Source: Gemmatimonadaceae bacterium
GTDB taxonomy: Bacteria > Gemmatimonadota > Gemmatimonadetes > Gemmatimonadales > Gemmatimonadaceae
DNA: 64,000 nt
Direction: 5' to 3'
Assembly (NCBI GenBank): GCA_039924785.1
Contig: JBDTAE010000164.1
Span: 4,101-68,100, forward strand
The position numbers and the translations under genes were made by a program. The notes below the pieces were generated by a model. The model was not told the DNA's origin. It saw only the letters and a list, made by a program, of their open reading frames with translations, and did no database searches. Below are positions 1 through 64,000 of this stretch, piece after piece (positions within the stretch are counted from its first letter, which is position 1; every line of letters begins with the position of its first letter).

Positions 1-127
1 ACAAGTCTGAACGTTGGGGATTGTACAGGACTGTCGGCGAGAACGTTTTGAACGACGATTCCAGTCTCGCGAGCCTCACCGTCCACCGCGTGCTTCCGGC
101 GATCGATCGCGTGTGGGGCCAGGCAGG

Positions 128-416
128 CTGGCGGTCAGATTAGCCGCGAATTTCGTACGCTGGCGGTGCGTTTAGCCGCGAATGTCGCCGACACCGGGGG
201 CGGAGAACCGCGGAAAGAACACAAAACCTCTGATGAACGTCCGCCGTCTCAGTCAGAAATGATGAAATAACGAACTTCGGCGCGCCGAGAGGGCACTTTC
301 TTAGTTCTTACAGCACTCCGTGGTGTTCCACGGAACCCGCGGAATGCCGCGGAATAAAACCAGAAAGAGAATCCGTGCTTTTCGCAGTTTCATTTCCGCG
401 GAGTTTCCGCGGCTAA
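128..416. repeat. Intergenic repeat island of the CCGCGGAA / TTAGCCGCGAAT family
   Basis: Two ~32-bp tandem units (128-159 and 160-191, about 24/32 identical), each with CTGGCGGT and TTAGCCGCGAAT. CCGCGGAA at 208, 337, 347, plus variant CCACGGAA at 328. Inverted TTCCGCGG at 394 and 405. CCGCGGCTAA at 407-416 is the reverse complement of TTAGCCGCGG. No ORF of 60 aa or more lies in 1-428. Confidence 0.8.
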
Positions 417-428
417 TCTCACGACAGC

Positions 429-1598
429 CTACGCGCGATTCACCAACCGGTGAATGAGCGAATCGATCATCGCCGCATCGGGAACGCTCCCTTGCGCGAT
501 TCGCGGCGAACCGCCGCCGCGGCCGCCGACCGCCGCCAAACGTTCCTTCAACACCTTTCCCGCGTCGACCCCTGAGTCCTCCGAGGCAGCAAAGAGTACC
601 GACGGCGGCGTCGTCAACGCACCCACCACGACTGTCTTTGGCAGGGCAAGCGACGCCTGTGCGAGATCTCTAATTTCGCCGATCGAACCAGCGTCGCGGA
701 CCACGATCGTGCGAAACCCGCTCGCGTCGGGCGTCGCTGCATCGTACCGTGCCCGCGCGCGAAAGCCTGCCAAGTCGCGCTCCAACTTTCGCTTCGCGTT
801 CTCCGCCTCCTTCGCGCGCTCCTGACTGGCGGCCACCAGCGGCGCTGCGTCCTCGATTGACGCCGACAGCGAGGTGGCAACGTGCGTCAACGCCTCGAAA
901 TCGTTTCGCGCCCGTCGGAGCGCGCGCGTTCCGCACACGAACTCCACGCGAGTCGCCTTTCGAATTTTCTCAACCGACCGAATCATCACTGGACCAAGCT
1001 CCGCGGTCGTCCGAACGTGCGTTCCGCCGCACGCGCTCCGGTCCACGCCCTCGATGTTCACGACCCGCAGCGTGCCGTCGCGACCGGATGCCTTTCGCAG
1101 GCCGATCGCGGTCGCGGCGTCCTCGACCGTGATCGTTACCGGCCGCGCTTCGCCGACAATCGCGTTCGCGCGTTCCTCGGCGGCAACGAGCTTGGCGCGC
1201 GACAGAGAATCCGTCTCGACATCGACCGTCGAATACTCGTCGCCGAAATGCACGCTGACCGTCTTGAAGCCGAACAAATCCTCGAACACCGCGGACAGCA
1301 AATGTTGCCCGGTGTGCTGCTGCATGTTGTCGTAGCGACGCGTCCAGTCCACCACGCCGTTCACGGTGCCGGCCGCGCCTAGCTTCGCCGCGAGCACGTG
1401 GCCGATTCGAGAATCCTCATCGATGACGTCCACGACCTGCACGCCGCCGAGGGTGCCGAGGTCGTGCGGTTGTCCCCCGGAGGTGGGGTAGAACGCCGTC
1501 TCGTCGACGTACACCGTCAACCCGTCAGCGCTCACGCCCACGACTGACGCGGTAAACTCGGCGCGATAAGCGTCCGTGTAGTAGATCCGGTTGGTCAT
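429..1598 (-). CDS. alaX: AlaX-L type alanyl-tRNA editing protein (Ser/Gly-tRNA-Ala deacylase)
   Basis: 389 aa. Zinc motifs HTGQHLL (HxxxH) and CGGTHV (CxxxH) of the Thr/Ala-tRNA synthetase second additional domain. C-terminal DHHA1-like region ending GGRGGGSPRIAQG. ATG at 1598. Confidence 0.85.
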   Translation of the reverse strand: MTNRIYYTDAYRAEFTASVVGVSADGLTVYVDETAFYPTSGGQPHDLGTLGGVQVVDVIDEDSRIGHVLAAKLGAAGTVNGVVDWTRRYDNMQQHTGQHLLSAVFEDLFGFKTVSVHFGDEYSTVDVETDSLSRAKLVAAEERANAIVGEARPVTITVEDAATAIGLRKASGRDGTLRVVNIEGVDRSACGGTHVRTTAELGPVMIRSVEKIRKATRVEFVCGTRALRRARNDFEALTHVATSLSASIEDAAPLVAASQERAKEAENAKRKLERDLAGFRARARYDAATPDASGFRTIVVRDAGSIGEIRDLAQASLALPKTVVVGALTTPPSVLFAASEDSGVDAGKVLKERLAAVGGRGGGSPRIAQGSVPDAAMIDSLIHRLVNRA

Positions 1599-1696
1599 CG
1601 GTCCTTGGAGTGGCCTTGCGATCCTGCCGAAGTCCGGCGAGCAGCGCTCGCGGCCCGATCACAAGCTAGACGGCGGAGCGCAGCGGTGAGTAGTAG

Positions 1697-2194
1697 CTAG
1701 AAACCGATTCCGAAGTCGATGCTGCCGAACCAGCGACGGTCGGTTGGATTCCCGGCGATGCTTCGAAATAGGCCAACGCGCGGTCCAACGAAGAGGACGG
1801 GCCAGAGGAGCACTTCCCCGCCGGCGTACGTCGCGTTGTCCCGAAACACCCACGGTTCCTTCCAGGTCCGTAGCACTGTTCCCGCCACCGCGAATCCCGA
1901 CCCGAAGCTTCCGTACCCGTGTCGAACGAAGGCGACCGACGCGCGGCCGGCGTCGAGACCGGGTTCGACGAACAGGGCAACGTGCCGGGAGTGGTCACGG
2001 CCGTCCTTCTGCCAATCTTCTCCGAGGACAACGCCGACGGCCGCCGACGCCTTTTGTGGCGCCCCAACATGGAGGCCGAGGGCCGGAAAGATGTGCGAGC
2101 GCGGAACGGTATCCTCGGCGGCGGAGCTCGAAGATCGCTGCGCCGCCGCCGAGACAAGCGGACAGAACAGCAATACCAACGCCTGTTTCACCAT
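1697..2194 (-). CDS. Hypothetical outer-membrane beta-barrel-like protein
   Basis: Internal ATG at 2194 gives the signal-like N-terminus MVKQALVLLFCPLVSAAAQ. Alternating Gly/aromatic strands and a C-terminal ...DFGIGF typical of OM barrels. No named family recognised. Confidence 0.55.
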   Translation of the reverse strand: MVKQALVLLFCPLVSAAAQRSSSSAAEDTVPRSHIFPALGLHVGAPQKASAAVGVVLGEDWQKDGRDHSRHVALFVEPGLDAGRASVAFVRHGYGSFGSGFAVAGTVLRTWKEPWVFRDNATYAGGEVLLWPVLFVGPRVGLFRSIAGNPTDRRWFGSIDFGIGF

Positions 2195-2222
2195 AGTTCT
2201 CGTCTTCCCGTACGCCGCGCGA

Positions 2223-2576
2223 TCAAGGTGTAACGGTGATCGTCGCGGATCCGCTAACCGTGGTGTCCGTTGCAAGCCGGCCGACGATGGATGCCGTTCC
2301 GGCGGCGATTCCCGTCACCAGCCCCGACGGTGAGATAGCAGCGACCGTCGACTGAGACGAGCTCCACTCTACGCTCGACGCCTGCGCGGTGCCCCCACTC
2401 ACGGACAGTTGAACCGTCGCGCCCACCCGCACCGTGGCCGTGCTCGGCGTGATTGTCAGTCCGGAGCTCCCCGTTGTGGTCGTTCCGACGCCTGCGATGT
2501 ACGGAGTGGTGGAGGCATCGCAGGCCGCGAGGCTAAGAGCCGCAGCGGACGCTAAGAAAATCGCTGAGAGTCGCAT
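2223..2576 (-). CDS. Lipoprotein with a bacterial Ig-like (Big_2-type) domain
   Basis: 117 aa. Lipobox LSLAAC after the signal peptide. TATVRVGATVQLSV...WSSSQSTVAAISPSGLVTGIAAGTASI resembles the Big_2 pattern. Confidence 0.7.
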   Translation of the reverse strand: MRLSAIFLASAAALSLAACDASTTPYIAGVGTTTTGSSGLTITPSTATVRVGATVQLSVSGGTAQASSVEWSSSQSTVAAISPSGLVTGIAAGTASIVGRLATDTTVSGSATITVTP

Positions 2577-2680
2577 GCCGATCTGTACGACAGAAAGCGT
2601 GCCACACGGATCAGGAAAACTGAACGCTAAGAATTGCTCACACCGACCGCGACCAGGAATCGATTCGCCAACTTGACTCC

Positions 2681-3427
2681 ATGGCCTATTCTCCAGACGA
2701 TTCGTATAGCTCCAACACCGGATTGATGCCCGACGCAGAACTGGTGCTGATCATCGACGATGAGCCGCAGATTCGTCGTGCTGTTCGTGACGCGCTCCGC
2801 GACGTCACGGCGCGCGTCGACGAGGCGGCGAACGGCTCGGCGGGAATCGAGTCGGCCACGACTGGCCGGCCGGATCTCGTCGTGCTGGATCTCGGGCTGC
2901 CCGATATGGCCGGTGTCGACGTCTGTCGCGAAATCCGGCAGCGGTCCGCGGTGCCGATCATCGTGCTGTCGGCGAGACATTCGGAGCACGAAAAAGTTGA
3001 TCTTCTGAACGCGGGGGCCGACGACTACGTCACGAAGCCCTTCAGCGTGCTCGAACTTGCGGCGCGCGCGCGGGCGCAGATTCGCCGCGCCAAGACGCTG
3101 GCTGCCGCGACGAGCAGCATGGCTCCGGTGACGATCGGCGGCCTGCTCGTAGATAGCGTGACGCGAAAAGTCACCCGTAACGGGATCCAGCTTCATTTGA
3201 CCCCGATCGAGTGGCAGATTCTCGCCACGTTGATTTCGTCCGCCGGCCGCACGCTCACGCACCAGCAGATTTTTGACGCGGTGTGGGGACGGCAGTTCGG
3301 GAGTCCGCAGCAGTATCTCCGTGTCCACATAACGAACTTGCGTCGCAAAATCGAACTCGATCCGGCGGCACCGCAGATCATCATCACCGAGCCGGGCGTC
3401 GGATACCGCGCCGAGCTTTCGACCTAG
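2681..3427 (+). CDS. OmpR/KdpE-family response regulator
   Basis: Receiver domain (LIIDDE..., DLVVLDLGLPDMAG, KPF) followed by a winged-helix output (LTPIEWQIL...GVGYR). The start could instead be the Met at about 2726. Confidence 0.9.
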   Translation: MAYSPDDSYSSNTGLMPDAELVLIIDDEPQIRRAVRDALRDVTARVDEAANGSAGIESATTGRPDLVVLDLGLPDMAGVDVCREIRQRSAVPIIVLSARHSEHEKVDLLNAGADDYVTKPFSVLELAARARAQIRRAKTLAAATSSMAPVTIGGLLVDSVTRKVTRNGIQLHLTPIEWQILATLISSAGRTLTHQQIFDAVWGRQFGSPQQYLRVHITNLRRKIELDPAAPQIIITEPGVGYRAELST

Positions 3428-3431
3428 CCGT

Positions 3432-4991
3432 GTGAACTGGCGCGCCGTCATCACGTGGCTGGGTTGGATCTCCATCATGGCGGTCGCGACCGTCGTCATG
3501 TTTCAGATCCGCGCTACGATCGACCAGGTTCACGTCGTCCTGGTCTACCTGCTCATCGTGCTCGGCGCGAGCGCGACGAGTGGCCGCCTGCTGGCGATCT
3601 CGCTCGCGTGCACCGGGTACCTGCTGATCGACTATTACTTTCAGCGGCCCTACGGCAGTCTGATCAACGACAAGCCCGTCGATCTGATGGCGCTCGCGGC
3701 GTTTCTCGTCACTGCGATCGTTGCGACAAACTTGCTCGTGCGCGCGCAGACGCAGGCCGAGGAGGCCAAGCGGCGCGCTATTGAAATTGGTTCGCTCGCG
3801 CGGCTCGGGTCGGAGACCCTCAGCATTGGCCGCGCCGAAGACGCGCTGGCGCGAATTGCCACCGTGATCGGCACCACGCTTGGCATGGAGGACTGCTCGA
3901 TCGTCGCGTGGAACGCCGACACCGGCTTCGGGGCGTCGGCGCGCAGTCGCGCGAGCGACAACCCGGCGATCGCCGATCCGCTGACGCGCACGGTGGTCGA
4001 GCAGCCCGGTTGGACCTGGGTGCGTCCGTCGGGCGCGATGGTGCGCGTGGTCCCCGGCGACTCGCGCGAGCGACCGCCGGCGCCGGCGGACGAAATTAAG
4101 AAGTTGCTCATTCCACTTTCGGTGCAGAATCGCGTCGTCGGCGTGCTGCGGCTCGAAGCGGTGACGCCGGTGCGGCTGGCAGCGGCGCAGCGGCGCTTTC
4201 TCGAAGCGATCACGTTTTACGCAGCCCTCGCGGTCGATCGCGTGCGACTGGTGGCCGAAGCCGAGCATGCGGAGGCGTTGCGTGAGGCGGATCGGCTGAA
4301 GGACATCGTGCTGGCGTCAGTGTCGCACGATTTGCGCACGCCGCTGACGACGATCAAGGCACTCGCGCAGAGCGAGGCGATGCAAGGAAACAAGTCGGCC
4401 GGCGCGATCGAAGAGCAGGCCGACCGACTCACGCGACTCGTAAGCGATCTGCTCGACCTTTCCCGTCTCAAAGGCGGCGGTTTTGCGGTCACGCCCGAGC
4501 TCAACACGGCAGAAGACCTCATCGGAGCCGCGGTGCGACAGACGCGGGGTCTGTTTGCCGACCGCGCGTTACGCACGGTGATCGATCTCGATAGTCCGGC
4601 GCTGATCGGACGATTCGACTTCTCTCAATCGCTTCGCGTGCTCTGCAATCTGCTCGAGAATGCGGTGCGCTACTCACGCGGCAAACCGGTGGAGCTTGCT
4701 GCGTGCCGAGAGGGCGATATGCTGGTGTTCAACGTGTCCGATTTTGGTCCGGGCGTTCGCGAGGAGGACCTCGCGCGCATCTTCGAGCCGTTCTTTCGCA
4801 CGTCCAACAGCGCGCCTGACACCGGTCGCGCGGGGCTTGGCCTTTCGATCGCGAGGACGCTTGCGGACATGCAGGGCGGGTCGGTCCGGTACAACCCACG
4901 CGTCGGCGGTGGCAGCGTTTTCAGTCTTCGGCTGCCGGCGACCGAACTCGGTGCCGACGCACTCGAGCAGACCGCGGACGGGCATTCCTGA
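3432..4991 (+). CDS. Sensor histidine kinase, KdpD C-terminal-like (DUF4118 membrane domain + GAF + HisKA + HATPase)
   Basis: GTG start 5 nt after the regulator stop. Four-TM N-terminus typical of DUF4118. H-box SVSHDLRTPLTTI. N/G boxes NLLENAVRY, DFGPGV, GLGLSIAR. It lacks the N-terminal KdpD/Usp sensor module. Confidence 0.85.
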   Translation: MNWRAVITWLGWISIMAVATVVMFQIRATIDQVHVVLVYLLIVLGASATSGRLLAISLACTGYLLIDYYFQRPYGSLINDKPVDLMALAAFLVTAIVATNLLVRAQTQAEEAKRRAIEIGSLARLGSETLSIGRAEDALARIATVIGTTLGMEDCSIVAWNADTGFGASARSRASDNPAIADPLTRTVVEQPGWTWVRPSGAMVRVVPGDSRERPPAPADEIKKLLIPLSVQNRVVGVLRLEAVTPVRLAAAQRRFLEAITFYAALAVDRVRLVAEAEHAEALREADRLKDIVLASVSHDLRTPLTTIKALAQSEAMQGNKSAGAIEEQADRLTRLVSDLLDLSRLKGGGFAVTPELNTAEDLIGAAVRQTRGLFADRALRTVIDLDSPALIGRFDFSQSLRVLCNLLENAVRYSRGKPVELAACREGDMLVFNVSDFGPGVREEDLARIFEPFFRTSNSAPDTGRAGLGLSIARTLADMQGGSVRYNPRVGGGSVFSLRLPATELGADALEQTADGHS

Positions 4992-5072
4992 CCTTGTGGT
5001 GGTTGGACTGCCGGCGTATTTCGACATCCGTTAGGCTGGCTCGCTCTCGCTTCAGTTCCTAGCTTCGTCGGG

Positions 5073-8000
5073 ATGGAACTCCGCGACCAGCTGGAATCGG
5101 TTCTTGGGAGTACGTACACCATCGAGCGCGAGCTCGGCGGCGGCGGGATGTCGCGCGTGTTCGCTGCGACGGAGAAGGCGCTTGGCCGAAGCGTCGTGAT
5201 CAAGGTCGTGCCGCTCGAGCTGAGCGCTGGCGTCAATCTCGACCGGTTCAAGCGCGAGATTCTGCTGGCGGCGAATCTCCAACACCCTCACATCGTGCCG
5301 GTGCTGACCGCGGGCGAGATCGACGGCGTTCCGTATTACACGATGCCGTTCGTCGCGGGTGAGTCACTCCGTGTGCGGCTCGAGCGCGGCGCGCTGCCGA
5401 TTTCGGAGGCGGTGGGCATCATGCGGGACGTCGCGAAAGCGCTCGCGTACGCCCATGCGCACGGCGTCGTTCATCGCGACATCAAACCCGACAACGTGTT
5501 GATGTCGGGCGGTTCGGCGGCAGTGGCGGATTTTGGAATTGCAAAAGCCCTCGCGGCGGCGGGAGAAGATACGTCCGACGCGTCGAGCACTTCGACGGGA
5601 GGCCTGACGCAGATCGGCATGTCGATCGGGACGCCGATATACATGGCGCCGGAGCAGGCGGCGGCCGACCCGAATGCGGATCATCGCGCGGACATTTATT
5701 CATTCGGCTGTCTTGCGTACGAGCTGCTGGCCGGCACTCCGCCCTTCAGTGGTCCGCCGCACAAGTTGCTGGTCGCGCATATGAGCGAACGCCCGCGATC
5801 CGTGGCTGAGTTGCGGGCGGAGACGCCGCGAGCGCTGAGCGATTTGGTGATGCGGTGTCTCGAGAAGGATCCGGATCTCCGCCCGCAAAGTGCGGGGGAG
5901 ATCGTGCGTCAGTTGGAGGAGGTGACGAGCACGACATCGATGGAGGCGATTCCGGCGGCGGTGCTTGCGCGCCCGGGAGCGCTTCGCCGCGCGCTGGTCG
6001 TGTATGTGGCGGCTATTGCCGCGATGGTGGTGGTTTCGCGCGCGGCGATCGTGGGAATCGGATTGCCCGATTGGGTCTTGCCCGCGTCGATCGTGCTGCT
6101 CGCGCTCGGTTTTCCGGTCATCGCGGCGGTCGCGTACTTTCGACAATTCTCATGGCGGAAGACGGCGGGGGTCGGCATCGCGGCCGTGATCGCGTTCGTG
6201 GCGTTAATTGGCGGATTCATGACGCTGCGTGCGTCCGGCGTCGGACCGTTCGGGTCGTTGCTTGGCGCGGGAAAGTTGAATCAACGCGACAAGATTCTCG
6301 TCGCCGACTTTACGTCGACTGGTTCCGACACCACGTTGGGAGGCGTCGTATCCGAGGCCGTCCGCGCGGACCTCGGCCAGTCGCCGATCGTGCAGTTGGT
6401 AACGCCGCAAACGGTGGCGGCGGTATTGCAGCGGATGCAGCTGCCGGCGAGCACGCGTGTGGATACGTCGGTCGCGCGGCAGCTTGCGAAGCGCGAAGGC
6501 GTGAAGGCGATCGTCAGTGGCGACGTGCATTCCCTCGCGGGCGGCGGATTCGTGGTGACGATGCGCCTCGCGAGCGCCGATTCCGGGCAGGAGCTCGCGT
6601 CTGAACAGGCCAGCGCGGATGGCGCGAAGGACCTCATCCCGACGATCGGCAAGCTCACGCGTGCGCTGCGCGGAAAGATGGGCGAGTCGCTCAAGCACTT
6701 GCAGGCGTCTCCGGAGTTGGCGCAGGTGACGACGGCGTCGCTTCCCGCGCTGGAGAAGTATTCGCAGGGCCAACGGGCGATGTCGACGGAGGGAGATTTC
6801 GATAAGGCGGTTCCGTTGCTCCGCGAGGCCATCAAGCTCGATACCAACTTTGCGTCGGCGTATCGCGCGTTGGCGATCGCGCTCGGCAACCAGGGCCAGG
6901 ATCGCACGGGCCAGATCGCGGCCCTTGAAAAAGCGATGGCGCATTCGGATCGGCTGCCGGAGGTTGAGCGTTTTCTAACGACGGCGGCGTACTACTCGCA
7001 AGGTCCGAAGCCCGATCCCGACAAGGCGGCGGACGCGTATCAAGCTTTGCTCGCCGTTCGCCCGACGAACTACGCGGCGCTGAACAATCTTGCGCTGATC
7101 TTTGCGCAGAAGCGCGACTTCGCGAAAGCCGAAGAATATCTGCGCCGGTCGATCGCGTCGAATCCGGCGGCGATCGTCGCGTACGGCAACTTGATGGGGT
7201 ATCAGGCCGAGCTTGGGCAGGTGGCCGCGATGGATTCCACGTTCGCTGCGGAGGTGAAGGCGTCGGAGAACAATCCCCGAGTCGTCCTCGGGCGCGTCTC
7301 GATTCTTTTCGCGCGCGGTGACTATGACGCCGCCGGTGCGCTGATGGATTCGTTGGCGCGCACGAACCCAACCGCGACCGATCTTGCGCTTCAGCGTCTC
7401 GGTGTGAACGAAGCGATCGCGATGACGCGCGGAAAGCTCAACGAATCGCTTCGTCTCGCGAGCCAGAACGCCGTACTCGGGCGGGAGCGGGGGTCTCCCG
7501 GTGCCTTGTTGGGCGCCGCGTTCGATTCCGCGATGGTGGAGTCGTGGTATCGGGGCAACAAGGTGAAGGGGCTCGCGCGCATTCAGGCCGGGTTGGCGCG
7601 AACGCCGTTATCCAGCCTCGCGCCCTTCGATCGGCCGTATGAGTCTCTGGCAGAGCTTTATGCGATCAGCGGGCGCGCGGATCTGGCAAAGGAGGCGTTC
7701 GCGGAATTCGAGCGCACATCGAGCGCCATGGCCCCGGACGAGCTCGCGGCCACCCGCCACGAGTTTCGCGGCGCGATTGCGTTCGCCGAGGGGAAGTACC
7801 TGGATGCCGCGCACGAAACGATTGCCGGTGATATCGGGCCGTGCACGACCTGCGTGCTCCCGATCGTCGCGACGGCGTACGACCTGGCGGGACAGCCTGA
7901 CTCCGCGATCGCGGCGTTCACGAAATACGTGGAGTCCCCCTCAATCCTGAACCGCTTCAACAACGACGAAATTTTCCTGGCCGGCTCGTACAAACGATTG

Positions 8001-8162
8001 GGCGAATTGCTCGAGTCCAAGGGCGATCGGAGTAAAGCAGTTCACTACTACACAAAGTTTGTCGAACTATGGAAGAATGCTGATGCCGAGCTTCAACCTT
8101 CCGTGGCGGATGTGCGTAAACGTCTCGCGCGATTGAGCGATACTGAAGGCAAGAATAAATGA
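5073..8162 (+). CDS. Ser/Thr protein kinase with transmembrane segments and a large C-terminal TPR region
   Basis: 1029 aa. GGGGMSRVF...VIKV, HRDIKPDNVL, ADFGIAK, YMAPEQ. Hydrophobic segments near aa 300-390, then TPR-like repeats. Confidence 0.9.
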   Translation: MELRDQLESVLGSTYTIERELGGGGMSRVFAATEKALGRSVVIKVVPLELSAGVNLDRFKREILLAANLQHPHIVPVLTAGEIDGVPYYTMPFVAGESLRVRLERGALPISEAVGIMRDVAKALAYAHAHGVVHRDIKPDNVLMSGGSAAVADFGIAKALAAAGEDTSDASSTSTGGLTQIGMSIGTPIYMAPEQAAADPNADHRADIYSFGCLAYELLAGTPPFSGPPHKLLVAHMSERPRSVAELRAETPRALSDLVMRCLEKDPDLRPQSAGEIVRQLEEVTSTTSMEAIPAAVLARPGALRRALVVYVAAIAAMVVVSRAAIVGIGLPDWVLPASIVLLALGFPVIAAVAYFRQFSWRKTAGVGIAAVIAFVALIGGFMTLRASGVGPFGSLLGAGKLNQRDKILVADFTSTGSDTTLGGVVSEAVRADLGQSPIVQLVTPQTVAAVLQRMQLPASTRVDTSVARQLAKREGVKAIVSGDVHSLAGGGFVVTMRLASADSGQELASEQASADGAKDLIPTIGKLTRALRGKMGESLKHLQASPELAQVTTASLPALEKYSQGQRAMSTEGDFDKAVPLLREAIKLDTNFASAYRALAIALGNQGQDRTGQIAALEKAMAHSDRLPEVERFLTTAAYYSQGPKPDPDKAADAYQALLAVRPTNYAALNNLALIFAQKRDFAKAEEYLRRSIASNPAAIVAYGNLMGYQAELGQVAAMDSTFAAEVKASENNPRVVLGRVSILFARGDYDAAGALMDSLARTNPTATDLALQRLGVNEAIAMTRGKLNESLRLASQNAVLGRERGSPGALLGAAFDSAMVESWYRGNKVKGLARIQAGLARTPLSSLAPFDRPYESLAELYAISGRADLAKEAFAEFERTSSAMAPDELAATRHEFRGAIAFAEGKYLDAAHETIAGDIGPCTTCVLPIVATAYDLAGQPDSAIAAFTKYVESPSILNRFNNDEIFLAGSYKRLGELLESKGDRSKAVHYYTKFVELWKNADAELQPSVADVRKRLARLSDTEGKNK

Positions 8163-8398
8163 CGCGCGAAGAATTTCATCTTTGTGGAATCTTTACCCAC
8201 GACACAACGTCTCACGGATAGTTTTTCTCTACGTCATCGAGTGCCCCCCAAACGTCTCTCGGTGGCGGAGCAGGAGTAAACGGCAGGAGCTTGGGTGTAT
8301 GTGTCATGAGGGGTGGGTGGGAAATCATGCGCTGCACCTGACTCCTGTTCGTTTTCCTCTCCCGCGAACAGGGTCATAGATAGAAAACGATACTTTCG

Positions 8399-8428
8399 AA
8401 TCCGGCGATGAGCCGGATTTTTTTTTTG
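8399..8428 (+). terminator. Rho-independent terminator (orphan, plus-strand oriented)
   Basis: ATCCGGC-GATGA-GCCGGAT hairpin followed directly by a run of ten T. It lies about 240 nt after the kinase stop, with no annotated plus-strand gene in between. Confidence 0.8.
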
Positions 8429-8599
8429 GCCGGTGATTCAGGAGCACGGAGTTCTCGGACATGCAACCGCGATTGTCGCGGAGAAATACGAGGCACTCGC
8501 CGGACTCTGAATGTGATGCAGGCGGTGGATCGATGCCGGCGCGATTCAAATTCCTTGATACGACAAGAGGAACATCGGTAACGATGGTTGTTTTCGGCG

Positions 8600-10207
8600 T
8601 CAGTGCGCAACCGCCGGGCTTTCACGAAATGATTTCGTACTTCCAAGAATCATCACGAGCGCGGCAAAGCCGGCGTACGCCACGGTCCAGTGATACGGGA
8701 GGATCGAACCCGTCGTCCACGGCAGATAGATCCCGCCCGTGGGCGTTACAGAGTGGATGAACCCAAAGAACGACAGGAACGCACACGCCGCGAGCGACGC
8801 GGCGGCCGCCTTGATCCGTCGATCGATCAAGAACGCGACCGCTGCGCCCCACAACATCGCAGTGAGAATAAACCCGTGCGCGAGCAACACCATCACGCCA
8901 ACCGTGCTGATGAAATCGGGATTCGTTAAACCCGTTGCCTTCATGGTGCCCGCGGGATCGATCGCCGCACTCATGAGCTGACCATTGTACACCTGGGACA
9001 GGAAGATCTGCACGAGCTGAGCGACCGACGGAAAAATCGCGAGCGTCACCGCGGCCGCGTGCCGCTTCGGCGTCGCGAGGTAACTCTGCTCCGTAATGTC
9101 GAGCGCAACGAAGACGAGAATCGGCGCGAGCGCAGGCTTCGGAAGCGCATCCGCCATGAAGGCGATGTAGCCGAAGATTCCACCGAGTCCGATGAAGAGA
9201 CCGGTCGCAAGCGTGTATCCGGCCCGCCCGCCCATCGCCTTGTAGGCGGGATGCCCGATGTACGGCGTCGACTGGCTCACGCCGCCGCACACACCGGCAA
9301 TCAACGTCGCAATTGCTTCCGTGAGCAGAATATCGCGCGTGTTGTAATCGTCTCCCGCGATGCGCGCACTCTCCGTCACGTTGATACCGCCAATCACCGT
9401 GAGAATCGCGAACGGAAGCGCGAGCGGAATATATTCGCGGACCGCGATCGGCATACCTTGCAAGAATCCTAAAGTCGGGAGCGGGAAGCCGATCGGGAAA
9501 TTCGCCACCGGCGCAACGACGTGATGCACCGACAATCCAAGCGCCCCGAGTCCGTAATACAGCGCGGCGCCGAGAACCACGCTCGCCAACACCTCAGGCG
9601 CGCGGAACGGAAGCCGGATTTTCGCCACCAACGCGTACAGAATGACGCCGAGCGCCATCATGCCGACGATTGGCTCGCCGTAGATCTCGCCGAGTTGCAG
9701 AGTGCCGAGCAGCGCGATGCCGACACCGCCGATCGAACCGAGCAAACCGGCTTCGGGAATCGCGCGACGAATGCGATCACCGACGAATGACATGATGAGC
9801 TTGAACACGCCCATCAGCACCATCACCGCCATCCCGACCTGCCACGCGACGACGGCTGCCTCGTTCGCCGGCATCTTCGCTTTCGCCGCCAGGAACGCGG
9901 GGCCGAGCACGGTGAGCGCCATTCCGATGGTCGACGGCGCATCGAGCCCGAGCGGCATGGCCGTCACATCAGTTCGGCCGGTCCGTTTCGCGAGGCGAAT
10001 CGCCATCACCGTGTAAACCACGTCGCCGAACAGGACGCCGAGCGCTGTGCCCGGAAACATTCTCGTGTAAACGAGCGTGGCGGGAAAACCGAAACCGGCG
10101 ACGAGGATTCCCGCCAGGACCGCGAGATTTACCACGTTGTCGAGCATCAAGCCGAAGAATGCGTTGATGTCGCCCGCGGCTGCCCACTTGTACGAGGGTG
10201 TGTTCAT
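8600..10207 (-). CDS. NCS2/AzgA-like nucleobase (purine) permease
   Basis: ATG at 10207 gives MNTPSYKWAAAGDINAFFGLMLDNV..., a 535-aa polytopic membrane protein resembling COG2252-type xanthine/uracil/adenine permeases. The upstream part of the long ORF is Arg-rich and unlikely to be coding. Confidence 0.75.
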   Translation of the reverse strand: MNTPSYKWAAAGDINAFFGLMLDNVVNLAVLAGILVAGFGFPATLVYTRMFPGTALGVLFGDVVYTVMAIRLAKRTGRTDVTAMPLGLDAPSTIGMALTVLGPAFLAAKAKMPANEAAVVAWQVGMAVMVLMGVFKLIMSFVGDRIRRAIPEAGLLGSIGGVGIALLGTLQLGEIYGEPIVGMMALGVILYALVAKIRLPFRAPEVLASVVLGAALYYGLGALGLSVHHVVAPVANFPIGFPLPTLGFLQGMPIAVREYIPLALPFAILTVIGGINVTESARIAGDDYNTRDILLTEAIATLIAGVCGGVSQSTPYIGHPAYKAMGGRAGYTLATGLFIGLGGIFGYIAFMADALPKPALAPILVFVALDITEQSYLATPKRHAAAVTLAIFPSVAQLVQIFLSQVYNGQLMSAAIDPAGTMKATGLTNPDFISTVGVMVLLAHGFILTAMLWGAAVAFLIDRRIKAAAASLAACAFLSFFGFIHSVTPTGGIYLPWTTGSILPYHWTVAYAGFAALVMILGSTKSFRESPAVAH

Positions 10208-10290
10208 GGCGCACGAAGATAGGATGGCGGACCTCGCCGGGCCACCGTACTTTGTCGGGCACTTCCAAACTTTTCTTATCCAATGAGGCG

Positions 10291-10692
10291 ATGATGCGTC
10301 ACTGCTTGATGTATCAAGGCGGGTTCGAGCGGAATTTTTCCGGGCTGAAGGCTGGCGCCACAACGTTCGTAGGCACCGACGGTTCCGCGCACGAGATTCC
10401 CGCGATGCCGGCGGAGGTCGACGGCGTGTGTGTTGGATATATGGAAAAGGCAGGAAAGAAATTCGCCGCGGTCCGCGTGCAGCACGGAACGGGCGACGTG
10501 GTGCTGCAGCATGAGGTGCTCCTCGATCCATCGCGCCACATGAGCCACGGCAAGCGATTCTCGCCCGAGCCGACGATCGTCGACGACGAAGCGATGGCGA
10601 CCTTGCTCGCCGACATCATGGCGAAGAACGTCGATCAACAGAAGGAATTGGCAAAGATTCGCAGCAGCTTCTCGATCACCGGCCACAAATAG
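10291..10692 (+). CDS. Hypothetical protein
   Basis: 133 aa from the ATG ATG at 10291, divergent from the permease. No family recognised. Sense-like composition and position in a compact plus-strand gene run. Confidence 0.5.
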   Translation: MMRHCLMYQGGFERNFSGLKAGATTFVGTDGSAHEIPAMPAEVDGVCVGYMEKAGKKFAAVRVQHGTGDVVLQHEVLLDPSRHMSHGKRFSPEPTIVDDEAMATLLADIMAKNVDQQKELAKIRSSFSITGHK

Positions 10693-10726
10693 CGCCGGAT
10701 TGTGCGCTGTCGCGAGTGAGGTGACG

Positions 10727-11254
10727 ATGGCGCACGTCGTATTTCTTCGAGCGGCAAACGTCGGCGGAAACAACGTGTTCCGCCCGTCTCAACTCGTGCT
10801 CGCGCTGTCGCATCTCGACGTCGTCAACATCGGGGCCGCGGGCACGTTCGTCGTTCGAGCCAAGGCGACGCCGACAGCAATTCGTCGCGAGATCGTTTCG
10901 CGACTGCCGTTCGAAACGGCGATCGTGATCCGGCCCGGGAAGGACGTCCTGTCGCTCGTGAAGAGCGATCCGTTTCGCGGGGAGAAATTCTCGAAAGACC
11001 TTCGCGGCTGGGTGGGCGTGCTCACGGGGAAGCCCAAGAGACAGGCTGTCTTTCCGATCGCGTCCCCGCCAAAAGACGACTGGAGCGTTCGATTCGACGC
11101 AGTCGACGGCGCATTCGCGCTCGGCATGTGGCAACGGCGACCCGGCAGCTTTCACATTCCCGCTACCGTCGTCGAAAAAGCGATCGGCGTGTCTTCGACC
11201 GTGCGTTGGTGGGAGACCATCGTAAAGATCGGGAAAGTGCTGGAACAGCGCTGA
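10727..11254 (+). CDS. DUF1697 family protein
   Basis: MAHVVFLRAANVGGNNVF... matches the characteristic DUF1697 N-terminus (LLRGINVGG-type). GAGG lies upstream of the ATG at 10727. Confidence 0.7.
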   Translation: MAHVVFLRAANVGGNNVFRPSQLVLALSHLDVVNIGAAGTFVVRAKATPTAIRREIVSRLPFETAIVIRPGKDVLSLVKSDPFRGEKFSKDLRGWVGVLTGKPKRQAVFPIASPPKDDWSVRFDAVDGAFALGMWQRRPGSFHIPATVVEKAIGVSSTVRWWETIVKIGKVLEQR

Positions 11255-11278
11255 CCGCAATCCTCCTACAAAATCGCG

Positions 11279-12775
11279 ATGCATCTGACACAACTCTTCG
11301 ATCTCTCGTTTCGAGGACGCGCAAGCGAGATCGGGTTGGAGTACGCGGCCGCGGGTGAGTCGACGGAAGCGTTCACGTTCGGCGAAATAGACGCGCGCGC
11401 AAACCGAATGGCGGCCGAGCTGGTACGGCGAGGCATTGGCAAAGGCGACCGACTGTGCCTTCACCTCGAAAATCGCATCGAATTCATCGACCTCTACCTC
11501 GCGTGCACACGCCTCGGCGTCATCATGGTGCCGATGAATGTGCTGTACCGCGAACGCGAGCTTCGCCACATCATAAGCGATGCGTCGCCAAAAGCGGTGG
11601 TCGTCGCGCGCGAAACCGGCGCCGTGTATCCCGACGACGCGACGATCTGGTACATCGACGACCTCTCGACGAGTGCGGAAAAGCAAAACGCCGCTCGACC
11701 CCCACTGAATCTCGACGGTGACGATCCCGCGTTGATCGTCTACACATCGGGCACGACCGGCGTCGCGAAGGGCGCTGTGCTCTCGCACAACAACCTTGCG
11801 GCAAACGGCATCACCGTCACGACGACATGGCGCATCACAAGCGCTGACCGATATCTCGGGGTGCTGCCGCTCTTTCACGTGCACGGACTCGGAAACGGAA
11901 TTCATAGTTGGCTCATCAGCGGCTGCCGAATGCGACTGCTCGAGCGCTTCGACCAGCGGACCACGCCGGCGGTGCTCGCCGAGTTCAAGCCGACGTTGTT
12001 CTTCGGTGTGCCGACGATCTATGTGCGATTGCTCGATCCGGCGATTGTGTCCGACGAACAAGCGAAGACGATCGGCGCGAGCGCGCGTCTCTTCGTCTCG
12101 GGGTCTGCTCCACTTCCAGCTCACGTGCACGATGCGTTTCGCAGCCGCTACGGCACGACGATTCTCGAGCGCTATGGTATGAGCGAAGCGCTGATGATCA
12201 TGAGTAATCTTTATGAAGGCGACCGACGCGCCGGATCTGTTGGGCCGCCGTTGCCGGGAGTTTCTGCGAGAGTCGTCAGCGAGAAAGGCGACGTGCTGGG
12301 CGATGACGAGGTCGGTGAAGTCGAAATCCAATCGCCGCACCTCTTCGCCGAATATTGGCAGCGACCCGACGCGACGACGGCCGCGTTTCACGACGGCTGG
12401 TTTCGCACTGGCGATGTCGCCGTTCGTTCGCCCGACGGGTTCTACACGCTGCGCGGGCGACGGGGCGACCTGATCATCAGCGGCGGCTTCAACATCTATC
12501 CACGCGAGATCGAGGAGATGCTGCTCGAAGATTCGCGCGTGTATGAGGCGGCGGTTGTCGGCGTGCCCGACGACGTTCGCGGCGAGGTGCCGATCGCGTA
12601 CATCGCCGCGTCGGACGACCTGAACGTCGCGGAGCTCGAGGCGGGGTGCCGGTCGCAGCTCGCGTCGTTCAAGATTCCTCGTGCCTTCGTTCGCGTCGCG
12701 ACGCTTCCACGAACGGCACTCGGCAAGGTGCAGAAGCATCTGCTGCCGCCGTGGACGCCGCCGACCAAATCGTGA
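11279..12775 (+). CDS. AMP-dependent acyl-CoA synthetase/ligase (class I adenylate-forming)
   Basis: 498 aa. AMP-binding motif YTSGTTGVAKGA, GWFRTGD, C-terminal GKVQK. Confidence 0.9.
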   Translation: MHLTQLFDLSFRGRASEIGLEYAAAGESTEAFTFGEIDARANRMAAELVRRGIGKGDRLCLHLENRIEFIDLYLACTRLGVIMVPMNVLYRERELRHIISDASPKAVVVARETGAVYPDDATIWYIDDLSTSAEKQNAARPPLNLDGDDPALIVYTSGTTGVAKGAVLSHNNLAANGITVTTTWRITSADRYLGVLPLFHVHGLGNGIHSWLISGCRMRLLERFDQRTTPAVLAEFKPTLFFGVPTIYVRLLDPAIVSDEQAKTIGASARLFVSGSAPLPAHVHDAFRSRYGTTILERYGMSEALMIMSNLYEGDRRAGSVGPPLPGVSARVVSEKGDVLGDDEVGEVEIQSPHLFAEYWQRPDATTAAFHDGWFRTGDVAVRSPDGFYTLRGRRGDLIISGGFNIYPREIEEMLLEDSRVYEAAVVGVPDDVRGEVPIAYIAASDDLNVAELEAGCRSQLASFKIPRAFVRVATLPRTALGKVQKHLLPPWTPPTKS

Positions 12776-14067
12776 ACGACGCATCGGCAACGCGTGCCCC
12801 TTCGACGCGAACGAAGCTCAACCGGCAGCAGATCGTGGGCTTCTGGGCGGCGTGGACCGGCTGGCTGCTCGACGGAATGGATTCGGTCATTTACGCGCTC
12901 GTGCTCGCGCCCGCGCTGACCGAACTATTACCGCGGTCGGGGATGGACGCGTCTCCAACAAATGTTGGATTCGTCGGCTCGGTATTGTTCGCGGTATTTC
13001 TCGCCGGGTGGGGGTTTTCGTTTCTGTGGGGTCCGATCGCGGACCGGTTCGGACGCACGCGTGCGCTCGCAGCGACGATCCTCGTCTACGCATTATTCAC
13101 GGGCGCGGCGGCGTTCTCGCAGAACGTGTGGCAGCTTGGCCTCTTTCGATTTCTCGCCGGCGTTGGTGTAGGCGGCGAGTGGGCGATGGCGGGAACGTAT
13201 GTCGCCGAAGCGTGGCCGGAGGACCGGCGAAAGATGGGAGCGGGATACCTGCAGACCGGCTACTACTTCGGATTTTTCTTCGCGGCAGCGCTCAACTACA
13301 CCGTCGGCGCGCACTATGGCTGGCGTGCGATGTTCCTCTGCGGGTTCGTGCCGGTGATCGTCTCGGTGCTGACGCTACGCAAAGTCAAAGAACCGGCGCG
13401 ATGGGTCGCGCACGCGGGAGAGGCGAAGCGCGCGCACCCGCTCGCCGAGATTCTCGGTCCACGCTATCGAAAGCGAACGCTCGTCAATGCAGGTTTGCTC
13501 ACGGTTGCGATCATTGGCCTTTGGGCGGGCGCGGTGTACGAGCCGGCCGCGATCACGACGCTCGCGAAGAAGGCGGGCCTGATCGGACCAGCGGTATCGA
13601 AGATGGTGTCCATCGGAACAGGTGTCCTCTCGATTGGTACCGTACTCGGCTGCATCTGTCTGCCGATTCTTGCCGAGCGGTGGGGCCGCAAGACGACCCT
13701 CGCGATGTACTTCGCGGGAATGGCCGTCACGATTCCGCTCGCGTTCGGATGGGCATTCTACCTGGAGAACGGACTCACGCCCTTCATTGTGGTCCTGTTC
13801 TTCATGGGGTTCGCGGGCGGGAGTTTCGCGGCGTTCAGTCTGTGGTTGCCGGAGCAGTATGACACGCGGGTTCGCGCGACGGCGTTCGCGTTCTCCACGT
13901 CCGTCGGCCGATTCGTCGGTGCGTTCGTGAACTTCGCGCTCGCCGCCTTGGTGCTTCGCATGGGAACGCTCGGAAAGCCCGTTGCATTCACGGCGATCGC
14001 GTTCGTGTTGGGAATTCTCATCATTCCATTCGCGATCGAAACGACTGGTCAGCGATTGCCGGAGTAG
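12772..14067 (+). CDS. MFS transporter
   Basis: GTG at 12772 overlaps the ligase stop (GTGA). About 12 predicted TM segments. MFS loop motif GPIADRFGRTR. Confidence 0.8.
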   Translation: MNDASATRAPSTRTKLNRQQIVGFWAAWTGWLLDGMDSVIYALVLAPALTELLPRSGMDASPTNVGFVGSVLFAVFLAGWGFSFLWGPIADRFGRTRALAATILVYALFTGAAAFSQNVWQLGLFRFLAGVGVGGEWAMAGTYVAEAWPEDRRKMGAGYLQTGYYFGFFFAAALNYTVGAHYGWRAMFLCGFVPVIVSVLTLRKVKEPARWVAHAGEAKRAHPLAEILGPRYRKRTLVNAGLLTVAIIGLWAGAVYEPAAITTLAKKAGLIGPAVSKMVSIGTGVLSIGTVLGCICLPILAERWGRKTTLAMYFAGMAVTIPLAFGWAFYLENGLTPFIVVLFFMGFAGGSFAAFSLWLPEQYDTRVRATAFAFSTSVGRFVGAFVNFALAALVLRMGTLGKPVAFTAIAFVLGILIIPFAIETTGQRLPE

Positions 14068-14074
14068 CAAAGCA

Positions 14075-14105
14075 GAAGGGCGGCGCATCGATCGCGCCGC
14101 CCTTC
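14075..14105. terminator. Bidirectional hairpin terminator between convergent genes
   Basis: Perfect 12-bp stem GAAGGGCGGCGC / GCGCCGCCCTTC with a 7-nt loop, between the MFS (+) and Spy-like (-) stops. The flanking T-tracts are weak. Confidence 0.6.
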
Positions 14106-14117
14106 GACTTCTCTCAT

Positions 14118-14591
14118 CTATCGATCAACCGGCGGAGCCGGCGGTGGTCCACCGCGACGGCCGCCAGGGCCGCCACCGCCCGGTGCAGGCGGAATGCATC
14201 CCGCGGCAACCTGCGCGGGTGTCAGGTACGTCGTGACAGTCTCAGCGAACTGCTTTCGGAATGGTGCGAGCTCGGCATTGATCGGCGCACCTTGCTCCAT
14301 GATCCCGCGAATCGCATCCTGCGTGCTTCCCGCTTGACGTGCGGCCCGCGACGCTTCCATGATCGCGCGCAAACTGTCCATCTGAGGCTGGTGCGCTTTG
14401 ACGAACGCGTCGCTCAGAGCTCTCACCTGCGCCTTCTGAGAATCAGTGAGCGAATCCGCGGTTGTTGCGGACCGCATCATCATACCAGGGCCACCGCGAC
14501 CGCCCGGCGGGCCGCCCGAGCGCTGCGCTCCGGCAACCGCCGTCGCCGCGAGCAACAACGGCGCGACGAACTTCCAAGTTCTAATTATCAT
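14118..14591 (-). CDS. Spy/CpxP-like periplasmic protein (LTxxQ motifs)
   Basis: ATG at 14591 gives a signal peptide MIIRTWKFVAPLLLAATAVAGA. LTDSQKAQV and LTPAQVAA motifs. Gly/Pro/Arg-rich termini. Confidence 0.65.
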   Translation of the reverse strand: MIIRTWKFVAPLLLAATAVAGAQRSGGPPGGRGGPGMMMRSATTADSLTDSQKAQVRALSDAFVKAHQPQMDSLRAIMEASRAARQAGSTQDAIRGIMEQGAPINAELAPFRKQFAETVTTYLTPAQVAAGCIPPAPGGGGPGGRRGGPPPAPPVDR

Positions 14592-14654
14592 GTATTCCTC
14601 GTTGCGAATGTTCAGGTGAATTGACATTCGCATGATGATTGTCATTCCATCAGC

Positions 14655-15410
14655 TTACGACGCGCTTCCGAACTCAGCGAGACAGGCTCTCGGGCCGCCA
14701 GTGAGACCGTTGCGGAAGTTCTGCATTCGCTGATCCTTCGTGCCGTGACTCTGCTGAGCGATGCGCGAGGCAATCCTCGCGTCAACACGCTCGTTGCCGG
14801 TCGGCTCCGGAATCGGATCGCCGGCGAGTGACATTCCAAAGAACGCCTCTTCGATGTCGCCCTTTTCGAGGTTGCCGTCGCGCTGCGATTGTTCCGCAAA
14901 CGCGCCAGCGAGACAATCTGCCGTCGCTTCATTCTGATACGATGATCGCGAATCGTGGCCGAGTTGAATCGCAACCGCATGTCCCATCTCGTGCGCGATG
15001 ATCCCCACCGCGGCCATGTCACCGTCAGTGCCGAGCGACAGGGCGGCCTGCTTTGCCATGCCCGCGGCGAAAACTTCGTCGTAGAAAATGGTATTCGCCT
15101 CAGGACAGTACTCCGCGTTGTTCGCCTGAATGACTCCGCACGAAGTCATGATCGTATGCTCATAACGGGCGATTCGCGGAACCTCGAACCGCGCGCCGGC
15201 GGTCTTGAATTCCTGGGTCCACATGGTCGCAAGCGCGCCGTACGCCATACGAATTTTTTCGTTCGACGCGTTCACGTCTTCCATCGTGACGCGAACGACC
15301 GGATCGCGGTCCGCGATGTGGCCAGCGGGAGCCGCGAAAGCAAATGAAGCAGACGCGGCCGCAAGCAACGTCGCTGTCGCAACCGTTTTGAATAACAGAG
15401 AACGAGTCAT
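14655..15410 (-). CDS. YpfJ-like neutral zinc metallopeptidase
   Basis: 251 aa. Signal peptide, HEMGH zinc motif, and YCPEANTIFYD / ADCLAGAF conserved blocks of PF04228-type proteins. Strong GGAGGA Shine-Dalgarno sequence. Confidence 0.8.
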   Translation of the reverse strand: MTRSLLFKTVATATLLAAASASFAFAAPAGHIADRDPVVRVTMEDVNASNEKIRMAYGALATMWTQEFKTAGARFEVPRIARYEHTIMTSCGVIQANNAEYCPEANTIFYDEVFAAGMAKQAALSLGTDGDMAAVGIIAHEMGHAVAIQLGHDSRSSYQNEATADCLAGAFAEQSQRDGNLEKGDIEEAFFGMSLAGDPIPEPTGNERVDARIASRIAQQSHGTKDQRMQNFRNGLTGGPRACLAEFGSAS

Positions 15411-15452
15411 TGTTTCCTCCGGCTGCTTACTACACGGAGAAACTCGCCATGT

Positions 15453-16706
15453 TCACGAACCTCGCGATTCGTACTCCGGTTCGCCCAGTTCCGGGGTGGC
15501 GCCCAATGAGCCTCTACTCGACAGCAGCCCTAACTTTCGGGTCACCCACGGTACCGTCGATCCGGGCAGAATCGAACCCACGACGACGACGAAAAACACA
15601 ACGTCGAATAGTGATCGCGCACCGGGTGCTCCACTCATCACCGGAATGGTCGCGAGAATGATCGGCACCGCGCCGCGCAATCCAACCCATCCGACGTACG
15701 CGATCTCACGCGGCGGGTAGCGAAACGGAGCGAGGCAGATTGCGACGACAAGCGGCCGCGCGACGAACGCGAGAAGGAGCGCGAGTGCCAGCCCCGTCTC
15801 CGCGACGGCCAAGAGTCGCGACGGGAACACGAGCAATCCGAGAAGTAGAAACATCACGATCTGGCTCAACCAACCCATTGCGTCGTGCACGCGCCGCAGG
15901 CTCGCGCCCTCAGGTAGCTCGCCATTGCCGAGCGTGATCCCGGCGACATACACCGCGAGAAAGCCGCTGCCATGCAACAACGTGGGCAATCCGTACGCGA
16001 GGCACGCGACGCCCAGCGTGAACACTGGATATAGGCCGGCTGCCGGCAACGTCACCTTGTTCACGCGCCATCGGCCCAGACGTCCAACTGCCCAGCCGAG
16101 CACTGCACCGATCACCAGTTCGGAAAGGACGTCACGGATCATTCTCGGAATCGTCTCGGAGCCGGGCACGAGCAGGTTCGCGGTGAGCGCAGTGGTAAGA
16201 ATGACGGCCATCGGATCGTTGAGGCCGGACTCGAGCTCCAACAAATGCGCGACGCGCTTCTTGAGATGCGTTCCGCTCGCGACGAGAACCGAAAACACGG
16301 CGGCGGCGTCGGTCGACGAAACAATGGCGCCGAGCACGAGCGCAGTCGGCCAGGGAAACGCGAGCAGGTGCGCGGCGAAGGCGGTGAGCAGCGCGGTGAG
16401 CACCACGCCGACAGTGGCGAGAACGCCCGCAGGTGCCGCGACTTCAGCAACCGCCGACGCCGGCGTATTCAATCCGCCATCAAAGAGAATCAGCACCAGT
16501 GCGCCGACGCCGATCTGAAACGTGACATGATAGTTCTCGAACGGGATTCGGCCGATGCCCTCCGACCCCGCCAGCACCCCGATCACGATGAACCCGAGCG
16601 CTAGCGGGACGCCCAGCCGCACGGATGCACGGCTGAGCGAAACCGCGACGGTAAGCAGCAGACCGAAGGCGGCGATGACGAGCGCAGGTGTCAGCGGCTC
16701 AACCAC
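15453..16706 (-). CDS. CPA1-type cation/proton antiporter (NhaP-like membrane domain)
   Basis: 417 aa, GTG start, polytopic. LESGLNDPMAV motif typical of Na+/H+ exchanger family proteins. Confidence 0.8.
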   Translation of the reverse strand: MVEPLTPALVIAAFGLLLTVAVSLSRASVRLGVPLALGFIVIGVLAGSEGIGRIPFENYHVTFQIGVGALVLILFDGGLNTPASAVAEVAAPAGVLATVGVVLTALLTAFAAHLLAFPWPTALVLGAIVSSTDAAAVFSVLVASGTHLKKRVAHLLELESGLNDPMAVILTTALTANLLVPGSETIPRMIRDVLSELVIGAVLGWAVGRLGRWRVNKVTLPAAGLYPVFTLGVACLAYGLPTLLHGSGFLAVYVAGITLGNGELPEGASLRRVHDAMGWLSQIVMFLLLGLLVFPSRLLAVAETGLALALLLAFVARPLVVAICLAPFRYPPREIAYVGWVGLRGAVPIILATIPVMSGAPGARSLFDVVFFVVVVGSILPGSTVPWVTRKLGLLSSRGSLGATPELGEPEYESRGS

Positions 16707-16724
16707 CGCACTCCGTCGCGTTCG

Positions 16725-17078
16725 TCATGACGTACCGGCAGTTCGCCGAGCGGTTCTGTCGCGCAAGAGCATTCCGAAACCAGAAAGGAAAAAGGCGGCC
16801 ATCGCGACGCAGATCGGAACAAGCAGCTTCGTCAGAAGCGCGTGCGGAAGGAAGAAAATGAGTGAGCCCGGCAAAAACGTAAGTAGCGTAACGGCGAGCC
16901 AGGGCTCAAAGCGCGGCGGCGAGTCGTCGGTGCCGAGGAACGGCGCCTCCGAGGACTCGGGCGAGGCGGGCCGAGTTGCGACGCGCGGCGCGGCAATCGG
17001 CATTGGCGTCGTTGTTGGGACTGAGGCGCGAACGACAAAGTCCTTTTTATCAGCCGGTTTCTTGGTCGAAATTGACAT
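16725..17078 (-). CDS. Small membrane protein, hypothetical
   Basis: ATG at 17078 preceded by GGAGGGG. 117 aa with two C-terminal TM helices. Ends 18 nt before the antiporter start, so co-transcription is likely. Confidence 0.5.
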   Translation of the reverse strand: MSISTKKPADKKDFVVRASVPTTTPMPIAAPRVATRPASPESSEAPFLGTDDSPPRFEPWLAVTLLTFLPGSLIFFLPHALLTKLLVPICVAMAAFFLSGFGMLLRDRTARRTAGTS

Positions 17079-17196
17079 TAAGTATTCCCCTCCGCGTGAG
17101 GTCACGCAGAAATAGTTTAAAATTGTGATAGTCGGATTTCGCGGTCGGCGATCGCTCGGCGAGTGCAAGAGCGGCCGACGGCGCGGGTAGAGCGCG

Positions 17197-17586
17197 CTAC
17201 AGACCGACTATGGACGGAGGGGCGGTGGCATCGTACGTGAACGCGCGCGCGTCGCGGGGGCGAAGACCTGTGGTCTCGACGTCGAGTCGTGATGTCGACG
17301 ATGTGGCGTCGAGGCGCGCAAGTCGCGCCGTAATCCACGCGTGCGGGAAATGCGCGGTGCGCGGTGCGCGGGCGTTGGGACCGGCGTTCGTCGCCAGATT
17401 CCAGAACGCGGGAATCGCGGCGGTGGAGAGCGAATGGCTCTGGACGACCGGCGCATTGCTCGCGCGCGCGGCAGAACGATCGGGCGCGATCGTGCCGAGA
17501 ACGAATGCGAGAACCGTGAAGAACGCCCGTACCGGGCTGCGCCGAAGATCCATACGAGAAAGATAACGATGCTGACGCACGAGCAT
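17197..17586 (-). CDS. Hypothetical secreted protein
   Basis: High third-position GC by eye. Signal-like MDLRRSPVRAFFTVLAFVLGTIAP. The ATG at 17586 overlaps the stop of the upstream DinB-like gene (TGATG). An alternative start is at 17553. Confidence 0.45.
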   Translation of the reverse strand: MLVRQHRYLSRMDLRRSPVRAFFTVLAFVLGTIAPDRSAARASNAPVVQSHSLSTAAIPAFWNLATNAGPNARAPRTAHFPHAWITARLARLDATSSTSRLDVETTGLRPRDARAFTYDATAPPSIVGL

Positions 17587-18077
17587 CAGCCGAACTCAAC
17601 CCTCGGCGGAGCCTGATCGGTGCCCACGCGTCCGCACTCGATGTCGGCCTTGTGATAGTTCTCGCCGCGAATGGGACTGCCGAACAGGCGCCGTAGCATT
17701 GTCAGTTGGCCAATGTGCTGCAACGCGTCGGCAACCGGACCTTGGAAGATCTTCTCTGGAGTGGCGCGGAGCGGCTCATCGCTCGTGAGGTGGTCATCCA
17801 GTGTCTGGAGGCCGGCGTGGAAACGCGAGACGTCACTTGCCCAATCCGAGGGCGTCGAATTCACCCATCGTTGCTCGCCGCGCAGCATCCAACTCGCCCA
17901 ATCGAGCAGATCGCAGACGTGCGCGAGAATTTCTCCGGGCGTTCGAGACCCAGGCGCGACGCAGAATGTGGCGAAATCGTGCGGCGCGTCGCGGAGAGGT
18001 TTATTGCCGCGGTACGCGACGGTCGCGAGTGTGTGGCGGAGCAGCTCGCGCGCCGAGATGTCGTGTGATGCCGTCAT
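17586..18077 (-). CDS. DinB_2-like (four-helix bundle, metal-binding) family protein
   Basis: 163 aa from the ATG at 18077. Spaced His residues (LRHTLATVAYRGN..., ILAHVCD..., LQHIGQL) typical of the DinB/YfiT-like superfamily. Confidence 0.6.
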   Translation of the reverse strand: MTASHDISARELLRHTLATVAYRGNKPLRDAPHDFATFCVAPGSRTPGEILAHVCDLLDWASWMLRGEQRWVNSTPSDWASDVSRFHAGLQTLDDHLTSDEPLRATPEKIFQGPVADALQHIGQLTMLRRLFGSPIRGENYHKADIECGRVGTDQAPPRVEFG

Positions 18078-18238
18078 GGTAGCCTTTCCGTGATGGTGCA
18101 ACGCCGAAGCTCGTCGCACTTACCGCGTTTGTCGAGCCTCGGGTTGCCATCACAGGCAGGGACGGGCCGCCGCTACGCCAAGCTGACGCGAGTCGAGCGG
18201 CCCCTCCGCGCCATTGCCCTTCGACGTACATTGGCGAA

Positions 18239-18832
18239 ATGAACACATCCCGACTCGAAGCGTTCAGCGATGGCGTGATCGCGATTCTCATCACGATCAT
18301 GATGCTCGAACTCCATGCGCCGCGTGGAGCGGATTGGCCGGCTCTCCGAGCTGTCTTTCCGTCGTTGCTCTCGTACTTACTGAGCTTCGTCTTTCTCGGG
18401 ATCTACTGGAACAATCATCACCACATGGTGCACCTCGTCGAGCGCGTGACGGGTGGAATCCTCTGGGCGAATCTACATTTGCTGTTCTGGCTGTCGCTCG
18501 TGCCGTTTGTAACCGGTTGGGTCAGCGAGGATCACTCGGAGCCGCTTCCGACGGCGATCTACGGATGCGTGCTGCTCGCATCGGCGGTCGCGTACACGAT
18601 TCTTCAGCAAACTATCATTGCGTCGCAGGGAGCGAAGTCGCCATTGCGAGCGGCCATTGGCAACGACGTGAAGGGACGACTGTCTGGACTGACGTACATC
18701 GCGGCCATTCCGCTCGCGTTCGTTCATCCGATGATCTCTGACGCGCTCTACACGGCAGTCGCAATCACATGGCTCGTGCCCGATCGCCGGATTGAACGGG
18801 TCAACATGAGAGCGGAGCGAGGGACGAGTTGA
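18239..18832 (+). CDS. TMEM175-family (DUF1211) potassium channel
   Basis: N-terminal signature RLEAFSDGVIAILITIMMLEL, followed by six TM helices. Confidence 0.8.
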   Translation: MNTSRLEAFSDGVIAILITIMMLELHAPRGADWPALRAVFPSLLSYLLSFVFLGIYWNNHHHMVHLVERVTGGILWANLHLLFWLSLVPFVTGWVSEDHSEPLPTAIYGCVLLASAVAYTILQQTIIASQGAKSPLRAAIGNDVKGRLSGLTYIAAIPLAFVHPMISDALYTAVAITWLVPDRRIERVNMRAERGTS

Positions 18833-18875
18833 TCGCGCGTCGCCGGCGAACACCGGATTCAGGGCCGTTTTGATA

Positions 18876-20213
18876 CTACGCGTACTTTATCCACTTCATG
18901 ATCTCCGCCAGACCCGGCTTCTTGCCGTACATGAGCATTCCCACACGATAGATCCGCGCCGACAGCCACATCGCCCCAACCGATCCGAGAATCGCGACGA
19001 GAATGGATCCGATCACCGACAATGGCGCCACCGACGTCAGCCCCATTCGCATCGGCATGATGATTGGCGATGACCACGGCAGCCACGACAGCACCACCGC
19101 AAGCTTGCTGTTCGGCGCAAGCAACACCGGATTCACCAGCAGCCACGCGCTCATGATGAGCATCATCACCGGCACCGCCGCCTGCTGTGCCTCCTGCTCG
19201 CTGTTCACCATCGATCCCGCCGCCGCGTATAGCGTGGCGTAGAAGACAAATCCGACGATGAAGTAGATGAACGCAACAGCGATGACGATGATCGAGCCGC
19301 TGTTGAAGATGTTGCTGATGGGATTCGTGCTTACGCCAGCAGCCGCGGCACTCGACGCAACCGCCGAGCCTTTCAGTACGAGCGGCAACAGGAAGCTCGT
19401 CAGGTAGCCGCCGATCGCGAGCCATGCGACCTGCTGCGTCAGTCCCACCGCGCCGACGCCGAGCACTTTGCCGGCGAGTAGGGTCTCCGGTTTGACACTC
19501 GAGATAACGACTTCAGCGACGCGCGACGATTTCTCCTCGAGCACGCCTCGCAGAATGTTCTGGCCGTGGATGACGATGAGCATCATCAGCATGATGCCGA
19601 CGCCCAGTCCTGCGAAGAGGCCCGCCGTGCCCGATCCACCACGACCGCGTTCGTTCAATCGCTCGGAGTTGAGACGAAGCTTCGTGCGCGCCAGGGGTCC
19701 GACGATGTCTGCGCGAACCCCTTCGCGCTCGAGTCGCACGATCATCACTTCCTCGCGGAGCACGGACTGCAGCTTTTCCATGTCCGCGGGGCTCGACGCG
19801 TCGCGCCCCGCGTAATTTGCCGACTCGCCTGCGAGCGTACTGTCGGTAAGCACGAGATAGCCGCTCAAGTGCTGCGGCATCTGCACTTCCGCCGCGGCAG
19901 CCTTCACTTTCGCCGGGAGGTCCGCCGCCGACACGACCTCGACGCGAGGGGTCACGCTGTCTGGCGCGGAGGCCAAGCTCTTGTCGGCGATCAACGATTT
20001 CGCAACACGGTCGCCGAGTCCGGCGCCAGTTGCGTCGAGGATGGCGATGTGGCGAATGCTGCTCGACGCGCCACTGCGCATCGCCATATACGTCGGGATG
20101 AGAATCGCGCCCGCCATCAGCACGGGAACCGCGAGGGTCATGATCACGAACCAACGCGTGCGGACACGCTCGAGGTATTCCCGTTTTGCGACGATGAAGA
20201 TTTTCTTATCCAT
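18876..20213 (-). CDS. natB: ABC-2 type transporter permease (NatB-like)
   Basis: ATG at 20213 gives MDKKIFIVAKREYLERVRTRWF.... Large periplasmic loop followed by five or six TM segments. Overlaps the ATPase stop by 8 nt. Confidence 0.8.
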   Translation of the reverse strand: MDKKIFIVAKREYLERVRTRWFVIMTLAVPVLMAGAILIPTYMAMRSGASSSIRHIAILDATGAGLGDRVAKSLIADKSLASAPDSVTPRVEVVSAADLPAKVKAAAAEVQMPQHLSGYLVLTDSTLAGESANYAGRDASSPADMEKLQSVLREEVMIVRLEREGVRADIVGPLARTKLRLNSERLNERGRGGSGTAGLFAGLGVGIMLMMLIVIHGQNILRGVLEEKSSRVAEVVISSVKPETLLAGKVLGVGAVGLTQQVAWLAIGGYLTSFLLPLVLKGSAVASSAAAAGVSTNPISNIFNSGSIIVIAVAFIYFIVGFVFYATLYAAAGSMVNSEQEAQQAAVPVMMLIMSAWLLVNPVLLAPNSKLAVVLSWLPWSSPIIMPMRMGLTSVAPLSVIGSILVAILGSVGAMWLSARIYRVGMLMYGKKPGLAEIMKWIKYA

Positions 20214-21171
20214 GGCCGGACATCCCCCTCTCGATGCCGGTGGCACCGACGCGTTGGAGAAAGATTTGATGAAGTGACGGCTGCACGAGCTCGAAGCGCT
20301 GAATTTCCGCGCCGGCTTCGATCAGCCGGTGCAACAGCACCTGCGGGTTCGCGTCAGCGGCGAGCTCGATCTCGAAGAAGTTGTTGCTCTCGTCGAGTTT
20401 CGCGACGAGAGATCTATCATGCAGTACGGCGGTGACGCCGTTCTGCGCACCGCCGGCGAGGCCCAGCGCGACGTTGCGCGTGCCCGCGGCCGCCTTCACG
20501 TCCGCCAACGAACCGTCGAGCACCTTCGTGCCCTGCGCCACGATGCACACCGAATCGCACATCTTCTCGGCGTTGTCCATCACGTGCGTGCTGAAGATGA
20601 CCGTCTTGCCGCGCTGCTTGAGCTCGAGCACCGAATCCTTCAGTGCCTGCGCGTTGATCGGGTCGAGTCCACTGAACGGTTCGTCGAGAATGACGAGATC
20701 GGGATCGTGCAGCAGCGTCGCGATGAATTGGACCTTCTGCTGCATCCCGCGCGACAGCTCGTCAACTTTTGCCTCGCCCCAATCCTTGTCCGGGGTGCGC
20801 AGGCTGAGACGATCGAGCCAAATGTCGATGCGTCGCGACGCTTCGGACGCGCCGATTCCCTTCAACTCGGCGAGGAACAACAGCACGCGCCGAACCTGCA
20901 TCTTCTTGTAGAGTCCGCGTTCTTCCGGCAGATAGCCGACGCGGTCGAGCACGCCGATCGTCGTGTGCGGCTTTCCGAACAGCGAGATCGAGCCGGAATC
21001 GGGCGCGATGATATCGAGAATCATGCGGATGGTCGTCGTCTTGCCGGCGCCATTGGGGCCGAGCAAACCGTACACCGAGCCGCGCGGTACTTGGAGCGAC
21101 AAATCGCGAACGGCGACATGCTCCTCGTATCGCTTTACGACATTGCGAATGTCGATTGCAAGGTCAGACAT
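20206..21171 (-). CDS. natA: ABC transporter ATP-binding protein (NatA-like)
   Basis: ATG at 21171. Walker A GPNGAGKTT, signature LSRGMQQK, Walker B LVILDEP. Confidence 0.9.
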   Translation of the reverse strand: MSDLAIDIRNVVKRYEEHVAVRDLSLQVPRGSVYGLLGPNGAGKTTTIRMILDIIAPDSGSISLFGKPHTTIGVLDRVGYLPEERGLYKKMQVRRVLLFLAELKGIGASEASRRIDIWLDRLSLRTPDKDWGEAKVDELSRGMQQKVQFIATLLHDPDLVILDEPFSGLDPINAQALKDSVLELKQRGKTVIFSTHVMDNAEKMCDSVCIVAQGTKVLDGSLADVKAAAGTRNVALGLAGGAQNGVTAVLHDRSLVAKLDESNNFFEIELAADANPQVLLHRLIEAGAEIQRFELVQPSLHQIFLQRVGATGIERGMSGHG

Positions 21172-21312
21172 CGGAGCTGTGTTAGGAGAGGGGAAGGGAG
21201 AAAATACCAAGCCCAAAGTTGAGACACCTTGACCGCCGCGCAAGCGAACGGCCGGAGTCTTGGCTCCAAGAAGGAAAACGGCCCGCCGGAGGCGGAAGTT
21301 TCGAGCGGCAGA

Positions 21313-22290
21313 ATGGGGGCGGACATGGCGGCAGTCCTCGCGCCGCGCTTTCTTTTCCCCATGCTGCCGATTCTCGCCGACACACTGGTTCTCTTCATCG
21401 CCGCCAGCCTGACGAAGCCCATGCAGCCCCTCCTCGACGTCTTCTCGGCGCGAACCGGTGTCGTCGTCGAACGAGAAAGCGGCGCGTCGCTCGAGCATGT
21501 TCGCAAGATCACCGAGCTGCACCGCGTTCCCGACGTCCTGCTGCTCGCGGACGCTGATGTCTTTCCGAGATACCTCGTTCCAAAATACGTGTCATGGTAT
21601 GCGACCTTCGCCCGCAATCGGATGGTCATCGCGTACACCGCGCGATCGAGGCGCGCGAGCGAAATCAACGCGGCAAACTGGATCAGCATCCTGCAACAAA
21701 AGGACGTCGAGGTCGGTCGCACGGATCCGAATCTCGCGCCCGTCGGCTATCGCACGTTGCTCATGCTGCAACTCGCCGAACGGTTCTATGCGAAGCCGGG
21801 CTTGGCCGCGTCGCTTCTGAAGAACGCGCCCGATCGCAACATTCGTCCGAATGCCGCCGAGTTGGCCGCGCTGCTCGCGGCGGGCGAGCTGGATTACATC
21901 TATGACTATCAATCGGTGGCCGAATCGAACGGGTTCAAGTTCATCGCGCTGCCGCCGGCAATCGACCTCGGCGACCCAAAAAGCGGGAGGTCGTATGCGA
22001 CGGTCTCGACGCGCATTCACGGAAGCACGCGGGGAAGCGAGGAAACGATTCGAGGCCAGCCGATTCTGTACGGCTTGAGCGTGCCCACTGGCGCACCACA
22101 CCCCTCCGCCGCCAAGCAGTTTCTGTCGTACCTCCTGGAGCCAGCGACAATTACCGCGTTGCGCGCTGCCCACGTCGACATGCTCGATCGGCCGATTATT
22201 ACGGGAACCGGCGCGCCGTCGGAAATGCGTCGGCTGCCCGTTGGCGGAAAGGCACCGCGGCCACCGCGACAACGAGGATCGACCCATTAG
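21313..22290 (+). CDS. modA: Molybdate/tungstate ABC transporter substrate-binding protein (ModA/WtpA-like)
   Basis: LVLFIAASLTKPMQPL..., TDPNLAPVGYRT, DYIYDYQSVA blocks of oxyanion-binding periplasmic proteins. Alternative start at 21325. Confidence 0.75.
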   Translation: MGADMAAVLAPRFLFPMLPILADTLVLFIAASLTKPMQPLLDVFSARTGVVVERESGASLEHVRKITELHRVPDVLLLADADVFPRYLVPKYVSWYATFARNRMVIAYTARSRRASEINAANWISILQQKDVEVGRTDPNLAPVGYRTLLMLQLAERFYAKPGLAASLLKNAPDRNIRPNAAELAALLAAGELDYIYDYQSVAESNGFKFIALPPAIDLGDPKSGRSYATVSTRIHGSTRGSEETIRGQPILYGLSVPTGAPHPSAAKQFLSYLLEPATITALRAAHVDMLDRPIITGTGAPSEMRRLPVGGKAPRPPRQRGSTH

Positions 22291-22360
22291 CGTTCTAGAA
22301 CGAAGTAGCGGTGAGGTGAATCGTTCGCCCACCGTGGAATTGGGCGGCGCCCGGCGCGCG

Positions 22361-23131
22361 ATGCTGACCGTCGTCGTCGCGCTTGTGTCGTCGCTCTTTC
22401 TGCTCTTCATTCTCGCGCCGGTGGTTGGTCTGGTCGCATCGGGCGGCGGGCGAGGAATCGCGAGTCTCGGATCGGATAGCGAGCTTCGCTCCGCGCTTTT
22501 GCTGACCGCGACGACGGCGACAGTCGCGACGGTCCTCGGGATCCTCGGTGCGACACCGCTCGCGTACCTCATGGCCCGTCGCGCGTTTCCCGGCCGAGCC
22601 GTCGTTGCCGCCTTGATGGATCTTCCGTTGGTGATTCCACATCCCGTCGCAGGAATCGCACTCTTGCTTGTGCTCGGCCGCGGCAGCTCGCTTGGCGGGG
22701 CGCTCTATGCGGCGGGAATTCGGGTCGCGGGTTCGCCGGTCGGAATCATCGCGGCCATGCTATTCGTCTCGGCGCCTCTTTACCTGAGTGCGGCGCGCGA
22801 AACATTCGCTCGCGTCGATCCGAGATACGAGGCGGTTGCCCGGACGCTTGGCGACAATGCTTGGCGCGCATTCCGTAGAGTGACGCTGCCGTTATCGCTC
22901 CGCGGGTTGACCGCGGCAGCCGTCGTGATGTGGGCTCGAGCGGTAAGTGAGTTCGGGGCGATAGTGATTCTTACGTATAACCCGAAAGTCGCGAGCGTCC
23001 TGAGCTACGATCGCTTCACCAGTTACGGCTTGAGCGAGGCCCTCCCTGCGGCCGCCGTGCTCGTGGTGCTAGCTCTCATTCCGCTCGCCGCGCTTCGAGC
23101 GCTGCGAACCGGCGATGCACTCTCTCGCTGA
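22361..23131 (+). CDS. modB: Molybdate/tungstate ABC transporter permease
   Basis: ATG at 22361 (a GTG at 22316 is possible). Six TM segments and an EAA-like loop (ARTLGDNAWRAFRRVTLP). Confidence 0.8.
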   Translation: MLTVVVALVSSLFLLFILAPVVGLVASGGGRGIASLGSDSELRSALLLTATTATVATVLGILGATPLAYLMARRAFPGRAVVAALMDLPLVIPHPVAGIALLLVLGRGSSLGGALYAAGIRVAGSPVGIIAAMLFVSAPLYLSAARETFARVDPRYEAVARTLGDNAWRAFRRVTLPLSLRGLTAAAVVMWARAVSEFGAIVILTYNPKVASVLSYDRFTSYGLSEALPAAAVLVVLALIPLAALRALRTGDALSR

Positions 23132-23140
23132 TCGCCAGCC

Positions 23141-24283
23141 GTGATCTCCCTGCAAGGCGTGAGCGCGAAGGCTGGCGACTTTCGCCTCGTCGATATCACG
23201 ATCGACGTACCGCAAGGCGAATACGGCGTCGTGATTGGACCGGCCGGGTCTGGCAAGACCACGTTGCTCGAAACGATTGCCGGAGTGATTCGAACGACCG
23301 CCGGGCGAATCATCGTCGCGGGCGCTGACGTCACGGCGGCCGCGCCCGAGCATCGTCGCCTCGGCATCGTGTATCAGCACGCGTATCTGTTTCCGCATCT
23401 CACTGTGCGAGAGAATATCGAATACGGTGCGTCGACGGCCAAGTCTGCGGCGGACATCACCGCCCAATTCGAGCTCGGCCCACTGGCGAATCGCTCGATA
23501 CACTCGCTGAGCGGCGGCGAACGACAACTCGTCGCGATCGCCCGAGCGCTGGCTCGTCAGCCGGACGTTCTTCTGTTGGACGAACCGTTCAGCGCGCTCG
23601 ATCCGCGTACGCGCGACCGCGCGCGTCGAATGCTGCGGAGCATTCATAACCAGCGTCGATTCACCGTTCTTCAAGTCACGCACGACTTTGTGGAAGCAGG
23701 CACGCTTGGAAACGTCGCGATCGTGATGGACGCCGGGCGCGTGCTGCAGCAAGGAGATCCGTCCAACGTATTTACAAAACCTGCATCGGCGTATATCGCG
23801 GATTTTGTTGGCGCCGAGAATGTGTTCGCCGGTACGGTCCGCGCGAGCGCGAGCGAGCACGATACCACGGAACACGATATCGCCGAACACGACACCAGCG
23901 AACGCAACCCCAACGGACGCGACTCCACCGAACGCGCGGGCGGAGCTGACGGTCAGAATCGAGCCGCAGAATTTTCAACGGGCGCGTTGCGATTTTACGT
24001 AGTTGGTGAAGTCACCTTTGGCGCAGCACATGCCGTGATACGCGCGGAAGAAGTCGCCCTTTCCGCGACGCGGAGTACGCGGGCCGAATCGTCGGTGCAG
24101 AATCAGTTTGCCGGAAAAATCGTCGAGATCCTGAATTCTGGCCCGCTCGCGCGAGTGGCGGTGAACGCGAGCGGAACGATCATCGTCGCGATGGTTACCG
24201 CTCGCTCGGTGCGCGACTTGGAGCTGAGAGCCGGATCCGACGTCGTCGTCGGGTTCAAAGCCACCGCGGTTCACATTTGTTGA
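23141..24283 (+). CDS. modC: Molybdate/tungstate ABC transporter ATPase with C-terminal TOBE/Mop domain
   Basis: GTG start. Walker A GPAGSGKTT, LSGGERQ, LLLDEPF. TOBE-like C-terminus (NQFAGKIVEI...VVVGFKATAVHI). An unusual repeat linker is listed separately. Confidence 0.85.
   Translation: MISLQGVSAKAGDFRLVDITIDVPQGEYGVVIGPAGSGKTTLLETIAGVIRTTAGRIIVAGADVTAAAPEHRRLGIVYQHAYLFPHLTVRENIEYGASTAKSAADITAQFELGPLANRSIHSLSGGERQLVAIARALARQPDVLLLDEPFSALDPRTRDRARRMLRSIHNQRRFTVLQVTHDFVEAGTLGNVAIVMDAGRVLQQGDPSNVFTKPASAYIADFVGAENVFAGTVRASASEHDTTEHDIAEHDTSERNPNGRDSTERAGGADGQNRAAEFSTGALRFYVVGEVTFGAAHAVIRAEEVALSATRSTRAESSVQNQFAGKIVEILNSGPLARVAVNASGTIIVAMVTARSVRDLELRAGSDVVVGFKATAVHIC
23855..23944 (+). repeat. 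Degenerate in-frame 15-bp tandem repeat (about 6 units) inside the modC linker
   Basis: Units GAGCACGATACCACG / GAACACGATATCGCC / GAACACGACACCAGC / GAACGCAACCCCAAC / GGACGCGACTCCACC / GAACGCGCGGGCGGA encode EHDTT-EHDIA-EHDTS-ERNPN-GRDST-ERAGG. Confidence 0.8.
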
Positions 24284-24302
24284 ACGGGCGCACTGCGGAG
24301 CC

Positions 24303-24815
24303 TCATTTCTTCGTCGTGGCTGGCGGCGGCGCGTCGCAGTACGCAGTTCCGCTGCAGGTCGTTTGCACGAACGTTTCCGCGATGATGCGCCACGAACCAT
24401 CCGACTCACGCTTCCACTTGGCGAAATAGACGCCGCCAATTTTCGTCGTTCCGGCCGCGCCGCCCCATTGACCCGTCCACTGTCCGCTCTCCGCGGCCTG
24501 GCCCCAGCCCGCGTTCACGACGACTGACGACGGAGTTCGCACGTAGACGGCGTCGTTCCGAGCCGAAAAGATGTTCGCGACGTGCTGACGTTCCGCGTCG
24601 CGGCCCACGGTGCGCACGTTGCTCGACGAAACACCGACATAGTCGACCGACCAGATCGCGGCAGCCGCATCGGCATCGTGCGCGGCGATTGCCCGATTGG
24701 ATGCGGCGCGCGCCGCGCGGATGGCGGCTCGATCTGTCGGACGCGCCTGTCCGCTCAGAGGCAAACCCGCTATCAACAGGGCCGAAGCGCAAAGGAACCT
24801 GCGAAGCTTCGTCAT
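24303..24815 (-). CDS. SnoaL-like / DUF4440 (NTF2-fold) secreted protein
   Basis: Signal peptide MTKLRRFLCASALLIAGLPLSG. IRAARAASNRAIAAHDADAAAAIWSVDY... and ...YFAKWKRESDGSWRII match the DUF4440 pattern. Start could be 24821. Confidence 0.6.
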   Translation of the reverse strand: MTKLRRFLCASALLIAGLPLSGQARPTDRAAIRAARAASNRAIAAHDADAAAAIWSVDYVGVSSSNVRTVGRDAERQHVANIFSARNDAVYVRTPSSVVVNAGWGQAAESGQWTGQWGGAAGTTKIGGVYFAKWKRESDGSWRIIAETFVQTTCSGTAYCDAPPPATTKK

Positions 24816-24899
24816 TGGCATTGTTGCTGTCTCCAATAAAGTCCAAGGAACCCAAACTGCCGATCTTCACGGGCGCGTGCAACGGCGCTACGTTGGGCC

Positions 24900-26171
24900 A
24901 TGCCGAACTTCAGGTTGTCTTCCGCTGCCCTCGTCATCGTCGCCGCATCGCTTGGCGCGCAGGGCACGCCGCCGATCTCCAACGCCAAAGTCCGCGCCGC
25001 GCTGGACATGATCAAAGCCGATAACGCATGGACGCTTCAGCAGCAGGTCGAGCTGACTCGAATTCCAGCGCCGCCATTCAAGGAAACGGCGCGCGGTCTG
25101 GAGTACAAAAGGCGTCTCGAAGCGCTTGGTCTGCGCAACGTTCGAGTGGATTCGGTCGGGAACGTCATCGCCGAGCGGAAGGGAAGCGGAACTGGTCCGA
25201 CCGTCGTGATCGCCGGGCATCTCGATACGGTGTTTCCCGAAGGAACCGATGTCACCGTAAAGCATGACGGCGACAAATTGCGCGCACCCGGTATCGGCGA
25301 CGACGATCGTGGACTCGCCGTGGTGCTGGCGATCGCTCGGGCCTTCGAAAAGACGGGGCTTCGAACGAACGGCACGGTGTACTTCGTTGGCGACGTCGGC
25401 GAGGAAGGACCAGGGAACCTTCGCGGCATGCGTCAGCTGTTCAACAAGGAGCTCAAGGGCAAAGTCGACTATTTCATCTCGGTCGATGACGCCGGACTCG
25501 GCATCGCGAGCCGGGCCGTTGGCAGCTATCGATATAGAATCTCTTACAAAGGCCCTGGCGGGCACAGTTACGGCGCGTTCGGAATTCCCAATCCAATTCA
25601 CGCGCTGGGCCGCGCAATTTCGGGGATCTCCGACATTCAGGTTCCGACCATCCCGAAGACGACGTTCAATGTCGGCATCGTCGAAGGCGGAACGTCAGTC
25701 AACTCGATCTCCGCGACAGCAACGATGGAAGTCGACATGCGATCCGAAGACGCGGCGTCGCTCGCGGCCGTCGACGTAAAGGTGCAGCGCATCATCCGCG
25801 AGGCACTGACCGCCGAGAATGCGCGATGGACGAGCCCCGCGGCCGCGAAAGCGAAGCTGACGTTGACGGTCGACACAATGGGTATTCGCCCGACCGGCGC
25901 CCAATCCGACAACGCCCCGATCGTCCAAAGCGCACTGGCGTCGGCCAAGGCGCTGGGGTTCACGTCGTCGACGACTGCCTCCAGCACCGATGCCAATCTT
26001 CCGATCAGCCTCGGAATTCCCGCAATTCGAATTGGTGGCGGCGGCAACTCAGAGGGCGCTCACTCCCTTGGCGAGTCGTACTCCGATGGTCCAACCGGTT
26101 ACGTCGGCGTGCAGTGGGCCGCGCTGCTGGTTGCGATGCTCGCCGGCGTTCATGCGGGAGTGACGCCGTGA
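24900..26171 (+). CDS. M20-family metallopeptidase (peptidase T / deacylase-like), secreted
   Basis: 423 aa. Signal peptide, HLDTVF, GIGDDDRG, GEEGPGNLRG metal-ligand blocks. Confidence 0.85.
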   Translation: MPNFRLSSAALVIVAASLGAQGTPPISNAKVRAALDMIKADNAWTLQQQVELTRIPAPPFKETARGLEYKRRLEALGLRNVRVDSVGNVIAERKGSGTGPTVVIAGHLDTVFPEGTDVTVKHDGDKLRAPGIGDDDRGLAVVLAIARAFEKTGLRTNGTVYFVGDVGEEGPGNLRGMRQLFNKELKGKVDYFISVDDAGLGIASRAVGSYRYRISYKGPGGHSYGAFGIPNPIHALGRAISGISDIQVPTIPKTTFNVGIVEGGTSVNSISATATMEVDMRSEDAASLAAVDVKVQRIIREALTAENARWTSPAAAKAKLTLTVDTMGIRPTGAQSDNAPIVQSALASAKALGFTSSTTASSTDANLPISLGIPAIRIGGGGNSEGAHSLGESYSDGPTGYVGVQWAALLVAMLAGVHAGVTP

Positions 26172-26191
26172 GCGCGCCGTCGGCCGCTGTT

Positions 26192-27590
26192 ATGAAACGC
26201 TCATTGGCGTCGCTCGCCGTTCTCCTCGGCGCGGGGTTTCCGCGCGCGCGCAGCAGCAGTCGACCGAAACATTTCACCAGCTCGGCCACGCCATTCTCCG
26301 CGAACTGATCGAGACGAACACCACAGCGTCGAGCGGAAATACGTCGGTCGCAGCGGAGCAACTCGGCGAACGGTTCAAAGACGCCGGGTTTCCAGCCGCC
26401 GACATCCAAGTCATTGGGCCAACAACGAAGAATCGCAACATCGTCGTTCGCTATCGCGGTACCGGCAAAGCGAAGCCGATTCTTCTGCTCGCGCATCTCG
26501 ACGTCGTTGAGGCGAAGCGTGAGGACTGGACGTACGATCCGTTCAAACTGATGGAGAAGGACGGCTACTTTACGGGCGCGGTACGCAGGATGTCAAAGGC
26601 GCCGCGACGACGCTGATTACCACGCTGTTGCGTCTCAAGACCGAGGGCTGGGTTCCCGACCGCGACCTCATCCTCGCCCTGACGGCCGGCGAAGAAGGCG
26701 GAATGCCGTATGTCGGCGCCGAGTGGCTGGTCAAGAATAAGAGAAGTCTCATCGACGCCGAGTACGCGATCAACGTCGATGCCGGCGGTGGAGAGATCGA
26801 TCACGGCAAGCACACGTTGTTCGACGTGCAAGCCGCGGAAAAGGTCTATCACTCCGTGGCGCTCGTGGTGAAGAATTCAGGAGGACACAGTTCGCTGCCG
26901 CGGAAGGACAACGCGATCTACTCGCTCGCGGCGGCCCTCGACCGCATCGCGAAGTTCGAGTTTCCGGCAAAGCCAAACGACGTCGTGAAAGCGTACTTCG
27001 CGAAGGCGGCCGTAGCGGCGAGTCCGACCGTTGCGGCCGATATGCGCACCGTCGCAACGTCGTCGCTTTCCGCGAGCGCCGCTGCGATTGCCCGGCTGAG
27101 CGCCTCGCCGCTGTACAACGCCAACCTTCGCACGACGTGCGTCGCGACGCAACTCGAAGGCGGGCACGCACCGAACGCGCTTCCGCAAACAGCGCGAGCG
27201 GTCGTGAACTGTCGCATGTTGCCCGGCGAAGATCCCGCCGCCGTTGAGAAGACGCTTGTGCGAGTCATCAACGACACATCCGTTCACCTCTCGCCAATCG
27301 ACACCGCGATTCAAAGTCCGCCGTCGCCACTTCGTCCGGATCTGTTCACCGCAATCGGCGCGTCGGTGAAAGCCATCTTTGGTCCACTACCGATCGTGCC
27401 GACGATGGAAACGGGCGCGACCGACGGGCTCTACCTTCGCAACGCGGGAATTCCGGTGTACGGCTTGAGCGGCCTGTTCATCCCGATCGACGACAATCGA
27501 ATGCACGGAAAGGATGAGAGAATCATCGTCGTCGAATTCGACAAGGCACTCGACTTCACGTACGACCTCTTGAAGCGCATCACACGCTGA
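26192..27590 (+). pseudogene. M20-family carboxypeptidase paralog interrupted by two -1 frameshifts (or sequencing errors)
   Basis: Three consecutive frames carry one protein. Frame a: MKRSLASLAVLLGAG. Frame b: VSARAQQQSTETF...HLDVVEAKREDWTYDPFKLMEKDGYFTG. Frame c: (R)GTQDVKGAATTLITTLLRLKTEGW...GEEGG...GGHSS... to 27590. The shifts sit at the G4 run 26233-26236 and the G3 run 26574-26576; one extra G at each restores the frame. Confidence 0.8.
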
Positions 27591-27595
27591 GGCGA

Positions 27596-28159
27596 CTATC
27601 GATCGAGCACTCGATGGAAATAGTCGACGAGATCGATCACGAGCGGCTCGCTCGCGCCGTCCGGAAGCCATTCGATCTTCTCATCGCACAGTTCGATTCT
27701 TGATTCGCTCGGCGTCGACCGCTCGACGGTCCGAGCGTCGAGATCGACCACCCAATATTCCGGAACGCCTTCGTCGCGGAACACGTTGCGTTTTGCGACG
27801 CGATCTGCGCGCGCGGTGCTCGGCGAAAGAATCTCGACTGCGAGCACAAGCCCTTTCAACTTCTCGAAACGCTCCGGTCGTCGCCCGCCTGCCAGCGGCA
27901 AAACGAACATGTCGGGCTGAACGCCGCGACGAGGAGAGAACACGATATCGCCAGGCGCGATGAAGGCATGCCCGACGCGCTGCCGTTCCAGATATGACGC
28001 GATAAGCCGCGCGAGCTGAAACACTGCCTCCTGATGGCGAAGCGTCGGCGACGGGCTCACGAGCAACTCCCCGTCGATGACTTCGTACCGATTGCCGTCG
28101 TCCGGCAGCTCGTCGCGTTCAACGACAGTCCACCGCCGCTTGAGATCAGGCATGGCCAT
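27596..28159 (-). CDS. Uma2-family (DUF820) endonuclease-fold protein
   Basis: ATG at 28159. RYEVIDGELLVSPSPTLRHQ..., PDMFV, LAVEILSPST..., DR..K...Y...GVPEYWVVD conserved pattern. Confidence 0.8.
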   Translation of the reverse strand: MAMPDLKRRWTVVERDELPDDGNRYEVIDGELLVSPSPTLRHQEAVFQLARLIASYLERQRVGHAFIAPGDIVFSPRRGVQPDMFVLPLAGGRRPERFEKLKGLVLAVEILSPSTARADRVAKRNVFRDEGVPEYWVVDLDARTVERSTPSESRIELCDEKIEWLPDGASEPLVIDLVDYFHRVLDR

Positions 28160-28264
28160 ACGATACACCCTCGGCGGCGAGTGAGCAAGCGAACATGGCG
28201 GCAAGGTACGACTACCGTCGCGTCGACTCACCACCATTCCCCTGCGCCGCGTCTCAAACGAACG

Positions 28265-28308
28265 CAGAAAAAACCTCAGAGAAGCTCCGTTAGAACTCCG
28301 CCGAGGTT
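28265..28308 (-). terminator. Possible terminator of the suf-yciI operon
   Basis: On the minus strand, AACCTC...GAGGTT is followed by TTTTTCTG, about 30 nt after the yciI stop. The stem interior is imperfect. Confidence 0.4.
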
Positions 28309-28338
28309 CAGCGGCTGCGCTTGCCGTTGGCGACAAGA

Positions 28339-28641
28339 CTATTTCGGCAATGCTCTGTCGAGATCTTCCTTGCCCGTGTTCACGTTCCACGGAATGAGCT
28401 CGTACTGGGCGAGTCCGAACGTCACATACGGATCGCCATCGCGCACCCGATCGAGCGCGCCGATGACATCGTCGTCGGGTATGTTGAGCAACAAAATCCC
28501 GCCCGATCGCGGATCCATCGGCCCGGACGCGACGAGCGTTCCGTCCTCCTTCAAGTCGCGGAGGTATGCGCGATGCCGCTCGGTCACTGCGAGAACTTCG
28601 TCCAACGGACGGCGATACCGAATGATGGCGATGGCGTACAT
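28339..28641 (-). CDS. YciI-family protein
   Basis: 100 aa from the ATG at 28641, 1 nt after the sufS stop. MYAIAIIRYRRPLDEV...HRAYL...G.L..SGP...GG pattern of the YciI-like fold. Confidence 0.7.
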   Translation of the reverse strand: MYAIAIIRYRRPLDEVLAVTERHRAYLRDLKEDGTLVASGPMDPRSGGILLLNIPDDDVIGALDRVRDGDPYVTFGLAQYELIPWNVNTGKEDLDRALPK

Positions 28642-28642
28642 A

Positions 28643-29863
28643 TCAGGCGAAGACCTCGAGTGCATGTTCCACTCCGGCAACGAGCGCGTCGACGTCGGCC
28701 GGCGTGTTATAGATGTAGAATGACGCACGAGCAGTCGCGACCACATTCAATCGGCGCATGAGCGGCTGCGCGCAGTGGTGTCCCGCGCGCACGCACACAC
28801 CGGCTTCGTCCAGGATCGTCGCGACGTCGTGCGGGTGAATTTCACCCACCGTAAAACTGGCGACGCCACTGCGTTCCGTCGAGGCCGGCCCGTGCACTTT
28901 CACGCCAGGCAACGACGAAAGCCGCTGCGACGCGAGCGCCGTGAGCGCTTGCTCATGACGACGAACGTTCGCCATCCCGATTCGATCGAGATACTGGCAG
29001 GCTGCGGCCAATCCCACCGCGTCGGCGACATTCGGCGTGCCCGCTTCGAACTTGTGCGGCAACACATTCCACGACGTTCGCTCGTCGCCGACGAATTCGA
29101 TCATGTCGCCGCCGGTCTGATACGGTGGCATAGTCTCGAGCAGCGCGCGCGTCCCAACAAGCACGCCGCAGCCCATCGGACCGAGCATCTTATGCCCGCT
29201 GAATGCGTAGAAATCCACGTCGAGCGAATCGATATTCAACGGCAGATGCGGCGCAGCCTGAGCTCCGTCACACACGACGACCGCTCCAACCCTTCGCGCA
29301 ATTGCGCTGAGTTCGGCGATAGGATTGATCGTGCCGAGCGCGTTGGAAACATGCCCGAACGCGACGAGCTTCGTGTGAATGCCAACAATCGACGAAAACT
29401 TGTCGACGTCAATACGACCTTCGGGCGTGATGTCGCAAATGCGCAGCACAGCGCCCGTTTCGCGAGCAATCTGCTGCCACGGGACGAAGTTGGCATGGTG
29501 CTCGAGCCCGGTCACCACGATTTCGTCGCCCGCACCGAGGTTCGCGCGCCCCCACGCCGCTGCAACGAGATTCAAAGACTCGGTCGTTCCACGTGTGAAG
29601 ATCAACCGCGCCGAATCCTTCACGCCAACGAACTTCGCGACCGTTTCGCGGGCCTCGTGATACCGCTCCGTTGCGCGCGCGGATAGCGCGTATGCGCCGC
29701 GATGCGGGTTCGCATTGTCGTGCGTGTAGTAGCGTATCATCGCATCGAGCACCGCCCGCGGCTTCTGGCTCGTCGCAGCGGAGTCGAGATAGTGCAAACC
29801 AAGATTCGCCGCGAGCAGCGGAAAATCCTGGATTGAAACCAGATCTATCGTGGCATTGGTCAT
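28643..29863 (-). CDS. sufS: Cysteine desulfurase SufS
   Basis: YLDSAATSQKP, PLP-lysine block FSGHKMLGPMG, catalytic Cys in RAGHHCAQP. The ATG at 29863 has GGAGG 4-5 nt upstream. An ATG at 29899 is also open but overlaps sufU. Confidence 0.9.
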   Translation of the reverse strand: MTNATIDLVSIQDFPLLAANLGLHYLDSAATSQKPRAVLDAMIRYYTHDNANPHRGAYALSARATERYHEARETVAKFVGVKDSARLIFTRGTTESLNLVAAAWGRANLGAGDEIVVTGLEHHANFVPWQQIARETGAVLRICDITPEGRIDVDKFSSIVGIHTKLVAFGHVSNALGTINPIAELSAIARRVGAVVVCDGAQAAPHLPLNIDSLDVDFYAFSGHKMLGPMGCGVLVGTRALLETMPPYQTGGDMIEFVGDERTSWNVLPHKFEAGTPNVADAVGLAAACQYLDRIGMANVRRHEQALTALASQRLSSLPGVKVHGPASTERSGVASFTVGEIHPHDVATILDEAGVCVRAGHHCAQPLMRRLNVVATARASFYIYNTPADVDALVAGVEHALEVFA

Positions 29864-29889
29864 CCCGCCTCCGATCGTAGACGCGCCAG

Positions 29890-30381
29890 TCACGCCCACG
29901 CGCCTTCGCCCGGCGCCCCGGTTGGATCGCTGGTCTCGGTTACGATGCGATCGTCACCATCGAGCGCGGACTTGAGCGCATGCCACGCCATGCTCGCGCA
30001 TTTTACGCGCTGCGGGAAACGGGCGACGCCACCGAAGGCACGAAGAGAGCCGAGGGATTTTTGTTCGTCTTCCGGAAGCGTGCCCTTGACGAGATTGTGA
30101 AACTTCTCGAAGACCGCAGCCGCCTCAGCGCGGGTCTTCCCCTTGACCGCCGTCGTCATGATCGACGCGGACGATTTAGAGATTGCGCATCCCTCGCCTT
30201 TGAAGCTGACGTCGGCGATCCTGTCGTCGTCGCCCCACTTCACCCACAAGGTGAGCGCGTCGCCGCACATCGGATTGCGACCCTGCACCGTGCGATCAGC
30301 ATCCGGCATCTCCCGGAAATTGCGCGGTTTCCGGTTGTGCTCGAGGATGATCTCCTGGTAAAGCGCCTCGGTGTCGCTCAC
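29890..30381 (-). CDS. sufU: SufU (NifU/IscU-like) Fe-S sulfur-transfer/scaffold protein
   Basis: GTG start. NPMCGD, GEGCAISKSSAS, RVKCASMAW cysteine ligands. Confidence 0.85.
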   Translation of the reverse strand: MSDTEALYQEIILEHNRKPRNFREMPDADRTVQGRNPMCGDALTLWVKWGDDDRIADVSFKGEGCAISKSSASIMTTAVKGKTRAEAAAVFEKFHNLVKGTLPEDEQKSLGSLRAFGGVARFPQRVKCASMAWHALKSALDGDDRIVTETSDPTGAPGEGAWA

Positions 30382-30400
30382 GATGCCGTGGCCCCGAACA

Positions 30401-31717
30401 TCACACGAATCGGTCGAGCGTCATTTCTTCGAGACCCTCGCGAACCGCGTCGACCTCGAGCGTCTCCAGCACGTCGGCACAGAACGCATACGTCAGCAAC
30501 CGCCGCGCGAGCGCATTCCCGATTCCTCGGCTCTCCAGGTAAAACAGCGCCGTGCGATCGATCTGGCCAACGGTCGCGCCGTGCGTGCACTTCACGTCGT
30601 CCGCGAAGATCTCGAGCTGCGGCTTGGTGTCGATGTGCGCCGTCTCGGACAGCAGCAGGGTGTTGTTCGTCTGCTTGCCGTCGGTCTTCTGCGCGATCGG
30701 ATGCACGTAGACCTTGCCGTTGAACACACCGTGCGACTTTCCGTCGAGCACGCCCTTGTACAACTCTCGGCTGAACGTGTTCGGCTGCGCGTGCACGACA
30801 CGCGTCTGATGGTCGCAATGCTGATCGCCGTCGAGCATATAGAGTCCGTTCAGCGTAGTGCCGGATCCTGCGCCGTCGAGCGTTGTGTACACGTTGGTGC
30901 GCGACAACGCCGCGCCGAGCGCCAGCGAGAACGAAATGAAGTGGCTGTCTTTCGCTTGGGCTGCCTCAACCGTCGCCACGTGAAACGCGTTCTCGCTCTC
31001 CCGCTGCACTTTGTAGTGCCGAAGTGTCGCACCATCGGCGACCGCGACTTCGGTCACCGCGTTCGTGAAGTACGACGCGTCGCCGAGCGACACGTAGCTC
31101 TCGATCACGGTCGCTTTCGCGTTGCGGCCCACCAGAATCAGGTTGCGCGGGTGCATCATCCCGTTCGCCGCCGCCGCGTCGGTGACGAAGAGAATGTGAA
31201 TCGGTGTCTCGACGTCGACGTCCTTCCCGATCTGCAGCACCGCGCCGTCGTGCATAAACGCGGCATTCAACGCCGTGAAGGCTGCGTCGTCGTAGCTCGT
31301 GATCCGACCCACACGGTCGACGACATGGGGCGCGTCGGTCCACGACGATGCGAGATCTCTAACCAAAACACCTTTGGGCAGCGCAGAAACGTTCGAAAGC
31401 GACGGCGAGAATTGGCCGTTTACGAAGACCATGGTGTGCCAATCAGTCGCGCCGAAGCCAAATTGCGCGAGCTGTTCCATGGTCACCGACGGTGCACCGC
31501 CGCCATCGAGCAGCGAAAACTCCCGATCGGCGATCGCCGCCGGACTCGTATAGTGCCAGTCCTCGTTCTTCGTGGTGGGGAAGCCGAGCGCGCTGAATCG
31601 CTCGAACGCCGCGCGGCGCATCGACTGCACCCACGAGGGTGCGCCGTTCCCCGCACGCTCGTCGAACGCCGACACGTACGAATCCATTGCCGAGTCAGGA
31701 GCAACCGACGTCGTCAC
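30401..31717 (-). CDS. sufD: Fe-S cluster assembly protein SufD
   Basis: 438 aa. GTG start overlaps the sufC stop (GTGA). C-terminal beta-helix blocks (...KPQLEIFADDVKCTHGATVGQID...LFYLESRGI). Confidence 0.9.
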   Translation of the reverse strand: MTTSVAPDSAMDSYVSAFDERAGNGAPSWVQSMRRAAFERFSALGFPTTKNEDWHYTSPAAIADREFSLLDGGGAPSVTMEQLAQFGFGATDWHTMVFVNGQFSPSLSNVSALPKGVLVRDLASSWTDAPHVVDRVGRITSYDDAAFTALNAAFMHDGAVLQIGKDVDVETPIHILFVTDAAAANGMMHPRNLILVGRNAKATVIESYVSLGDASYFTNAVTEVAVADGATLRHYKVQRESENAFHVATVEAAQAKDSHFISFSLALGAALSRTNVYTTLDGAGSGTTLNGLYMLDGDQHCDHQTRVVHAQPNTFSRELYKGVLDGKSHGVFNGKVYVHPIAQKTDGKQTNNTLLLSETAHIDTKPQLEIFADDVKCTHGATVGQIDRTALFYLESRGIGNALARRLLTYAFCADVLETLEVDAVREGLEEMTLDRFV

Positions 31718-32490
31718 GCCCCGGCTCCAACCGCCGCCTGCGCCGGCGACGTGACCCAGTCGTACCCTTTCTCCTCGAGCTCCAGCGCCAACTTCTTGCC
31801 GCCCGACTTCACGATGCGCCCGCCGACCAGCACGTGCACGAAATCCGGGACGATGTAATTGAGCAAACGCTGATAGTGCGTGACGACGATCGTCGCGTTG
31901 TCGGGCCGCTTGAGCGCGTTTACGCCGTCGGCGACGATCCGCAACGCGTCGATGTCGAGGCCGGAGTCGGTCTCGTCGAGAATCGCCAACCTGGGCGACA
32001 ACACCGCCATCTGAAGAATTTCATTGCGCTTTTTTTCACCACCGGAGAAGCCGGCGTTCACCGAGCGCGTGAGCATGGCCGAATCCATCTCGACGAGCTT
32101 GAGCTTCTCTTCCATGATGTCGGCAAACTCGAGCGGGTCGATCTCCTCATCGCCGTGCGCTTTGCGGATCTCGTTGTACGCCGCGCGCAGAAAATACGCG
32201 TTCGACACACCGGGAATCTCGACGGGATACTGAAACGCGAGGAACACGCCCTTCTGGGCGCGCACCTCCGCCGCCATCGCAAGCAAGTCGTTGCCGTCGT
32301 ACGACACTGACCCGCCGGTGACCTCGTACGCCGGGTTGCCCGCGAGCACCTGGGCCAGCGTGCTCTTGCCGGAACCGTTCGGACCCATGACCGCGTGCAC
32401 TTCGCCCGCATTCACGGTGAGACTCAAGCCCTTCAAGATTGCTTTATCCGCGACAGTCGCGCGAAGCTCGTTGATTTCTAATAGTGACAT
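31714..32490 (-). CDS. sufC: Fe-S cluster assembly ATPase SufC
   Basis: ATG at 32490. GPNGSGKST, GFSGGEKKRNEI, LAILDETDSGLD. Confidence 0.95.
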   Translation of the reverse strand: MSLLEINELRATVADKAILKGLSLTVNAGEVHAVMGPNGSGKSTLAQVLAGNPAYEVTGGSVSYDGNDLLAMAAEVRAQKGVFLAFQYPVEIPGVSNAYFLRAAYNEIRKAHGDEEIDPLEFADIMEEKLKLVEMDSAMLTRSVNAGFSGGEKKRNEILQMAVLSPRLAILDETDSGLDIDALRIVADGVNALKRPDNATIVVTHYQRLLNYIVPDFVHVLVGGRIVKSGGKKLALELEEKGYDWVTSPAQAAVGAGA

Positions 32491-32494
32491 TGAA

Positions 32495-33928
32495 TTATCC
32501 GACGCTTCCCTCGAGCGTGATTCCGAGCAGCGCCTGAGCCTCGAGCGCAAACTCCATCGGAAGCTCCTTGAACACTTCCTTGCAGAACCCACTCACGATC
32601 ATCGACACGGCCTGTTCCGCGCTGAGACCGCGCTGCTTCAAATAGAAAATCTGGTCTTCACCGATCTTCGACGTCGACGCCTCATGCTCGACGATCGCCG
32701 TGTTGTTCCCGACCTCGATGTACGGGAACGTGTGCGCGCCGCAGCGATTGCCGACCAGCATCGAATCACACTGCGTGTAATTCCGCGCACCGCTCGCTTT
32801 CGGCAGCACGTGCACGCGGCCGCGATATGAATTCTGTCCCTCACCCGCCGAAATGCCCTTGCTGACGATCGTCGATCGCGTGTTGCGACCGATGTGAATC
32901 ATCTTCGTGCCCGTGTCGGCCTGCTGCTTGTTGTTGACGACAGCCACGCTGTAGAACTCGCCAACCGCGTTGTCGCCTTGGAGAATCACGCTCGGATATT
33001 TCCACGTGATCGCGGAGCCGGTCTCGACCTGCGTCCACGAAATCTTCGCGTCTTCAGCGGCCTTGCCGCGCTTGGTGACGAAGTTGTAGATGCCGCCGTT
33101 GCCTTCCTTGTCGCCGGCATACCAGTTCTGCACGGTCGAGTACTTGATCGTCGCGCCCTTGAGCGCCACGAGCTCGACGACAGCCGCATGCAGTTGATTC
33201 GTGCTGCGCTTCGGCGCCGTGCAGCCCTCGAGGTAGCTGACGTACGAACCCTCGTCTGCGACGATGAGCGTTCTCTCAAACTGTCCGGTGTCCGCCGAAT
33301 TGATGCGGAAATACGTCGACAGCTCGATCGGGCAGCGCACGCCTTTCGGCACGTACACGAACGAACCGTCGGAGAAGACGGCGCTGTTCAACGCGGCGAA
33401 ATAGTTATCGCTATACGGCACCACGGAGCCGAGGTATTTCTCGACGAGCTCGGGGTGCTCGCGCAACGCTTCGCCGAACGAGCAGAAGATGATGCCGTAC
33501 TTCGACAGCTCGCTCCGCATCGTGGTGCCGACGGAGACCGAGTCGAAGATGGCGTCGACCGCGACCCCCGACAGCATCTTCTGTTCGAGAAGTGGAATGC
33601 CAAGCTTCTCATACGTCTTGAGAAGCTCCGGATCCACGTCGTCCAGGCTACCGAGCGGTTTGGCGGTTTTCGGCGCGGAGTAGTAGCTGATGCCCTGGTA
33701 GTCGATCGCCGGATACTTCACGTTCTGCCAATGCGGCTCCTTCATCGTCAGCCAGCGTCGATAGGCCTTGAGGCGCCACTCCACCATGAAGGCCGGCTCG
33801 GTCTTCTTCGCCGAAATCGCCCGAACGACGCTCTCGCTCAATCCGGGCGGAAACGTGTCCGACTCGATGTCGGTCACGAAGCCGTGCTGATACTCTCGGC
33901 TAATCAGGGTCTCGATCGAGCTACTCAT
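32495..33928 (-). CDS. sufB: Fe-S cluster assembly scaffold SufB
   Basis: 477 aa. Conserved SufB blocks (...YVPKGVRCP..., TWKYPS..L.G, KPQLEI-type, [20 protein letters not shown]). Confidence 0.95.
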
Positions 33929-34064
33929 GCGTCCAACTCTTTGGCCTTGAACCGGTTACCGGTCGGCGGAGACACCGCCGCCGCGCGATCCCGGCGAGAC
34001 TTCAGCCCGAGGATCCGCTAAGCAGATGAATTTAGTCGGGTTTAACCGGCAATGGCTAGTACCG

Positions 34065-34871
34065 CTACGGACTCGTGGTCCAATTGAGCAGATGCCACAT
34101 GTAGATGATGAAGCAGATGAACGCCAAAATGCCGACAATGACGATGAGCGGAACCGTCGCGCTTTCGGCATCCGCGCCGTCCTCATCCACGACCCATTCG
34201 GTGGCGATCGTCGGCTTTCTGGTCGTCTCGTCATTCTCGCCGGCATGCTCCGGCGCCACCTCGACGCCAGGCGGAAGCGGCGCGTGGGTGAATTCGAAAA
34301 TCGTAAATGCGATTTCGACCAGGTCCCCGTCGCGAAGGAGCGCGGGCTCCTTCATCAGACGACCATTCAACACGGTCCCAGCGGATCCCATGGAGTGCAG
34401 CGCGAAGCCGCCGGCTTCGCGCCGAATGTCCGCATGAAAACGCGATGCCGTTGGGTTCCGGATGACGATATCGTTCGACGCATCGCGCCCAATCGAAGTC
34501 GACCTATGGCTCAATGGATGAGCGACTCCGGCGCGTTCTTCGATCAGGTAGGCGTCCGCCACGCGCGTTGCCTCCGCCCCGATCACACGGGGAGACTTCT
34601 CGCTAAACACGAACCGGGCGATCCCCGCGGCAATGACGTCGCCGTCGACGAGAATACGAGGCTCGTTGTGAAGCTGCGTTGTGCCCACGACGACGACGCT
34701 CTCGTGCATGAACGGCCGCACCACAACACGATCCTCGACCACGTTGACCGCAAAATGGCGCGGCATCAGATCCGCCGTCTCGACGCGCCAGTTGGCCTCC
34801 GGCCCGCTGCCGACGACGGTTTCGCCCTCGCGTAGCTCGTACGTCAACGTGCCGACTGAAAGCCACGCCAT
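34065..34871 (-). CDS. Membrane-anchored double-FHA-domain protein
   Basis: The second domain has canonical FHA residues (IGRDASNDIVI..., ASRFHA, TVLNG, GDLVEI). The first domain is degenerate. C-terminal TM helix PLIVIVGILAFICFIIYMW. The ATG directly abuts the stop of the upstream FAD-subunit gene. Confidence 0.8.
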   Translation of the reverse strand: MAWLSVGTLTYELREGETVVGSGPEANWRVETADLMPRHFAVNVVEDRVVVRPFMHESVVVVGTTQLHNEPRILVDGDVIAAGIARFVFSEKSPRVIGAEATRVADAYLIEERAGVAHPLSHRSTSIGRDASNDIVIRNPTASRFHADIRREAGGFALHSMGSAGTVLNGRLMKEPALLRDGDLVEIAFTIFEFTHAPLPPGVEVAPEHAGENDETTRKPTIATEWVVDEDGADAESATVPLIVIVGILAFICFIIYMWHLLNWTTSP

Positions 34872-35876
34872 TTACGCGAGCTCCCGAATGACTTGCCGAA
34901 GCAGCGATCCCGCCAAGTCGACCTTGTACCCATTCTTCGACAACGGACGCGCGTCGTACAGCGCACGCTCGGCGAGCGTCTCGATGACGTCGTCGTCCAA
35001 GCCCCCCGACGACACGTCCTCTTCGATCGAGGTGTTCACGCGCCATGGGCGCGGCGCCACACCGCCCATGACGATTCTCACATCGCCGTTTTGTCGCTTG
35101 CAGCCGGCGATGCTGACGAGCGCAAAATCCCAGGCCTCGCGCTGCATGAGTTTGTGATAGTGCTGGGCTCCACCCGCCGCAGCCACCGGAAGAATCACCG
35201 CCGAGACGAATTCATCCTGCTCGAGAACCGTTTCGCGGTCGGCCCGGTGGCCCGGCAGAATATAAAATTCACTCATTGGAACACGCTGGAGGCGGTTCAT
35301 TGAAGCAATCTCGACCACCGCGTCAACTGCCGCCAGAGCAACGGCAGGGTCCGACGGATGCACGGCGTAGCATGGACCGCCGTCGAGGATCGCGAGATAT
35401 TGGTTCTCGCCGGCAAACGCGGGGCACGAAATGCCCCCGCTCTTGAGACACGACACACCACGCCGGAAGTACCAGCATCGTGGACGCTGGCACAGATTGC
35501 CGCCCAGCGTCCCGCTGTTGCGAAGCGCCGGCGTGCCGACCGCATCGCAGGCCTGCGCAAGAACGCCGAATCGTTCACGGATCAGTTGATTGCGCGCGAG
35601 CGCGGCAAGGCTCACGGAGGCGTCAATGCGAACGCTCCCATCGGCCAGCTCGGTGATCGTTCCCCCCGCGCCATTCGGGATGCCGCGCAGATCAACGAGT
35701 GTTTGCGGCCGAACGATTTCTTCGGCAATCGATACGAGCAAGTCCGTTCCGCCGCCGAGTGCAACGGCGCCGGGCTCGGCAAGATGCCGAGCCGCGTCGT
35801 CGCTCGAAACTGCCCGGTGGTAAGAGAATGGAGTTGTCACGGAGATAAAAAAGGCGAGACCGGTCGGTCCCGCCAT
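34872..35876 (-). CDS. FAD-binding subunit (CoxM/XdhB-like) of a xanthine dehydrogenase-family molybdenum hydroxylase
   Basis: FSYHRAVS..., GGGTDLL, RNSGTLGGNL FAD_binding_5 motifs plus a CO-dehydrogenase flavoprotein C-terminal domain. The start is uncertain (ATG 35876 or GTG 35840). Confidence 0.85.
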   Translation of the reverse strand: MAGPTGLAFFISVTTPFSYHRAVSSDDAARHLAEPGAVALGGGTDLLVSIAEEIVRPQTLVDLRGIPNGAGGTITELADGSVRIDASVSLAALARNQLIRERFGVLAQACDAVGTPALRNSGTLGGNLCQRPRCWYFRRGVSCLKSGGISCPAFAGENQYLAILDGGPCYAVHPSDPAVALAAVDAVVEIASMNRLQRVPMSEFYILPGHRADRETVLEQDEFVSAVILPVAAAGGAQHYHKLMQREAWDFALVSIAGCKRQNGDVRIVMGGVAPRPWRVNTSIEEDVSSGGLDDDVIETLAERALYDARPLSKNGYKVDLAGSLLRQVIRELA

Positions 35877-35929
35877 AGCGTTTTAATCGATTCTTACGAA
35901 TCCGCCCTTGCGAGCTCGGACGAGCGCTC

Positions 35930-36109
35930 CTACTTGACCATGCCGCCCGAGCCGCCGACCCACGATACGTCAGTGGGATTCTTGTAGGACTTGTTGTGGA
36001 TGTAGGTCGCGGTAGCTATGCAGACGGCGGCGAGGAATATGACGAAGGTCGCGAATCCCCACCCGCCATTCGTATCTGCTCGAACGAAACGATCCTTGTG
36101 CGGCGCCAT
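35930..36109 (-). CDS. Small single-pass membrane protein, hypothetical
   Basis: 59 aa from the ATG at 36109, with AAGGAA upstream. One TM helix (WGFATFVIFLAAVCIATATYI). Heads the minus-strand run leading to the FAD subunit and the FHA gene. Confidence 0.45.
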   Translation of the reverse strand: MAPHKDRFVRADTNGGWGFATFVIFLAAVCIATATYIHNKSYKNPTDVSWVGGSGGMVK

Positions 36110-36296
36110 CGAGATTCCTTTGAGTCTTTTTTGAAACGAGCGGTGTACTGGACCGCGACGACGGGAATATAGCAGACACTGATATCGTCGGGAATACGTA
36201 TAGAAATCGTGTTTTCGACAACCATTGATTCCCTGGCATTGTCTCAGTGGTGACCGGGCCACACGACGGGGCGCCGGCGGCTTCAACGCATTTGAC

Positions 36297-38747
36297 GTGA
36301 CTGTTCTCCGAGACGAACTGCAGCGTACGCTGGGCAGCGCCTACACCCTCGAGCGGGAGCTGGGAGGTGGAGGGATGTCGACGGTGTTCGTCGCCCGAGA
36401 CACCGCGCTCGGGCGTGCAGTAGTAGTAAAGGTTTTGCCGTACGAGCTTGCGGCTTCCGTCTCCGTTGACCGGTTCAAACGTGAGATCATGCTGTCAGCA
36501 GCGCTACAGCATCCGCACATCGTGCCAGTCTTGAGCGCCGGCGAGGCTGACGGACTGCCTTTCTTCATCATGCCCTTCGTCGAGGGTGAGTCGCTCAGGG
36601 CCAGGCTCGCCCGCGGGCCGCTCTCCGTTCGAGAGGCCGTCAGCATTCTCAAAGACGTCGCCCGCGCGCTCGTATACGCACACGGTCGAGGCATCATCCA
36701 TCGCGACATCAAACCCGACAACATCCTCCTTTCGGGAGGATCCGCCACGGTCACCGACTTTGGCGTCGCCAAGGCCGTCGCCGTATCGCGCGGACGAGAA
36801 CGCCTATCCGCTCCCGGACACTCCGGCACCATTACGATGGTTGGGACGTCTATCGGAACACCGGCATACATGGCCCCAGAGCAAGCCGCCGGCGATCCGA
36901 ACACCGACCAGCGCGCCGACCTCTACGCGCTCGGCATTGTCGGATACGAGATGTTGGTCGGAACACCACCCTTCCACGGACGCGCGCCGCAGCAACTGCT
37001 CGCCGCGCAACTCACCGAGCCACCGCCGCCGATCGGCTCGCGCCGATACGACGTCCCGCAGGCGCTCTCCGCGCTGATCATGAAGCTGCTCGAGAAAGAC
37101 CCGGGCAACCGACCGCGCCAGGCCGCCGACGTCGCCCGAACGCTCGAAGATCCCACCGTCGTCAGCGGAACCTACGCGTCCGCGACGATGCCTCGCGCCA
37201 CCAAGCCGAAACGCGTGTTGTGGGCACTGGCCGGCGCTGGAATTCTCGCGTCGATCGCCGCAGGCGGGGCCTGGTTCAACAATCGAAAAGCCGAACCGAC
37301 CAATCCCGGCGCGGACGGCGTTCCCGCCCTGGCGGTCGCATCGACCAAATCGATCGCCGTGATGTCGCTCGTGAATCTCAGCCGCGATACGAGTGACGCC
37401 TACTTCGCCGCGGGCATGACCGCCGAGGTGTCGAGTGCGCTGAGCCGAATTCCGGGACTGCGCGTTGCAACGAACGATCGCAATGCAACCGATCAACCGA
37501 CCAGCCCCGCGGAAATCGGAAAGGCGCTGAACGTCAATATGGTGTTGATGGGCACCGTGCAGCGCGACAAGACGCGGCTGCGCGTCACCGCCCGCCTCGT
37601 GAACACGTCGGACGGCTTCACCGTATGGTCGGACATGTTCGAGCGGGAGGCGAAAGACGTGTTCGCCGTGCAGGATGAGATCTCGAATGCGATCATCGCC
37701 GCGATTTCGCCCGAGCTCACCACCGCACCGGCGGTGGCCTCCACCGCCGCGGCGGAGAATCACGGAACGAACGATCTTCAAGCGTACGACCTCTATCTTC
37801 GCGGCCACTACTTCTTTGAGCGGCGCGGTGAAACGGGCCTTCGTCGCGCGCTCGACTATTACGAGCAAGCGTCGCGCAAAGACTCGATGTTCGCGCGCGC
37901 GTACGCAGGAATCGCGAATGTCTACGCACTCCTGCCGCTCTACGCGAACCTTCGGATCGACTCGGTAATGCCGGTCGCCTTGGTCGCGGCAAATCACGCG
38001 GTACGACTCGACAGCACGCTCGCCGACGCGTTCGCGGCTCGCGCGTCGTTGCTGCAGGCAGACTGGAAGTTTGCCGACGCCGAGCGAGACTACCTCCGCG
38101 CGTTGAAGCTCGATCCGAATTCGGCGGCGATCCATCAGTGGTACGGTGAGCTGCTGCTCTTGAACGGCCGCATGCGCGATGCGCAGATGCAGCTTCGCCG
38201 CGCAACGGAGCTCGATCGACTGTCGCCGATCGCCTTCGGATCGTACGGACTTGGACTGGCCGCGAGTCGGCGCTCCGATTCGGCGATCGTAGCCGCAAAG
38301 CGGGCCGTCGAGCTCGACTCTACGCTCGTCGTCGCCCGGTTCATGCTCGGCAGCGTGTACCTCGAAGCGGGCAAACTGCCGGAAGCCACGGCACAACTCG
38401 AGGCGGCCGCAGCGCTGGACTCCGGCTCCGTTCCGACGATGAGTCTGTTGGGATACGCATATGCGAAGGCGGGCAATCCGACACACGCGTCGGAGATCGC
38501 AAGATCGCTCGAAACGAGTATTGGCAAGACCAGCGGTGCGGCTGCGGCGGCCGCACGCGTTTACATCGGACTTGGCGATTTGACGCGCGCGCAGTCCTTG
38601 CTTGAACGCGCGGCGGCGGATCACGACGTATTTTTCTCCAGCGAATCCCTGGTCGAGGGTTTTTTCGATCCGATTCGGGGTACGCCATGGTTCGCGGCGC
38701 TGGTGAAACGGGTTGGCCTCGATGATCGCGTGACGTTAAAACAGTAG
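36297..38747 (+). CDS. Ser/Thr protein kinase with TM segment and C-terminal TPR region (paralog of 5073-8162)
   Basis: GGGGMSTVF, HRDIKPDNILL, TDFGVAK, YMAPEQ, then TPR repeats. GTG 36297 is chosen by alignment with the paralog N-terminus (MELRDQLES... vs VTVLRDELQ...). The open frame begins at TTG 36225. Confidence 0.85.
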   Translation: MTVLRDELQRTLGSAYTLERELGGGGMSTVFVARDTALGRAVVVKVLPYELAASVSVDRFKREIMLSAALQHPHIVPVLSAGEADGLPFFIMPFVEGESLRARLARGPLSVREAVSILKDVARALVYAHGRGIIHRDIKPDNILLSGGSATVTDFGVAKAVAVSRGRERLSAPGHSGTITMVGTSIGTPAYMAPEQAAGDPNTDQRADLYALGIVGYEMLVGTPPFHGRAPQQLLAAQLTEPPPPIGSRRYDVPQALSALIMKLLEKDPGNRPRQAADVARTLEDPTVVSGTYASATMPRATKPKRVLWALAGAGILASIAAGGAWFNNRKAEPTNPGADGVPALAVASTKSIAVMSLVNLSRDTSDAYFAAGMTAEVSSALSRIPGLRVATNDRNATDQPTSPAEIGKALNVNMVLMGTVQRDKTRLRVTARLVNTSDGFTVWSDMFEREAKDVFAVQDEISNAIIAAISPELTTAPAVASTAAAENHGTNDLQAYDLYLRGHYFFERRGETGLRRALDYYEQASRKDSMFARAYAGIANVYALLPLYANLRIDSVMPVALVAANHAVRLDSTLADAFAARASLLQADWKFADAERDYLRALKLDPNSAAIHQWYGELLLLNGRMRDAQMQLRRATELDRLSPIAFGSYGLGLAASRRSDSAIVAAKRAVELDSTLVVARFMLGSVYLEAGKLPEATAQLEAAAALDSGSVPTMSLLGYAYAKAGNPTHASEIARSLETSIGKTSGAAAAAARVYIGLGDLTRAQSLLERAAADHDVFFSSESLVEGFFDPIRGTPWFAALVKRVGLDDRVTLKQ

Positions 38748-38774
38748 ACCTCAACCAACGAGCGCTTCAACGAC

Positions 38775-39236
38775 ATGCTCACTTCGCCATCGAAAGCCGG
38801 ACGGGTGACACAGCTCGCGATGCTGGCGTCCGCGGTCGCCACAGTCGCGGGTTGCGCAGGTGAGCTGTCGACGGCGAGCAATCGAACGACGCTCTACGTC
38901 TTTGCAGACTACGCTTCGCCCGACGTTGCCGTGTCGATCAACGGCGTGTCGCTCGGCACCATCACCAAGCAGTACGCCGGCAGCACGAGCTGCGATACGC
39001 TCGCCGCAACGGGTTCTGCCGGTGGCGTGTTCGCGACGACGGTGTCCGGGGATGTGCACTATTCGATCAACTGGACATACGCAGCGGGAAAGCCCGATTC
39101 AGCCGCGTTCACGGCGACCGGCGAGTTTTTCCAGTACCCATGTCTGTTGCAGGGAATCGAAGCGCCCACCGCCGACCTCGCGCCCTCGCCGCTGCGCGGT
39201 TCACCGCACGGAGTGCTACCGGGCCAAGAGCGCTGA
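38775..39236 (+). CDS. Hypothetical lipoprotein
   Basis: Lipobox TVAGC after a hydrophobic leader. 153 aa, no family recognised. Confidence 0.55.
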   Translation: MLTSPSKAGRVTQLAMLASAVATVAGCAGELSTASNRTTLYVFADYASPDVAVSINGVSLGTITKQYAGSTSCDTLAATGSAGGVFATTVSGDVHYSINWTYAAGKPDSAAFTATGEFFQYPCLLQGIEAPTADLAPSPLRGSPHGVLPGQER

Positions 39237-39311
39237 CATCACCCGAAGCGCGAACATCGCTACACTGACTACTATGACCGAGGCAATCGGGACCACACGC
39301 TTCCAAAGCAT
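39216..39311 (-). CDS. Candidate 31-aa hydrophobic mini-protein (below the ORF-track cut-off)
   Basis: Translated by hand: ATG at 39311 preceded by AGGAG with a 9-nt spacer. Product MLWKRVVPIASVIVVSVAMFALRVMSALLAR, stop TAG at 39216-39218. About 70 percent GC at third positions. Overlaps the 3' end of the convergent lipoprotein gene by 21 nt. Confidence 0.25.
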   Translation of the reverse strand: MLWKRVVPIASVIVVSVAMFALRVMSALLAR

Positions 39312-39418
39312 GCCGAGCGTCTCCTGATGAGTGTGTTTGTAAGATCTACGTCAGGCATCGGCAATTGGATTTCAGCGGTCGCGTGCAACCTTAGGCTCGA
39401 CGAATCGTCAAGCGAGAG

Positions 39419-40108
39419 ATGCGCGCGATAGCTTGGTGGGCCTCATTGGGATTGATCGGCGGCGCGGCCTGCGCGCGCCCCGTCTTGTACTACCCAACGT
39501 CCACTCCGGCACGGTCAGCGACGAAGGCGGCTGCGGCTGCTCCGGCGGCTTCCCCGCCTTCACCATCTTGGAGTGGAAATCCGACGTTGATGATGGTGAG
39601 CGGGTCGAGCATGTCCGACGTCGACTACCTTCGCGCGCGGTCAATCGTCGTGCCCGTCGCCGGCGCGGACATGACCCGCGTCGAAGACAGCTTCAGCGAC
39701 CCGCGCGACGGCGAGCGCGTGCACCGGGCGATCGACATTCTCGCTCCCCGCGGAACGCCGATCCTCTCCGCGGACGACGGCAAGATTCTTCGAATGACCA
39801 CGAGCTCACTCGGCGGTATTTCGATGTACACCGTTGACCCCGTGAACCGGCTCGTTTACTACTATGCTCATATGGAGCGGTACAACGACGGAATGTCGGT
39901 TGGCCGCGTCATCTCCAAGGGCGATACCCTCGGTTTTGTCGGGACGACGGGCAATGCTCCGAAAGACACGCCGCATCTCCATTTCCAAGTGATGCGCTGG
40001 CCGTCGGACGGCAAATACTGGAACGGCGACCCGATCGATCCGTTCGAGGCCCTCGGCGGCGTGCATCACGCCGGCTCGCTCCGACGCGAAGATTTTGATC
40101 TGCGCTAA
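39419..40108 (+). CDS. M23-family (LytM-type) peptidoglycan endopeptidase
   Basis: HRAIDI, GNAPKDTPHLHFQV zinc-ligand motifs. Signal/lipoprotein-like N-terminus. Confidence 0.85.
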   Translation: MRAIAWWASLGLIGGAACARPVLYYPTSTPARSATKAAAAAPAASPPSPSWSGNPTLMMVSGSSMSDVDYLRARSIVVPVAGADMTRVEDSFSDPRDGERVHRAIDILAPRGTPILSADDGKILRMTTSSLGGISMYTVDPVNRLVYYYAHMERYNDGMSVGRVISKGDTLGFVGTTGNAPKDTPHLHFQVMRWPSDGKYWNGDPIDPFEALGGVHHAGSLRREDFDLR

Positions 40109-40116
40109 CTTTCGAA

Positions 40117-40428
40117 ATGGCTCTTACATCGAAAGAACGCGCCGCCCTCCGCGCCGAGGCGCACCGACTATCCGCCCTCGTGCACGTGGGTCAGCACGGA
40201 TTGACTGACGCACTGCGCCAGACCGCGGATGATGCGCTCCGCACGCACGAACTGGTGAAGTTCCAGCTAACGAAAAACGCCGACGTCACGGCGAAAGAAG
40301 CGGCGAACGCCTTGGCCGATTCGCTCGGCGCCGACGTGGTGCAGGTCATCGGAAAGACTGCGACGCTCTATCGCGAAAATTCGGAGCTCAAGAGCAAGAA
40401 TGGCGTGCCGCCGTGGCGGCAATCGTAA
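40117..40428 (+). CDS. yhbY: YhbY-like CRM-domain RNA-binding (ribosome assembly) protein
   Basis: LTSKERAALRAEAHRL...VHVGQHGLTDAL...ELVKF... and GKTATLYR match the YhbY pattern. Confidence 0.8.
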   Translation: MALTSKERAALRAEAHRLSALVHVGQHGLTDALRQTADDALRTHELVKFQLTKNADVTAKEAANALADSLGADVVQVIGKTATLYRENSELKSKNGVPPWRQS

Positions 40429-40443
40429 GTCGGGCGCCTGCGA

Positions 40444-41004
40444 TCAAACGAACTTCACGAAGCGCAAAGCAACCGAGTCGATGCAGTATCGGAGGCCGGT
40501 CGGCTTCGGGCCATCGCTGAATAGGTCGCCGAGGTGCGCGTCGCAGCGCCGACAGGTGACTTCGCTCTCGACGTCGCCGGGACTCGGCTTGCCGTGATGA
40601 ACATTCTCTTCCGCGATCGGTTGCCAGAAGCTTGGCCAGCCGGTTCCTGAATCGAACTTCACGGCGGAGTCGAACAGCGGTGTGTCGCAGCATATGCAGC
40701 GGAACAGTCCCTTCTCGTGCAGGTTCCAATAAGCGCCAGTGAATGGACGTTCAGTGCCACGCTCGCGAGCGATCTCGAATGCAAGCGGCGCAAGTTGTTT
40801 GCGCCACTCCGCGTCTGTCTTGACGATTTTGGGAACTTTGATTGTTCCCTGGCGCTCGCCCTTGTCGGAAAACTGGACGATGGTGACCTCGACAGGCGCG
40901 AGTGGACTGCGGCGCAGGAGCGCGGCCGCGGCGGTCGCGACGATGAATTCCCGGCGGGTGAAGCTGTTCTCGAACACGGACATGAGGTTCTCCATCAAGG
41001 ACAC
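40444..41004 (-). CDS. msrB: Peptide-methionine (R)-S-oxide reductase MsrB with a Tat-type signal
   Basis: TRREFIVATAAA twin-arginine leader. CxxC pairs RCICCDTPLF and CRRCDAHLG. GWPSF and RYCIDS motifs. Confidence 0.9.
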   Translation of the reverse strand: MSLMENLMSVFENSFTRREFIVATAAAALLRRSPLAPVEVTIVQFSDKGERQGTIKVPKIVKTDAEWRKQLAPLAFEIARERGTERPFTGAYWNLHEKGLFRCICCDTPLFDSAVKFDSGTGWPSFWQPIAEENVHHGKPSPGDVESEVTCRRCDAHLGDLFSDGPKPTGLRYCIDSVALRFVKFV

Positions 41005-41094
41005 CTGGGGAGTTTAGCAGGGGTTGCGCCACGGGGCGACCGGTCGGAGGTTGGCTGTGGCCGAACTCCTTCACCTTCCCTCCGTCGCGGATAC

Positions 41095-42165
41095 ATGCGC
41101 TCTCTTCCGTATCAGTTCGCCGTCGCCTGCACCGGTGCCTCGATCGCTCTCGCGCCGGTCCGCGCCCAAGAGTCCGTTCCAGAGATCAAATTCGACGCAA
41201 ATGTGAGCTTGCTTAAGATGCCGAACGGCGTACACCTGGGCGAAGTCGCCGGCGTCGCGACCAATTCGAAGCACCACATCTTCGTATTCGTCCGCAGCGG
41301 GGAGCGCACGACGGTGCATGGTGCGACGGCGGCGCAATTATTTGAGTTCGGGCCGGACGGTACCTACCTCCGAGAAATCGGCCAGAACCTGTACGGGTTT
41401 GCCTTCGCGCACACCGTGCGCATCGACAAGGATGACAACATCTGGGCCACGGACGAAGGCACGAACATGGTCATCAAGTTCAATCCCGCCGGGCACGTGA
41501 CGATGGTGCTTGGAAGAAAGGAGGAGGCCGTCGAGCCGGCGTCTGCTGCGCCTCCGGGCGGCGCGCGACCGCAGTGGGGCGGATTCAATCGACCGACCGA
41601 CGTTACGTGGGACACGCAGGGCAACATCTTCATCGCCGACGGCTACAACAATTCGCGCGTCGTAAAGGTCGATCCGAACGGCCGATGGGTGAAGACGTGG
41701 GGAACGCGGGGCACGGAACCGGGGCAATTCAACATCTTGCATAGCATTGCCGCGGATGCGAAGGGGAACATTTATGTTGGCGACCGCACCAACCGCCGCA
41801 TTCAGGTGTTCGACAACAACGGGACGTTTCTCAAGCAATACACCATCGATGTTCCCTTCACGAAGCCGGTGAACGTGATGCTCGGCGCCGATCCATCGAC
41901 TGGAAATCCACTGGGTGTGTCCGGCGCGCCCTGGGCGATCTGCATCAATCCCGGCGCATCACAGTTTTTGTACGTGGCCGACGCAGTGCCGGGTCGCATC
42001 TACAAGCTCACGCTTGACGGCAAAGTCGTAGGTGTGCTGGGTGAGGCGGGGAAGGAGCCGAAGCAGTTCGGTTGGATTCACGAGATCGCGTGCCCGTCGG
42101 AGAACGAACTTTATGTCGCCGAGTTGCTGAATTGGAGAATGCAGAAGCTCGTCCTGCATCCTTAG
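41095..42165 (+). CDS. Secreted NHL-repeat beta-propeller protein
   Basis: ATG at 41095, signal peptide ...ALAPVRAQ. Repeated blocks (DKDDNIWATDEG, QGNIFIADGYNNSRVVKVD, GNIYVGDRTNRRIQVFD, LYVADAVPGRIYKL, LYVAELLNWRMQK). Confidence 0.8.
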   Translation: MRSLPYQFAVACTGASIALAPVRAQESVPEIKFDANVSLLKMPNGVHLGEVAGVATNSKHHIFVFVRSGERTTVHGATAAQLFEFGPDGTYLREIGQNLYGFAFAHTVRIDKDDNIWATDEGTNMVIKFNPAGHVTMVLGRKEEAVEPASAAPPGGARPQWGGFNRPTDVTWDTQGNIFIADGYNNSRVVKVDPNGRWVKTWGTRGTEPGQFNILHSIAADAKGNIYVGDRTNRRIQVFDNNGTFLKQYTIDVPFTKPVNVMLGADPSTGNPLGVSGAPWAICINPGASQFLYVADAVPGRIYKLTLDGKVVGVLGEAGKEPKQFGWIHEIACPSENELYVAELLNWRMQKLVLHP

Positions 42166-42204
42166 GACACGGGTCGGCGATAACCTAGCACAAGGAAGAT
42201 CTAC

Positions 42205-42267
42205 GGCGGAATCCGCGGATTCCCGCGGAATGATCCGCGTGGTTCGTGGACTCAGCGGGCTCCGCGG
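42205..42267. repeat. CCGCGGAA-family repeat cluster with a perfect 16-bp palindrome
   Basis: GGAATCCGCGGATTCC at 42208-42223 is a perfect palindrome. CCGCGGAA at 42223, TCCGCGTGG at 42234, TCCGCGG at 42261. It lies immediately upstream of the TldD/PmbA remnant. Confidence 0.85.
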
Positions 42268-42270
42268 CAA

Positions 42271-42680
42271 ATGCTGATCATGAACACCACGTCGACAGGC
42301 TGGACTTCCGCCGGCATTCTCTCGCCACCGACCCTCAGAAAATGTCTTCATCATGACACAGCGTCGTCTGGCGGAACGAAGAGTACCGAAGAACTCATCG
42401 CTGGATGCCGGCGCGGCATTCTCGTCACGCACTTCTTCTACATTCGCTTCCTCGATCAACGAACCATTTTGCCGACCGGCCTCACGCGCGACGGCACGTT
42501 CCTCATCGAGAAGTGCCAGGTCACGCAGGCGGTGAAGAATTCCGATGGAGCGAAAGTCCGCTGTGTCTGATCAGCAAGATCTAAGAACTCGGTCGCGCGG
42601 AGCGGACGGCGACGGGTCAGATGATGCCGGCGATTCGCGCGAAGAACTTCAATCTCTCTTCACCGTCGGACGCCGTTTAG
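42271..42680 (+). pseudogene. 5'-truncated, frameshifted and nonsense-interrupted TldD/PmbA-family metalloprotease remnant
   Basis: Only the C-terminal part is present: GGTKSTEELIAG..RGILVTHFFYIRFLDQRTILPTGLTRDGTFLIEK.QVTQAVKN. It continues in the -1 frame as FRWSESPLCLISKI-TAA(42582)-ELGRAERTATGQMMPAIRAKNFNLSSPSDAV-TAG(42678). The shift lies at the TT run near 42539-42541. Confidence 0.7.
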
Positions 42681-42741
42681 CATCCGCTCATTGTGCCGTC
42701 GCTTCGGCGAGCCGATGAGAACTCTTGACCGCGAGCGACAG

Positions 42742-44325
42742 CTACGGTTTGCAGTTCGGGTACCACACGGGCGTGAATCCATCGGCGAGCAATCGCACCA
42801 CGCTGATGCCGGCGTCGATCACGCCGGCCATGTGATTGAAATCCGCCAGATTGACATCATCGTTCGACTGGTGGTAGTCGGCGTGCAGGTCGAACGAGGA
42901 TAGCGTATGCGCCGGAATTCCCATGCGCGCAAACGCGATGTTGTCGCTGCGTGAAAAGAAGCTCTGATCGGGGCGCGGGTCCTTCACGATTGGCAGTCCG
43001 TGCGCGGCGAGCGTGTCGCCGAGGGTCGAGCGCTCGAATCCGGTCAACCATGCTTTCCCCGGCCCGCCCGCGAGCGCGTCGGGACGATCCATCATCTCGA
43101 TCTCGAGGTTGGCGGCCATCTGCGAGAGCGGACGAACCGGATGCGCGATGTACCAATTGGTGCCGAGCAGACCGACTTCCTCGCCGGTCGTCGCGATGAG
43201 GACGACAGTGCGCTTGGGCGGCGGTCCAGCCTTGAGCGCGCGCGCGATCTCGATCACGGCGGTCGTCCCCGAGGCATCGTCGTCCGCGCCGTTGTAGATC
43301 GAGTCAGTCGAGCCGGCGGGCGGCATAGCGATGCCGAGGTGGTCGTAATGCGCGTCGACGAGAATCACTTGGTTCTTCATCGTCGGATCCGATCCCTCGA
43401 CAATACCGACGACGTTGCCGCCGGTCGCCGGCCGCTCGACGAACTTTACAGAACTATGAATCGTTTTTCCGGCGGCGCCCTTCGCGAGGCCCGTGATCGG
43501 CGCGCCGAGCAGAACCGTTGCCGCGTGCGAGGTGATCGATACCGTGGCAGCCGCAGGCGCCATGGTCGGCGCGGGTGCCGACGGATCCTTCACGAACGCC
43601 GTCCCCGTGTGCTTCGCCCCCCACACCGTGCGCGCCGACAGCTGGTCGCCTTCAATTGTCGCAATACCGGCGGCGTCAGCAAACGCGTTGTTGCCGCCCA
43701 GCCCACCACGTCCGCCGCGACCACCACCGCCGCCGCCGCCGCGCGGAGCCGCAACAACCGGCGCGGCATCCGCCGGAAGATCCCGGCAGCTTGTTGGCGC
43801 TGGCGGTCGGCCGCCACCGCCAGCCGCGCCACCTCCGCGCGCGCCCGTCGCTATCGGTGCCGCGGAAAAGATGACAAGCTTGCCGCGAACCTGATCGGGC
43901 GTGAGAGGATCAGGGTCATTCCGCATTCCGCCGTAAATCACGGCGACGCCGTCAAGCGAGCGCGGTTTCACGCGGCCGGCCGTCACGGCGAAGTCCGATC
44001 CCGCGCGCAGCGTCGTTCCGTCGACGGTAATCGTCGATGAGGGATCGGTCATGCGCGTTGCCATTGGGACGTGCTGAAAAAATCCGCTGTCGCCAGCGGG
44101 CGTCAGACCCGCGGCTTGGAATTGCGACGCGATGAACTTTGCTGCGCGCATCGAACCGCGCGTTCCAGTGCCGCGACCTTCCATGGAATCGTGCGCGAGC
44201 GCCGTGAGAATGAATTTTATGTGGTCGGGTGTGGCGACCGACTTGGTTGATTGCGCGCTCAGAACGTTCGCGCTGAGAGTGAGACCGAGCGCGGCTGCAG
44301 TGCGCAAGAGAGCTGGTGGTTTCAT
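42742..44325 (-). CDS. Secreted M28-family aminopeptidase with PA domain and Gly/Arg-rich insert
   Basis: ATG at 44325, signal peptide. M28 blocks (VDAHYDHLG, GADDDASGTTAVIEIAR, TGEEVGLLGT, ...HQSNDD). Insert RGGGAAGGGGRPP...PRGGGGGGGRGGRGGLGG. Confidence 0.85.
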   Translation of the reverse strand: MKPPALLRTAAALGLTLSANVLSAQSTKSVATPDHIKFILTALAHDSMEGRGTGTRGSMRAAKFIASQFQAAGLTPAGDSGFFQHVPMATRMTDPSSTITVDGTTLRAGSDFAVTAGRVKPRSLDGVAVIYGGMRNDPDPLTPDQVRGKLVIFSAAPIATGARGGGAAGGGGRPPAPTSCRDLPADAAPVVAAPRGGGGGGGRGGRGGLGGNNAFADAAGIATIEGDQLSARTVWGAKHTGTAFVKDPSAPAPTMAPAAATVSITSHAATVLLGAPITGLAKGAAGKTIHSSVKFVERPATGGNVVGIVEGSDPTMKNQVILVDAHYDHLGIAMPPAGSTDSIYNGADDDASGTTAVIEIARALKAGPPPKRTVVLIATTGEEVGLLGTNWYIAHPVRPLSQMAANLEIEMMDRPDALAGGPGKAWLTGFERSTLGDTLAAHGLPIVKDPRPDQSFFSRSDNIAFARMGIPAHTLSSFDLHADYHQSNDDVNLADFNHMAGVIDAGISVVRLLADGFTPVWYPNCKP

Positions 44326-44426
44326 GCGTCGATGATGCACGGTGGACGTGGCAAGATCAATGGCTGGACATGCGGGCGGTCGCGAGAGAGCTTCTTCGAT
44401 CCTCAACCTTCGAGAATATCGCCCTC

Positions 44427-44945
44427 ATGTCTATTCGATCGTGCGGTTTCGCGCTCGTCCTCGCGGTCGCTCCGGCCGTCGGGTTTGCCCAGACCGCTCC
44501 TGTCGCCGCGGCGTTCAAAAACAACGAAGCGGAAATGGCGAAGAATCTGGTCGCCGCAGCGAAGTTGATGCCGGCCGACAAGTACGGATTCAAGCCCACC
44601 CCCGCGCAGATGAGCTTTGGCGAAATCGTCCTCCATCTGGCGGGCGGCAACGACGTGCTCTGCGGCGCGATCGGCGGAGCCAAGGCGCCCGCGCACGCCA
44701 AGGTAACCGCCGCCGACGGGAAGGAGAAACTGGTGGCTGCGCTCGAAACGTCTTTTAAGTTCTGTGATGGCGTCGCCGCCAAGCTCGATGACTCGAAGTT
44801 GAGCGAGGCGCTGGAATTATTCGGCACGAAGATGTCGCGAGCAGCCGCCATCGTCGGAGCGGCGGGCGATTGGGCCGACCACTACAGCCAGTCCGCGATC
44901 TATCTTCGTCTGAACGGCCTGTTGCCGCCCACGGCAAAGAAGTAA
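44427..44945 (+). CDS. DinB-family protein, secreted
   Basis: ATG at 44427, signal peptide MSIRSCGFALVLAVAPAVGFAQ. F..I..H....N and ..DH..Q..IYLR pattern. Confidence 0.65.
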   Translation: MSIRSCGFALVLAVAPAVGFAQTAPVAAAFKNNEAEMAKNLVAAAKLMPADKYGFKPTPAQMSFGEIVLHLAGGNDVLCGAIGGAKAPAHAKVTAADGKEKLVAALETSFKFCDGVAAKLDDSKLSEALELFGTKMSRAAAIVGAAGDWADHYSQSAIYLRLNGLLPPTAKK

Positions 44946-44953
44946 TGCCGCGA

Positions 44954-44998
44954 AATGAAAACGCCGCCGTGACACGATGTCACGGCGGCGTTTTCATT
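44954..44998. terminator. Bidirectional terminator hairpin
   Basis: Perfect 21-bp stem AATGAAAACGCCGCCGTGACA / TGTCACGGCGGCGTTTTCATT with a 3-nt loop, between convergent genes. A/T runs at the stem bases give U-tracts on both strands. Confidence 0.7.
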
Positions 44999-45011
44999 CC
45001 TCTAAACTCCG

Positions 45012-45281
45012 TCAGGCCTTTTTGCGACGACGACAGCCGGCGCCGCCGCCGAGGCCGAAACCGGTCGCGAGCAGTGCGATCGACGCAGGCTCCGGCGTTC
45101 CGACGACCGGCGCCGTAGGCGCACCCGTCAGACGGATGTCGATGGTCGCATCGAGCGTATGGCTGCCCTCCCACTCGTAATAGAAGACGTCCACTTCGAG
45201 ATCGCCTTCGGCAAACCGCGGCGCGTGATTTATGGGCGCCGGGATTGCCGCGCGCTTGATCAACGTGTCGTACCGGTGCAA
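45012..45281 (-). CDS. Small protein ending in a PEP-CTERM sorting signal (no signal peptide seen)
   Basis: C-terminus TPEPASIALLATGFGLGGGAGCRRRKKA has the PEP motif, a TM helix and a basic tail. The only in-frame start is TTG 45281 and the N-terminus is not hydrophobic. Confidence 0.45.
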   Translation of the reverse strand: MHRYDTLIKRAAIPAPINHAPRFAEGDLEVDVFYYEWEGSHTLDATIDIRLTGAPTAPVVGTPEPASIALLATGFGLGGGAGCRRRKKA

Positions 45282-45294
45282 CGATACGTCGCGG

Positions 45295-46503
45295 CTAATC
45301 TCGATACGGCGACGCGGGCGAATCCTCGACCGCGGCGCCGGCCGACTGCTTCGGTGGCCGGGAAATGCCCTTCAAAGCCTTTAGAAAATCCTCGCCGAGC
45401 ACCGATCGTTGCCAGTCTCGTAACTCCGTGACGGTCGCGAGGTCCTCGCGCGTTGTCGGATTCTTCCGCGCAACCGCTTCCATCCGATCCCGCGCGCACA
45501 AGACGCCAGGATCGAGATCGAGCCGCGTCGCGGTCGCGTCCCGCACGACTTTCAGCGCATTCACGCGCGTGTCGAAATGCGGATCGCGGTCCCACCGCGG
45601 CGACTTCGGAAAACGCGGAAGATCGCTCTCGGGCACCGCAAGTCCGCGGCGCACCGCGTCGAGCAACTCGTCTCCGCGCGACTCGAGCAATCCGCGAGGC
45701 ATTCCCTTGATGGCCGCGAGCGCGTCCTTCGTCGACGGCTGCACGCGCGCCACTTCGAGCAGCTGCTCGTTGCCAATCACGCGAAACGTCGCGCGATCGA
45801 GCTGGCGGGCGATCGAATCACGCCACGGCGCAATTTCGCGGAGCAGGCCGAGCTCGCGACGCGTGAGATCGCGCGCGCCTTTGATGCGAAGAAACGCGTT
45901 CGCGGGATCGTCGTTCGGCCACTTGGTGCCCTCGAGCAATCCGAACTCCTCGCGCGCCCAATCCCAACGACCCGCGTTCTCGAGCTCCTGCTTCAACTGA
46001 TCGCGAAGCTGCAGGAGGTGGATCGTATCCTGCGCGGCGTAGTCGAGCATGCCCTGCGGCAGCGGACGCATGGACCAGTCCGCACGCTGATGCTTCTTGT
46101 CGAGCTTTACCCCGAAATACTTGTCGAGCAACGCCGCGAGCCCGAACGCGCGAAAGCCGAGCAACTGCCCCGCTACACGGGTATCGAAAATGTTGCGAAT
46201 GTTCCACGCATAGTCCTGGTGCAGCAGACGCAGATCGTAGTCGGCGTCGTGGAACACGACTTCGACATTTGGATCCTCGAGCATCTTTCCCAAGCCCGCG
46301 GGTCGACCGATGGGAATCGGATCCAGAACGGCCGTTCGATCGCGCGTCGAAAGCTGAAGCAGGTAGATTCGATCGATGAACCGGTGAAAGCTCGCGCCTT
46401 CCGTATCCAGCGCGAGAATTCGCGCACCGGCGATCGAATCGGTGAACGCCTCGACGGTTTCCGCCGTGTCGAGATAAATGGGCGTGTGAACAGGGTTGGA
46501 CAC
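45295..46503 (-). CDS. rnd: Ribonuclease D (DEDD 3'-5' exonuclease + HRDC)
   Basis: GTG start. LALDTEG, VFHDADYDL, YAAQDT exonuclease motifs and two HRDC-like regions. Confidence 0.9.
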   Translation of the reverse strand: MSNPVHTPIYLDTAETVEAFTDSIAGARILALDTEGASFHRFIDRIYLLQLSTRDRTAVLDPIPIGRPAGLGKMLEDPNVEVVFHDADYDLRLLHQDYAWNIRNIFDTRVAGQLLGFRAFGLAALLDKYFGVKLDKKHQRADWSMRPLPQGMLDYAAQDTIHLLQLRDQLKQELENAGRWDWAREEFGLLEGTKWPNDDPANAFLRIKGARDLTRRELGLLREIAPWRDSIARQLDRATFRVIGNEQLLEVARVQPSTKDALAAIKGMPRGLLESRGDELLDAVRRGLAVPESDLPRFPKSPRWDRDPHFDTRVNALKVVRDATATRLDLDPGVLCARDRMEAVARKNPTTREDLATVTELRDWQRSVLGEDFLKALKGISRPPKQSAGAAVEDSPASPYRD

Positions 46504-46561
46504 GCCAGCAATCTAACCGGCATTCGCGTTGGCAGGCGCAACAATATGACAAAATCAGAAA

Positions 46562-47554
46562 TTGCGTAGTCCATCTCGCAACATCCGCACGACCATTCCA
46601 CTCGTCGAACGATTCCCAACACTCGCGAACGTGTCACGCGTGTCGCTCGGCCGTTTTCCCACGCCGATCGTGCCGCTCACTGCGCTATCGACGGGGCTCT
46701 GGATCAAGCGCGACGACCTGTGCGCCGACCCAATAGGCGGCAACAAAGTTCGCGCATTGGAGTTCTTGCTTGGTGGAGTCGGCGAGGATGATGAGCTCGT
46801 CACCGTTGGCTCCGCAGGGTCAACCCACGCGCTCGCGCTGGCGACGTACGGACATCGTCTCAACGCCAAAGTCGCGCTGGGACTCTGGCGCCACGAGATG
46901 AATCCGACCGCCACCGTCGTCGCTGAGCGTTTGCTAAAGCAGCGGGCCGACATCGCGAACTTCCGATCACCCGTCGGCGCATACCTTTGGGGGTTCATCC
47001 GGCGCGCGCGAGGGGCAAAGTGGATCGCCGCGGGCGGCAGCGATCCCCTTGGGGTACTCGGCCACGTGAACGCCGGCCTCGAGCTCGTCGAGCAGATCGA
47101 AGCAGGCATCCTCCCACAGCCATCGTACGTCGTCGTGCCAGTCGGCACGGGTGGAACTGCGGCTGGACTGGCGCTGGCGTTTGCGATCGCCGGTCGAGAC
47201 ATCACCGTCGTTGGTGTTCGCGTCGTCCCCAAAATCATCGCGCGAAAAGGCCATGTGCTGAGCCTCGCCTCAAGCACGGCCAAACTCATCGCGTCGCACA
47301 CTGGCGCCAAACTCCCGCGCGTAAATCCCGGCTCGATCGACATCGTGCACACCGAATTCGGAGGCGCGTACGGCCGCGAGACCGACTCCGCGCGTGCGGC
47401 GTCGACCAAACTCGATGAGCTCCGCCTGCGACCACCCCTCTCGCTCGACGGCTCATACAGCGCAAAGGCGTTCGCCCACGCAATTGGCTTGGCCGCGCGC
47501 AAGCCGACCCTGTTCTGGTTAACCTTCGATTCTCGAATACTCAACGCGCGATGA
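46562..47554 (+). CDS. PLP-dependent ACC deaminase / D-cysteine desulfhydrase family enzyme
   Basis: TPIVPL..., KRDDL...GGNKVRALEFLL (PLP lysine), GSAGSTHA, VPVGTGGTAAG. The start codon is TTG at 46562 and is uncertain. Confidence 0.8.
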   Translation: MRSPSRNIRTTIPLVERFPTLANVSRVSLGRFPTPIVPLTALSTGLWIKRDDLCADPIGGNKVRALEFLLGGVGEDDELVTVGSAGSTHALALATYGHRLNAKVALGLWRHEMNPTATVVAERLLKQRADIANFRSPVGAYLWGFIRRARGAKWIAAGGSDPLGVLGHVNAGLELVEQIEAGILPQPSYVVVPVGTGGTAAGLALAFAIAGRDITVVGVRVVPKIIARKGHVLSLASSTAKLIASHTGAKLPRVNPGSIDIVHTEFGGAYGRETDSARAASTKLDELRLRPPLSLDGSYSAKAFAHAIGLAARKPTLFWLTFDSRILNAR

Positions 47555-47964
47555 CCAAACTTCCCGAAGTCACGTTCCACATCTACCCGACCGACTGCGA
47601 CATGCTCGGGCATCTCAACCATGCCACGATGTTGAATTTCCTCGAGCGCGCGCGCTGGGCGCTGTTGGAGCCGCAGATCAACATTCGCGATTGGGCAAAG
47701 CAGGACGTGTTTTCGGTCGTGCGGCACGTCGACATCGGATACATGGCGCAATCGCTGCCCGGCGAGGATTTGGTGATTCGTTCGGGACTGCTCGCCGTCA
47801 AGCGCACAAGCTACATCATCAGACAGGACGTCAGAAAAATAGGAAGCAATGAGCTCGTGGCCGAAGCATCGATCGTCTTCGTGGCGGTGAATCAGCAAGG
47901 CCAGCCGGTTCCTGTGCCCGAGTCGTGGCGCGACATGCTTCCCCAGTGGCCCGACGCGGAGTGA
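47551..47964 (+). CDS. 4HBT/YbgC-type acyl-CoA thioesterase
   Basis: YPTDCDMLGHLNHATMLNFLERAR hot-dog thioesterase signature. Its ATG overlaps the upstream stop (ATGA). Confidence 0.8.
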   Translation: MTKLPEVTFHIYPTDCDMLGHLNHATMLNFLERARWALLEPQINIRDWAKQDVFSVVRHVDIGYMAQSLPGEDLVIRSGLLAVKRTSYIIRQDVRKIGSNELVAEASIVFVAVNQQGQPVPVPESWRDMLPQWPDAE

Positions 47965-48755
47965 TCGCACTCGTCGGCGACACGGAAATCGGCTACGACG
48001 ACATCGGCTCGGGACTGCCCGTCGTCTTTCTTCACGCATTCCCACTCAATCGCACGATGTGGGAACCTCAGATCGGCGCGTTGGTCGCGGAGTGTCGCTG
48101 TATTCCAATCGATTTCCGCGGCTTCGGCGACTCCGCGGCGTGTCCGCCATACTCGGTCGATCAATACGCCGACGACGTCGCCGGCGTGCTCGACGCACTT
48201 CAGATCGAGCGCGCGGTCTTTGTCGGTCTCTCGCTCGGCGGATATGTCGCGTTCGCGCTGTGGAGACGCCACCGCCAGCGCGTGCGCGGACTTGTGCTTG
48301 CCGACACGCGCGCCTCAGCGGACGTCATCGAGACGATTGCCCGTCGACGCGAGTTGATCAAGATCGCCCAAACGCAGGGCAGCGCCGCCGTCGCAAATAT
48401 GCAGATTGCCGGTCTCATGGGAAAAACCACGCGCGATAAACGCCCCGACCTCTACGACGCGTCGCATCGCTCGATGTCGCAAGCTCCAGTCGACGGAATC
48501 GTCGGAGCGCTCGAAGCGATGATCGATCGCCCTGATTCCACCGACACGCTCGCGACGATCGATGTGCCAACGTTGATCATCGTTGGCGATGAGGATGTGC
48601 TCACGCCGCCAAAGGAAGCAAAAGGCATTCAAGCCGGAATCCCGGGCAGCCGGTTGGAAATCCTGCAGCGGGCCGGCCATCTGTCGAACGTCGAACGGCC
48701 TGCCTCGTTCAACACCGTCGTGAGCGAGTTCCTCGGCGGTCTCTTGTACAGTTAG
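47961..48755 (+). CDS. Alpha/beta hydrolase (enol-lactonase-like)
   Basis: GTG at 47961 overlaps the thioesterase stop (GTGA). HAFPLN, nucleophile elbow GLSLGG, C-terminal GH. Confidence 0.8.
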   Translation: MIALVGDTEIGYDDIGSGLPVVFLHAFPLNRTMWEPQIGALVAECRCIPIDFRGFGDSAACPPYSVDQYADDVAGVLDALQIERAVFVGLSLGGYVAFALWRRHRQRVRGLVLADTRASADVIETIARRRELIKIAQTQGSAAVANMQIAGLMGKTTRDKRPDLYDASHRSMSQAPVDGIVGALEAMIDRPDSTDTLATIDVPTLIIVGDEDVLTPPKEAKGIQAGIPGSRLEILQRAGHLSNVERPASFNTVVSEFLGGLLYS

Positions 48756-48765
48756 CTTTCGCGCG

Positions 48766-49386
48766 ATGTCACCCAACCCGCCATCTGCCTCAGCTTCCGC
48801 CGCCGAGCGCACGGGCCCAGCGCGCGCGGGCGCGGTGCTGTTTCGCTACCGAAGCTGGCTGCCCGTTCCGTTCGTCCTCATCGCGCTCGGCGTTCCGGCG
48901 CACATAGGGCCGATCAACTGGATCGTCGGTGCGATCTTGATCGTCGTCGGCGAAGGCATTCGTCTCGCCGGAGTCGCGGCCGCGGGAACGGTGACGCGCC
49001 GCCGTTCCCGCGATGTCCAACGACTCGTGACGTACGGAATCTTCCGTTGGATGCGGAATCCCCTTTACGTCGGCAACTACCTGATCTGGATGGGTTTTGT
49101 CGTGATTTCGGGCGTGCTGTGGTTTCTCGCCGTGGCCACGGGGCTTTTCGGACTTGAGTATTCTCTAATAGTTGCGTACGAGGAAGGCGTGCTCGAGTCG
49201 ATCTTCGGACAGGAGTATCTCGACTACAAGCCCACGACGCCGCGCTGGATTCCGACCCCTCCGGCAAATCCGGAAAAGGGCCCGCACGATTGGGGCGAGG
49301 CGTGGCGCAGCGAGATCAGCACGTTCCTGCAGTACGCCGCGCTTTGTGTGGCGTTCGCGCTCAAGGCCGTCTACTGGCACGGCTGA
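48766..49386 (+). CDS. ICMT/PEMT-family membrane methyltransferase
   Basis: Polytopic. LVTYGIFRWMRNPLYVG signature, followed by E.E...FG..Y..Y. Confidence 0.75.
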   Translation: MSPNPPSASASAAERTGPARAGAVLFRYRSWLPVPFVLIALGVPAHIGPINWIVGAILIVVGEGIRLAGVAAAGTVTRRRSRDVQRLVTYGIFRWMRNPLYVGNYLIWMGFVVISGVLWFLAVATGLFGLEYSLIVAYEEGVLESIFGQEYLDYKPTTPRWIPTPPANPEKGPHDWGEAWRSEISTFLQYAALCVAFALKAVYWHG

Positions 49387-49422
49387 TGCGCCGGCTGGCC
49401 GGCGCGGGCTGCGAAACGCGTT

Positions 49423-49686
49423 TTACTTCTGCGGCTTGCCTGGCGGCGTCGGGCTCTTGAAGACGTCGCGATTGATCTGGATGTACTTCGCCTGCGCGCT
49501 CGGCACGTCTTCTTCAGGGAAGATTGCCGTTACGGGGCACTCGGGCTCACACGCGCCGCAATCGATACATTCGTCCGGGTGAATAAAAAGCTGATCCGGA
49601 CCTTCATATATACAGTCGACCGGGCAAACGTCGACGCAAGCGCGGTCCTTCGTTCCAATGCAAGCTTCGGTTATTACGTAAGGCAT
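49423..49686 (-). CDS. Ferredoxin (FdxA-like, 3Fe-4S/4Fe-4S type)
   Basis: 87 aa. [17 protein letters not shown] and [12 protein letters not shown] cysteine clusters. Confidence 0.9.
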
Positions 49687-49738
49687 GCGTACCTCATGGT
49701 ATCCTGCGATTTGAAGTCTCCCGAGCTAAGATAGTTCC

Positions 49739-50203
49739 ATGCGTCTCATCGTCAACGGACGCCCGCACGACGTCGTCGCCCCGGATCATGAGACGCTGCT
49801 TCTCACCCTGCGCGAGCGCCTCGGATTGACGGGCACGAAGCTGGTTTGCGGCCGCGGCGAATGCGGCGCCTGTACCGTGCTCCTCGACGGTGACTCCGCG
49901 TACGCATGCCTGACGCTGACGGCCGCCTGCGCCGAGCAGAAAATCACCACGATCGAAGGCATTTCGATCGAAGGCAAGCTACATCCGATGCAGGCCGCAT
50001 TCTTCGAACACGACGCGCTGCAATGCGGTTTCTGCACGCCGGGTCAGATTCTGGCGGCGATTGCGCTGTTGTCACAAAGCCCGAATCCCACCGAAGACGA
50101 CGTGCTCTACGGCATGTCGGGCAACATCTGTCGGTGCGGTGCCTATCCGAAAATCCTCCGCGCCGTGCTGGCCGCCGCCGAGGGAGTGCGGGACAATGGC
50201 TAG
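49739..50203 (+). CDS. (2Fe-2S)-binding small subunit of a xanthine dehydrogenase-family molybdenum hydroxylase
   Basis: CGRGECGACTV, CLT, QCGFCTPG, CRCGAY cluster motifs. Confidence 0.9.
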   Translation: MRLIVNGRPHDVVAPDHETLLLTLRERLGLTGTKLVCGRGECGACTVLLDGDSAYACLTLTAACAEQKITTIEGISIEGKLHPMQAAFFEHDALQCGFCTPGQILAAIALLSQSPNPTEDDVLYGMSGNICRCGAYPKILRAVLAAAEGVRDNG

Positions 50204-52496
50204 GCGCTTCGTCACCACCAAAGTCGAGATCGAAGGGCGCGAGGAGACGAAAATCGTCGAGCTCCCGTCGCGCAATCCGGAGCCGTGGGGCGACGACGCC
50301 GTGCTGCACGTCGTTGGCCAGCGAACGCTACGGGCAGACGCGCTCGAGAAAGTTACCGGAACCGCACGCTACACCGCTGACGTTCAACGGCCGGGAATGC
50401 TTCACGCCGCGATTCTTCGCGCGCCTGTCGCATCGGGTCGCGTGACGAAGCTCGATCTCGCTCCCGCGCTCGCGATCGACGGCGTGCGCGGCGCGGTGAC
50501 GTTCGGCGATGTACCGGGGGTGAAGATCGACGGCGTTCCATTGATGGATCGCACGATTCACTACGCGGGCCAACCGGTCGCGGCCCTCTGCGCCGATTCG
50601 ATTGACCTTGCGTATCGCGCGCTGCAGTCGATCGTGATCGAGATCGACGAAACGACGCCGGTGCTCACGGCTGATGCCGCGCTCGAGGAAGGCTCTCCGC
50701 TCGTGTGGCCGCACGGCAACAAGCACCGCGCGTCGCCGCGAGTGTCCGTTCGCGGCGACGTCGACGCGGGGCTTCGCGACGCGGATGTCGTCGTGACTCG
50801 CGAATATCGCACCCCGGTCGCGCTGCATTCCGCGCTTGAGCCGCACGGTGCGGTCGCCGATTGGTCGGGCGGACGGCTTACGGTCTACGAGTCGACGCAA
50901 GGCATTTTCATGACGCGTCGCGAGGTCGCAAAAGCGTTCAACGTGCCGCACTCGTCGGTCGTCGTGATTTGCCAATACATGGGCGGCGGCTTCGGTGCGA
51001 AGAACGGCGCGCCGGCGTCGACGTACATCGCCGCGTCGCTCGCGAAACAGAGTGGCCGTCCGGTGCGCTGCATTCTCGACCGAGAAGGCGAACAGACCGA
51101 TGCCGGCAATCGCACGTCGACGTTCCAGCGCGTCACGATCGGTGCCAAGAACGACGGCACCCTCACCGCCATTTCCGTCGATGCCACGATTCCCCTCGGC
51201 GTCGGCGGCTGGCTCGCGAGTCCCGGAAAGATCTATCACGAGCTCTATCAGTGCGCGAATGTACGCAGCAGCGAGATGTTCGTGTTCACGAACACTGCGC
51301 CGATGGCGAGCTTCCGCGCGCCTGGCCACGTCGAGGGCGCCTTCGGTCTCGAGCGAACGATGGATGTCGTCGCGCGTGAGATCGGATTGGATCCGCTCGA
51401 GTTGCGTCGTCGCAACTACGCGACGCGCGACCAAGACAAGGATCGTGAATATTCTCATAAGATGCTCGAAGCGTGTTACGATCAGGGCGCCGAGCGATTC
51501 GGGTGGAATGCAGCGCGCGGGGCGCCGGCGGCCGACGGGCGCGTGCGCCGTGGCGTGGGCATGGCGTCGCTCGTGTGGGGCGCCGGCGGCGGTCCGCCCG
51601 CGTATGCAACGGTGCGCGTCAATCGCGACGGTACGGTCGACGTGCTGACCGGCGCGCAGGACCTCGGCACCGGGGCTCGCACGGTCCTCGCGCAGATCGC
51701 CGCCGAAACGCTCGGCGCAAACCCGGCGGACGTGCGCACGATTCTCGGCGACACCGAGCGTTTGCCGTTCGCGTCGAACTCGTGGGGGTCGATCACGACG
51801 GCGTCGGTCGGACCGGCGGTTCGCGTCGCGGCCGAAGAAGCGCGCGACTCACTGATCGAGGCCGCGGCGGAAATGATGAACGTCGACGCGAGCGATCTCG
51901 AATCAAAGAACAGTAAAATTCACGCTCGCACCACCGACAAATGCATGCTCTTCAAGGACGTGTGCGAAAAGCTCGGCGACGTGATGATCATCGGACAGGG
52001 CAGCCGCGGTCCGAATCCAGAGAACACCGCGCTCGCCGCATTCGGCGCGCAATTCGCAGAGGTCGAGGTCGACACGGAGACGGGACGCGTGCGCGTGCTG
52101 CGAATCGTATCGGCGCACGATTCGGGGCGCATCATCAATCCGACACTGGCCGAGAGTCAGCTCGAGGGCGGGGTCATTCAAGGACTTGGATATGCGTTAT
52201 TTGAAGAACGCGTCATCGACCCACGGTCCGGCGTCACGCTGAACGCGTCGCTGCACGACTACAAGGTGCCGCTCCTTCCCGACGTTCCCGAGATCGACGC
52301 GTTCTTCGTGAACGGCGCGGACACCGTCGCGAACCACACCGGAGCAAAGGGACTCGCCGAGCCACCGATCATTGGGACCGCGCCCGCGATCGCGAACGCC
52401 GTCGCACACGCGCTCGGCATCGACGTCGACGAAATTCCGTTGACGCCGTGGCGGGTCTTGCGGCAAGCGCGCGGAGATGAAAGTTACGCTCGCTAG
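50196..52496 (+). CDS. Molybdopterin-binding large subunit of a xanthine dehydrogenase-family hydroxylase
   Basis: ATG at 50196 overlaps the small-subunit stop. 766 aa. GTARYTAD, GGGFG, ...AHDSGRIINP..., GLAEPPI conserved blocks. Confidence 0.9.
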   Translation: MARRFVTTKVEIEGREETKIVELPSRNPEPWGDDAVLHVVGQRTLRADALEKVTGTARYTADVQRPGMLHAAILRAPVASGRVTKLDLAPALAIDGVRGAVTFGDVPGVKIDGVPLMDRTIHYAGQPVAALCADSIDLAYRALQSIVIEIDETTPVLTADAALEEGSPLVWPHGNKHRASPRVSVRGDVDAGLRDADVVVTREYRTPVALHSALEPHGAVADWSGGRLTVYESTQGIFMTRREVAKAFNVPHSSVVVICQYMGGGFGAKNGAPASTYIAASLAKQSGRPVRCILDREGEQTDAGNRTSTFQRVTIGAKNDGTLTAISVDATIPLGVGGWLASPGKIYHELYQCANVRSSEMFVFTNTAPMASFRAPGHVEGAFGLERTMDVVAREIGLDPLELRRRNYATRDQDKDREYSHKMLEACYDQGAERFGWNAARGAPAADGRVRRGVGMASLVWGAGGGPPAYATVRVNRDGTVDVLTGAQDLGTGARTVLAQIAAETLGANPADVRTILGDTERLPFASNSWGSITTASVGPAVRVAAEEARDSLIEAAAEMMNVDASDLESKNSKIHARTTDKCMLFKDVCEKLGDVMIIGQGSRGPNPENTALAAFGAQFAEVEVDTETGRVRVLRIVSAHDSGRIINPTLAESQLEGGVIQGLGYALFEERVIDPRSGVTLNASLHDYKVPLLPDVPEIDAFFVNGADTVANHTGAKGLAEPPIIGTAPAIANAVAHALGIDVDEIPLTPWRVLRQARGDESYAR

Positions 52497-52522
52497 AATT
52501 TTTCCCTCGGAGACCTCAAAAC

Positions 52523-53425
52523 ATGCGCCGCATTTCCCTCCCGCTCGCCGCCGCGCTCCTCTGCGCGTGCTCGCCAAAGCCCGCCATGATGGCATCGGGC
52601 AGTCCCACGCCGTCGCGCTCAAATCAACCGCTCGTCGAGTTCGAGATGATGACCTGGCCCGAAGTGAAAGCGGCCCAGGCCCAAGGCAAACTCACCGCGC
52701 TGGTGTACACCGGCGGAACCGAACAGCGTGGTCCGCAGAATGTGAACGGCGGCCACACGCTCATGGGCCGCGCCACCGTCAAAGCAATCGCGCTGCAACT
52801 CGGCAACGCCATCGCGATGCCCGTGCTTCCGTACACGCCGAACAACGCGAGCGCCGACTTGCCGGGCACCATCGGCCTTACCCCTGAATTGCTGGCGGCG
52901 GTGCTCGAACGCGTCACGCAACAGTCGCTCGCGAGCGGCTTCAAGACCGTCATTCTCATGGGAGATCACGGCGGCGGCCAGCCGGCGGTCTATGCGCAGG
53001 TTGCGAAGAAGATGGACGACAGCGTGAAGTCGAAAGGCCTGCACGTTTACTTCTGCGATCAAGTGTACGCCACGGCGAATGGGGACTTCGACAAGTTCTT
53101 GACGGAAAATCATCTGCCGGTGAGCGGTCACGCCGGAATTCCGGATACGTCCGAGATGATGTACCTCGACAGCACCAATACGTGGGTCCGGCGCGAGCTC
53201 GTCGCGACCGCAGTGGGCGACACGACGCCGCGCCCCGCACGTGGTGCCGCTCCGGCAGGCGGTGCAGGAGCGGGACGCGGCGGTGCGGCCGCCGTTCCTC
53301 GAAATCCCGGCAACGGCATCAGCGGCGACGCCCGCCCCTCAACCGTGGAACTCGGCAAGAAGATGTTCGACATGAAAGTCGATTACGCCGTGCGTCAGAT
53401 CCGCGCGTTCCAGGCGATGAGGTAA
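52523..53425 (+). CDS. Creatininase-family amidohydrolase-like lipoprotein
   Basis: Lipobox LLCAC. TGGTEQRGP, GDHGGG, HAGIPDTSEMM blocks reminiscent of the creatininase/MftE fold. Gly/Ala/Arg-rich C-terminal segment. Confidence 0.65.
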   Translation: MRRISLPLAAALLCACSPKPAMMASGSPTPSRSNQPLVEFEMMTWPEVKAAQAQGKLTALVYTGGTEQRGPQNVNGGHTLMGRATVKAIALQLGNAIAMPVLPYTPNNASADLPGTIGLTPELLAAVLERVTQQSLASGFKTVILMGDHGGGQPAVYAQVAKKMDDSVKSKGLHVYFCDQVYATANGDFDKFLTENHLPVSGHAGIPDTSEMMYLDSTNTWVRRELVATAVGDTTPRPARGAAPAGGAGAGRGGAAAVPRNPGNGISGDARPSTVELGKKMFDMKVDYAVRQIRAFQAMR

Positions 53426-53481
53426 GACGGGCGCCGTTTAGAATTCGTCGGATCGCTGCCATTCGTTACTTCGTCGAGGAG

Positions 53482-53769
53482 ATGTCGATGTCGGAAACGT
53501 GCAAGCATTTGGATCAGGTCCGCCACGTCGAACCGCGCACGCCGCAGGGCTGCGAAGAATGCGTGAAAACGGGCGGCCGGTGGGTGCATCTCCGAATGTG
53601 CTCCTCGTGCGGACATGTGGGTTGCTGCGATCAGTCGCCCGGCAAGCACGCGACGAAACATTTCCACGAAACGAAGCACGCCGTGATGCGCAGCTTCGAA
53701 CGCGGTGAGGACTGGGGCTGGTGCTACATCGAAAATCTCTTCATCGAGCCCGCGCCGCGTCCTGCCTAA
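53482..53769 (+). CDS. Stand-alone UBP-type zinc-finger protein
   Basis: 95 aa. CKHL...CEEC...W.HLR.C..CGHVGCCD....H...H...H pattern of zf-UBP. Confidence 0.75.
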   Translation: MSMSETCKHLDQVRHVEPRTPQGCEECVKTGGRWVHLRMCSSCGHVGCCDQSPGKHATKHFHETKHAVMRSFERGEDWGWCYIENLFIEPAPRPA

Positions 53770-53794
53770 CTAAACGAGGTCGCCCTCGGAGAGC

Positions 53795-55750
53795 TCAACG
53801 CGGTGGGACGCCAGTCAGCATTCGCGCCGCCGTCACGCGATCGCCGAGTTGGATTCTGTCGACCGCGTCCATCCCGCGGATCACTCTGCCGAGTGAGGTG
53901 AAGTCGCCTTCGTTGTGCGGCTGGGGAGTGTGATTGAGCGTGTAGCCGGGGCTTCCGGTGTCGAGCCCGGCGGTGGCCCACGCGAGGTTCGCACGCGTGA
54001 GGCGATGGCGATTCACCTCGTCGCGCAGGATGTTCTCGTCGCGAATCGTTCGTTGCTGATCGACGAAGTCCGGAACCACGCGCGTGAATTCTGTGCCGAC
54101 GATGGCGCGCGATTCGATCGTTCTGACGAAATCGTCGACGGCGAGCGGCGCGTCGCCAGGATACAGCTCGAGCTCGATCGGGCCGCGCGGTGTTTCCCAA
54201 ACTGCGATGGGATGCGGCTTGCCTTCGTAATCAGGAACGATCCATCGCTCGACGATGGCTCGGTACGCCGATGCCGGTCGTTGCGCCGGAGCGGCCGCCG
54301 GCCACGCCGGCCACGCCTGCCACGCCTGCCGCGCCGCGGCTCCGAACGCACGCTCGACGTCGCGTCGTAGTGAGGTGCTCGACGGTGGCGTGGTGAATCT
54401 GGCGAAGAAGATCGAAGCACCGGCACCGTGGCGACGTTGCACGCCCGCAACAGCCGCCGCTGCGGCAGAGGCGATCGCGGTCGATGAATCGGTTCGAGTC
54501 TTGTCGAACACATCGAGCAGGAATGGCAGATCGCTCGTGTCACCCCAAGCGCCCATCGCGCGCAACGCCGCCGCGCGCACGATCGGATCAGATGACGAAA
54601 CATCCGCGCGGCGATCGGCCATCGACCGAGTCGTGTCGCGGGCAATCGCCTGCAACGCGGTCGTTCGGCAATACCCCGGCGTGTCTCCGGCGATCTTCTT
54701 TGCGGCGGCGAGTGCTTCCGCCGGCGCGAACGCTTGGAGCGACTGCATGGCAGTGAGTCGCACGGCGCAGGGACGATTGCCCGCGGTTGCGCCCACGAGG
54801 CGAGCGACGCTCGAGTCGCCGCGCATTCGGCCGAGTCCCTCCGCAGCACTGACGGCAATCCAGGAATCGTTCGCGCGGAGACCGGCATACATCGCGCTGA
54901 ACGCGGGGCCGTCGCCGTATGTCGCGAGTGCGCGGATCGCTTCGGTCCGCACGCGGCGATCGGGATCTTTCGCGGCGGCGAGCAGGAGAGTTTCCGCCGC
55001 GACGGTGTTGTTACTCGAGTCGGCCTGTGGCTTGGTGAGACCGCGCACCGCCCATGAGCGGACGAGCGCCGATGAGTCTTTGCTCATGACCAGCAGTGTT
55101 GCGACCGCGGCTGGGTCTCGCGGGCGAAACAGTGCCCATGTCGCGCGCCAGCGTATTTCCTCGTGTGTCGAGTGGGTCCATTTTATGATTGGCGCGAGGT
55201 CGCCTCGTGGGAGCGCGCGCCCGATGGAGAGCAGCGCTTCACCGATCGTCGCGGTGTTTCTCGGGATCGCGGTCGTTCGGGCGAGGTACACGGCGAGCGC
55301 GGCGCGAGCGTGCGCGGTTTTCAGTTTTCCGAGGGCCACGGCCGCTTCGGTGGCGACGGTCGGCGCGGATTTCGGGTCGGTAAGTAACGAATCGAGCCAG
55401 GCAACCGTCCCAGTGTCGCGGAGCTGGCCCACGGCGAACACCGTGGTTGCGGCGACGGCGGTGTCGTGGTCGAGCGGGTTCGCGCGGAGCATGGCAATGC
55501 CTCGTTTGTCGGCGATGCGGGCAATCGCGAGGGCCGCTCGGCGTCTGAGTTCCGGGTGCGGGGCAGCGAGGATGCGGCCGAGGTCGTTGGTATCGAGGAG
55601 GCGGCGGTCTTCGAGGAGTTCGAGGCGGGCGATGTCGTCGACGTCGGCCGAGGAAAGTGCGGGGTGTGCCGCGGATCGGGATTGTGCGTTTCCCGGCGCG
55701 GCGATTGCAGCATAGAGGAGCAGGGCGGCGCCGGCGATTTTTGGATGCAT
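53795..55750 (-). CDS. Secreted HEAT-repeat protein fused to a C-terminal cyclophilin-type peptidyl-prolyl isomerase
   Basis: ATG at 55750, signal peptide. About 450 aa of HEAT-like repeats (...RRRAALAIARI..., VRSWAVRGL, VRTEAIRAL, VRAAALRAMG). C-terminal cyclophilin blocks (IELELYPGDAPLAVDDF, F.RVVPDFV.Q, LAWATAGLDTGSPGY). Confidence 0.8.
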   Translation of the reverse strand: MHPKIAGAALLLYAAIAAPGNAQSRSAAHPALSSADVDDIARLELLEDRRLLDTNDLGRILAAPHPELRRRAALAIARIADKRGIAMLRANPLDHDTAVAATTVFAVGQLRDTGTVAWLDSLLTDPKSAPTVATEAAVALGKLKTAHARAALAVYLARTTAIPRNTATIGEALLSIGRALPRGDLAPIIKWTHSTHEEIRWRATWALFRPRDPAAVATLLVMSKDSSALVRSWAVRGLTKPQADSSNNTVAAETLLLAAAKDPDRRVRTEAIRALATYGDGPAFSAMYAGLRANDSWIAVSAAEGLGRMRGDSSVARLVGATAGNRPCAVRLTAMQSLQAFAPAEALAAAKKIAGDTPGYCRTTALQAIARDTTRSMADRRADVSSSDPIVRAAALRAMGAWGDTSDLPFLLDVFDKTRTDSSTAIASAAAAAVAGVQRRHGAGASIFFARFTTPPSSTSLRRDVERAFGAAARQAWQAWPAWPAAAPAQRPASAYRAIVERWIVPDYEGKPHPIAVWETPRGPIELELYPGDAPLAVDDFVRTIESRAIVGTEFTRVVPDFVDQQRTIRDENILRDEVNRHRLTRANLAWATAGLDTGSPGYTLNHTPQPHNEGDFTSLGRVIRGMDAVDRIQLGDRVTAARMLTGVPPR

Positions 55751-56123
55751 AAATGCTTGGTTTTGTGCGTGCAGATTGTACATCAAATTCGGGTGGAGAC
55801 AGATCCGTTCGCCAGAGGATTTTCCGTCGCGAGGGCTCGTAGAGAGGGTCCAGCGCGGGGGTCGATTGACGCAACGATTTTCAGCGTCTTGCGCACAACT
55901 TTCGAACGTCTGATACTCCTTGTGCGTAGACGAATGATAGATGGTGATGGTCGCTCGTCAGTTAGTGGTGAGTTAGTCAGCCGTTTGAACAAACGGGGCT
56001 CCGATGGGTGATATCGCAACGCAGTACAGCGATTTCGAGAGCATAATCGTGCCGCGCCGGCTCGCTCAGAGCCCTGCGCTCGCGGCCGATTTTCATACAT
56101 GTCTTATAGCCGTGTCGGCTCGT

Positions 56124-56160
56124 AGCAGCGGAGTTTCCGCGGTACCGAATCGTCGCTGCT
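56124..56160. repeat. Stem-loop presenting a CCGCGGAA-family motif in its loop
   Basis: 7-bp stem AGCAGCG / CGCTGCT encloses GAGTTTCCGCGGTACCGAATCGT. The 15-mer GCGGAGTTTCCGCGG (56128-56142) is identical to 398-412. About 80 nt upstream of the DUF1592 gene. Confidence 0.65.
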
Positions 56161-56238
56161 GATAGCTTTCAAGGCTTGGGAAGGGCCGCGTTGCGACAAC
56201 CGCGCGCGGAGGTTCGCTGGATCGGGGGATCGTCGATC

Positions 56239-58734
56239 ATGAAGCTTGTTTTTGCCACGACTGCGATCGTTACAGCGGGTGTTGCGTTCACCGTCGGAAC
56301 CGCGACTGGTCGCGACGCGCCTCATTGGACCGCGGGTGCAAAGTCGCTGGCGACCGTGCCGATGCGGACAGCCAAGTCGGTAAAGCGCAGCGCGCCGAAG
56401 GATCCGCGCGCAATCACCAACGCGTTCAACGGCGTCGTCCAGAACTACTGCACCGATTGTCATAGCGACCAGACGCTGTCTGGCAACTTGTCGCTCGAAC
56501 ATTTCGATCTTGATTCGGTCATGATCGATGACCGTCGTGAGGAGTCGGAAAAGCTCATTCGAGAGCTTCGGGCGCACATGATGCCGATTCCCGGCGCGCC
56601 GGTCCCCGCCAATGACTCGCTCGATCTGCTCGTGTCGTTGATGGAGCAGAGGATCGATAAGGCGTCGACAAAGGCCAATCCCGGCACGCGCACGTTCCAG
56701 CGCCTCAACCGGTCCGAGTATGACGCGGTCATCCGCGACCTGCTCGGCCTCGAGTTCGATTCGGGCGAGTATCTCCCGCTCGATACCAAGAGCGCGAACT
56801 TCGACAACATCGCCGACGTGCAGATGCTGTCGCCGACGCTGCTCGAGTCCTACCTGAATGCTTCGTCCGCTGTCACGCGCGCGGCGGTCGGCGACCGTAA
56901 GGCGACGTCGCAGCTCATCAGCTATTACGCGTCGCCGTTTACATCCCAGCACCCGTGGGACCACATTGAAGGCACGCCGTACGGAACGCGCGGTGGAATC
57001 GTCGCCGAGAACATCTTCCCGGCCGACGGTCTGTATTCGTTTCGCATCAACGTATCGGGCGGCGTTGGCACCAAGCTCGAGGACCTCGACATCTCGGTCG
57101 ACGGAAATCAGGTGGCGCTGCTTCATTATGAAAAGGGAACCGACCAGAACCTTGCGTCGGCAGATGCGCCGGCTGGCGCCGACTACGTCAAGAGCGATCC
57201 GATTCAGCTGAAGGCCGGCCAACATCACGTTAGTGTGGCGTTCGTCCGCCGTGGCGATGGTCCGTACGAAGATCTCATCATGCCGCATGGCTGGTCAAAG
57301 GCTTCCAACGGCAACGGGAGCGACGGTACGACCGAGCCGCCCCACGTCATGGAACTCGGCATCGTCGGACCGGTCAAGACGACCGGTATGTCCGAAACGC
57401 CGTCGCGAAAGATCATCTTCACGTGCCATCCGACGGCCGCAGTGGCTCAGCGCGCCTGCGCCGAGCAGATCATCAACAACCTCGGCAGCAAGGCCTATCG
57501 TCGTCCGCTTACGCAGCACGATCGCGACGGGCTGATCAAGTTCTATGACAAGGCGGTCGCGAAAGACGGTTTCGAGGAGGCAGTGCGGGTTTCGCTGCAG
57601 GCCATGCTCGCCAGCCCGTATTTCGTGTTTCGGTTCGAAGCGCCGCCGGCGAACGTTGCGCCGGGCCAGGTCTACGCGATCAACGACTACGACCTTGCGA
57701 CGCGCTTGTCGTTCTTCCTCTGGGGCAGCATTCCGGACGACGAGCTCCTTTTGATGGCGAAGGAGCACAAGCTTTCCGACAAGAAGACCCTGGATGTCGA
57801 GGTCAACCGCATGTTGGCCGACCCGCGGTCGCAGGTGCTGTCGACCCGGTTTGTCTACCAGTGGCTGCGGCTGTCGGATATCGACAAGGTTCGTCCGGAC
57901 GCGTTCTACTTCCCCGATTACAACCAGCAGCTGGCCGACGCGATGAAGACGGAGACTGAGCTCTTCTTCAACGACATCGTTCGCAACAACCACAGTGTGC
58001 TCGACCTGTATACGGCCGACTACACGTTCGTGAATGAACGATTGGCCAAGCACTATGGTATTCCGAACGTCTCGGGCGACGAGTTCCGCAAGGTCACGTA
58101 TCCCGACGACACGCGCCGTGGCTTGCTTGGCCAGGGTAGCGTGCTGGTGCAGACGTCGTTCGCCAATCGCACTTCGCCGACGGTTCGCGGCAAGTACGTG
58201 ATGGAGGTGCTGATTGGAAAGGCACCGCCGCCGCCGCCGCCGAACGTGCCTGGTCTGGACGAGACGTCGGGTGGTAAAGAAGGCCGCCCGCTGACGACCC
58301 GGGAGCGCATGGAGATTCACAGAAAGAACCCCACGTGCCGAACGTGCCATCAGTACATGGATCCGATCGGCCTGGCGCTCGACAACTTCGACGTCACCGG
58401 TAAGTGGCGGTATCGCGAAAACGGCACGGGTCTGGACACGCAGGGCCAAATGTACGACGGTACACCGATCAGCAAGCCGTCCGATTTGACGAATGCGTTG
58501 ATCAAGCGTCCGATTCCGTTGGTGCGGACGTTTACGGAGAACTTGATGGCCTATGCGTTGGGCCGCCGGGTTGAAGATTATGATGAGCCCACGGTGCGCG
58601 CGATCGTACGCGACGCCGAGGCGAATGGTTATAGAGTTTCCTCATTTGTTGTTGGCGTCGTGAATAGCAGCGCATTCCGCAGCAAGCGAGCCGATCCGGT
58701 TGTTTCGGCCGACAAAGACAAAGACCGCCATTAG
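56239..58734 (+). CDS. DUF1592/DUF1587/DUF1588/DUF1595/DUF1585-type protein with an N-terminal c-type heme motif
   Basis: ATG at 56239, signal peptide. CTDCH heme-binding motif followed by LSLEHFD. C-terminal CRTCHQYMDPIGLALDNFD block typical of the DUF1588/1585 end. Confidence 0.75.
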   Translation: MKLVFATTAIVTAGVAFTVGTATGRDAPHWTAGAKSLATVPMRTAKSVKRSAPKDPRAITNAFNGVVQNYCTDCHSDQTLSGNLSLEHFDLDSVMIDDRREESEKLIRELRAHMMPIPGAPVPANDSLDLLVSLMEQRIDKASTKANPGTRTFQRLNRSEYDAVIRDLLGLEFDSGEYLPLDTKSANFDNIADVQMLSPTLLESYLNASSAVTRAAVGDRKATSQLISYYASPFTSQHPWDHIEGTPYGTRGGIVAENIFPADGLYSFRINVSGGVGTKLEDLDISVDGNQVALLHYEKGTDQNLASADAPAGADYVKSDPIQLKAGQHHVSVAFVRRGDGPYEDLIMPHGWSKASNGNGSDGTTEPPHVMELGIVGPVKTTGMSETPSRKIIFTCHPTAAVAQRACAEQIINNLGSKAYRRPLTQHDRDGLIKFYDKAVAKDGFEEAVRVSLQAMLASPYFVFRFEAPPANVAPGQVYAINDYDLATRLSFFLWGSIPDDELLLMAKEHKLSDKKTLDVEVNRMLADPRSQVLSTRFVYQWLRLSDIDKVRPDAFYFPDYNQQLADAMKTETELFFNDIVRNNHSVLDLYTADYTFVNERLAKHYGIPNVSGDEFRKVTYPDDTRRGLLGQGSVLVQTSFANRTSPTVRGKYVMEVLIGKAPPPPPPNVPGLDETSGGKEGRPLTTRERMEIHRKNPTCRTCHQYMDPIGLALDNFDVTGKWRYRENGTGLDTQGQMYDGTPISKPSDLTNALIKRPIPLVRTFTENLMAYALGRRVEDYDEPTVRAIVRDAEANGYRVSSFVVGVVNSSAFRSKRADPVVSADKDKDRH

Positions 58735-58769
58735 TTCGGTAACCACAGGCATCGGGGAGCAAAGGGACA

Positions 58770-60173
58770 ATGAAATTCCTCAGCGGCAAGGCGATGGAAC
58801 GGCGCACGTTTCTCCGCGGCGTGGGCGCAGCAGTCGCCCTGCCATACTTGGACGCGATGGTCCCGGCGTTGGGCGCGATCGGCAAGCGATCGGCTCCGTC
58901 GACGGCAGCCGCGAACAAGACGCGTTTCGTGTGCATCGAGTCGGTGCACGGTGCGGCGGGATCGAATGCGTGGGGCGCCAGCAGAAACCTGTGGGCCCCG
59001 GCGGGCGTCGGCCGCAACTTCGATCTCATTCCTGACAGCGCGTTGTCGCCTCTGGATCCCTACAAGAAGTATTTGACGATCGTCAGCAACACCGACACGC
59101 GCATGGCCGAGGCGTTCGATGCGCCGGAAATCGGCGGCGACCACTTCCGGTCCAGCGCCGTGTTCCTCACACAGTCGCACCCGAAGCAGACGCAGGGTTC
59201 CGATCTGTACGTGGGAACGTCGGTCGACCAACTCGTGGCGCGTCACATTGGCAAGGACACGGCAATTCCGTCGATCCAGCTCTGCATCGAGAACCTCGAT
59301 CAGGCCGGTGGTTGCTACTACAACTACGCATGCGCCTACACCGACACGATCAGCTGGTCGAGCCCGAGCGAGCCACTTCCGATGATCCGCAACCCGCGCA
59401 CGGCGTTCGAGCTGTTGTTCGGCGCCGGCAAGGACAATACGGATCGTAGCGCGCGCCGCCAGGCGAACGAGAGCATCCTCGACTGGATCAGCAGCGAGTC
59501 GAACAACCTCAAGCGCCAGCTTGGACCCGCCGATCGTCAGCGCCTCGAGAAGTATTTCGAGGATATCCGCGAGCTCGAGCGTCGCATTCAGAAGGTCGAA
59601 GCCCGTAATACGAGCGGAGAACAGCGCGATTTGCCTGAAGCTCCTGCTGGTGTGCCGGATTCCTTCGCAGAGCACGTGAAGCTGATGTTCGACTTCCAGG
59701 TGCTCGCGTTCCAGTCGGACATGACGCGCGTCATCTCCTTCAAGACCGGCCGCGATGCATCGAGCCGCGCCTACCCGGAGAGCGGATCGAACAAGGGCTT
59801 CCATCCGGCCTCGCACCACGGCGGAAAGGAATCGGCCATTCTCGATTTCAACCTGATCAACAAGTACCACGTGAGCATGCTTCCATACTTCCTTGACAAG
59901 CTCAAGGCCAGCACGGAAGGCGATAAGGACCTGCTCGAGAAAACGGTCATCGTCTACGGTTCGCCGATGTCCGATCCGAACATCCACGCGCATCGCCGCT
60001 GCCCGCTCATTCTGTTGGGCAAGGGCAACGGTCAGCTGGAGGGCAACCTGCACCTCAAGGCGCCAGATGCAACGCCGATGGCGAACGTGTTCCTTAGCCT
60101 CATGCACAAGATGGGCGTCGACGATCTCAAGTCGTTCGGCGACAGCTCGGGCGAGTTCGCGCTCACGGCGTGA
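58770..60173 (+). CDS. DUF1552 family protein with a Tat signal
   Basis: MERRTFLRGVGAAVALPYLDAM leader. 467 aa. This is the usual downstream partner of DUF1592-type genes. Confidence 0.75.
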   Translation: MKFLSGKAMERRTFLRGVGAAVALPYLDAMVPALGAIGKRSAPSTAAANKTRFVCIESVHGAAGSNAWGASRNLWAPAGVGRNFDLIPDSALSPLDPYKKYLTIVSNTDTRMAEAFDAPEIGGDHFRSSAVFLTQSHPKQTQGSDLYVGTSVDQLVARHIGKDTAIPSIQLCIENLDQAGGCYYNYACAYTDTISWSSPSEPLPMIRNPRTAFELLFGAGKDNTDRSARRQANESILDWISSESNNLKRQLGPADRQRLEKYFEDIRELERRIQKVEARNTSGEQRDLPEAPAGVPDSFAEHVKLMFDFQVLAFQSDMTRVISFKTGRDASSRAYPESGSNKGFHPASHHGGKESAILDFNLINKYHVSMLPYFLDKLKASTEGDKDLLEKTVIVYGSPMSDPNIHAHRRCPLILLGKGNGQLEGNLHLKAPDATPMANVFLSLMHKMGVDDLKSFGDSSGEFALTA

Positions 60174-60212
60174 GCCGTAGTCCGAAAGACGTGATTTAGA
60201 GGATTCTAATAG

Positions 60213-60256
60213 ACGAAGGATCTGCTCTCAAGAGTCATGGTGAGCGGATCCTTCGT
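60213..60256 (+). other. Intergenic stem-loop between the DUF1552 and ankyrin genes
   Basis: 10-bp stem ACGAAGGATC / GATCCTTCGT with an inner GCTC/GAGC pairing. No T-tract follows, so it is not a classical terminator. Confidence 0.4.
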
Positions 60257-60298
60257 TGCGTGGGAACGGGAACGGTACATACGAGAGGGAGAGGCCAC

Positions 60299-62365
60299 AT
60301 GAAACGTTTGACCTTGATCGGCGCACTGCTCGCGCCGATGGTACTTGGCGCTCAGGACAAGGCGAAGTCCGTCGCGCTGCCCCGCCCAGCGACAGCCGCC
60401 CCGGCGACAGCCCCGGTCGTTGCCGATGCCGCCATGAAAGGCGACATCGAAACGGTGCGCAAGCTCATCAAGCAGGGCGCTCCGGTTAACACCGCCCAAG
60501 GGGACGGTATGACCGCGTTGCATTGGGCCGCGGAGCGCGGCGACATCGCGATGGCGAACGCACTGCTCGCGGCGCACGCCAACGTGAAAACGACCACGCG
60601 CATCGGCGATTACACGCCGCTGCACATCGCCGCGCGAAACGGCAATGGCGCGATAGTGACCGCTCTGCTCAAGGCCGGCGCCGATCCCAAGGCGTCCACG
60701 ATGTCCGGCTCCACTCCGCTGCATCTGGCCGCCGCGTCAGGAAACGCCGAGGCAATCAGCGCACTGCTCGATCACGGCGCGGATCCGAACGCCCGGGAAG
60801 CCGCGTGGGGGCAGACGCCTCTCGTCTTCGCCGCAGAATACGATCGGCCGGCGGCGATCACGGCGCTGCTCAAGCACGGAGCGGATCCGTCGATCCGCAC
60901 CAACGTGATCAGCCTGCAGGACGAGGCGGCCAAGGAACAAGCGGCCACCAAGAAGCGCAATGAAATACTTATTTCGTTCGAACCAGAAAAGCACAAGAAG
61001 GACACCGTCAAGACGCCGGCCGACACGATTGGCGGGGGTTTGGGTGGAGCCGGAGCGCCGGCGTTCGGCGTCGCCGGCTACGGCGGACGCGGTCCCAAGG
61101 GTCCGGTGCCGAAAGGTCCGTTCACGCCAGATCAGATTCAGCAAGCCATTAACGCCGGCCGCGAGATCATGCTCGCGCCGATCGTGCCGAAGGGACCGAT
61201 TACCGAATTCGTCGATACGTTGAACGGCGGCGTCGCGGGTTATGCGAAGACGGTTGGCGGCATGGGCGGCATGACGGCGCTGCACCACGCCGCGCGCGAA
61301 GGCAACGTCGCGGCGGTGGATGCACTGCTCGACGGGGGCGCGAACATCAACGACACGAGCTACGTCGATCACACGACGCCACTGCTTTTGGCGGCCATTA
61401 ACGGCCAGTACGATACGGAACTCGAGCTCATCAAGCGCGGCGCCAATCCGAACATCGCGAGCCACCCGAACATGACGCCGCTCTACGCGACGATCAACGC
61501 CGAGTGGGCCCCGAAGTCGCGCTTCCCGCAGCCGCAGGCGCTGCAGGTTCAGAAGTACTCGTACATCGATGTGATGGAGGCGTTGCTCAAAGCCAAGGCG
61601 GATCCAAACGTTCGGCTGACCCAGCAGCCGTGGTACTTCGCGTTCAACAACTGCGGTAACGCGAACTGCGGTCTCGAAAACATCGAAGGCACGAACGCCT
61701 TCTGGCGCGCAGCGTACGCGCTCGACGTGCCGGCGATGAAGCTGTTGGTCAAGTATGGCGCCGACTACAACGTGCCGTCGCAGCGCACTGCGGTGGCGGG
61801 TGGTCGTGGCGGTCGTGGCGGCGGTGCAGCCGCTGGTGGTGCCCGCGCGGGCCGCGCAGGCGCGCCTCCGGATACCGGTGCGGCAGCTGCCGCAGGCAAC
61901 CGCGGTGCACAGGGTGGTGGTCGTGGCGGTGCTCCGCAGGGCCCGCCGCCGCCGCCGGAAATCGAAGCGCTCGCCAAGGCGGCGCCAGTCGGAGCCGGTG
62001 TATACCCGATCCACGCAGCGACGGGTGTGGGCTACGGCAACGGCTTCGCCGGAAACTCGCACCATCATGCTCCTGACGCCTGGATGGCTGCGCTCCGCTA
62101 CCTCGTGGAAGATCTGCATGCCGATGTCAACCAGCGCGACCAGCAGGGCTTTACGCCCATGCATGACGCGGCGGCTCGCGGCGACAACGAGATGATCCTG
62201 TATCTCGTTGCGCACGGCGGCGACGTGAAAGCGGTAACGAAGACTGGCAAGACGACGGTCGATCTCGCAAACGGACCGGTGCAGCGCGTGAGCCCGATTC
62301 CGGAAACAATCGCGCTCCTCGAAAAGCTCGGCGCGGTCAACACGCATCGCTGCGTGTCCTGCTGA
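60299..62365 (+). CDS. Secreted ankyrin-repeat protein with Gly/Arg/Ala-rich inserts
   Basis: ATG at 60299, signal peptide MKRLTLIGALLAPMVLGAQ. Multiple ANK units (GMTALHWAAERGD..., TPLHIAARNG..., TPLHLAAASGN..., TALHHAAREGN..., TPMHDAAARGD...). Low-complexity GGRGGRGGGAAAGGARAGRAG...GGGRGG at about 61781-61962. Confidence 0.85.
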   Translation: MKRLTLIGALLAPMVLGAQDKAKSVALPRPATAAPATAPVVADAAMKGDIETVRKLIKQGAPVNTAQGDGMTALHWAAERGDIAMANALLAAHANVKTTTRIGDYTPLHIAARNGNGAIVTALLKAGADPKASTMSGSTPLHLAAASGNAEAISALLDHGADPNAREAAWGQTPLVFAAEYDRPAAITALLKHGADPSIRTNVISLQDEAAKEQAATKKRNEILISFEPEKHKKDTVKTPADTIGGGLGGAGAPAFGVAGYGGRGPKGPVPKGPFTPDQIQQAINAGREIMLAPIVPKGPITEFVDTLNGGVAGYAKTVGGMGGMTALHHAAREGNVAAVDALLDGGANINDTSYVDHTTPLLLAAINGQYDTELELIKRGANPNIASHPNMTPLYATINAEWAPKSRFPQPQALQVQKYSYIDVMEALLKAKADPNVRLTQQPWYFAFNNCGNANCGLENIEGTNAFWRAAYALDVPAMKLLVKYGADYNVPSQRTAVAGGRGGRGGGAAAGGARAGRAGAPPDTGAAAAAGNRGAQGGGRGGAPQGPPPPPEIEALAKAAPVGAGVYPIHAATGVGYGNGFAGNSHHHAPDAWMAALRYLVEDLHADVNQRDQQGFTPMHDAAARGDNEMILYLVAHGGDVKAVTKTGKTTVDLANGPVQRVSPIPETIALLEKLGAVNTHRCVSC

Positions 62366-62397
62366 GCCGAACGAGTTAAGTATTCTTTAAAGCTGTC

Positions 62398-62643
62398 ATG
62401 CCCGTATTCGAATACAAATGCCGCGCATGTTCGCACAAGTTCGAAGCGCTCGTGCGTGGCACCAAGGTTCCGAGCTGTCCGAAGTGCGTAAGCCCGGACC
62501 TGGATCGCCTGTTGTCGATGCCGGCGGTTCGGTCTGAGACTACCACCGCGTTAGCAATGAAGGCGGCCAAGCGTCGCGACAAGAGCCAGGCGAGTGACGC
62601 GGATCGCGCGCAACGAGAGTACGAGGCACATCACGACGACTGA
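62398..62643 (+). CDS. FmdB-family CxxC zinc-ribbon protein
   Basis: MPVFEYKCRACSHKFE...SCPKC signature. Confidence 0.85.
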   Translation: MPVFEYKCRACSHKFEALVRGTKVPSCPKCVSPDLDRLLSMPAVRSETTTALAMKAAKRRDKSQASDADRAQREYEAHHDD

Positions 62644-62663
62644 GCGCAGCCTGCGAAATGAGA

Positions 62664-62702
62664 GAGAGCCACGTTGACTTCGGTCGTCGTGGCTCTTGTC
62701 TT
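62664..62702 (+). terminator. Probable terminator after the FmdB-family gene
   Basis: GAGAGCCACG ... CGTGGCTCTT stem with an inner GAC-TTCG-GTC (UUCG loop), followed by the moderately U-rich GTCTTGG. Confidence 0.55.
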
Positions 62703-62707
62703 GGACA

Positions 62708-62883
62708 GCTGGCGGCGAGATCAGCCGCGGAGTCCGCGGAATTGTGAACGGCGAAACTCCGCGGATGCAGGAGATTCGTGCACCCCGACTAATTGTTTAC
62801 CCGGCGGCGAGTGCCGGCAAGTTAGCCGCGGAATCCGCTGAGCCCGCGGAACACCGCGGAACACCGCGGAACACCGCGGAATG
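62708..62883. repeat. CCGCGGAA-family repeat island including a 10-bp-phased tandem array
   Basis: GCTGGCGGCGAGATCAGCCGCGGAGTCCGCGGAA at 62708-62741 is homologous to 127-150. CCGCGGA at 62759. TTAGCCGCGGAA at 62822-62833. CCGCGGAACA x3 plus CCGCGGAATG at 62844-62883, with starts at 62844, 62854, 62864 and 62874. Confidence 0.9.
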
Positions 62884-62975
62884 AGTTGGTCGGCCCGATC
62901 GACGGTAACTCGGCGCGGAACTTGGGCTCTTTTGCCGCCGGAGTTGACTGGCGTTCGCCACAGTCCCGCAAATGC

Positions 62976-63003
62976 CAAAAAATGCGACGCCAACATTGGC
63001 GTC
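62976..63003 (-). terminator. Possible terminator for the minus-strand gene ending at 63138
   Basis: On the minus strand, the GACGCCAATGTTGGCGTC hairpin is followed by GCATTTTTT. It lies about 135 nt downstream of the stop. Confidence 0.45.
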
Positions 63004-63137
63004 CCGCGCAATCAAAGACAACACAGACATGAGCTTGGCACTGGCCTCTCGAGCGCCGAGGAAGCCGATCCGCGCTCGTCGCAGTTTCCTTCCGCCAAAC
63101 TCCGTGGCTAAGGCGCGCGGGCCTGTTACCGGAAGAA

Positions 63138-64000
63138 CTACCGGCCGCCCGTCGTCGGTGAGCCCTCGGCCGCAAGCATCAGCTGCATGTGATCCTGCGC
63201 CTGTTGAAGGCCGCCTTCCCCCGGATCGGTGGCCGTGATGCGACCATCGCCGTTGAGGTCGGCGCCAGAGGTGAGCTGTGCCGTAATTGAAACCAGCTGG
63301 CTGACCAACGCGGCCGCCTCGGCAGCCGTGGTCGCTGCCTGGATGCGTTGCGCGATCGACAAGGCCTGGTCGCAGCGATCGAGTGTGTTCTTCGACACCA
63401 TGACCACGTGCCCAGCGTGGAGAATCACGTTCTGCGAAGCGCCGGGGACCTTTGCCGCGAGCTCGATGTGCGTCTCGACGCCCAGTGTAGCCTTCTTGAC
63501 GCCGTAGCCAAGTCCGGGCCCCATAGGCATGATGGTCGGGTCGATGGCGTTGATGACGTGGCCGGCGTGCAGCTTCATCATCTCGAGGTTTGTCGGAGTA
63601 CGCTGGGCAAGCGCGGCGTGCTGTGCCGCGGTCCGGGCCTCAGCCAATGCGACCGGCAGCAAGCCCATCTTGTTCGGCGTGTCGTTGAAGCTGTTCATGA
63701 CGTGGCCGATGTGCGTCCCGACCATGCCGGCCGGCACCTTGACCGTTGGCGCGGCAGCGACGACGCCGGGCGTGGGGGCACCGGTCAGCTGCGCGATGAT
63801 GACGTCGAACGACCTGCGGAGCGTGGAGTCGGTGCTGATGACGAAAATCTTCTTCTGGTAGTCGGCATCGGTGAGCCCGTTCTTCTGCAAAATGCCCGCG
63901 ACCTCGGTACGAAGCTTTACCTGCAGCTGCTCCTGCGCTTCGGGCTTTTTGTTTCGAGCCTGTGCAAACTGCAGATCGGCCGAGTCGTGCGCCTGCGTGA
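63138..64000 (-). CDS. Hypothetical protein with three H-x-G-H-V motifs and an EF-hand/dockerin-like DxNxDG loop (N-terminus outside the window)
   Basis: The frame stays open from 63138 to the window edge; I hand-translated 63891-63998 and found no stops. Motifs THIGHV, LHAGHV, LHAGHV, then DLNGDGRITATD near the C-terminus. Confidence 0.6.
   Translation of the reverse strand, partial: TQAHDSADLQFAQARNKKPEAQEQLQVKLRTEVAGILQKNGLTDADYQKKIFVISTDSTLRRSFDVIIAQLTGAPTPGVVAAAPTVKVPAGMVGTHIGHVMNSFNDTPNKMGLLPVALAEARTAAQHAALAQRTPTNLEMMKLHAGHVINAIDPTIMPMGPGLGYGVKKATLGVETHIELAAKVPGASQNVILHAGHVVMVSKNTLDRCDQALSIAQRIQAATTAAEAAALVSQLVSITAQLTSGADLNGDGRITATDPGEGGLQQAQDHMQLMLAAEGSPTTGGR

Follow-up and report, generated by a model that had tools for sequence, protein, structure and literature searches.

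A Gemmatimonadaceae locus encoding a conserved exported trio of DUF1592-type, DUF1552 and ankyrin-repeat proteins, with an associated FmdB-type zinc ribbon

Gene pairs encoding a PSCyt3/PSD protein and a DUF1552 protein were reportedly described by Studholme et al. in 2004. In the Planctomycetota and Verrucomicrobiota, such pairs consist of a protein with the domains DUF1587-1595-1592-1588-1585 encoded next to a DUF1552 protein. The pair has already been noted as unexplained (He et al. 2017, PMC5615132), which agrees with the first-pass annotation of the DNA analyzed here, where the DUF1592/DUF1552 pairing was described as recurrent and without an assigned function.

We analyzed a stretch of 64,000 nucleotides (the window) from a soil Gemmatimonadaceae genome. 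It contains a set of four co-oriented genes, the first two of which have the same architecture as the Planctomycetota and Verrucomicrobiota pairs. The intergenic gaps are 35, 125 and 32 nt, and the reading frames, coordinates, gaps, signal peptides and twin-arginine motif all agree with the first-pass annotation. The four-gene set is confirmed as real and widely conserved.

The four genes of the locus

The first gene (56239-58734, forward strand) encodes a DUF1592-type two-haem protein of 831 amino acids with a Sec signal peptide (MKLVFATTAIVTAGVAFTVGTATG) at its N-terminus. A class-I-like cytochrome c region, with CTDCH at 56449-56463 and MMP at 56578-56586, is followed by PSD3, a beta-sandwich (residues ~225-383), PSD5, PSD4, PSCyt3 and PSD2. 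All five of the Pfam domains (DUF1587/1595/1592/1588/1585) score above their cut-offs, in keeping with the blocks recognized earlier. The CTDCH motif had also been recognized, but CRTCH (58336-58350, within PSCyt3), which adds another haem motif, was overlooked. In 80 homologues C71, C74, H75, M115, P116, C700, C703 and H704 are invariant, a set that covers the two CxxCH motifs. Genes for TatC and for cytochrome c assembly are present in the genome. In Foldseek searches with the AF2 model (pLDDT 84.9, pTM 0.87), the helical part found no significant analogue in the PDB. The sandwich alone matches carbohydrate-binding modules of the CBM6/35/36 type (probability 1.0, TMt 0.5–0.64), a resemblance that is weak as predicted from the model, with E-values of 4e-3 to 7e-2.

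The second gene (58770-60173, forward strand) encodes a Tat-exported DUF1552 (HXXSHH) protein of 467 amino acids (Pfam E 2.5e-84) with the twin-arginine motif ERRTFLRG. The two arginines of this motif are among the positions that are invariant in 79 homologues: R11, R12, H60, D124, H125, H345, S348, H349, H350, D402, N404, H406 and H408. At the sequence level the protein matches no solved structure. The AF2 model has a pLDDT of 72.8 and a pTM of 0.78, with pLDDT below 50 in 83 of the 467 residues (about 18%). The top 50 Foldseek matches in the PDB are all sulfatases or other members of the alkaline-phosphatase superfamily, with E-values from 1.6e-4 and weak TM scores of 0.30–0.37. DUF1552 thus models as an alkaline-phosphatase/sulfatase-type fold with an invariant His/Asp cluster. 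However, the formylglycine motif of the sulfatases (C/S-x-P/A-x-R) is not conserved in DUF1552.

A spacer of 125 nt (60174-60298, forward strand) containing a strong stem-loop (MFE -43.8 kcal/mol, z -3.5) separates the second and third genes. The spacer is specific to this locus and its sequence is unique in the genome; in related loci the ankyrin reading frame overlaps the DUF1552 gene or starts a few tens of bases after it.

The third gene (60299-62365, forward strand) encodes an exported ankyrin-repeat protein of 688 amino acids, for which more than 6000 homologues were found. It belongs to a 'long' family (600–700 aa, with a C-terminal CxxC) typical of the DUF1552 clade of this locus. From its N-terminus (MKRLTLIGALLAPMVLGAQ), the protein consists of an ankyrin block, a low-complexity linker, a second ankyrin-like half in which W403, Q411, Q418 and W445 are conserved, and a tail; Pfam identifies seven repeats. 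The low-complexity insert reported earlier is rich in G, R, A and P. The tail carries H-x-C-x-S-C, with CVSC at 62351-62362, and C685 and C688 are invariant in 69 homologues. Nearly all of these homologues have a signal-peptide-like N-terminus, positively charged and then hydrophobic. The protein had been considered unusual for its compartment; it does appear to be exported, but AnkB/KatB, Bd3460 and RARP-1 are precedents for exported ankyrin proteins in bacteria.

The fourth gene (62398-62643, forward strand) encodes an FmdB-family zinc ribbon of 81 amino acids, as the first-pass annotation proposed. It scores 50.9 bits against TIGR02605 (cut-off 31.3) and also matches PF09723, sharing the four-cysteine ribbon CxxC...CxxC of the family. 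The gene is followed by a terminator-like hairpin (62660-62700, forward strand) with a strong stem (GAGAGAGAGCCACG...CGUGGCUCUU); the fold of 62644-62712 has a free energy of -30.2 kcal/mol (z -2.5). The terminator claimed at this position therefore stands as a strong hairpin, but the U-tract (UUGUCUU) is weak and a simple terminator scan did not list the hairpin.

A three-gene core inherited as a block

The DUF1592-type, DUF1552 and exported ankyrin genes form a three-gene core that is inherited as a block. In a tree of DUF1552 proteins, the type found at this locus forms one group with 100/100 support and a long stem. An ankyrin gene lies directly downstream of at least 116 of the 131 DUF1552 genes in 151 Gemmatimonadota genomes. 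Among the matches listed, 96 of the 131 have an ankyrin match 1.1–2.3 kb downstream, and when 20 apparently missing cases were re-examined, all 20 had an ankyrin gene downstream, one of them of a short type. Conversely, 148 of the 150 listed ankyrin matches adjoin a DUF1552 gene. The same arrangement is found in Acidobacteriota, where, within this clade, 75 of 84 DUF1552 genes have an ankyrin gene directly downstream. The first-pass annotation had suggested that the ankyrin gene is linked to the pair and had proposed a neighbourhood comparison; in both phyla the linkage is near-universal for this DUF1552 clade.

Among 79 loci drawn from named MAGs of Gemmatimonadota and Acidobacteriota, nearly all have the triad, often in tandem, and the number of triads per genome varies from 1 to 12. 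The window genome itself has a second full triad, on contig C100, which had been missed. Pairwise distances among the three proteins are correlated (r 0.80–0.87; Mantel p = 0.002 for DUF1552 versus ankyrin), and the ankyrin protein is the fastest-evolving of the three (mean distance 0.45, compared with 0.31 for DUF1552). A search of published papers yielded no description of the triad.

Zinc ribbon subfamily and a candidate fifth component

The zinc ribbon belongs to a subfamily that is distinguished from generic FmdB proteins by a conserved basic tail of 40 residues, containing AAKRRD and ending in YExxHDD in the subfamily alignments. Among the samples searched, this tail was found only in DUF1552-bearing genomes; generic FmdB paralogues match residues 1–45 only. 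Full-length matches were obtained for 28 of the 31 Gemmatimonadota genomes that have the system and for 0 of the 120 that lack it. In Acidobacteriota, 22 of 41 DUF1552-positive and 0 of 160 negative genomes have such a match. Relatedness among the genomes means that these counts overstate the number of independent events. The negative genomes include 23 from the window's own family. A full-length match was not found in three triad-positive Gemmatimonadota and 19 DUF1552-positive Acidobacteriota genomes. Genomes of distant families and of another phylum that bear the system also have the subfamily, among them all five of the out-of-phylum triad genomes tested. Worldwide, matches at E<=1e-10 fall into about 565 clusters (50% identity), nearly all listed members being stand-alone small proteins with no informative fusion.

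The subfamily is usually present in one copy per genome, and phmmer detects a single copy in this one. In Gemmatimonadota, 14 of 29 copies are within 6 kb of a DUF1552 gene, and about half of the copies lie far from any triad, among unrelated genes such as those for a peptidase S9, an amino-acid permease or a BNR protein. The link to the pair suggested earlier thus holds genome by genome, with adjacency in about half of the cases.

Adjacency is thus facultative. In an alternative reading, the functional unit would be the three exported proteins only, with the zinc ribbon and the protein described below unrelated to it and carried along by shared ancestry or local synteny. The C100 triad and many other loci have no adjacent FmdB gene, and only 15 of 77 ankyrin genes have one within 1.5 kb. 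In addition, the zinc ribbon has no signal peptide and is therefore presumably cytoplasmic, so that its action on periplasmic proteins is not obvious. However, the lack of full-length matches in system-negative genomes of both phyla, the distribution across distant lineages, and an adjacency that recurs in several orientations and lineages make this explanation unlikely.

A convergent gene in the same neighbourhood (63138 onward) was overlooked in the first-pass annotation. Only its 3' part is in the window (63138-64000, reverse strand); the full gene spans 67241-68239 of contig C164, and its stop codon occupies contig positions 67238-67240 (window 63138-63140). The product is an exported protein of 333 amino acids that has three HxGHV motifs and a DLNGDGRIT loop and whose N-terminus weakly resembles DUF4168; it has no significant match in Pfam, NCBIfam or the PDB. 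The gene directly follows the ankyrin or FmdB gene in 26 of 79 related loci, and in one locus (L138) all five genes are co-oriented. As at the window locus, these accessory genes are often at the end of one triad. Genomes with the HxGHV protein usually have one copy. Among the 151 Gemmatimonadota genomes, 23 encode it (22 of 31 triad-positive, 1 of 120 negative), as do 5 of 201 Acidobacteriota genomes (5 of 41 DUF1552-positive, 0 of 160 negative). This pattern is like that of the FmdB subfamily but weaker, and we consider the protein a candidate fifth component.

Proposed function and comparison with known systems

The locus is one copy of a conserved envelope system. Our explanation as a whole, with all of the roles suggested here, has about an even chance of being correct. 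DUF1552 is likely the catalytic subunit, a putative metalloenzyme in which the invariant His/Asp cluster of an alkaline-phosphatase-type scaffold would bind the metal. Export by the Tat pathway would allow it to fold and take up the metal in the cytoplasm. The DUF1592-type protein may bind the substrate and relay electrons via its two haems; the substrate would probably be a polymer or glycan that enters through TonB-dependent receptors. The ankyrin protein could be a periplasmic adaptor or chaperone devoted to one of these two proteins, much like AnkB with the haem catalase KatB. A single zinc ribbon would serve every triad in a genome, acting either in the maturation or export of DUF1552 or as a regulator.

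In a minority of loci the neighbouring genes encode SusC-like TonB receptors (nine loci, seven with a SusD gene) or Sortilin/BNR proteins (ten loci). We infer a redox or substrate-processing role for the pair; the two invariant CxxCH motifs and the DUF1552 fold fit this role but do not prove it. Enzymes of the alkaline-phosphatase superfamily are hydrolases or transferases and are not known to need cytochromes, which gives the haems no evident role and counts against the proposed explanation.

The ankyrin protein might instead be an inhibitor or immunity protein that keeps DUF1552 or the cytochrome inactive in the producer's periplasm. Bd3460 of Bdellovibrio bacteriovorus is a precedent, as a periplasmic ankyrin protein whose binding partner is an exported enzyme encoded alongside it (PMC4686830). 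There is one ankyrin gene per enzyme pair, always adjacent, and the protein evolves fastest while tracking its own pair, as cognate inhibitors do. However, nothing indicates that the pair is secreted past the periplasm or toxic, and no secretion-system genes are among the recurrent neighbours. The protein also exceeds the typical size of immunity proteins, and its invariant C-terminal CxxC suggests a role of its own. Bd3460 itself differs in being a self-protection inhibitor of peptidoglycan (DD-)endopeptidases with no haem or alkaline-phosphatase-fold partner. We consider an inhibitor improbable.

We hold similarly little confidence in an electron-transfer unit, respiratory or detoxifying, in which DUF1552 would be a redox metalloenzyme acting on a small inorganic or organic substrate and exchanging electrons with the two-haem protein, with no hydrolysis or polymer processing. 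The invariant haem motifs fit such a unit, and a His-rich cluster with Tat export is typical of cofactor-bearing redox enzymes. However, the predicted fold is that of phospho- or sulfo-transfer enzymes, of which we know no redox member. A genome may have as many as 12 paralogous triads, and this number, together with the CBM-like module and the neighbouring SusC/SusD genes, fits diverse substrates better than one respiratory role. Finally, a chance juxtaposition of four genes with no shared function is contradicted by the neighbourhood and co-occurrence counts and can essentially be dismissed.

For this envelope system, several described proteins offer partial parallels. In Pseudomonas aeruginosa, the exported ankyrin-repeat protein AnkB shares an operon with KatB, a periplasmic haem protein that requires it for optimal activity (Howell et al. 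2000, PMC94626, cited in PMC12754779). This is the best functional analogy for the ankyrin gene. The partner there is a catalase rather than a c-type cytochrome and an alkaline-phosphatase-fold protein. AnkB is also much smaller than the ankyrin protein of the window. Cbp2D of Cellvibrio japonicus, implicated in redox-assisted polysaccharide breakdown, resembles the DUF1592-type protein as an exported multidomain cytochrome with c-type cytochrome domains, DUF1587 and a carbohydrate-binding module (PMC8981238). However, its architecture includes CBM2, YceI-like and FN3 domains, and no DUF1552 or ankyrin partner is reported. The S1 formylglycine sulfatases and their superfamily provide the best structural matches to the DUF1552 model, which differs in having no C/S-x-P-x-R motif and in a His-rich cluster that replaces the Asp/Asn Ca site.

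An Acidobacteriota DUF1552 clade, 'type A', has the same three kinds of protein, and an FmdB-like gene adjoins some of its pairs (L122, L138). Its exported ankyrin protein is shorter (~500 aa), collinear with the long-family profile at positions 13–195, 283–454 and 511–574, but without the C-terminal CxxC tail of the long family. The position of the gene varies (downstream, upstream or divergent), and of 18 sampled loci only 10 have it within 5 kb. Compared with the Planctomycetota and Verrucomicrobiota pairs, the window pair belongs to a distinct DUF1552 clade, whose ankyrin, zinc-ribbon and HxGHV associations we did not find in the papers searched. That clade is near-universally accompanied by the long exported ankyrin protein with its C-terminal CxxC, and co-occurs with the zinc-ribbon subfamily and the HxGHV protein.

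Gene content of the locus

The window (positions 4101-68100 of contig JBDTAE010000164.1, or C164) belongs to a Gemmatimonadaceae-type assembly of 4.9 Mb in 371 contigs. The first-pass annotation, made from the sequence alone, had described four co-oriented genes in it as an exported module, and all four are present as described with intergenic gaps of 35, 125 and 32 nt. The first gene (56239-58734) encodes a DUF1592-type protein with a signal peptide, the Pfam domains PSD3, PSD5, PSD4, PSCyt3 and PSD2, and two haem motifs. It is followed by a gene for a DUF1552/HXXSHH protein with the twin-arginine motif ERRTFLRG (58770-60173), a gene for a 688-aa ankyrin (ANK) protein (60299-62365) whose N-terminus resembles a signal peptide and which has seven ANK repeat matches as well as an insert rich in G, R, A and P, and a gene for an FmdB-type ribbon with four cysteines (62398-62643). 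We refer to the first three genes as the triad. Fold computation identified a strong hairpin and then a weak U-tract 3' of the fourth gene, and a tandem CCGCGGAACA array lies 3' of the module at 62820-62883. An Rfam scan of positions 55000-64000 returned no match.

The 125-nt spacer between the DUF1552 and ANK genes (60174-60298) is predicted to form a strong hairpin (-43.8 kcal/mol, z -3.5). We rejected the idea that the hairpin is a repeated mobile element, as the spacer sequence occurs only once in the genome. The spacer looks like a local insertion because the ANK reading frame in related loci overlaps the DUF1552 gene or begins no more than a few tens of bases away, and such an insertion may uncouple translation of the ANK protein.

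A scan of GTDB species genomes yielded 79 related loci, from Gemmatimonadaceae, Gemmatimonadales, Longimicrobiales, Palauibacter, approximately eight Acidobacteriota (Vicinamibacterales-type) metagenome-assembled genomes (MAGs) and one MAG labelled Cyanobacteriota. At least one carrier, Roseisolibacter sp. H3M3-2 (L031), has an isolate-style strain name and not a MAG label. Upstream of the module in the window, a divergent gene on the reverse strand (53795-55786) encodes an exported fusion of HEAT repeats and a cyclophilin, both confirmed as Pfam domains. This gene was considered as a module member and rejected, since a homologue is found in none of the 79 related loci, and the fusion is probably unrelated to the triad.

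The five domains of the DUF1592-type protein (PF07626, PF07637, PF07631, PF07627 and PF07624) all score above gathering score and in canonical order (69.8, 70.5, 157.2, 114.4 and 75.3 bits; cut-offs 23-34). The haem motif initially reported, CTDCH, is located at residues 71-75 and is accompanied by an invariant M115-P116 (80 homologues); it is not the only one, as a second motif, CRTCH, is found at residues 700-704 inside PSCyt3 and is also invariant. The cysteine pair C396 and C407 is likewise invariant in the homologue alignment. Given the CxxCH motifs with a distal ligand candidate, the signal peptide, and the presence of Cytochrom_C_asm proteins for haem attachment in the genome, the protein is predicted to be a c-type cytochrome. 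In the AF2 model (pLDDT 84.9, pTM 0.87), a beta-sandwich spanning residues ~225-383 resembles CBM6/35/36 modules, and no significant PDB analogue was identified for the large helical part. When the DUF1592-type and DUF1552 proteins, and the HxGHV protein described below, were compared by sequence with solved structures, nothing significant was found.

The DUF1552 protein scores 283.9 bits against PF07586 (cut-off 30), with the family motif present as HPASHH. Thirteen residues are invariant in 79 homologues: R11, R12, H60, D124, H125, H345, S348, H349, H350, D402, N404, H406 and H408. The two arginines are part of the Tat signal, ERRTFLRGVGAAVALPYL, in which an S/T-R-R-x-F-L-K-type motif precedes a hydrophobic stretch, and TatC is encoded on another contig of the same genome (C51). 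The top 50 Foldseek PDB matches of the AF2 model (pLDDT 72.8, pTM 0.78) are all sulfatases or other structures of the alkaline phosphatase superfamily (E from 1.6e-4, probability ~1, TM 0.30-0.37). This signal is weak but uniform, and it suggests that DUF1552 has the core alpha/beta fold of that superfamily. In one long-read MAG (L006, 8587-9944) the DUF1552 gene is called as fragments of 282 and 124 aa flanked by intact DUF1592 and ANK genes, probably due to a frameshift error or because it is a pseudogene.

The ankyrin protein and its link to the pair

The ANK protein contains seven ANK stretches above cut-off (PF00023 and PF12796; 189 bits). Signal-peptide-like N-termini occur throughout its family (69 homologues), in which C685 and C688 are invariant and a W/Q-rich region in the second half is conserved. 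Any likeness to secreted ANK effectors of the Dot/Icm type lies in generic repeats only, with the best match to the NCBIfam models (AnkY, AnkH and others) reaching 101 bits against an equivalog cut-off of 600.

Another contig of the same genome (C100) carries a second DUF1592/DUF1552 pair, and the next gene, which overlaps it, encodes a paralogous ANK protein ending in NSHACKSC; the window protein ends in NTHRCVSC. We searched 151 genomes from across the Gemmatimonadota with the C-terminal half of the long ANK protein (600-700 aa with a C-terminal CxxC) as the query. DUF1552 is found in 31 of these genomes and the ANK half in 32, with the same distribution among families. Among the matches listed, 96 of 131 DUF1552 genes are followed on the same strand by an ANK match at a distance of 1.1-2.3 kb, and 148 of 150 ANK matches have a DUF1552 gene as a neighbour. 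Of the 35 DUF1552 genes without a listed ANK match we fetched 20, and every one is directly followed by an ANK gene, which brings the total to at least 116 of 131.

In the Acidobacteriota, DUF1552 is present in 41 of 201 genomes and falls into two types that were separated by alignment to the Pfam profile, a criterion independent of ANK. DUF1552 genes of the window type, which a tree places in a single group on a long stem (100/100 support), have a long ANK gene downstream in 75 of 84 cases. The recurrent linkage of a secreted ANK protein to the pair that the first-pass annotation had proposed checking is therefore found in both phyla. The other DUF1552 type (type A) has a long ANK gene downstream in 0 of 66 cases, a count made with the C-terminal half of the long protein as the only query. 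We rejected the reading of this count as showing that type-A pairs are free of ANK, as a shorter ANK protein (~500 aa, with a signal-peptide-like N-terminus) is encoded at 10 of 18 type-A loci fetched. The short protein is collinear with most of the long-family profile and does not have the C-terminal CxxC tail, and its gene may be downstream, upstream or divergent. At one type-A locus (L138; G130:C2:854699-861616) five genes share one orientation and encode DUF1592, DUF1552, a short ANK protein of 506 aa, an FmdB-like ribbon that has diverged, and the HxGHV protein.

Nearly all of the 79 loci retain the order DUF1592-DUF1552-ANK, and many carry two or three triads in tandem. DUF1592-type and DUF1552 proteins occur in as many as 12 copies per genome in MAGs of soil and marine Gemmatimonadota and Acidobacteriota. 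Four loci (L044, L053, L056 and L064) contain a bare DUF1592-DUF1552 pair immediately followed by a full triad, and a single ANK protein might serve both pairs. Across 72 triads the distances of the three proteins correlate (r 0.80-0.87; Mantel p = 0.002 for DUF1552 against ANK), which indicates that the triad duplicates and diverges as a block; conservation is highest for DUF1552 and lowest for ANK. The genes for the three exported proteins are thus inherited together as a block. The DUF1552 protein of the MAG labelled Cyanobacteriota (L066, JAIEMQ010000072.1) groups inside Acidobacteriota sequences with 100/99 support, and the label or the binning is probably in error.

A zinc ribbon and an HxGHV protein of triad genomes

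The ribbon protein scores 50.9 bits against TIGR02605 (cut-off 31.3), and C8, C11, C27 and C30 are invariant. Its subfamily also has a conserved tail, S-x-P-x-V-K-S...AAKRRD...Q-x-x-Y-E-x-x-H-D-D. The linkage of this gene to the module, as originally claimed from the window, is only partly a matter of adjacency. Among the 77 ANK genes of the related loci with sufficient flanking DNA, 15 are followed by an FmdB gene at no more than 1.5 kb, and the gaps between reading frames are 5-30 nt among close relatives. The Longimicrobiales have the gene between tandem triads. It is on the opposite strand in some loci.

The claim holds at the level of whole genomes. Full-length matches to the ribbon protein (residues 1-80) occur in 28 of 31 Gemmatimonadota genomes with the DUF1552 system and in 0 of 120 others, which include 23 from the family of the window organism and in which at most residues 1-45, the ribbon alone, are matched. 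The subfamily is present in all five triad genomes tested from outside the phylum, and in the Acidobacteriota a full-length ribbon is found in 22 of 41 DUF1552-positive genomes, a few of which carry the other DUF1552 type only, compared with 0 of 160 negative genomes. Related genomes are not independent in these counts, and the pattern spans two phyla and several families with mixed presence and absence. We consider it the decisive result on the ribbon.

There is normally one ribbon copy per genome, independent of the number of triads. Fourteen of 29 copies are within 6 kb of a DUF1552 gene and the remainder are among unrelated genes (peptidase S9, amino-acid permease, sortilin/BNR), with no partner of these distant copies kept beyond close relatives. 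A search of 1.84 billion representative proteins with the subfamily profile identified 565 proteins at E<=1e-10; almost every match listed is a stand-alone protein 80-140 aa long, and none was an informative fusion.

Clustering of the genes flanking the 79 loci identified, in 26 of them, a gene of ~347 aa that converges on the ANK/FmdB end. The window contains the 3' part of one member, from 63138 onward, whose full protein has 333 aa. This protein has a signal peptide and a weakly DUF4168-like N-terminus, and it contains three HxGHV motifs as well as a DLNGDGRIT loop. This HxGHV protein is found in 23 of the 151 Gemmatimonadota genomes, 22 of them with the DUF1552 system and one with an ANK match, and in 5 of the 201 Acidobacteriota genomes, all DUF1552-positive. 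The ribbon and HxGHV genes, both usually single-copy, are thus confined to triad genomes, with one DUF1552-negative exception for HxGHV. In this exception (G142), ANK-family and HxGHV matches are found with no DUF1552 match; it may retain only a remnant of the system, or its DUF1552 gene may have escaped the search.

A gene of ~143 aa, weakly similar to DUF4168, is present on the opposite strand just after the ANK gene in nine loci (L035, L044, L046, L047, L049, L056, L057, L064 and L067), lying between ANK and the ribbon where the locus has one. As the N-terminus of HxGHV is also weakly DUF4168-like, the small gene and HxGHV may represent one protein in a split and a fused form. SusC-like TonB receptors adjoin triads in nine loci, seven of which include SusD (L039, L041, L043, L049, L051, L060, L061, L079 and L081), and sortilin/BNR proteins of ~1000 aa adjoin triads in ten (L016, L041, L043, L051, L062, L063, L073, L074, L078 and L084). 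In f6 genomes the sortilin/BNR gene directly adjoins the zinc-ribbon gene (L088).

Possible function and comparison with known systems

To our knowledge, no function has been assigned to DUF1592-type and DUF1552 proteins since they were defined in 2004. We found no functional study of DUF1552, DUF1592 or DUF1501/1549/1553 in the literature, and no paper on the ANK partner, ribbon or HxGHV gene of this system. He et al. 2017 (PMC5615132) describe PSCyt3 genes as adjoining an unknown gene family with nothing known of its function, and the DUF1552 protein RB9955 of R. baltica appears only in a listing of general stress-induced genes. The locus is a variant of a gene pair already known but uncharacterised, and the links to ANK, ribbon and HxGHV are new relative to the literature found. 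With two results, the clade-specific ANK protein and the restriction of ribbon and HxGHV to genomes with the system, a pair that had lacked an explanation becomes a defined system with four or five components. This opens the way to co-purification, haem and metal analysis, and knock-outs of the accessory genes.

DUF1552 could be the catalytic component, a metalloenzyme that, as its export by Tat suggests, would fold and take up metal in the cytoplasm. The two-haem protein would bind substrate through its CBM-like module and move electrons, and the ANK protein would act as a dedicated periplasmic adaptor or chaperone. The main alternative for the ANK protein is that it acts as an inhibitor resembling Bd3460 (PMC4686830). 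We favor the adaptor or chaperone role. Because the ribbon is presumably cytoplasmic and usually single-copy, we propose that it serves all triads of a genome, acting either in maturation or export or as a regulator. The system might carry out redox-assisted processing of imported polymers, which would fit the SusC/SusD context and the presence of DUF1587 in Cellvibrio Cbp2D. This step is the weakest link in the mechanism, since we know of no alkaline-phosphatase-fold enzyme that uses a cytochrome.

Taken together, the triads, ribbon and HxGHV protein could represent a new multi-copy periplasmic enzyme system of soil and marine Gemmatimonadota and Acidobacteriota, although we consider this complete picture unlikely. 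Its enzymes would combine an alkaline phosphatase fold with a histidine-cluster metal site and carry out redox-coupled chemistry on polymers that are imported, wired by a two-haem cytochrome that bears a CBM and held by a dedicated ankyrin adaptor. The FmdB-like ribbon would represent a new type of cytoplasmic factor for maturation or Tat export, common to all paralogous enzymes of a genome.

Several parts of the system can be compared with characterized proteins. DUF1552 differs from the S1 formylglycine sulfatases in that the C/S-x-P/A-x-R motif of that class is absent from the window protein and occurs at no conserved column in 79 homologues. Cellvibrio Cbp2D is a cytochrome bearing DUF1587 that has been implicated in polysaccharide oxidation (PMC8981238). 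According to Howell et al. 2000, as cited in PMC12754779, KatB requires AnkB for full activity. The ANK protein described here is similarly an exported ankyrin protein whose gene adjoins a gene pair encoding a periplasmic two-haem protein, and by analogy the parallel with AnkB and KatB may extend to function.

Follow-up and report, generated by a model that had tools for sequence, protein, structure and literature searches.

A period-10 CCGCGGA array in a Gemmatimonadaceae bacterium and its probable place in a family of small foldback elements

Described repeat systems resembling the array

The bacterial repeats that come closest to the feature described here are MITEs and the REP/REPIN/BIME repeats. 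MITEs, like the Correia/NEMIS elements of Neisseria and the ERIC/IRU elements of enterobacteria, share with the present repeats a small size (~70–310 bp), a non-coding character, terminal inverted repeats that fold back, an intergenic location beside gene ends with presence/absence polymorphism, and the possible carriage of transcription signals, in our case a terminator. Correia elements duplicate TA. In contrast to MITEs, no target-site duplication was detected here and there is no known parent IS; the arms consist of four direct repeats at 9–10 bp instead of a unique terminal sequence of 20–30 bp, and the interiors of different copies are unrelated. The REP, REPIN and BIME repeats, on the other hand, resemble the present ones in being extragenic, located at gene 3′ ends and able to form hairpins around a G+C-rich palindromic core, in occurring as inverted doublets (REPIN-like, as in island 3 below), as mosaic clusters (BIME-like, as in islands 1 and 4) and also singly. 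They leave no target-site duplication, and none was seen here. They have a GTAG or GTGG head, versus a TAG head here, and they differ from the present repeats in that the latter have stems of only 6–7 bp, asymmetric direct-repeat units and no RAYT gene in the window, i.e., the whole stretch of 64,000 nucleotides that was analyzed.

Inverted arms or ends made of several short direct sites are known from Tn7 (TnsB sites), Mu (MuA sites), IS21 (terminal repeats) and the eukaryotic Foldback elements, and in them, as here, the number of sites varies between arms and copies. However, the sites of Tn7, Mu and IS21 are ~19–22 bp long, versus 8–10 bp here, and these elements encode their own transposases, while the likeness to Foldback elements, which are eukaryotic, is architectural only. 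Repeats in direct orientation with a period close to one helical turn are also found in iterons, OmpR/PhoB-type operators and ParR-parC centromeres; unlike the present array, these are located next to a promoter or to a rep or par gene, and they do not form inverted arm pairs around insertions. Concerning two other classes that the original prediction had discarded, its judgement was upheld: the array is no DnaA-box cluster, and it is no CRISPR, as its period is 10 bp with 2-nt ‘spacers’, versus the 23–50-bp repeats and unique spacers of CRISPR. Gemmatimonadota are known mostly from metagenome-assembled genomes, and a literature search (the motif, and Gemmatimonadetes MITEs) found no published account of dispersed repeats in them.

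The array and its intergenic spacer

The array had been predicted as four copies of the octamer CCGCGGAA, 10 bp apart on the plus strand at 62844, 62854, 62864 and 62874, and these positions proved exact. The same was true of the upstream copy, TTAGCCGCGGAA, which begins at 62822 and has its octamer 18 bp 5′ of the array, and of the CCGCGGA cores at 62725, 62734 and 62759. Two further plus-strand copies of CCGCGGAA occur at 62826 and 62734. What had been overlooked is a degenerate unit, CCGCTGAG, at 62835, with which the block comes to six units, as well as an inverted partner arm at 63066–63115 and clusters of the motif at 1–430 and 42199–42271. Tandem Repeats Finder delimited the array as 62826–62881 (period 10, 5.8 copies, score 77), the only period-10 array with at least three copies in the window.

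The array lies in a 494-bp spacer (62644–63137) between the stops of two convergent genes, and the non-coding island was confirmed; the open reading frames across island 4 are short, overlapping and in several frames, and none of them is coding-like by the GC3 call. The two terminators that had been said to flank the array were also found, i.e., the hairpin at 62666–62700 and the minus-strand terminator at 63003–62986, with the array in between. The hairpin is the terminator that the convergent gene pair shared ancestrally, and it lies outside the element described below; a homologous hairpin is the sole content of the spacer in three relatives (L030, L031 and L032). The terminator at 62986–63003 serves the convergent minus-strand gene and is kept in two other relatives (L057 and L058), the terminator segment being 82% identical between them. 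A near-identical strain, represented by the Logan contig L001, carries the same array. It differs from the window at only 3 of 910 aligned bases, all 3 of them located in or beside the stem of the Zn-ribbon terminator hairpin (62675–62690; 615–630 in L001).

The window contains 19 copies of the octamer versus 7.6 expected, a count reached by none of 100 shuffles, and 12 of the 19 are within the 1,498 bp of three non-coding islands. The islands have 8.0 copies per kb and the remainder of the window 0.11, which makes the islands 72-fold denser (Poisson P ~1e-18). From the shuffles and the island enrichment, it can be said that the excess is not due to chance. The other putative gaps of the window, amounting to 7.4 kb in an approximate list derived from a crude GC3-based gene call, contain no copy. 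Altogether, the non-coding location of the array, its periodicity of ~10 bp, its palindromic core and the recurrence of the motif nearby were all borne out.

Arms, elements and orthologous loci

An arm is composed of a (T)TAG head, after which come about four CCGCGGA(A) units at a spacing of 9-9-10 bp. The nine arms taken from the window and from two relatives fit one four-unit alignment (TAGCCGCGGAA-TCCGCGGAG-nnGCGGAAT-GCCGCGGAT), and an nhmmer profile was built from them. The profile matched eight sites in the window, all of them in the three non-coding islands (island 1, 1–430; island 3, 42199–42271; island 4, 62705–63115). Three of the eight are outside the training set (E = 7e-5, 5e-3 and 0.045). 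No match was obtained in the coding DNA of the window, nor in 55 kb of sequence from relatives that are more distant. Of 12 arms, 7 have TAG ahead of their first unit; the head reads GTAG in L057 alone, whereas in the window it reads TTAG or TCAG. The spacing of 9–10 bp between units recurs in the arms of three lineages, and the unit is asymmetric: an A is conserved on the 3′ side of CCGCGG, but not a T on its 5′ side. The features of the three islands are summarized in Table 1.

Table 1. Positions of the array, the arms, the elements and their flanking features in the window
Feature	Position	Strand	Remarks
Zn_ribbon_8 gene	62398–62643	+	Its stop bounds the spacer on the left
Hairpin terminator after the Zn_ribbon_8 gene	62666–62700	+	Read from sequence
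Extra 97-bp module	62703–62799	+	Window lineage only; carries arm c3
Arm c3	62719–62767	+	GAGATCAG-CCGCGGAG-TCCGCGGAATTG...TCCGCGGA; profile E = 9.6e-9
Island-4 complete left arm	62820–62883	+	Profile E = 1.5e-8; unit spacing 9-9-10-10-10
Parts of the left arm	head TTAG 62822–62825; U1 62826; U2 62835	+	U1 CCGCGGAAT; U2 CCGCTGAGC; then U3–U6
Array of the original prediction	62844–62883	+	CCGCGGAACA x3 + CCGCGGAATG; units 3–6 of the island-4 left arm
Intrinsic terminator	62986–63003	-	GACGCCAA-TGTT-GGCGTC, then a T run; inside the island-4 element
Island-4 degenerate right arm	63066–63115	-	CCTTAGCCACGGAGTTTGGCGGAAGG...CGCGGATCG on the minus strand; profile E = 8.6e-4
Convergent ORF	from 63138 onwards	-	Its stop bounds the spacer on the right
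Island-1 arm matches	170–215 (+), 324–356 (+), 418–369 (-)		Arm profile
Island-3 arm matches	42199–42242 (+), 42271–42231 (-)		Arm profile, E = 2.8e-7 and 5e-3
Island-4 arm matches	62719–62767 (+), 62820–62861 (+), 63112–63066 (-)		Arm profile
Island-1 full element, ~306 bp	125–430		24-nt repeats AGGCTGGCGGTCAGATTAGCCGCG at 125–148, inverse at 430–408
Island-3 short foldback, 73-bp doublet	42199–42271		Plus-strand arm 42199–42242 faces minus-strand arm 42271–42231

The arms always occur as facing inverted pairs that bound 70–310 bp of non-coding DNA, with elements of about 73 bp (42199–42271), 296 bp (62820–63115) and 306 bp (125–430). The 64-kb window holds three loci and eight arms. The island-4 left arm has as its unit 1 the octamer within TTAGCCGCGGAA and as its unit 2 the degenerate CCGCTGAG. 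The terminal inverted repeats were compared with those of 100 shuffles, where the maximum score was 26: the L057 element has repeats of 46 nt with a score of 42, and island 1 has repeats of 24 nt with a score of 31. The folds of the whole elements pair their termini (z = −4.9 for island 1 and −5.9 for L057). Apart from the repeat units, the elements of islands 1 and 4 have interiors that cannot be aligned with each other.

Concerning island 1, its terminal repeat (125–148) is tandemly duplicated at 159–187, and the element has also an inner right arm (418–369, minus strand) and a diverged four-unit array at 318–356. At 127–187, the outer repeat GCTGGCGG...TTAGCCGCGAAT was seen to be duplicated in tandem (32 bp, 1.9 copies, 86% identity), which means that the left end of the island-1 element is doubled. 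The top direct-repeat family of the window pairs 127–187 with 62708–62736 (GCTGGCGG-N3-GATYAGCCGCG); the outer head of the 97-bp module, GCTGGCGGCGAGATCAGCCGCGG, matches the island-1 termini, and the module is a member of repeat family D1. At the other end of island 1, the last two bases of the right repeat fall in the TAG stop (429–431) of an AlaX-like gene (429–1598, minus strand), and the element abuts this coding sequence with no spacer.

Concerning island 3, the foldback is located 34 nt past the stop of an NHL-repeat gene. On its other side, the window contains at 42280–42741 (ATG ~42334) the remnant of a TldD/PmbA-type gene, with a broken frame and most of the gene missing. The start of the remnant (ATGACACAGCGTCGTC...) and the region upstream of it align with relatives, and the corresponding genes of L072–L074 are intact TldD/PmbA genes. 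The downstream M28 peptidase gene is on the same strand in L074 and inverted in the window (42742–44406). The foldback is placed at the edge of this rearrangement.

The loci orthologous to island 4 were found either empty or filled. The ankyrin-repeat protein encoded upstream in the window, with which some of the relatives were compared, is 100% identical to one that NCBI assigns to a Gemmatimonadaceae MAG. The Gemmatimonadaceae L030, L031 and L032 (73–79% ankyrin-protein identity) have the same gene order, with only 43–75 bp from the Zn-ribbon stop to the convergent stop, a single shared hairpin and no motif. In L057, L058 and L060, with Zn-ribbon proteins at least 90% identical, the element is in the equivalent place and has a left arm of four units, a right arm and, inside, a terminator; in the window, the right arm occupies a position equivalent to those of L057 (1664–1618) and L058 (895–849). 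These three relatives lack the 97-bp module (62703–62799), whose absence from L057 and L058 was seen in the alignment. The island-3 foldback is absent from L072 and L073 (86%) and from L074 (83%), where the flanks are homologous and the profile gave no match. Absence of the array from orthologous loci, which the original prediction had counted as evidence against it, thus applies to the relatives at 73–79% identity and not to the closest ones. The occurrence of filled and empty sites across relatives indicates that the family has insertions of different ages, and on sequence comparison it is taken to mean that the island-4 element entered in an ancestor of this clade.

The number of units, whose variation had been proposed as a check, differs between relatives, with six here versus four in L057 and L058. 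In the window arm, three units are identical over 30 bp without mismatch, and the orthologous units differ from each other. The identity of the three units points to recent slippage: CCGCGGAACA x3 is a recent tandem expansion, in which slippage explains the two extra units only and not the block itself. The extra units would have arisen by replication slippage between the 10-bp repeats, a process that hairpins would favour, given the self-complementary core.

The arm is conserved at the rate of coding sequence (89% versus 88% for CDS; 84% versus 83% for CDS). Compared to the arms of L057 and L058, the left arm of the window shows 84% identity, equal to that of the neighbouring CDS, while the interiors of the elements are 43–68% identical. 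Conservation of the arm at CDS level with decay of the interiors indicates constraint or homogenization. Arm conservation could instead reflect a host function.

Beyond the window, three phased octamers were searched for in 185,579 species-representative genomes, which gave 28 loci in unrelated phyla. These loci have different 2-nt spacers and flanks, and each consists of one array, with no inverted partner arm at a distance; they were for these reasons rejected as homologues and judged to be independent minisatellites. The hosts of these CCGCGGAANN arrays (L002–L029) include Streptomyces, Kitasatospora, Planctomycetota, Burkholderiales, Bifidobacterium and Phocaeicola, and the exact CCGCGGAACA unit is carried by L013 and L014. 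In viral contigs, the target pattern was found 2 times, the palindromic control 0 times and the non-palindromic control 2 times, all of them small counts. The 18-mer GCCGCGGAATCCGCGGAG gave seven matches in viral contigs, none of them with units 3 and 4, and was rejected; three of the seven are homologous to one another and lie in apparent coding sequence. In metagenomes, a scan for head plus hairpin, AGATYAGCCGCGGAN{1,4}TCCGCGGAA, gave no matches, and the 24 matches of the looser pattern GCTGGCGGNNNGNTYAGCCGCGRA had no shared context and were attributed to chance. Nothing was retrieved by blastn against plasmids and phages. An autonomous element with the ends of the family was not found either, the matches of the exact-pattern scans of metagenomes and viral contigs being chance-like.

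Interpretation of the array

Considering these results, it seems reasonably probable that the array forms the subterminal block of repeats within one of the arms of a small foldback element without coding capacity, which is MITE/REPIN-like and belongs to a family confined to a narrow lineage of Gemmatimonadaceae. The feature is real and previously undescribed, yet it belongs to a familiar class and is not a new regulatory device. The family was found to be short and non-coding, with terminal inverted repeats and with filled versus empty orthologous sites, and the island-4 element (62820–63115) has the terminator ancestrally shared by the gene pair on one side and the convergent gene's stop codon on the other. 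Pfam scans of ~46 open reading frames of the 64-kb window found no transposase, RAYT, integrase, Rep or Par, and the matches are housekeeping only (e.g., two-component systems, Ser/Thr kinases, SUF, ABC transporters and peptidases). At the termini of island 1 and L057, no target-site duplication was seen by eye, and the divergence between empty and filled sites is too great for the junctions to be placed. The tRNA scan of the window found none, so there is no tRNA-linked integration site in it. As no transposase, RAYT or target-site duplication was found, we infer the mobilizing mechanism: the units may be the recognition modules of a family-moving enzyme encoded elsewhere. They can be read as phased double-stranded direct repeats, i.e., as multiple transposase-binding sites, or alternatively as single-strand hairpins, as with REP/RAYT and IS200/IS605-type enzymes. 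For the host, the element is probably neutral or mildly useful, as it supplies the minus-strand gene with a terminator. As a repeat family that can be searched with a profile, it provides a strain-typing marker through its variable number of units, it flags likely assembly break-points and it is a handle for finding the enzyme that moves it; otherwise, the practical consequences are limited.

Within the mobile-element reading, the sub-case of REP/BIME-type repeats moved by a RAYT (Y1, HUH) transposase is worth weighing, although we regard it as unlikely. According to it, a pair of neighbouring units would be a short G+C hairpin after a TAG head, and the alternating clusters would be REPIN/BIME-like mosaics. 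An enzyme acting on single-stranded hairpins would explain the lack of target-site duplication. The original prediction had held that the array is not what a REP hairpin would produce, and in this it overlooked that CCGCGG is self-complementary, so that a nested hairpin is also among the folds of the array (−24.3 kcal/mol, z = −5.5, for the plus strand; −26.2 kcal/mol, z = −4.4, for the minus strand). A similar figure was obtained for the island-1 array at 318–356 (−26.7 kcal/mol, z = −6.3). Among unit pairs and arrays, the folding z ranged from −2.8 to −6.3, and the folds of head plus hairpin gave −12.6 kcal/mol for c5 and −10.7 kcal/mol for c3. In addition, the period of 9–10 nt equals a stem of 6 nt plus a loop of 3–4 nt, so helical phasing is not its sole explanation. 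Of the 10-bp geometry that had been claimed, the direct repeats at ~10 bp stood, whereas the helical phasing is unproven, as the length of stem plus loop fits equally. It should be kept in mind that a 10-bp period around a self-complementary hexamer is alone no sign of phased protein sites.

The predicted hairpins of the array (−24 to −26 kcal/mol, z about −5) are in agreement with REP/BIME-type repeats, as are the extragenic location at gene 3′ ends, the TAG before the first unit in most arms, which is GTAG in L057, and the mosaic character of the clusters, with their unrelated interiors. The fact that the interiors of islands 1 and 4 are unalignable means that these could be mosaic BIME-like clusters and not copies of one transposing unit. 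One compensatory change was also found, the pair CCGTGG/CCACGG at 318–333, but by our own estimate the chance is roughly 1 in 4 that two CpG transitions would produce it. Against REP/BIME-type repeats, there are at least four uncompensated substitutions that break pairing (unit 1 of L057, unit 2 of the window, unit 2 of the island-3 right arm and unit 1 of the window right arm). The asymmetric unit, CCGCGGA(A) with no conserved upstream T, behaves as a direct repeat, the short stems of 6–7 bp are below those of classical REPs, and the window lacks a RAYT.

A more novel interpretation, which we consider quite unlikely, is that the array belongs to a bacterial foldback with ends made of phased sites of 8–10 bp and an undescribed recombinase or transposase, or else that the arms have been co-opted by a host protein. 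Co-option would explain that the arm evolves as slowly as coding sequence. If true, either of them would represent an architecture of the ends for which bacterial MITEs and REPs offer no described example.

It appears improbable that the array is a helically phased set of sites for a host or plasmid-type protein (iterons, operator or enhancer, OmpR/PhoB-type sites, ParR-type centromere) acting as double-stranded DNA on replication, partition or transcription. The direct asymmetric units at 9–10 bp across arms and lineages, and the maintenance of the arm at CDS rate while interiors decay, are consistent with such sites; an OmpR-family response regulator gene is present at 2624–3427, which is only a coincidence. 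However, it is mainly the genomic context that makes the iteron or operator reading of the original prediction unlikely. The array is placed between two convergent terminators, no sigma-70-like promoter accompanies it, no promoter-like site was found in any of the three islands, the window has no Rep, Par or initiator gene, and the motif is absent from all its other putative intergenic and promoter regions. Moreover, the arms always form inverted pairs around DNA that is missing in relatives, and the number of units is not constant (4 versus 6).

An element acting at the RNA level, such as a 3′-end stabilizer, a component of a small RNA or an additional terminator of the convergent genes, is very improbable. 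The strong folding of both strands, the location of all the islands at gene 3′ ends and the bona fide terminator for the minus-strand gene within the element would agree with it. On the other hand, the array is located past both terminators, where transcription is least likely, and no U tract follows it. No relevant Rfam match was obtained with gathering or permissive (E ≤ 1) thresholds, promoters were absent from the islands as said above, and the substitutions that break pairing are uncompensated.

Finally, a meaningless local minisatellite, born by slippage of a chance 10-mer, is hardly credible: the three identical units, the independent occurrence of similar CCGCGGAANN x3 arrays with differing spacers and flanks in 28 genomes of many phyla, and the frequency of the pattern in viral contigs, no higher than that of composition-matched controls (2 versus 0 and 2), could suggest it, but slippage accounts for just two units, and the four-unit block with 9-9-10 spacing is found unexpanded, in inverted pairs, in relatives and at two other loci of the window.

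Two other observations concern coding regions of the window. A 15-bp tandem repeat, CGACACCACCGAACG (~5 copies, 74% matches), is located at 23854–23936, inside an ABC-transporter/TOBE gene (23132–24283), and presumably corresponds to a repetitive 5-residue linker. The second of two adjacent genes for M20-family peptidases (26164–27590) is split in overlapping frames (26164–26616 and 26523–27590), which could be due to a frameshift or an assembly error.
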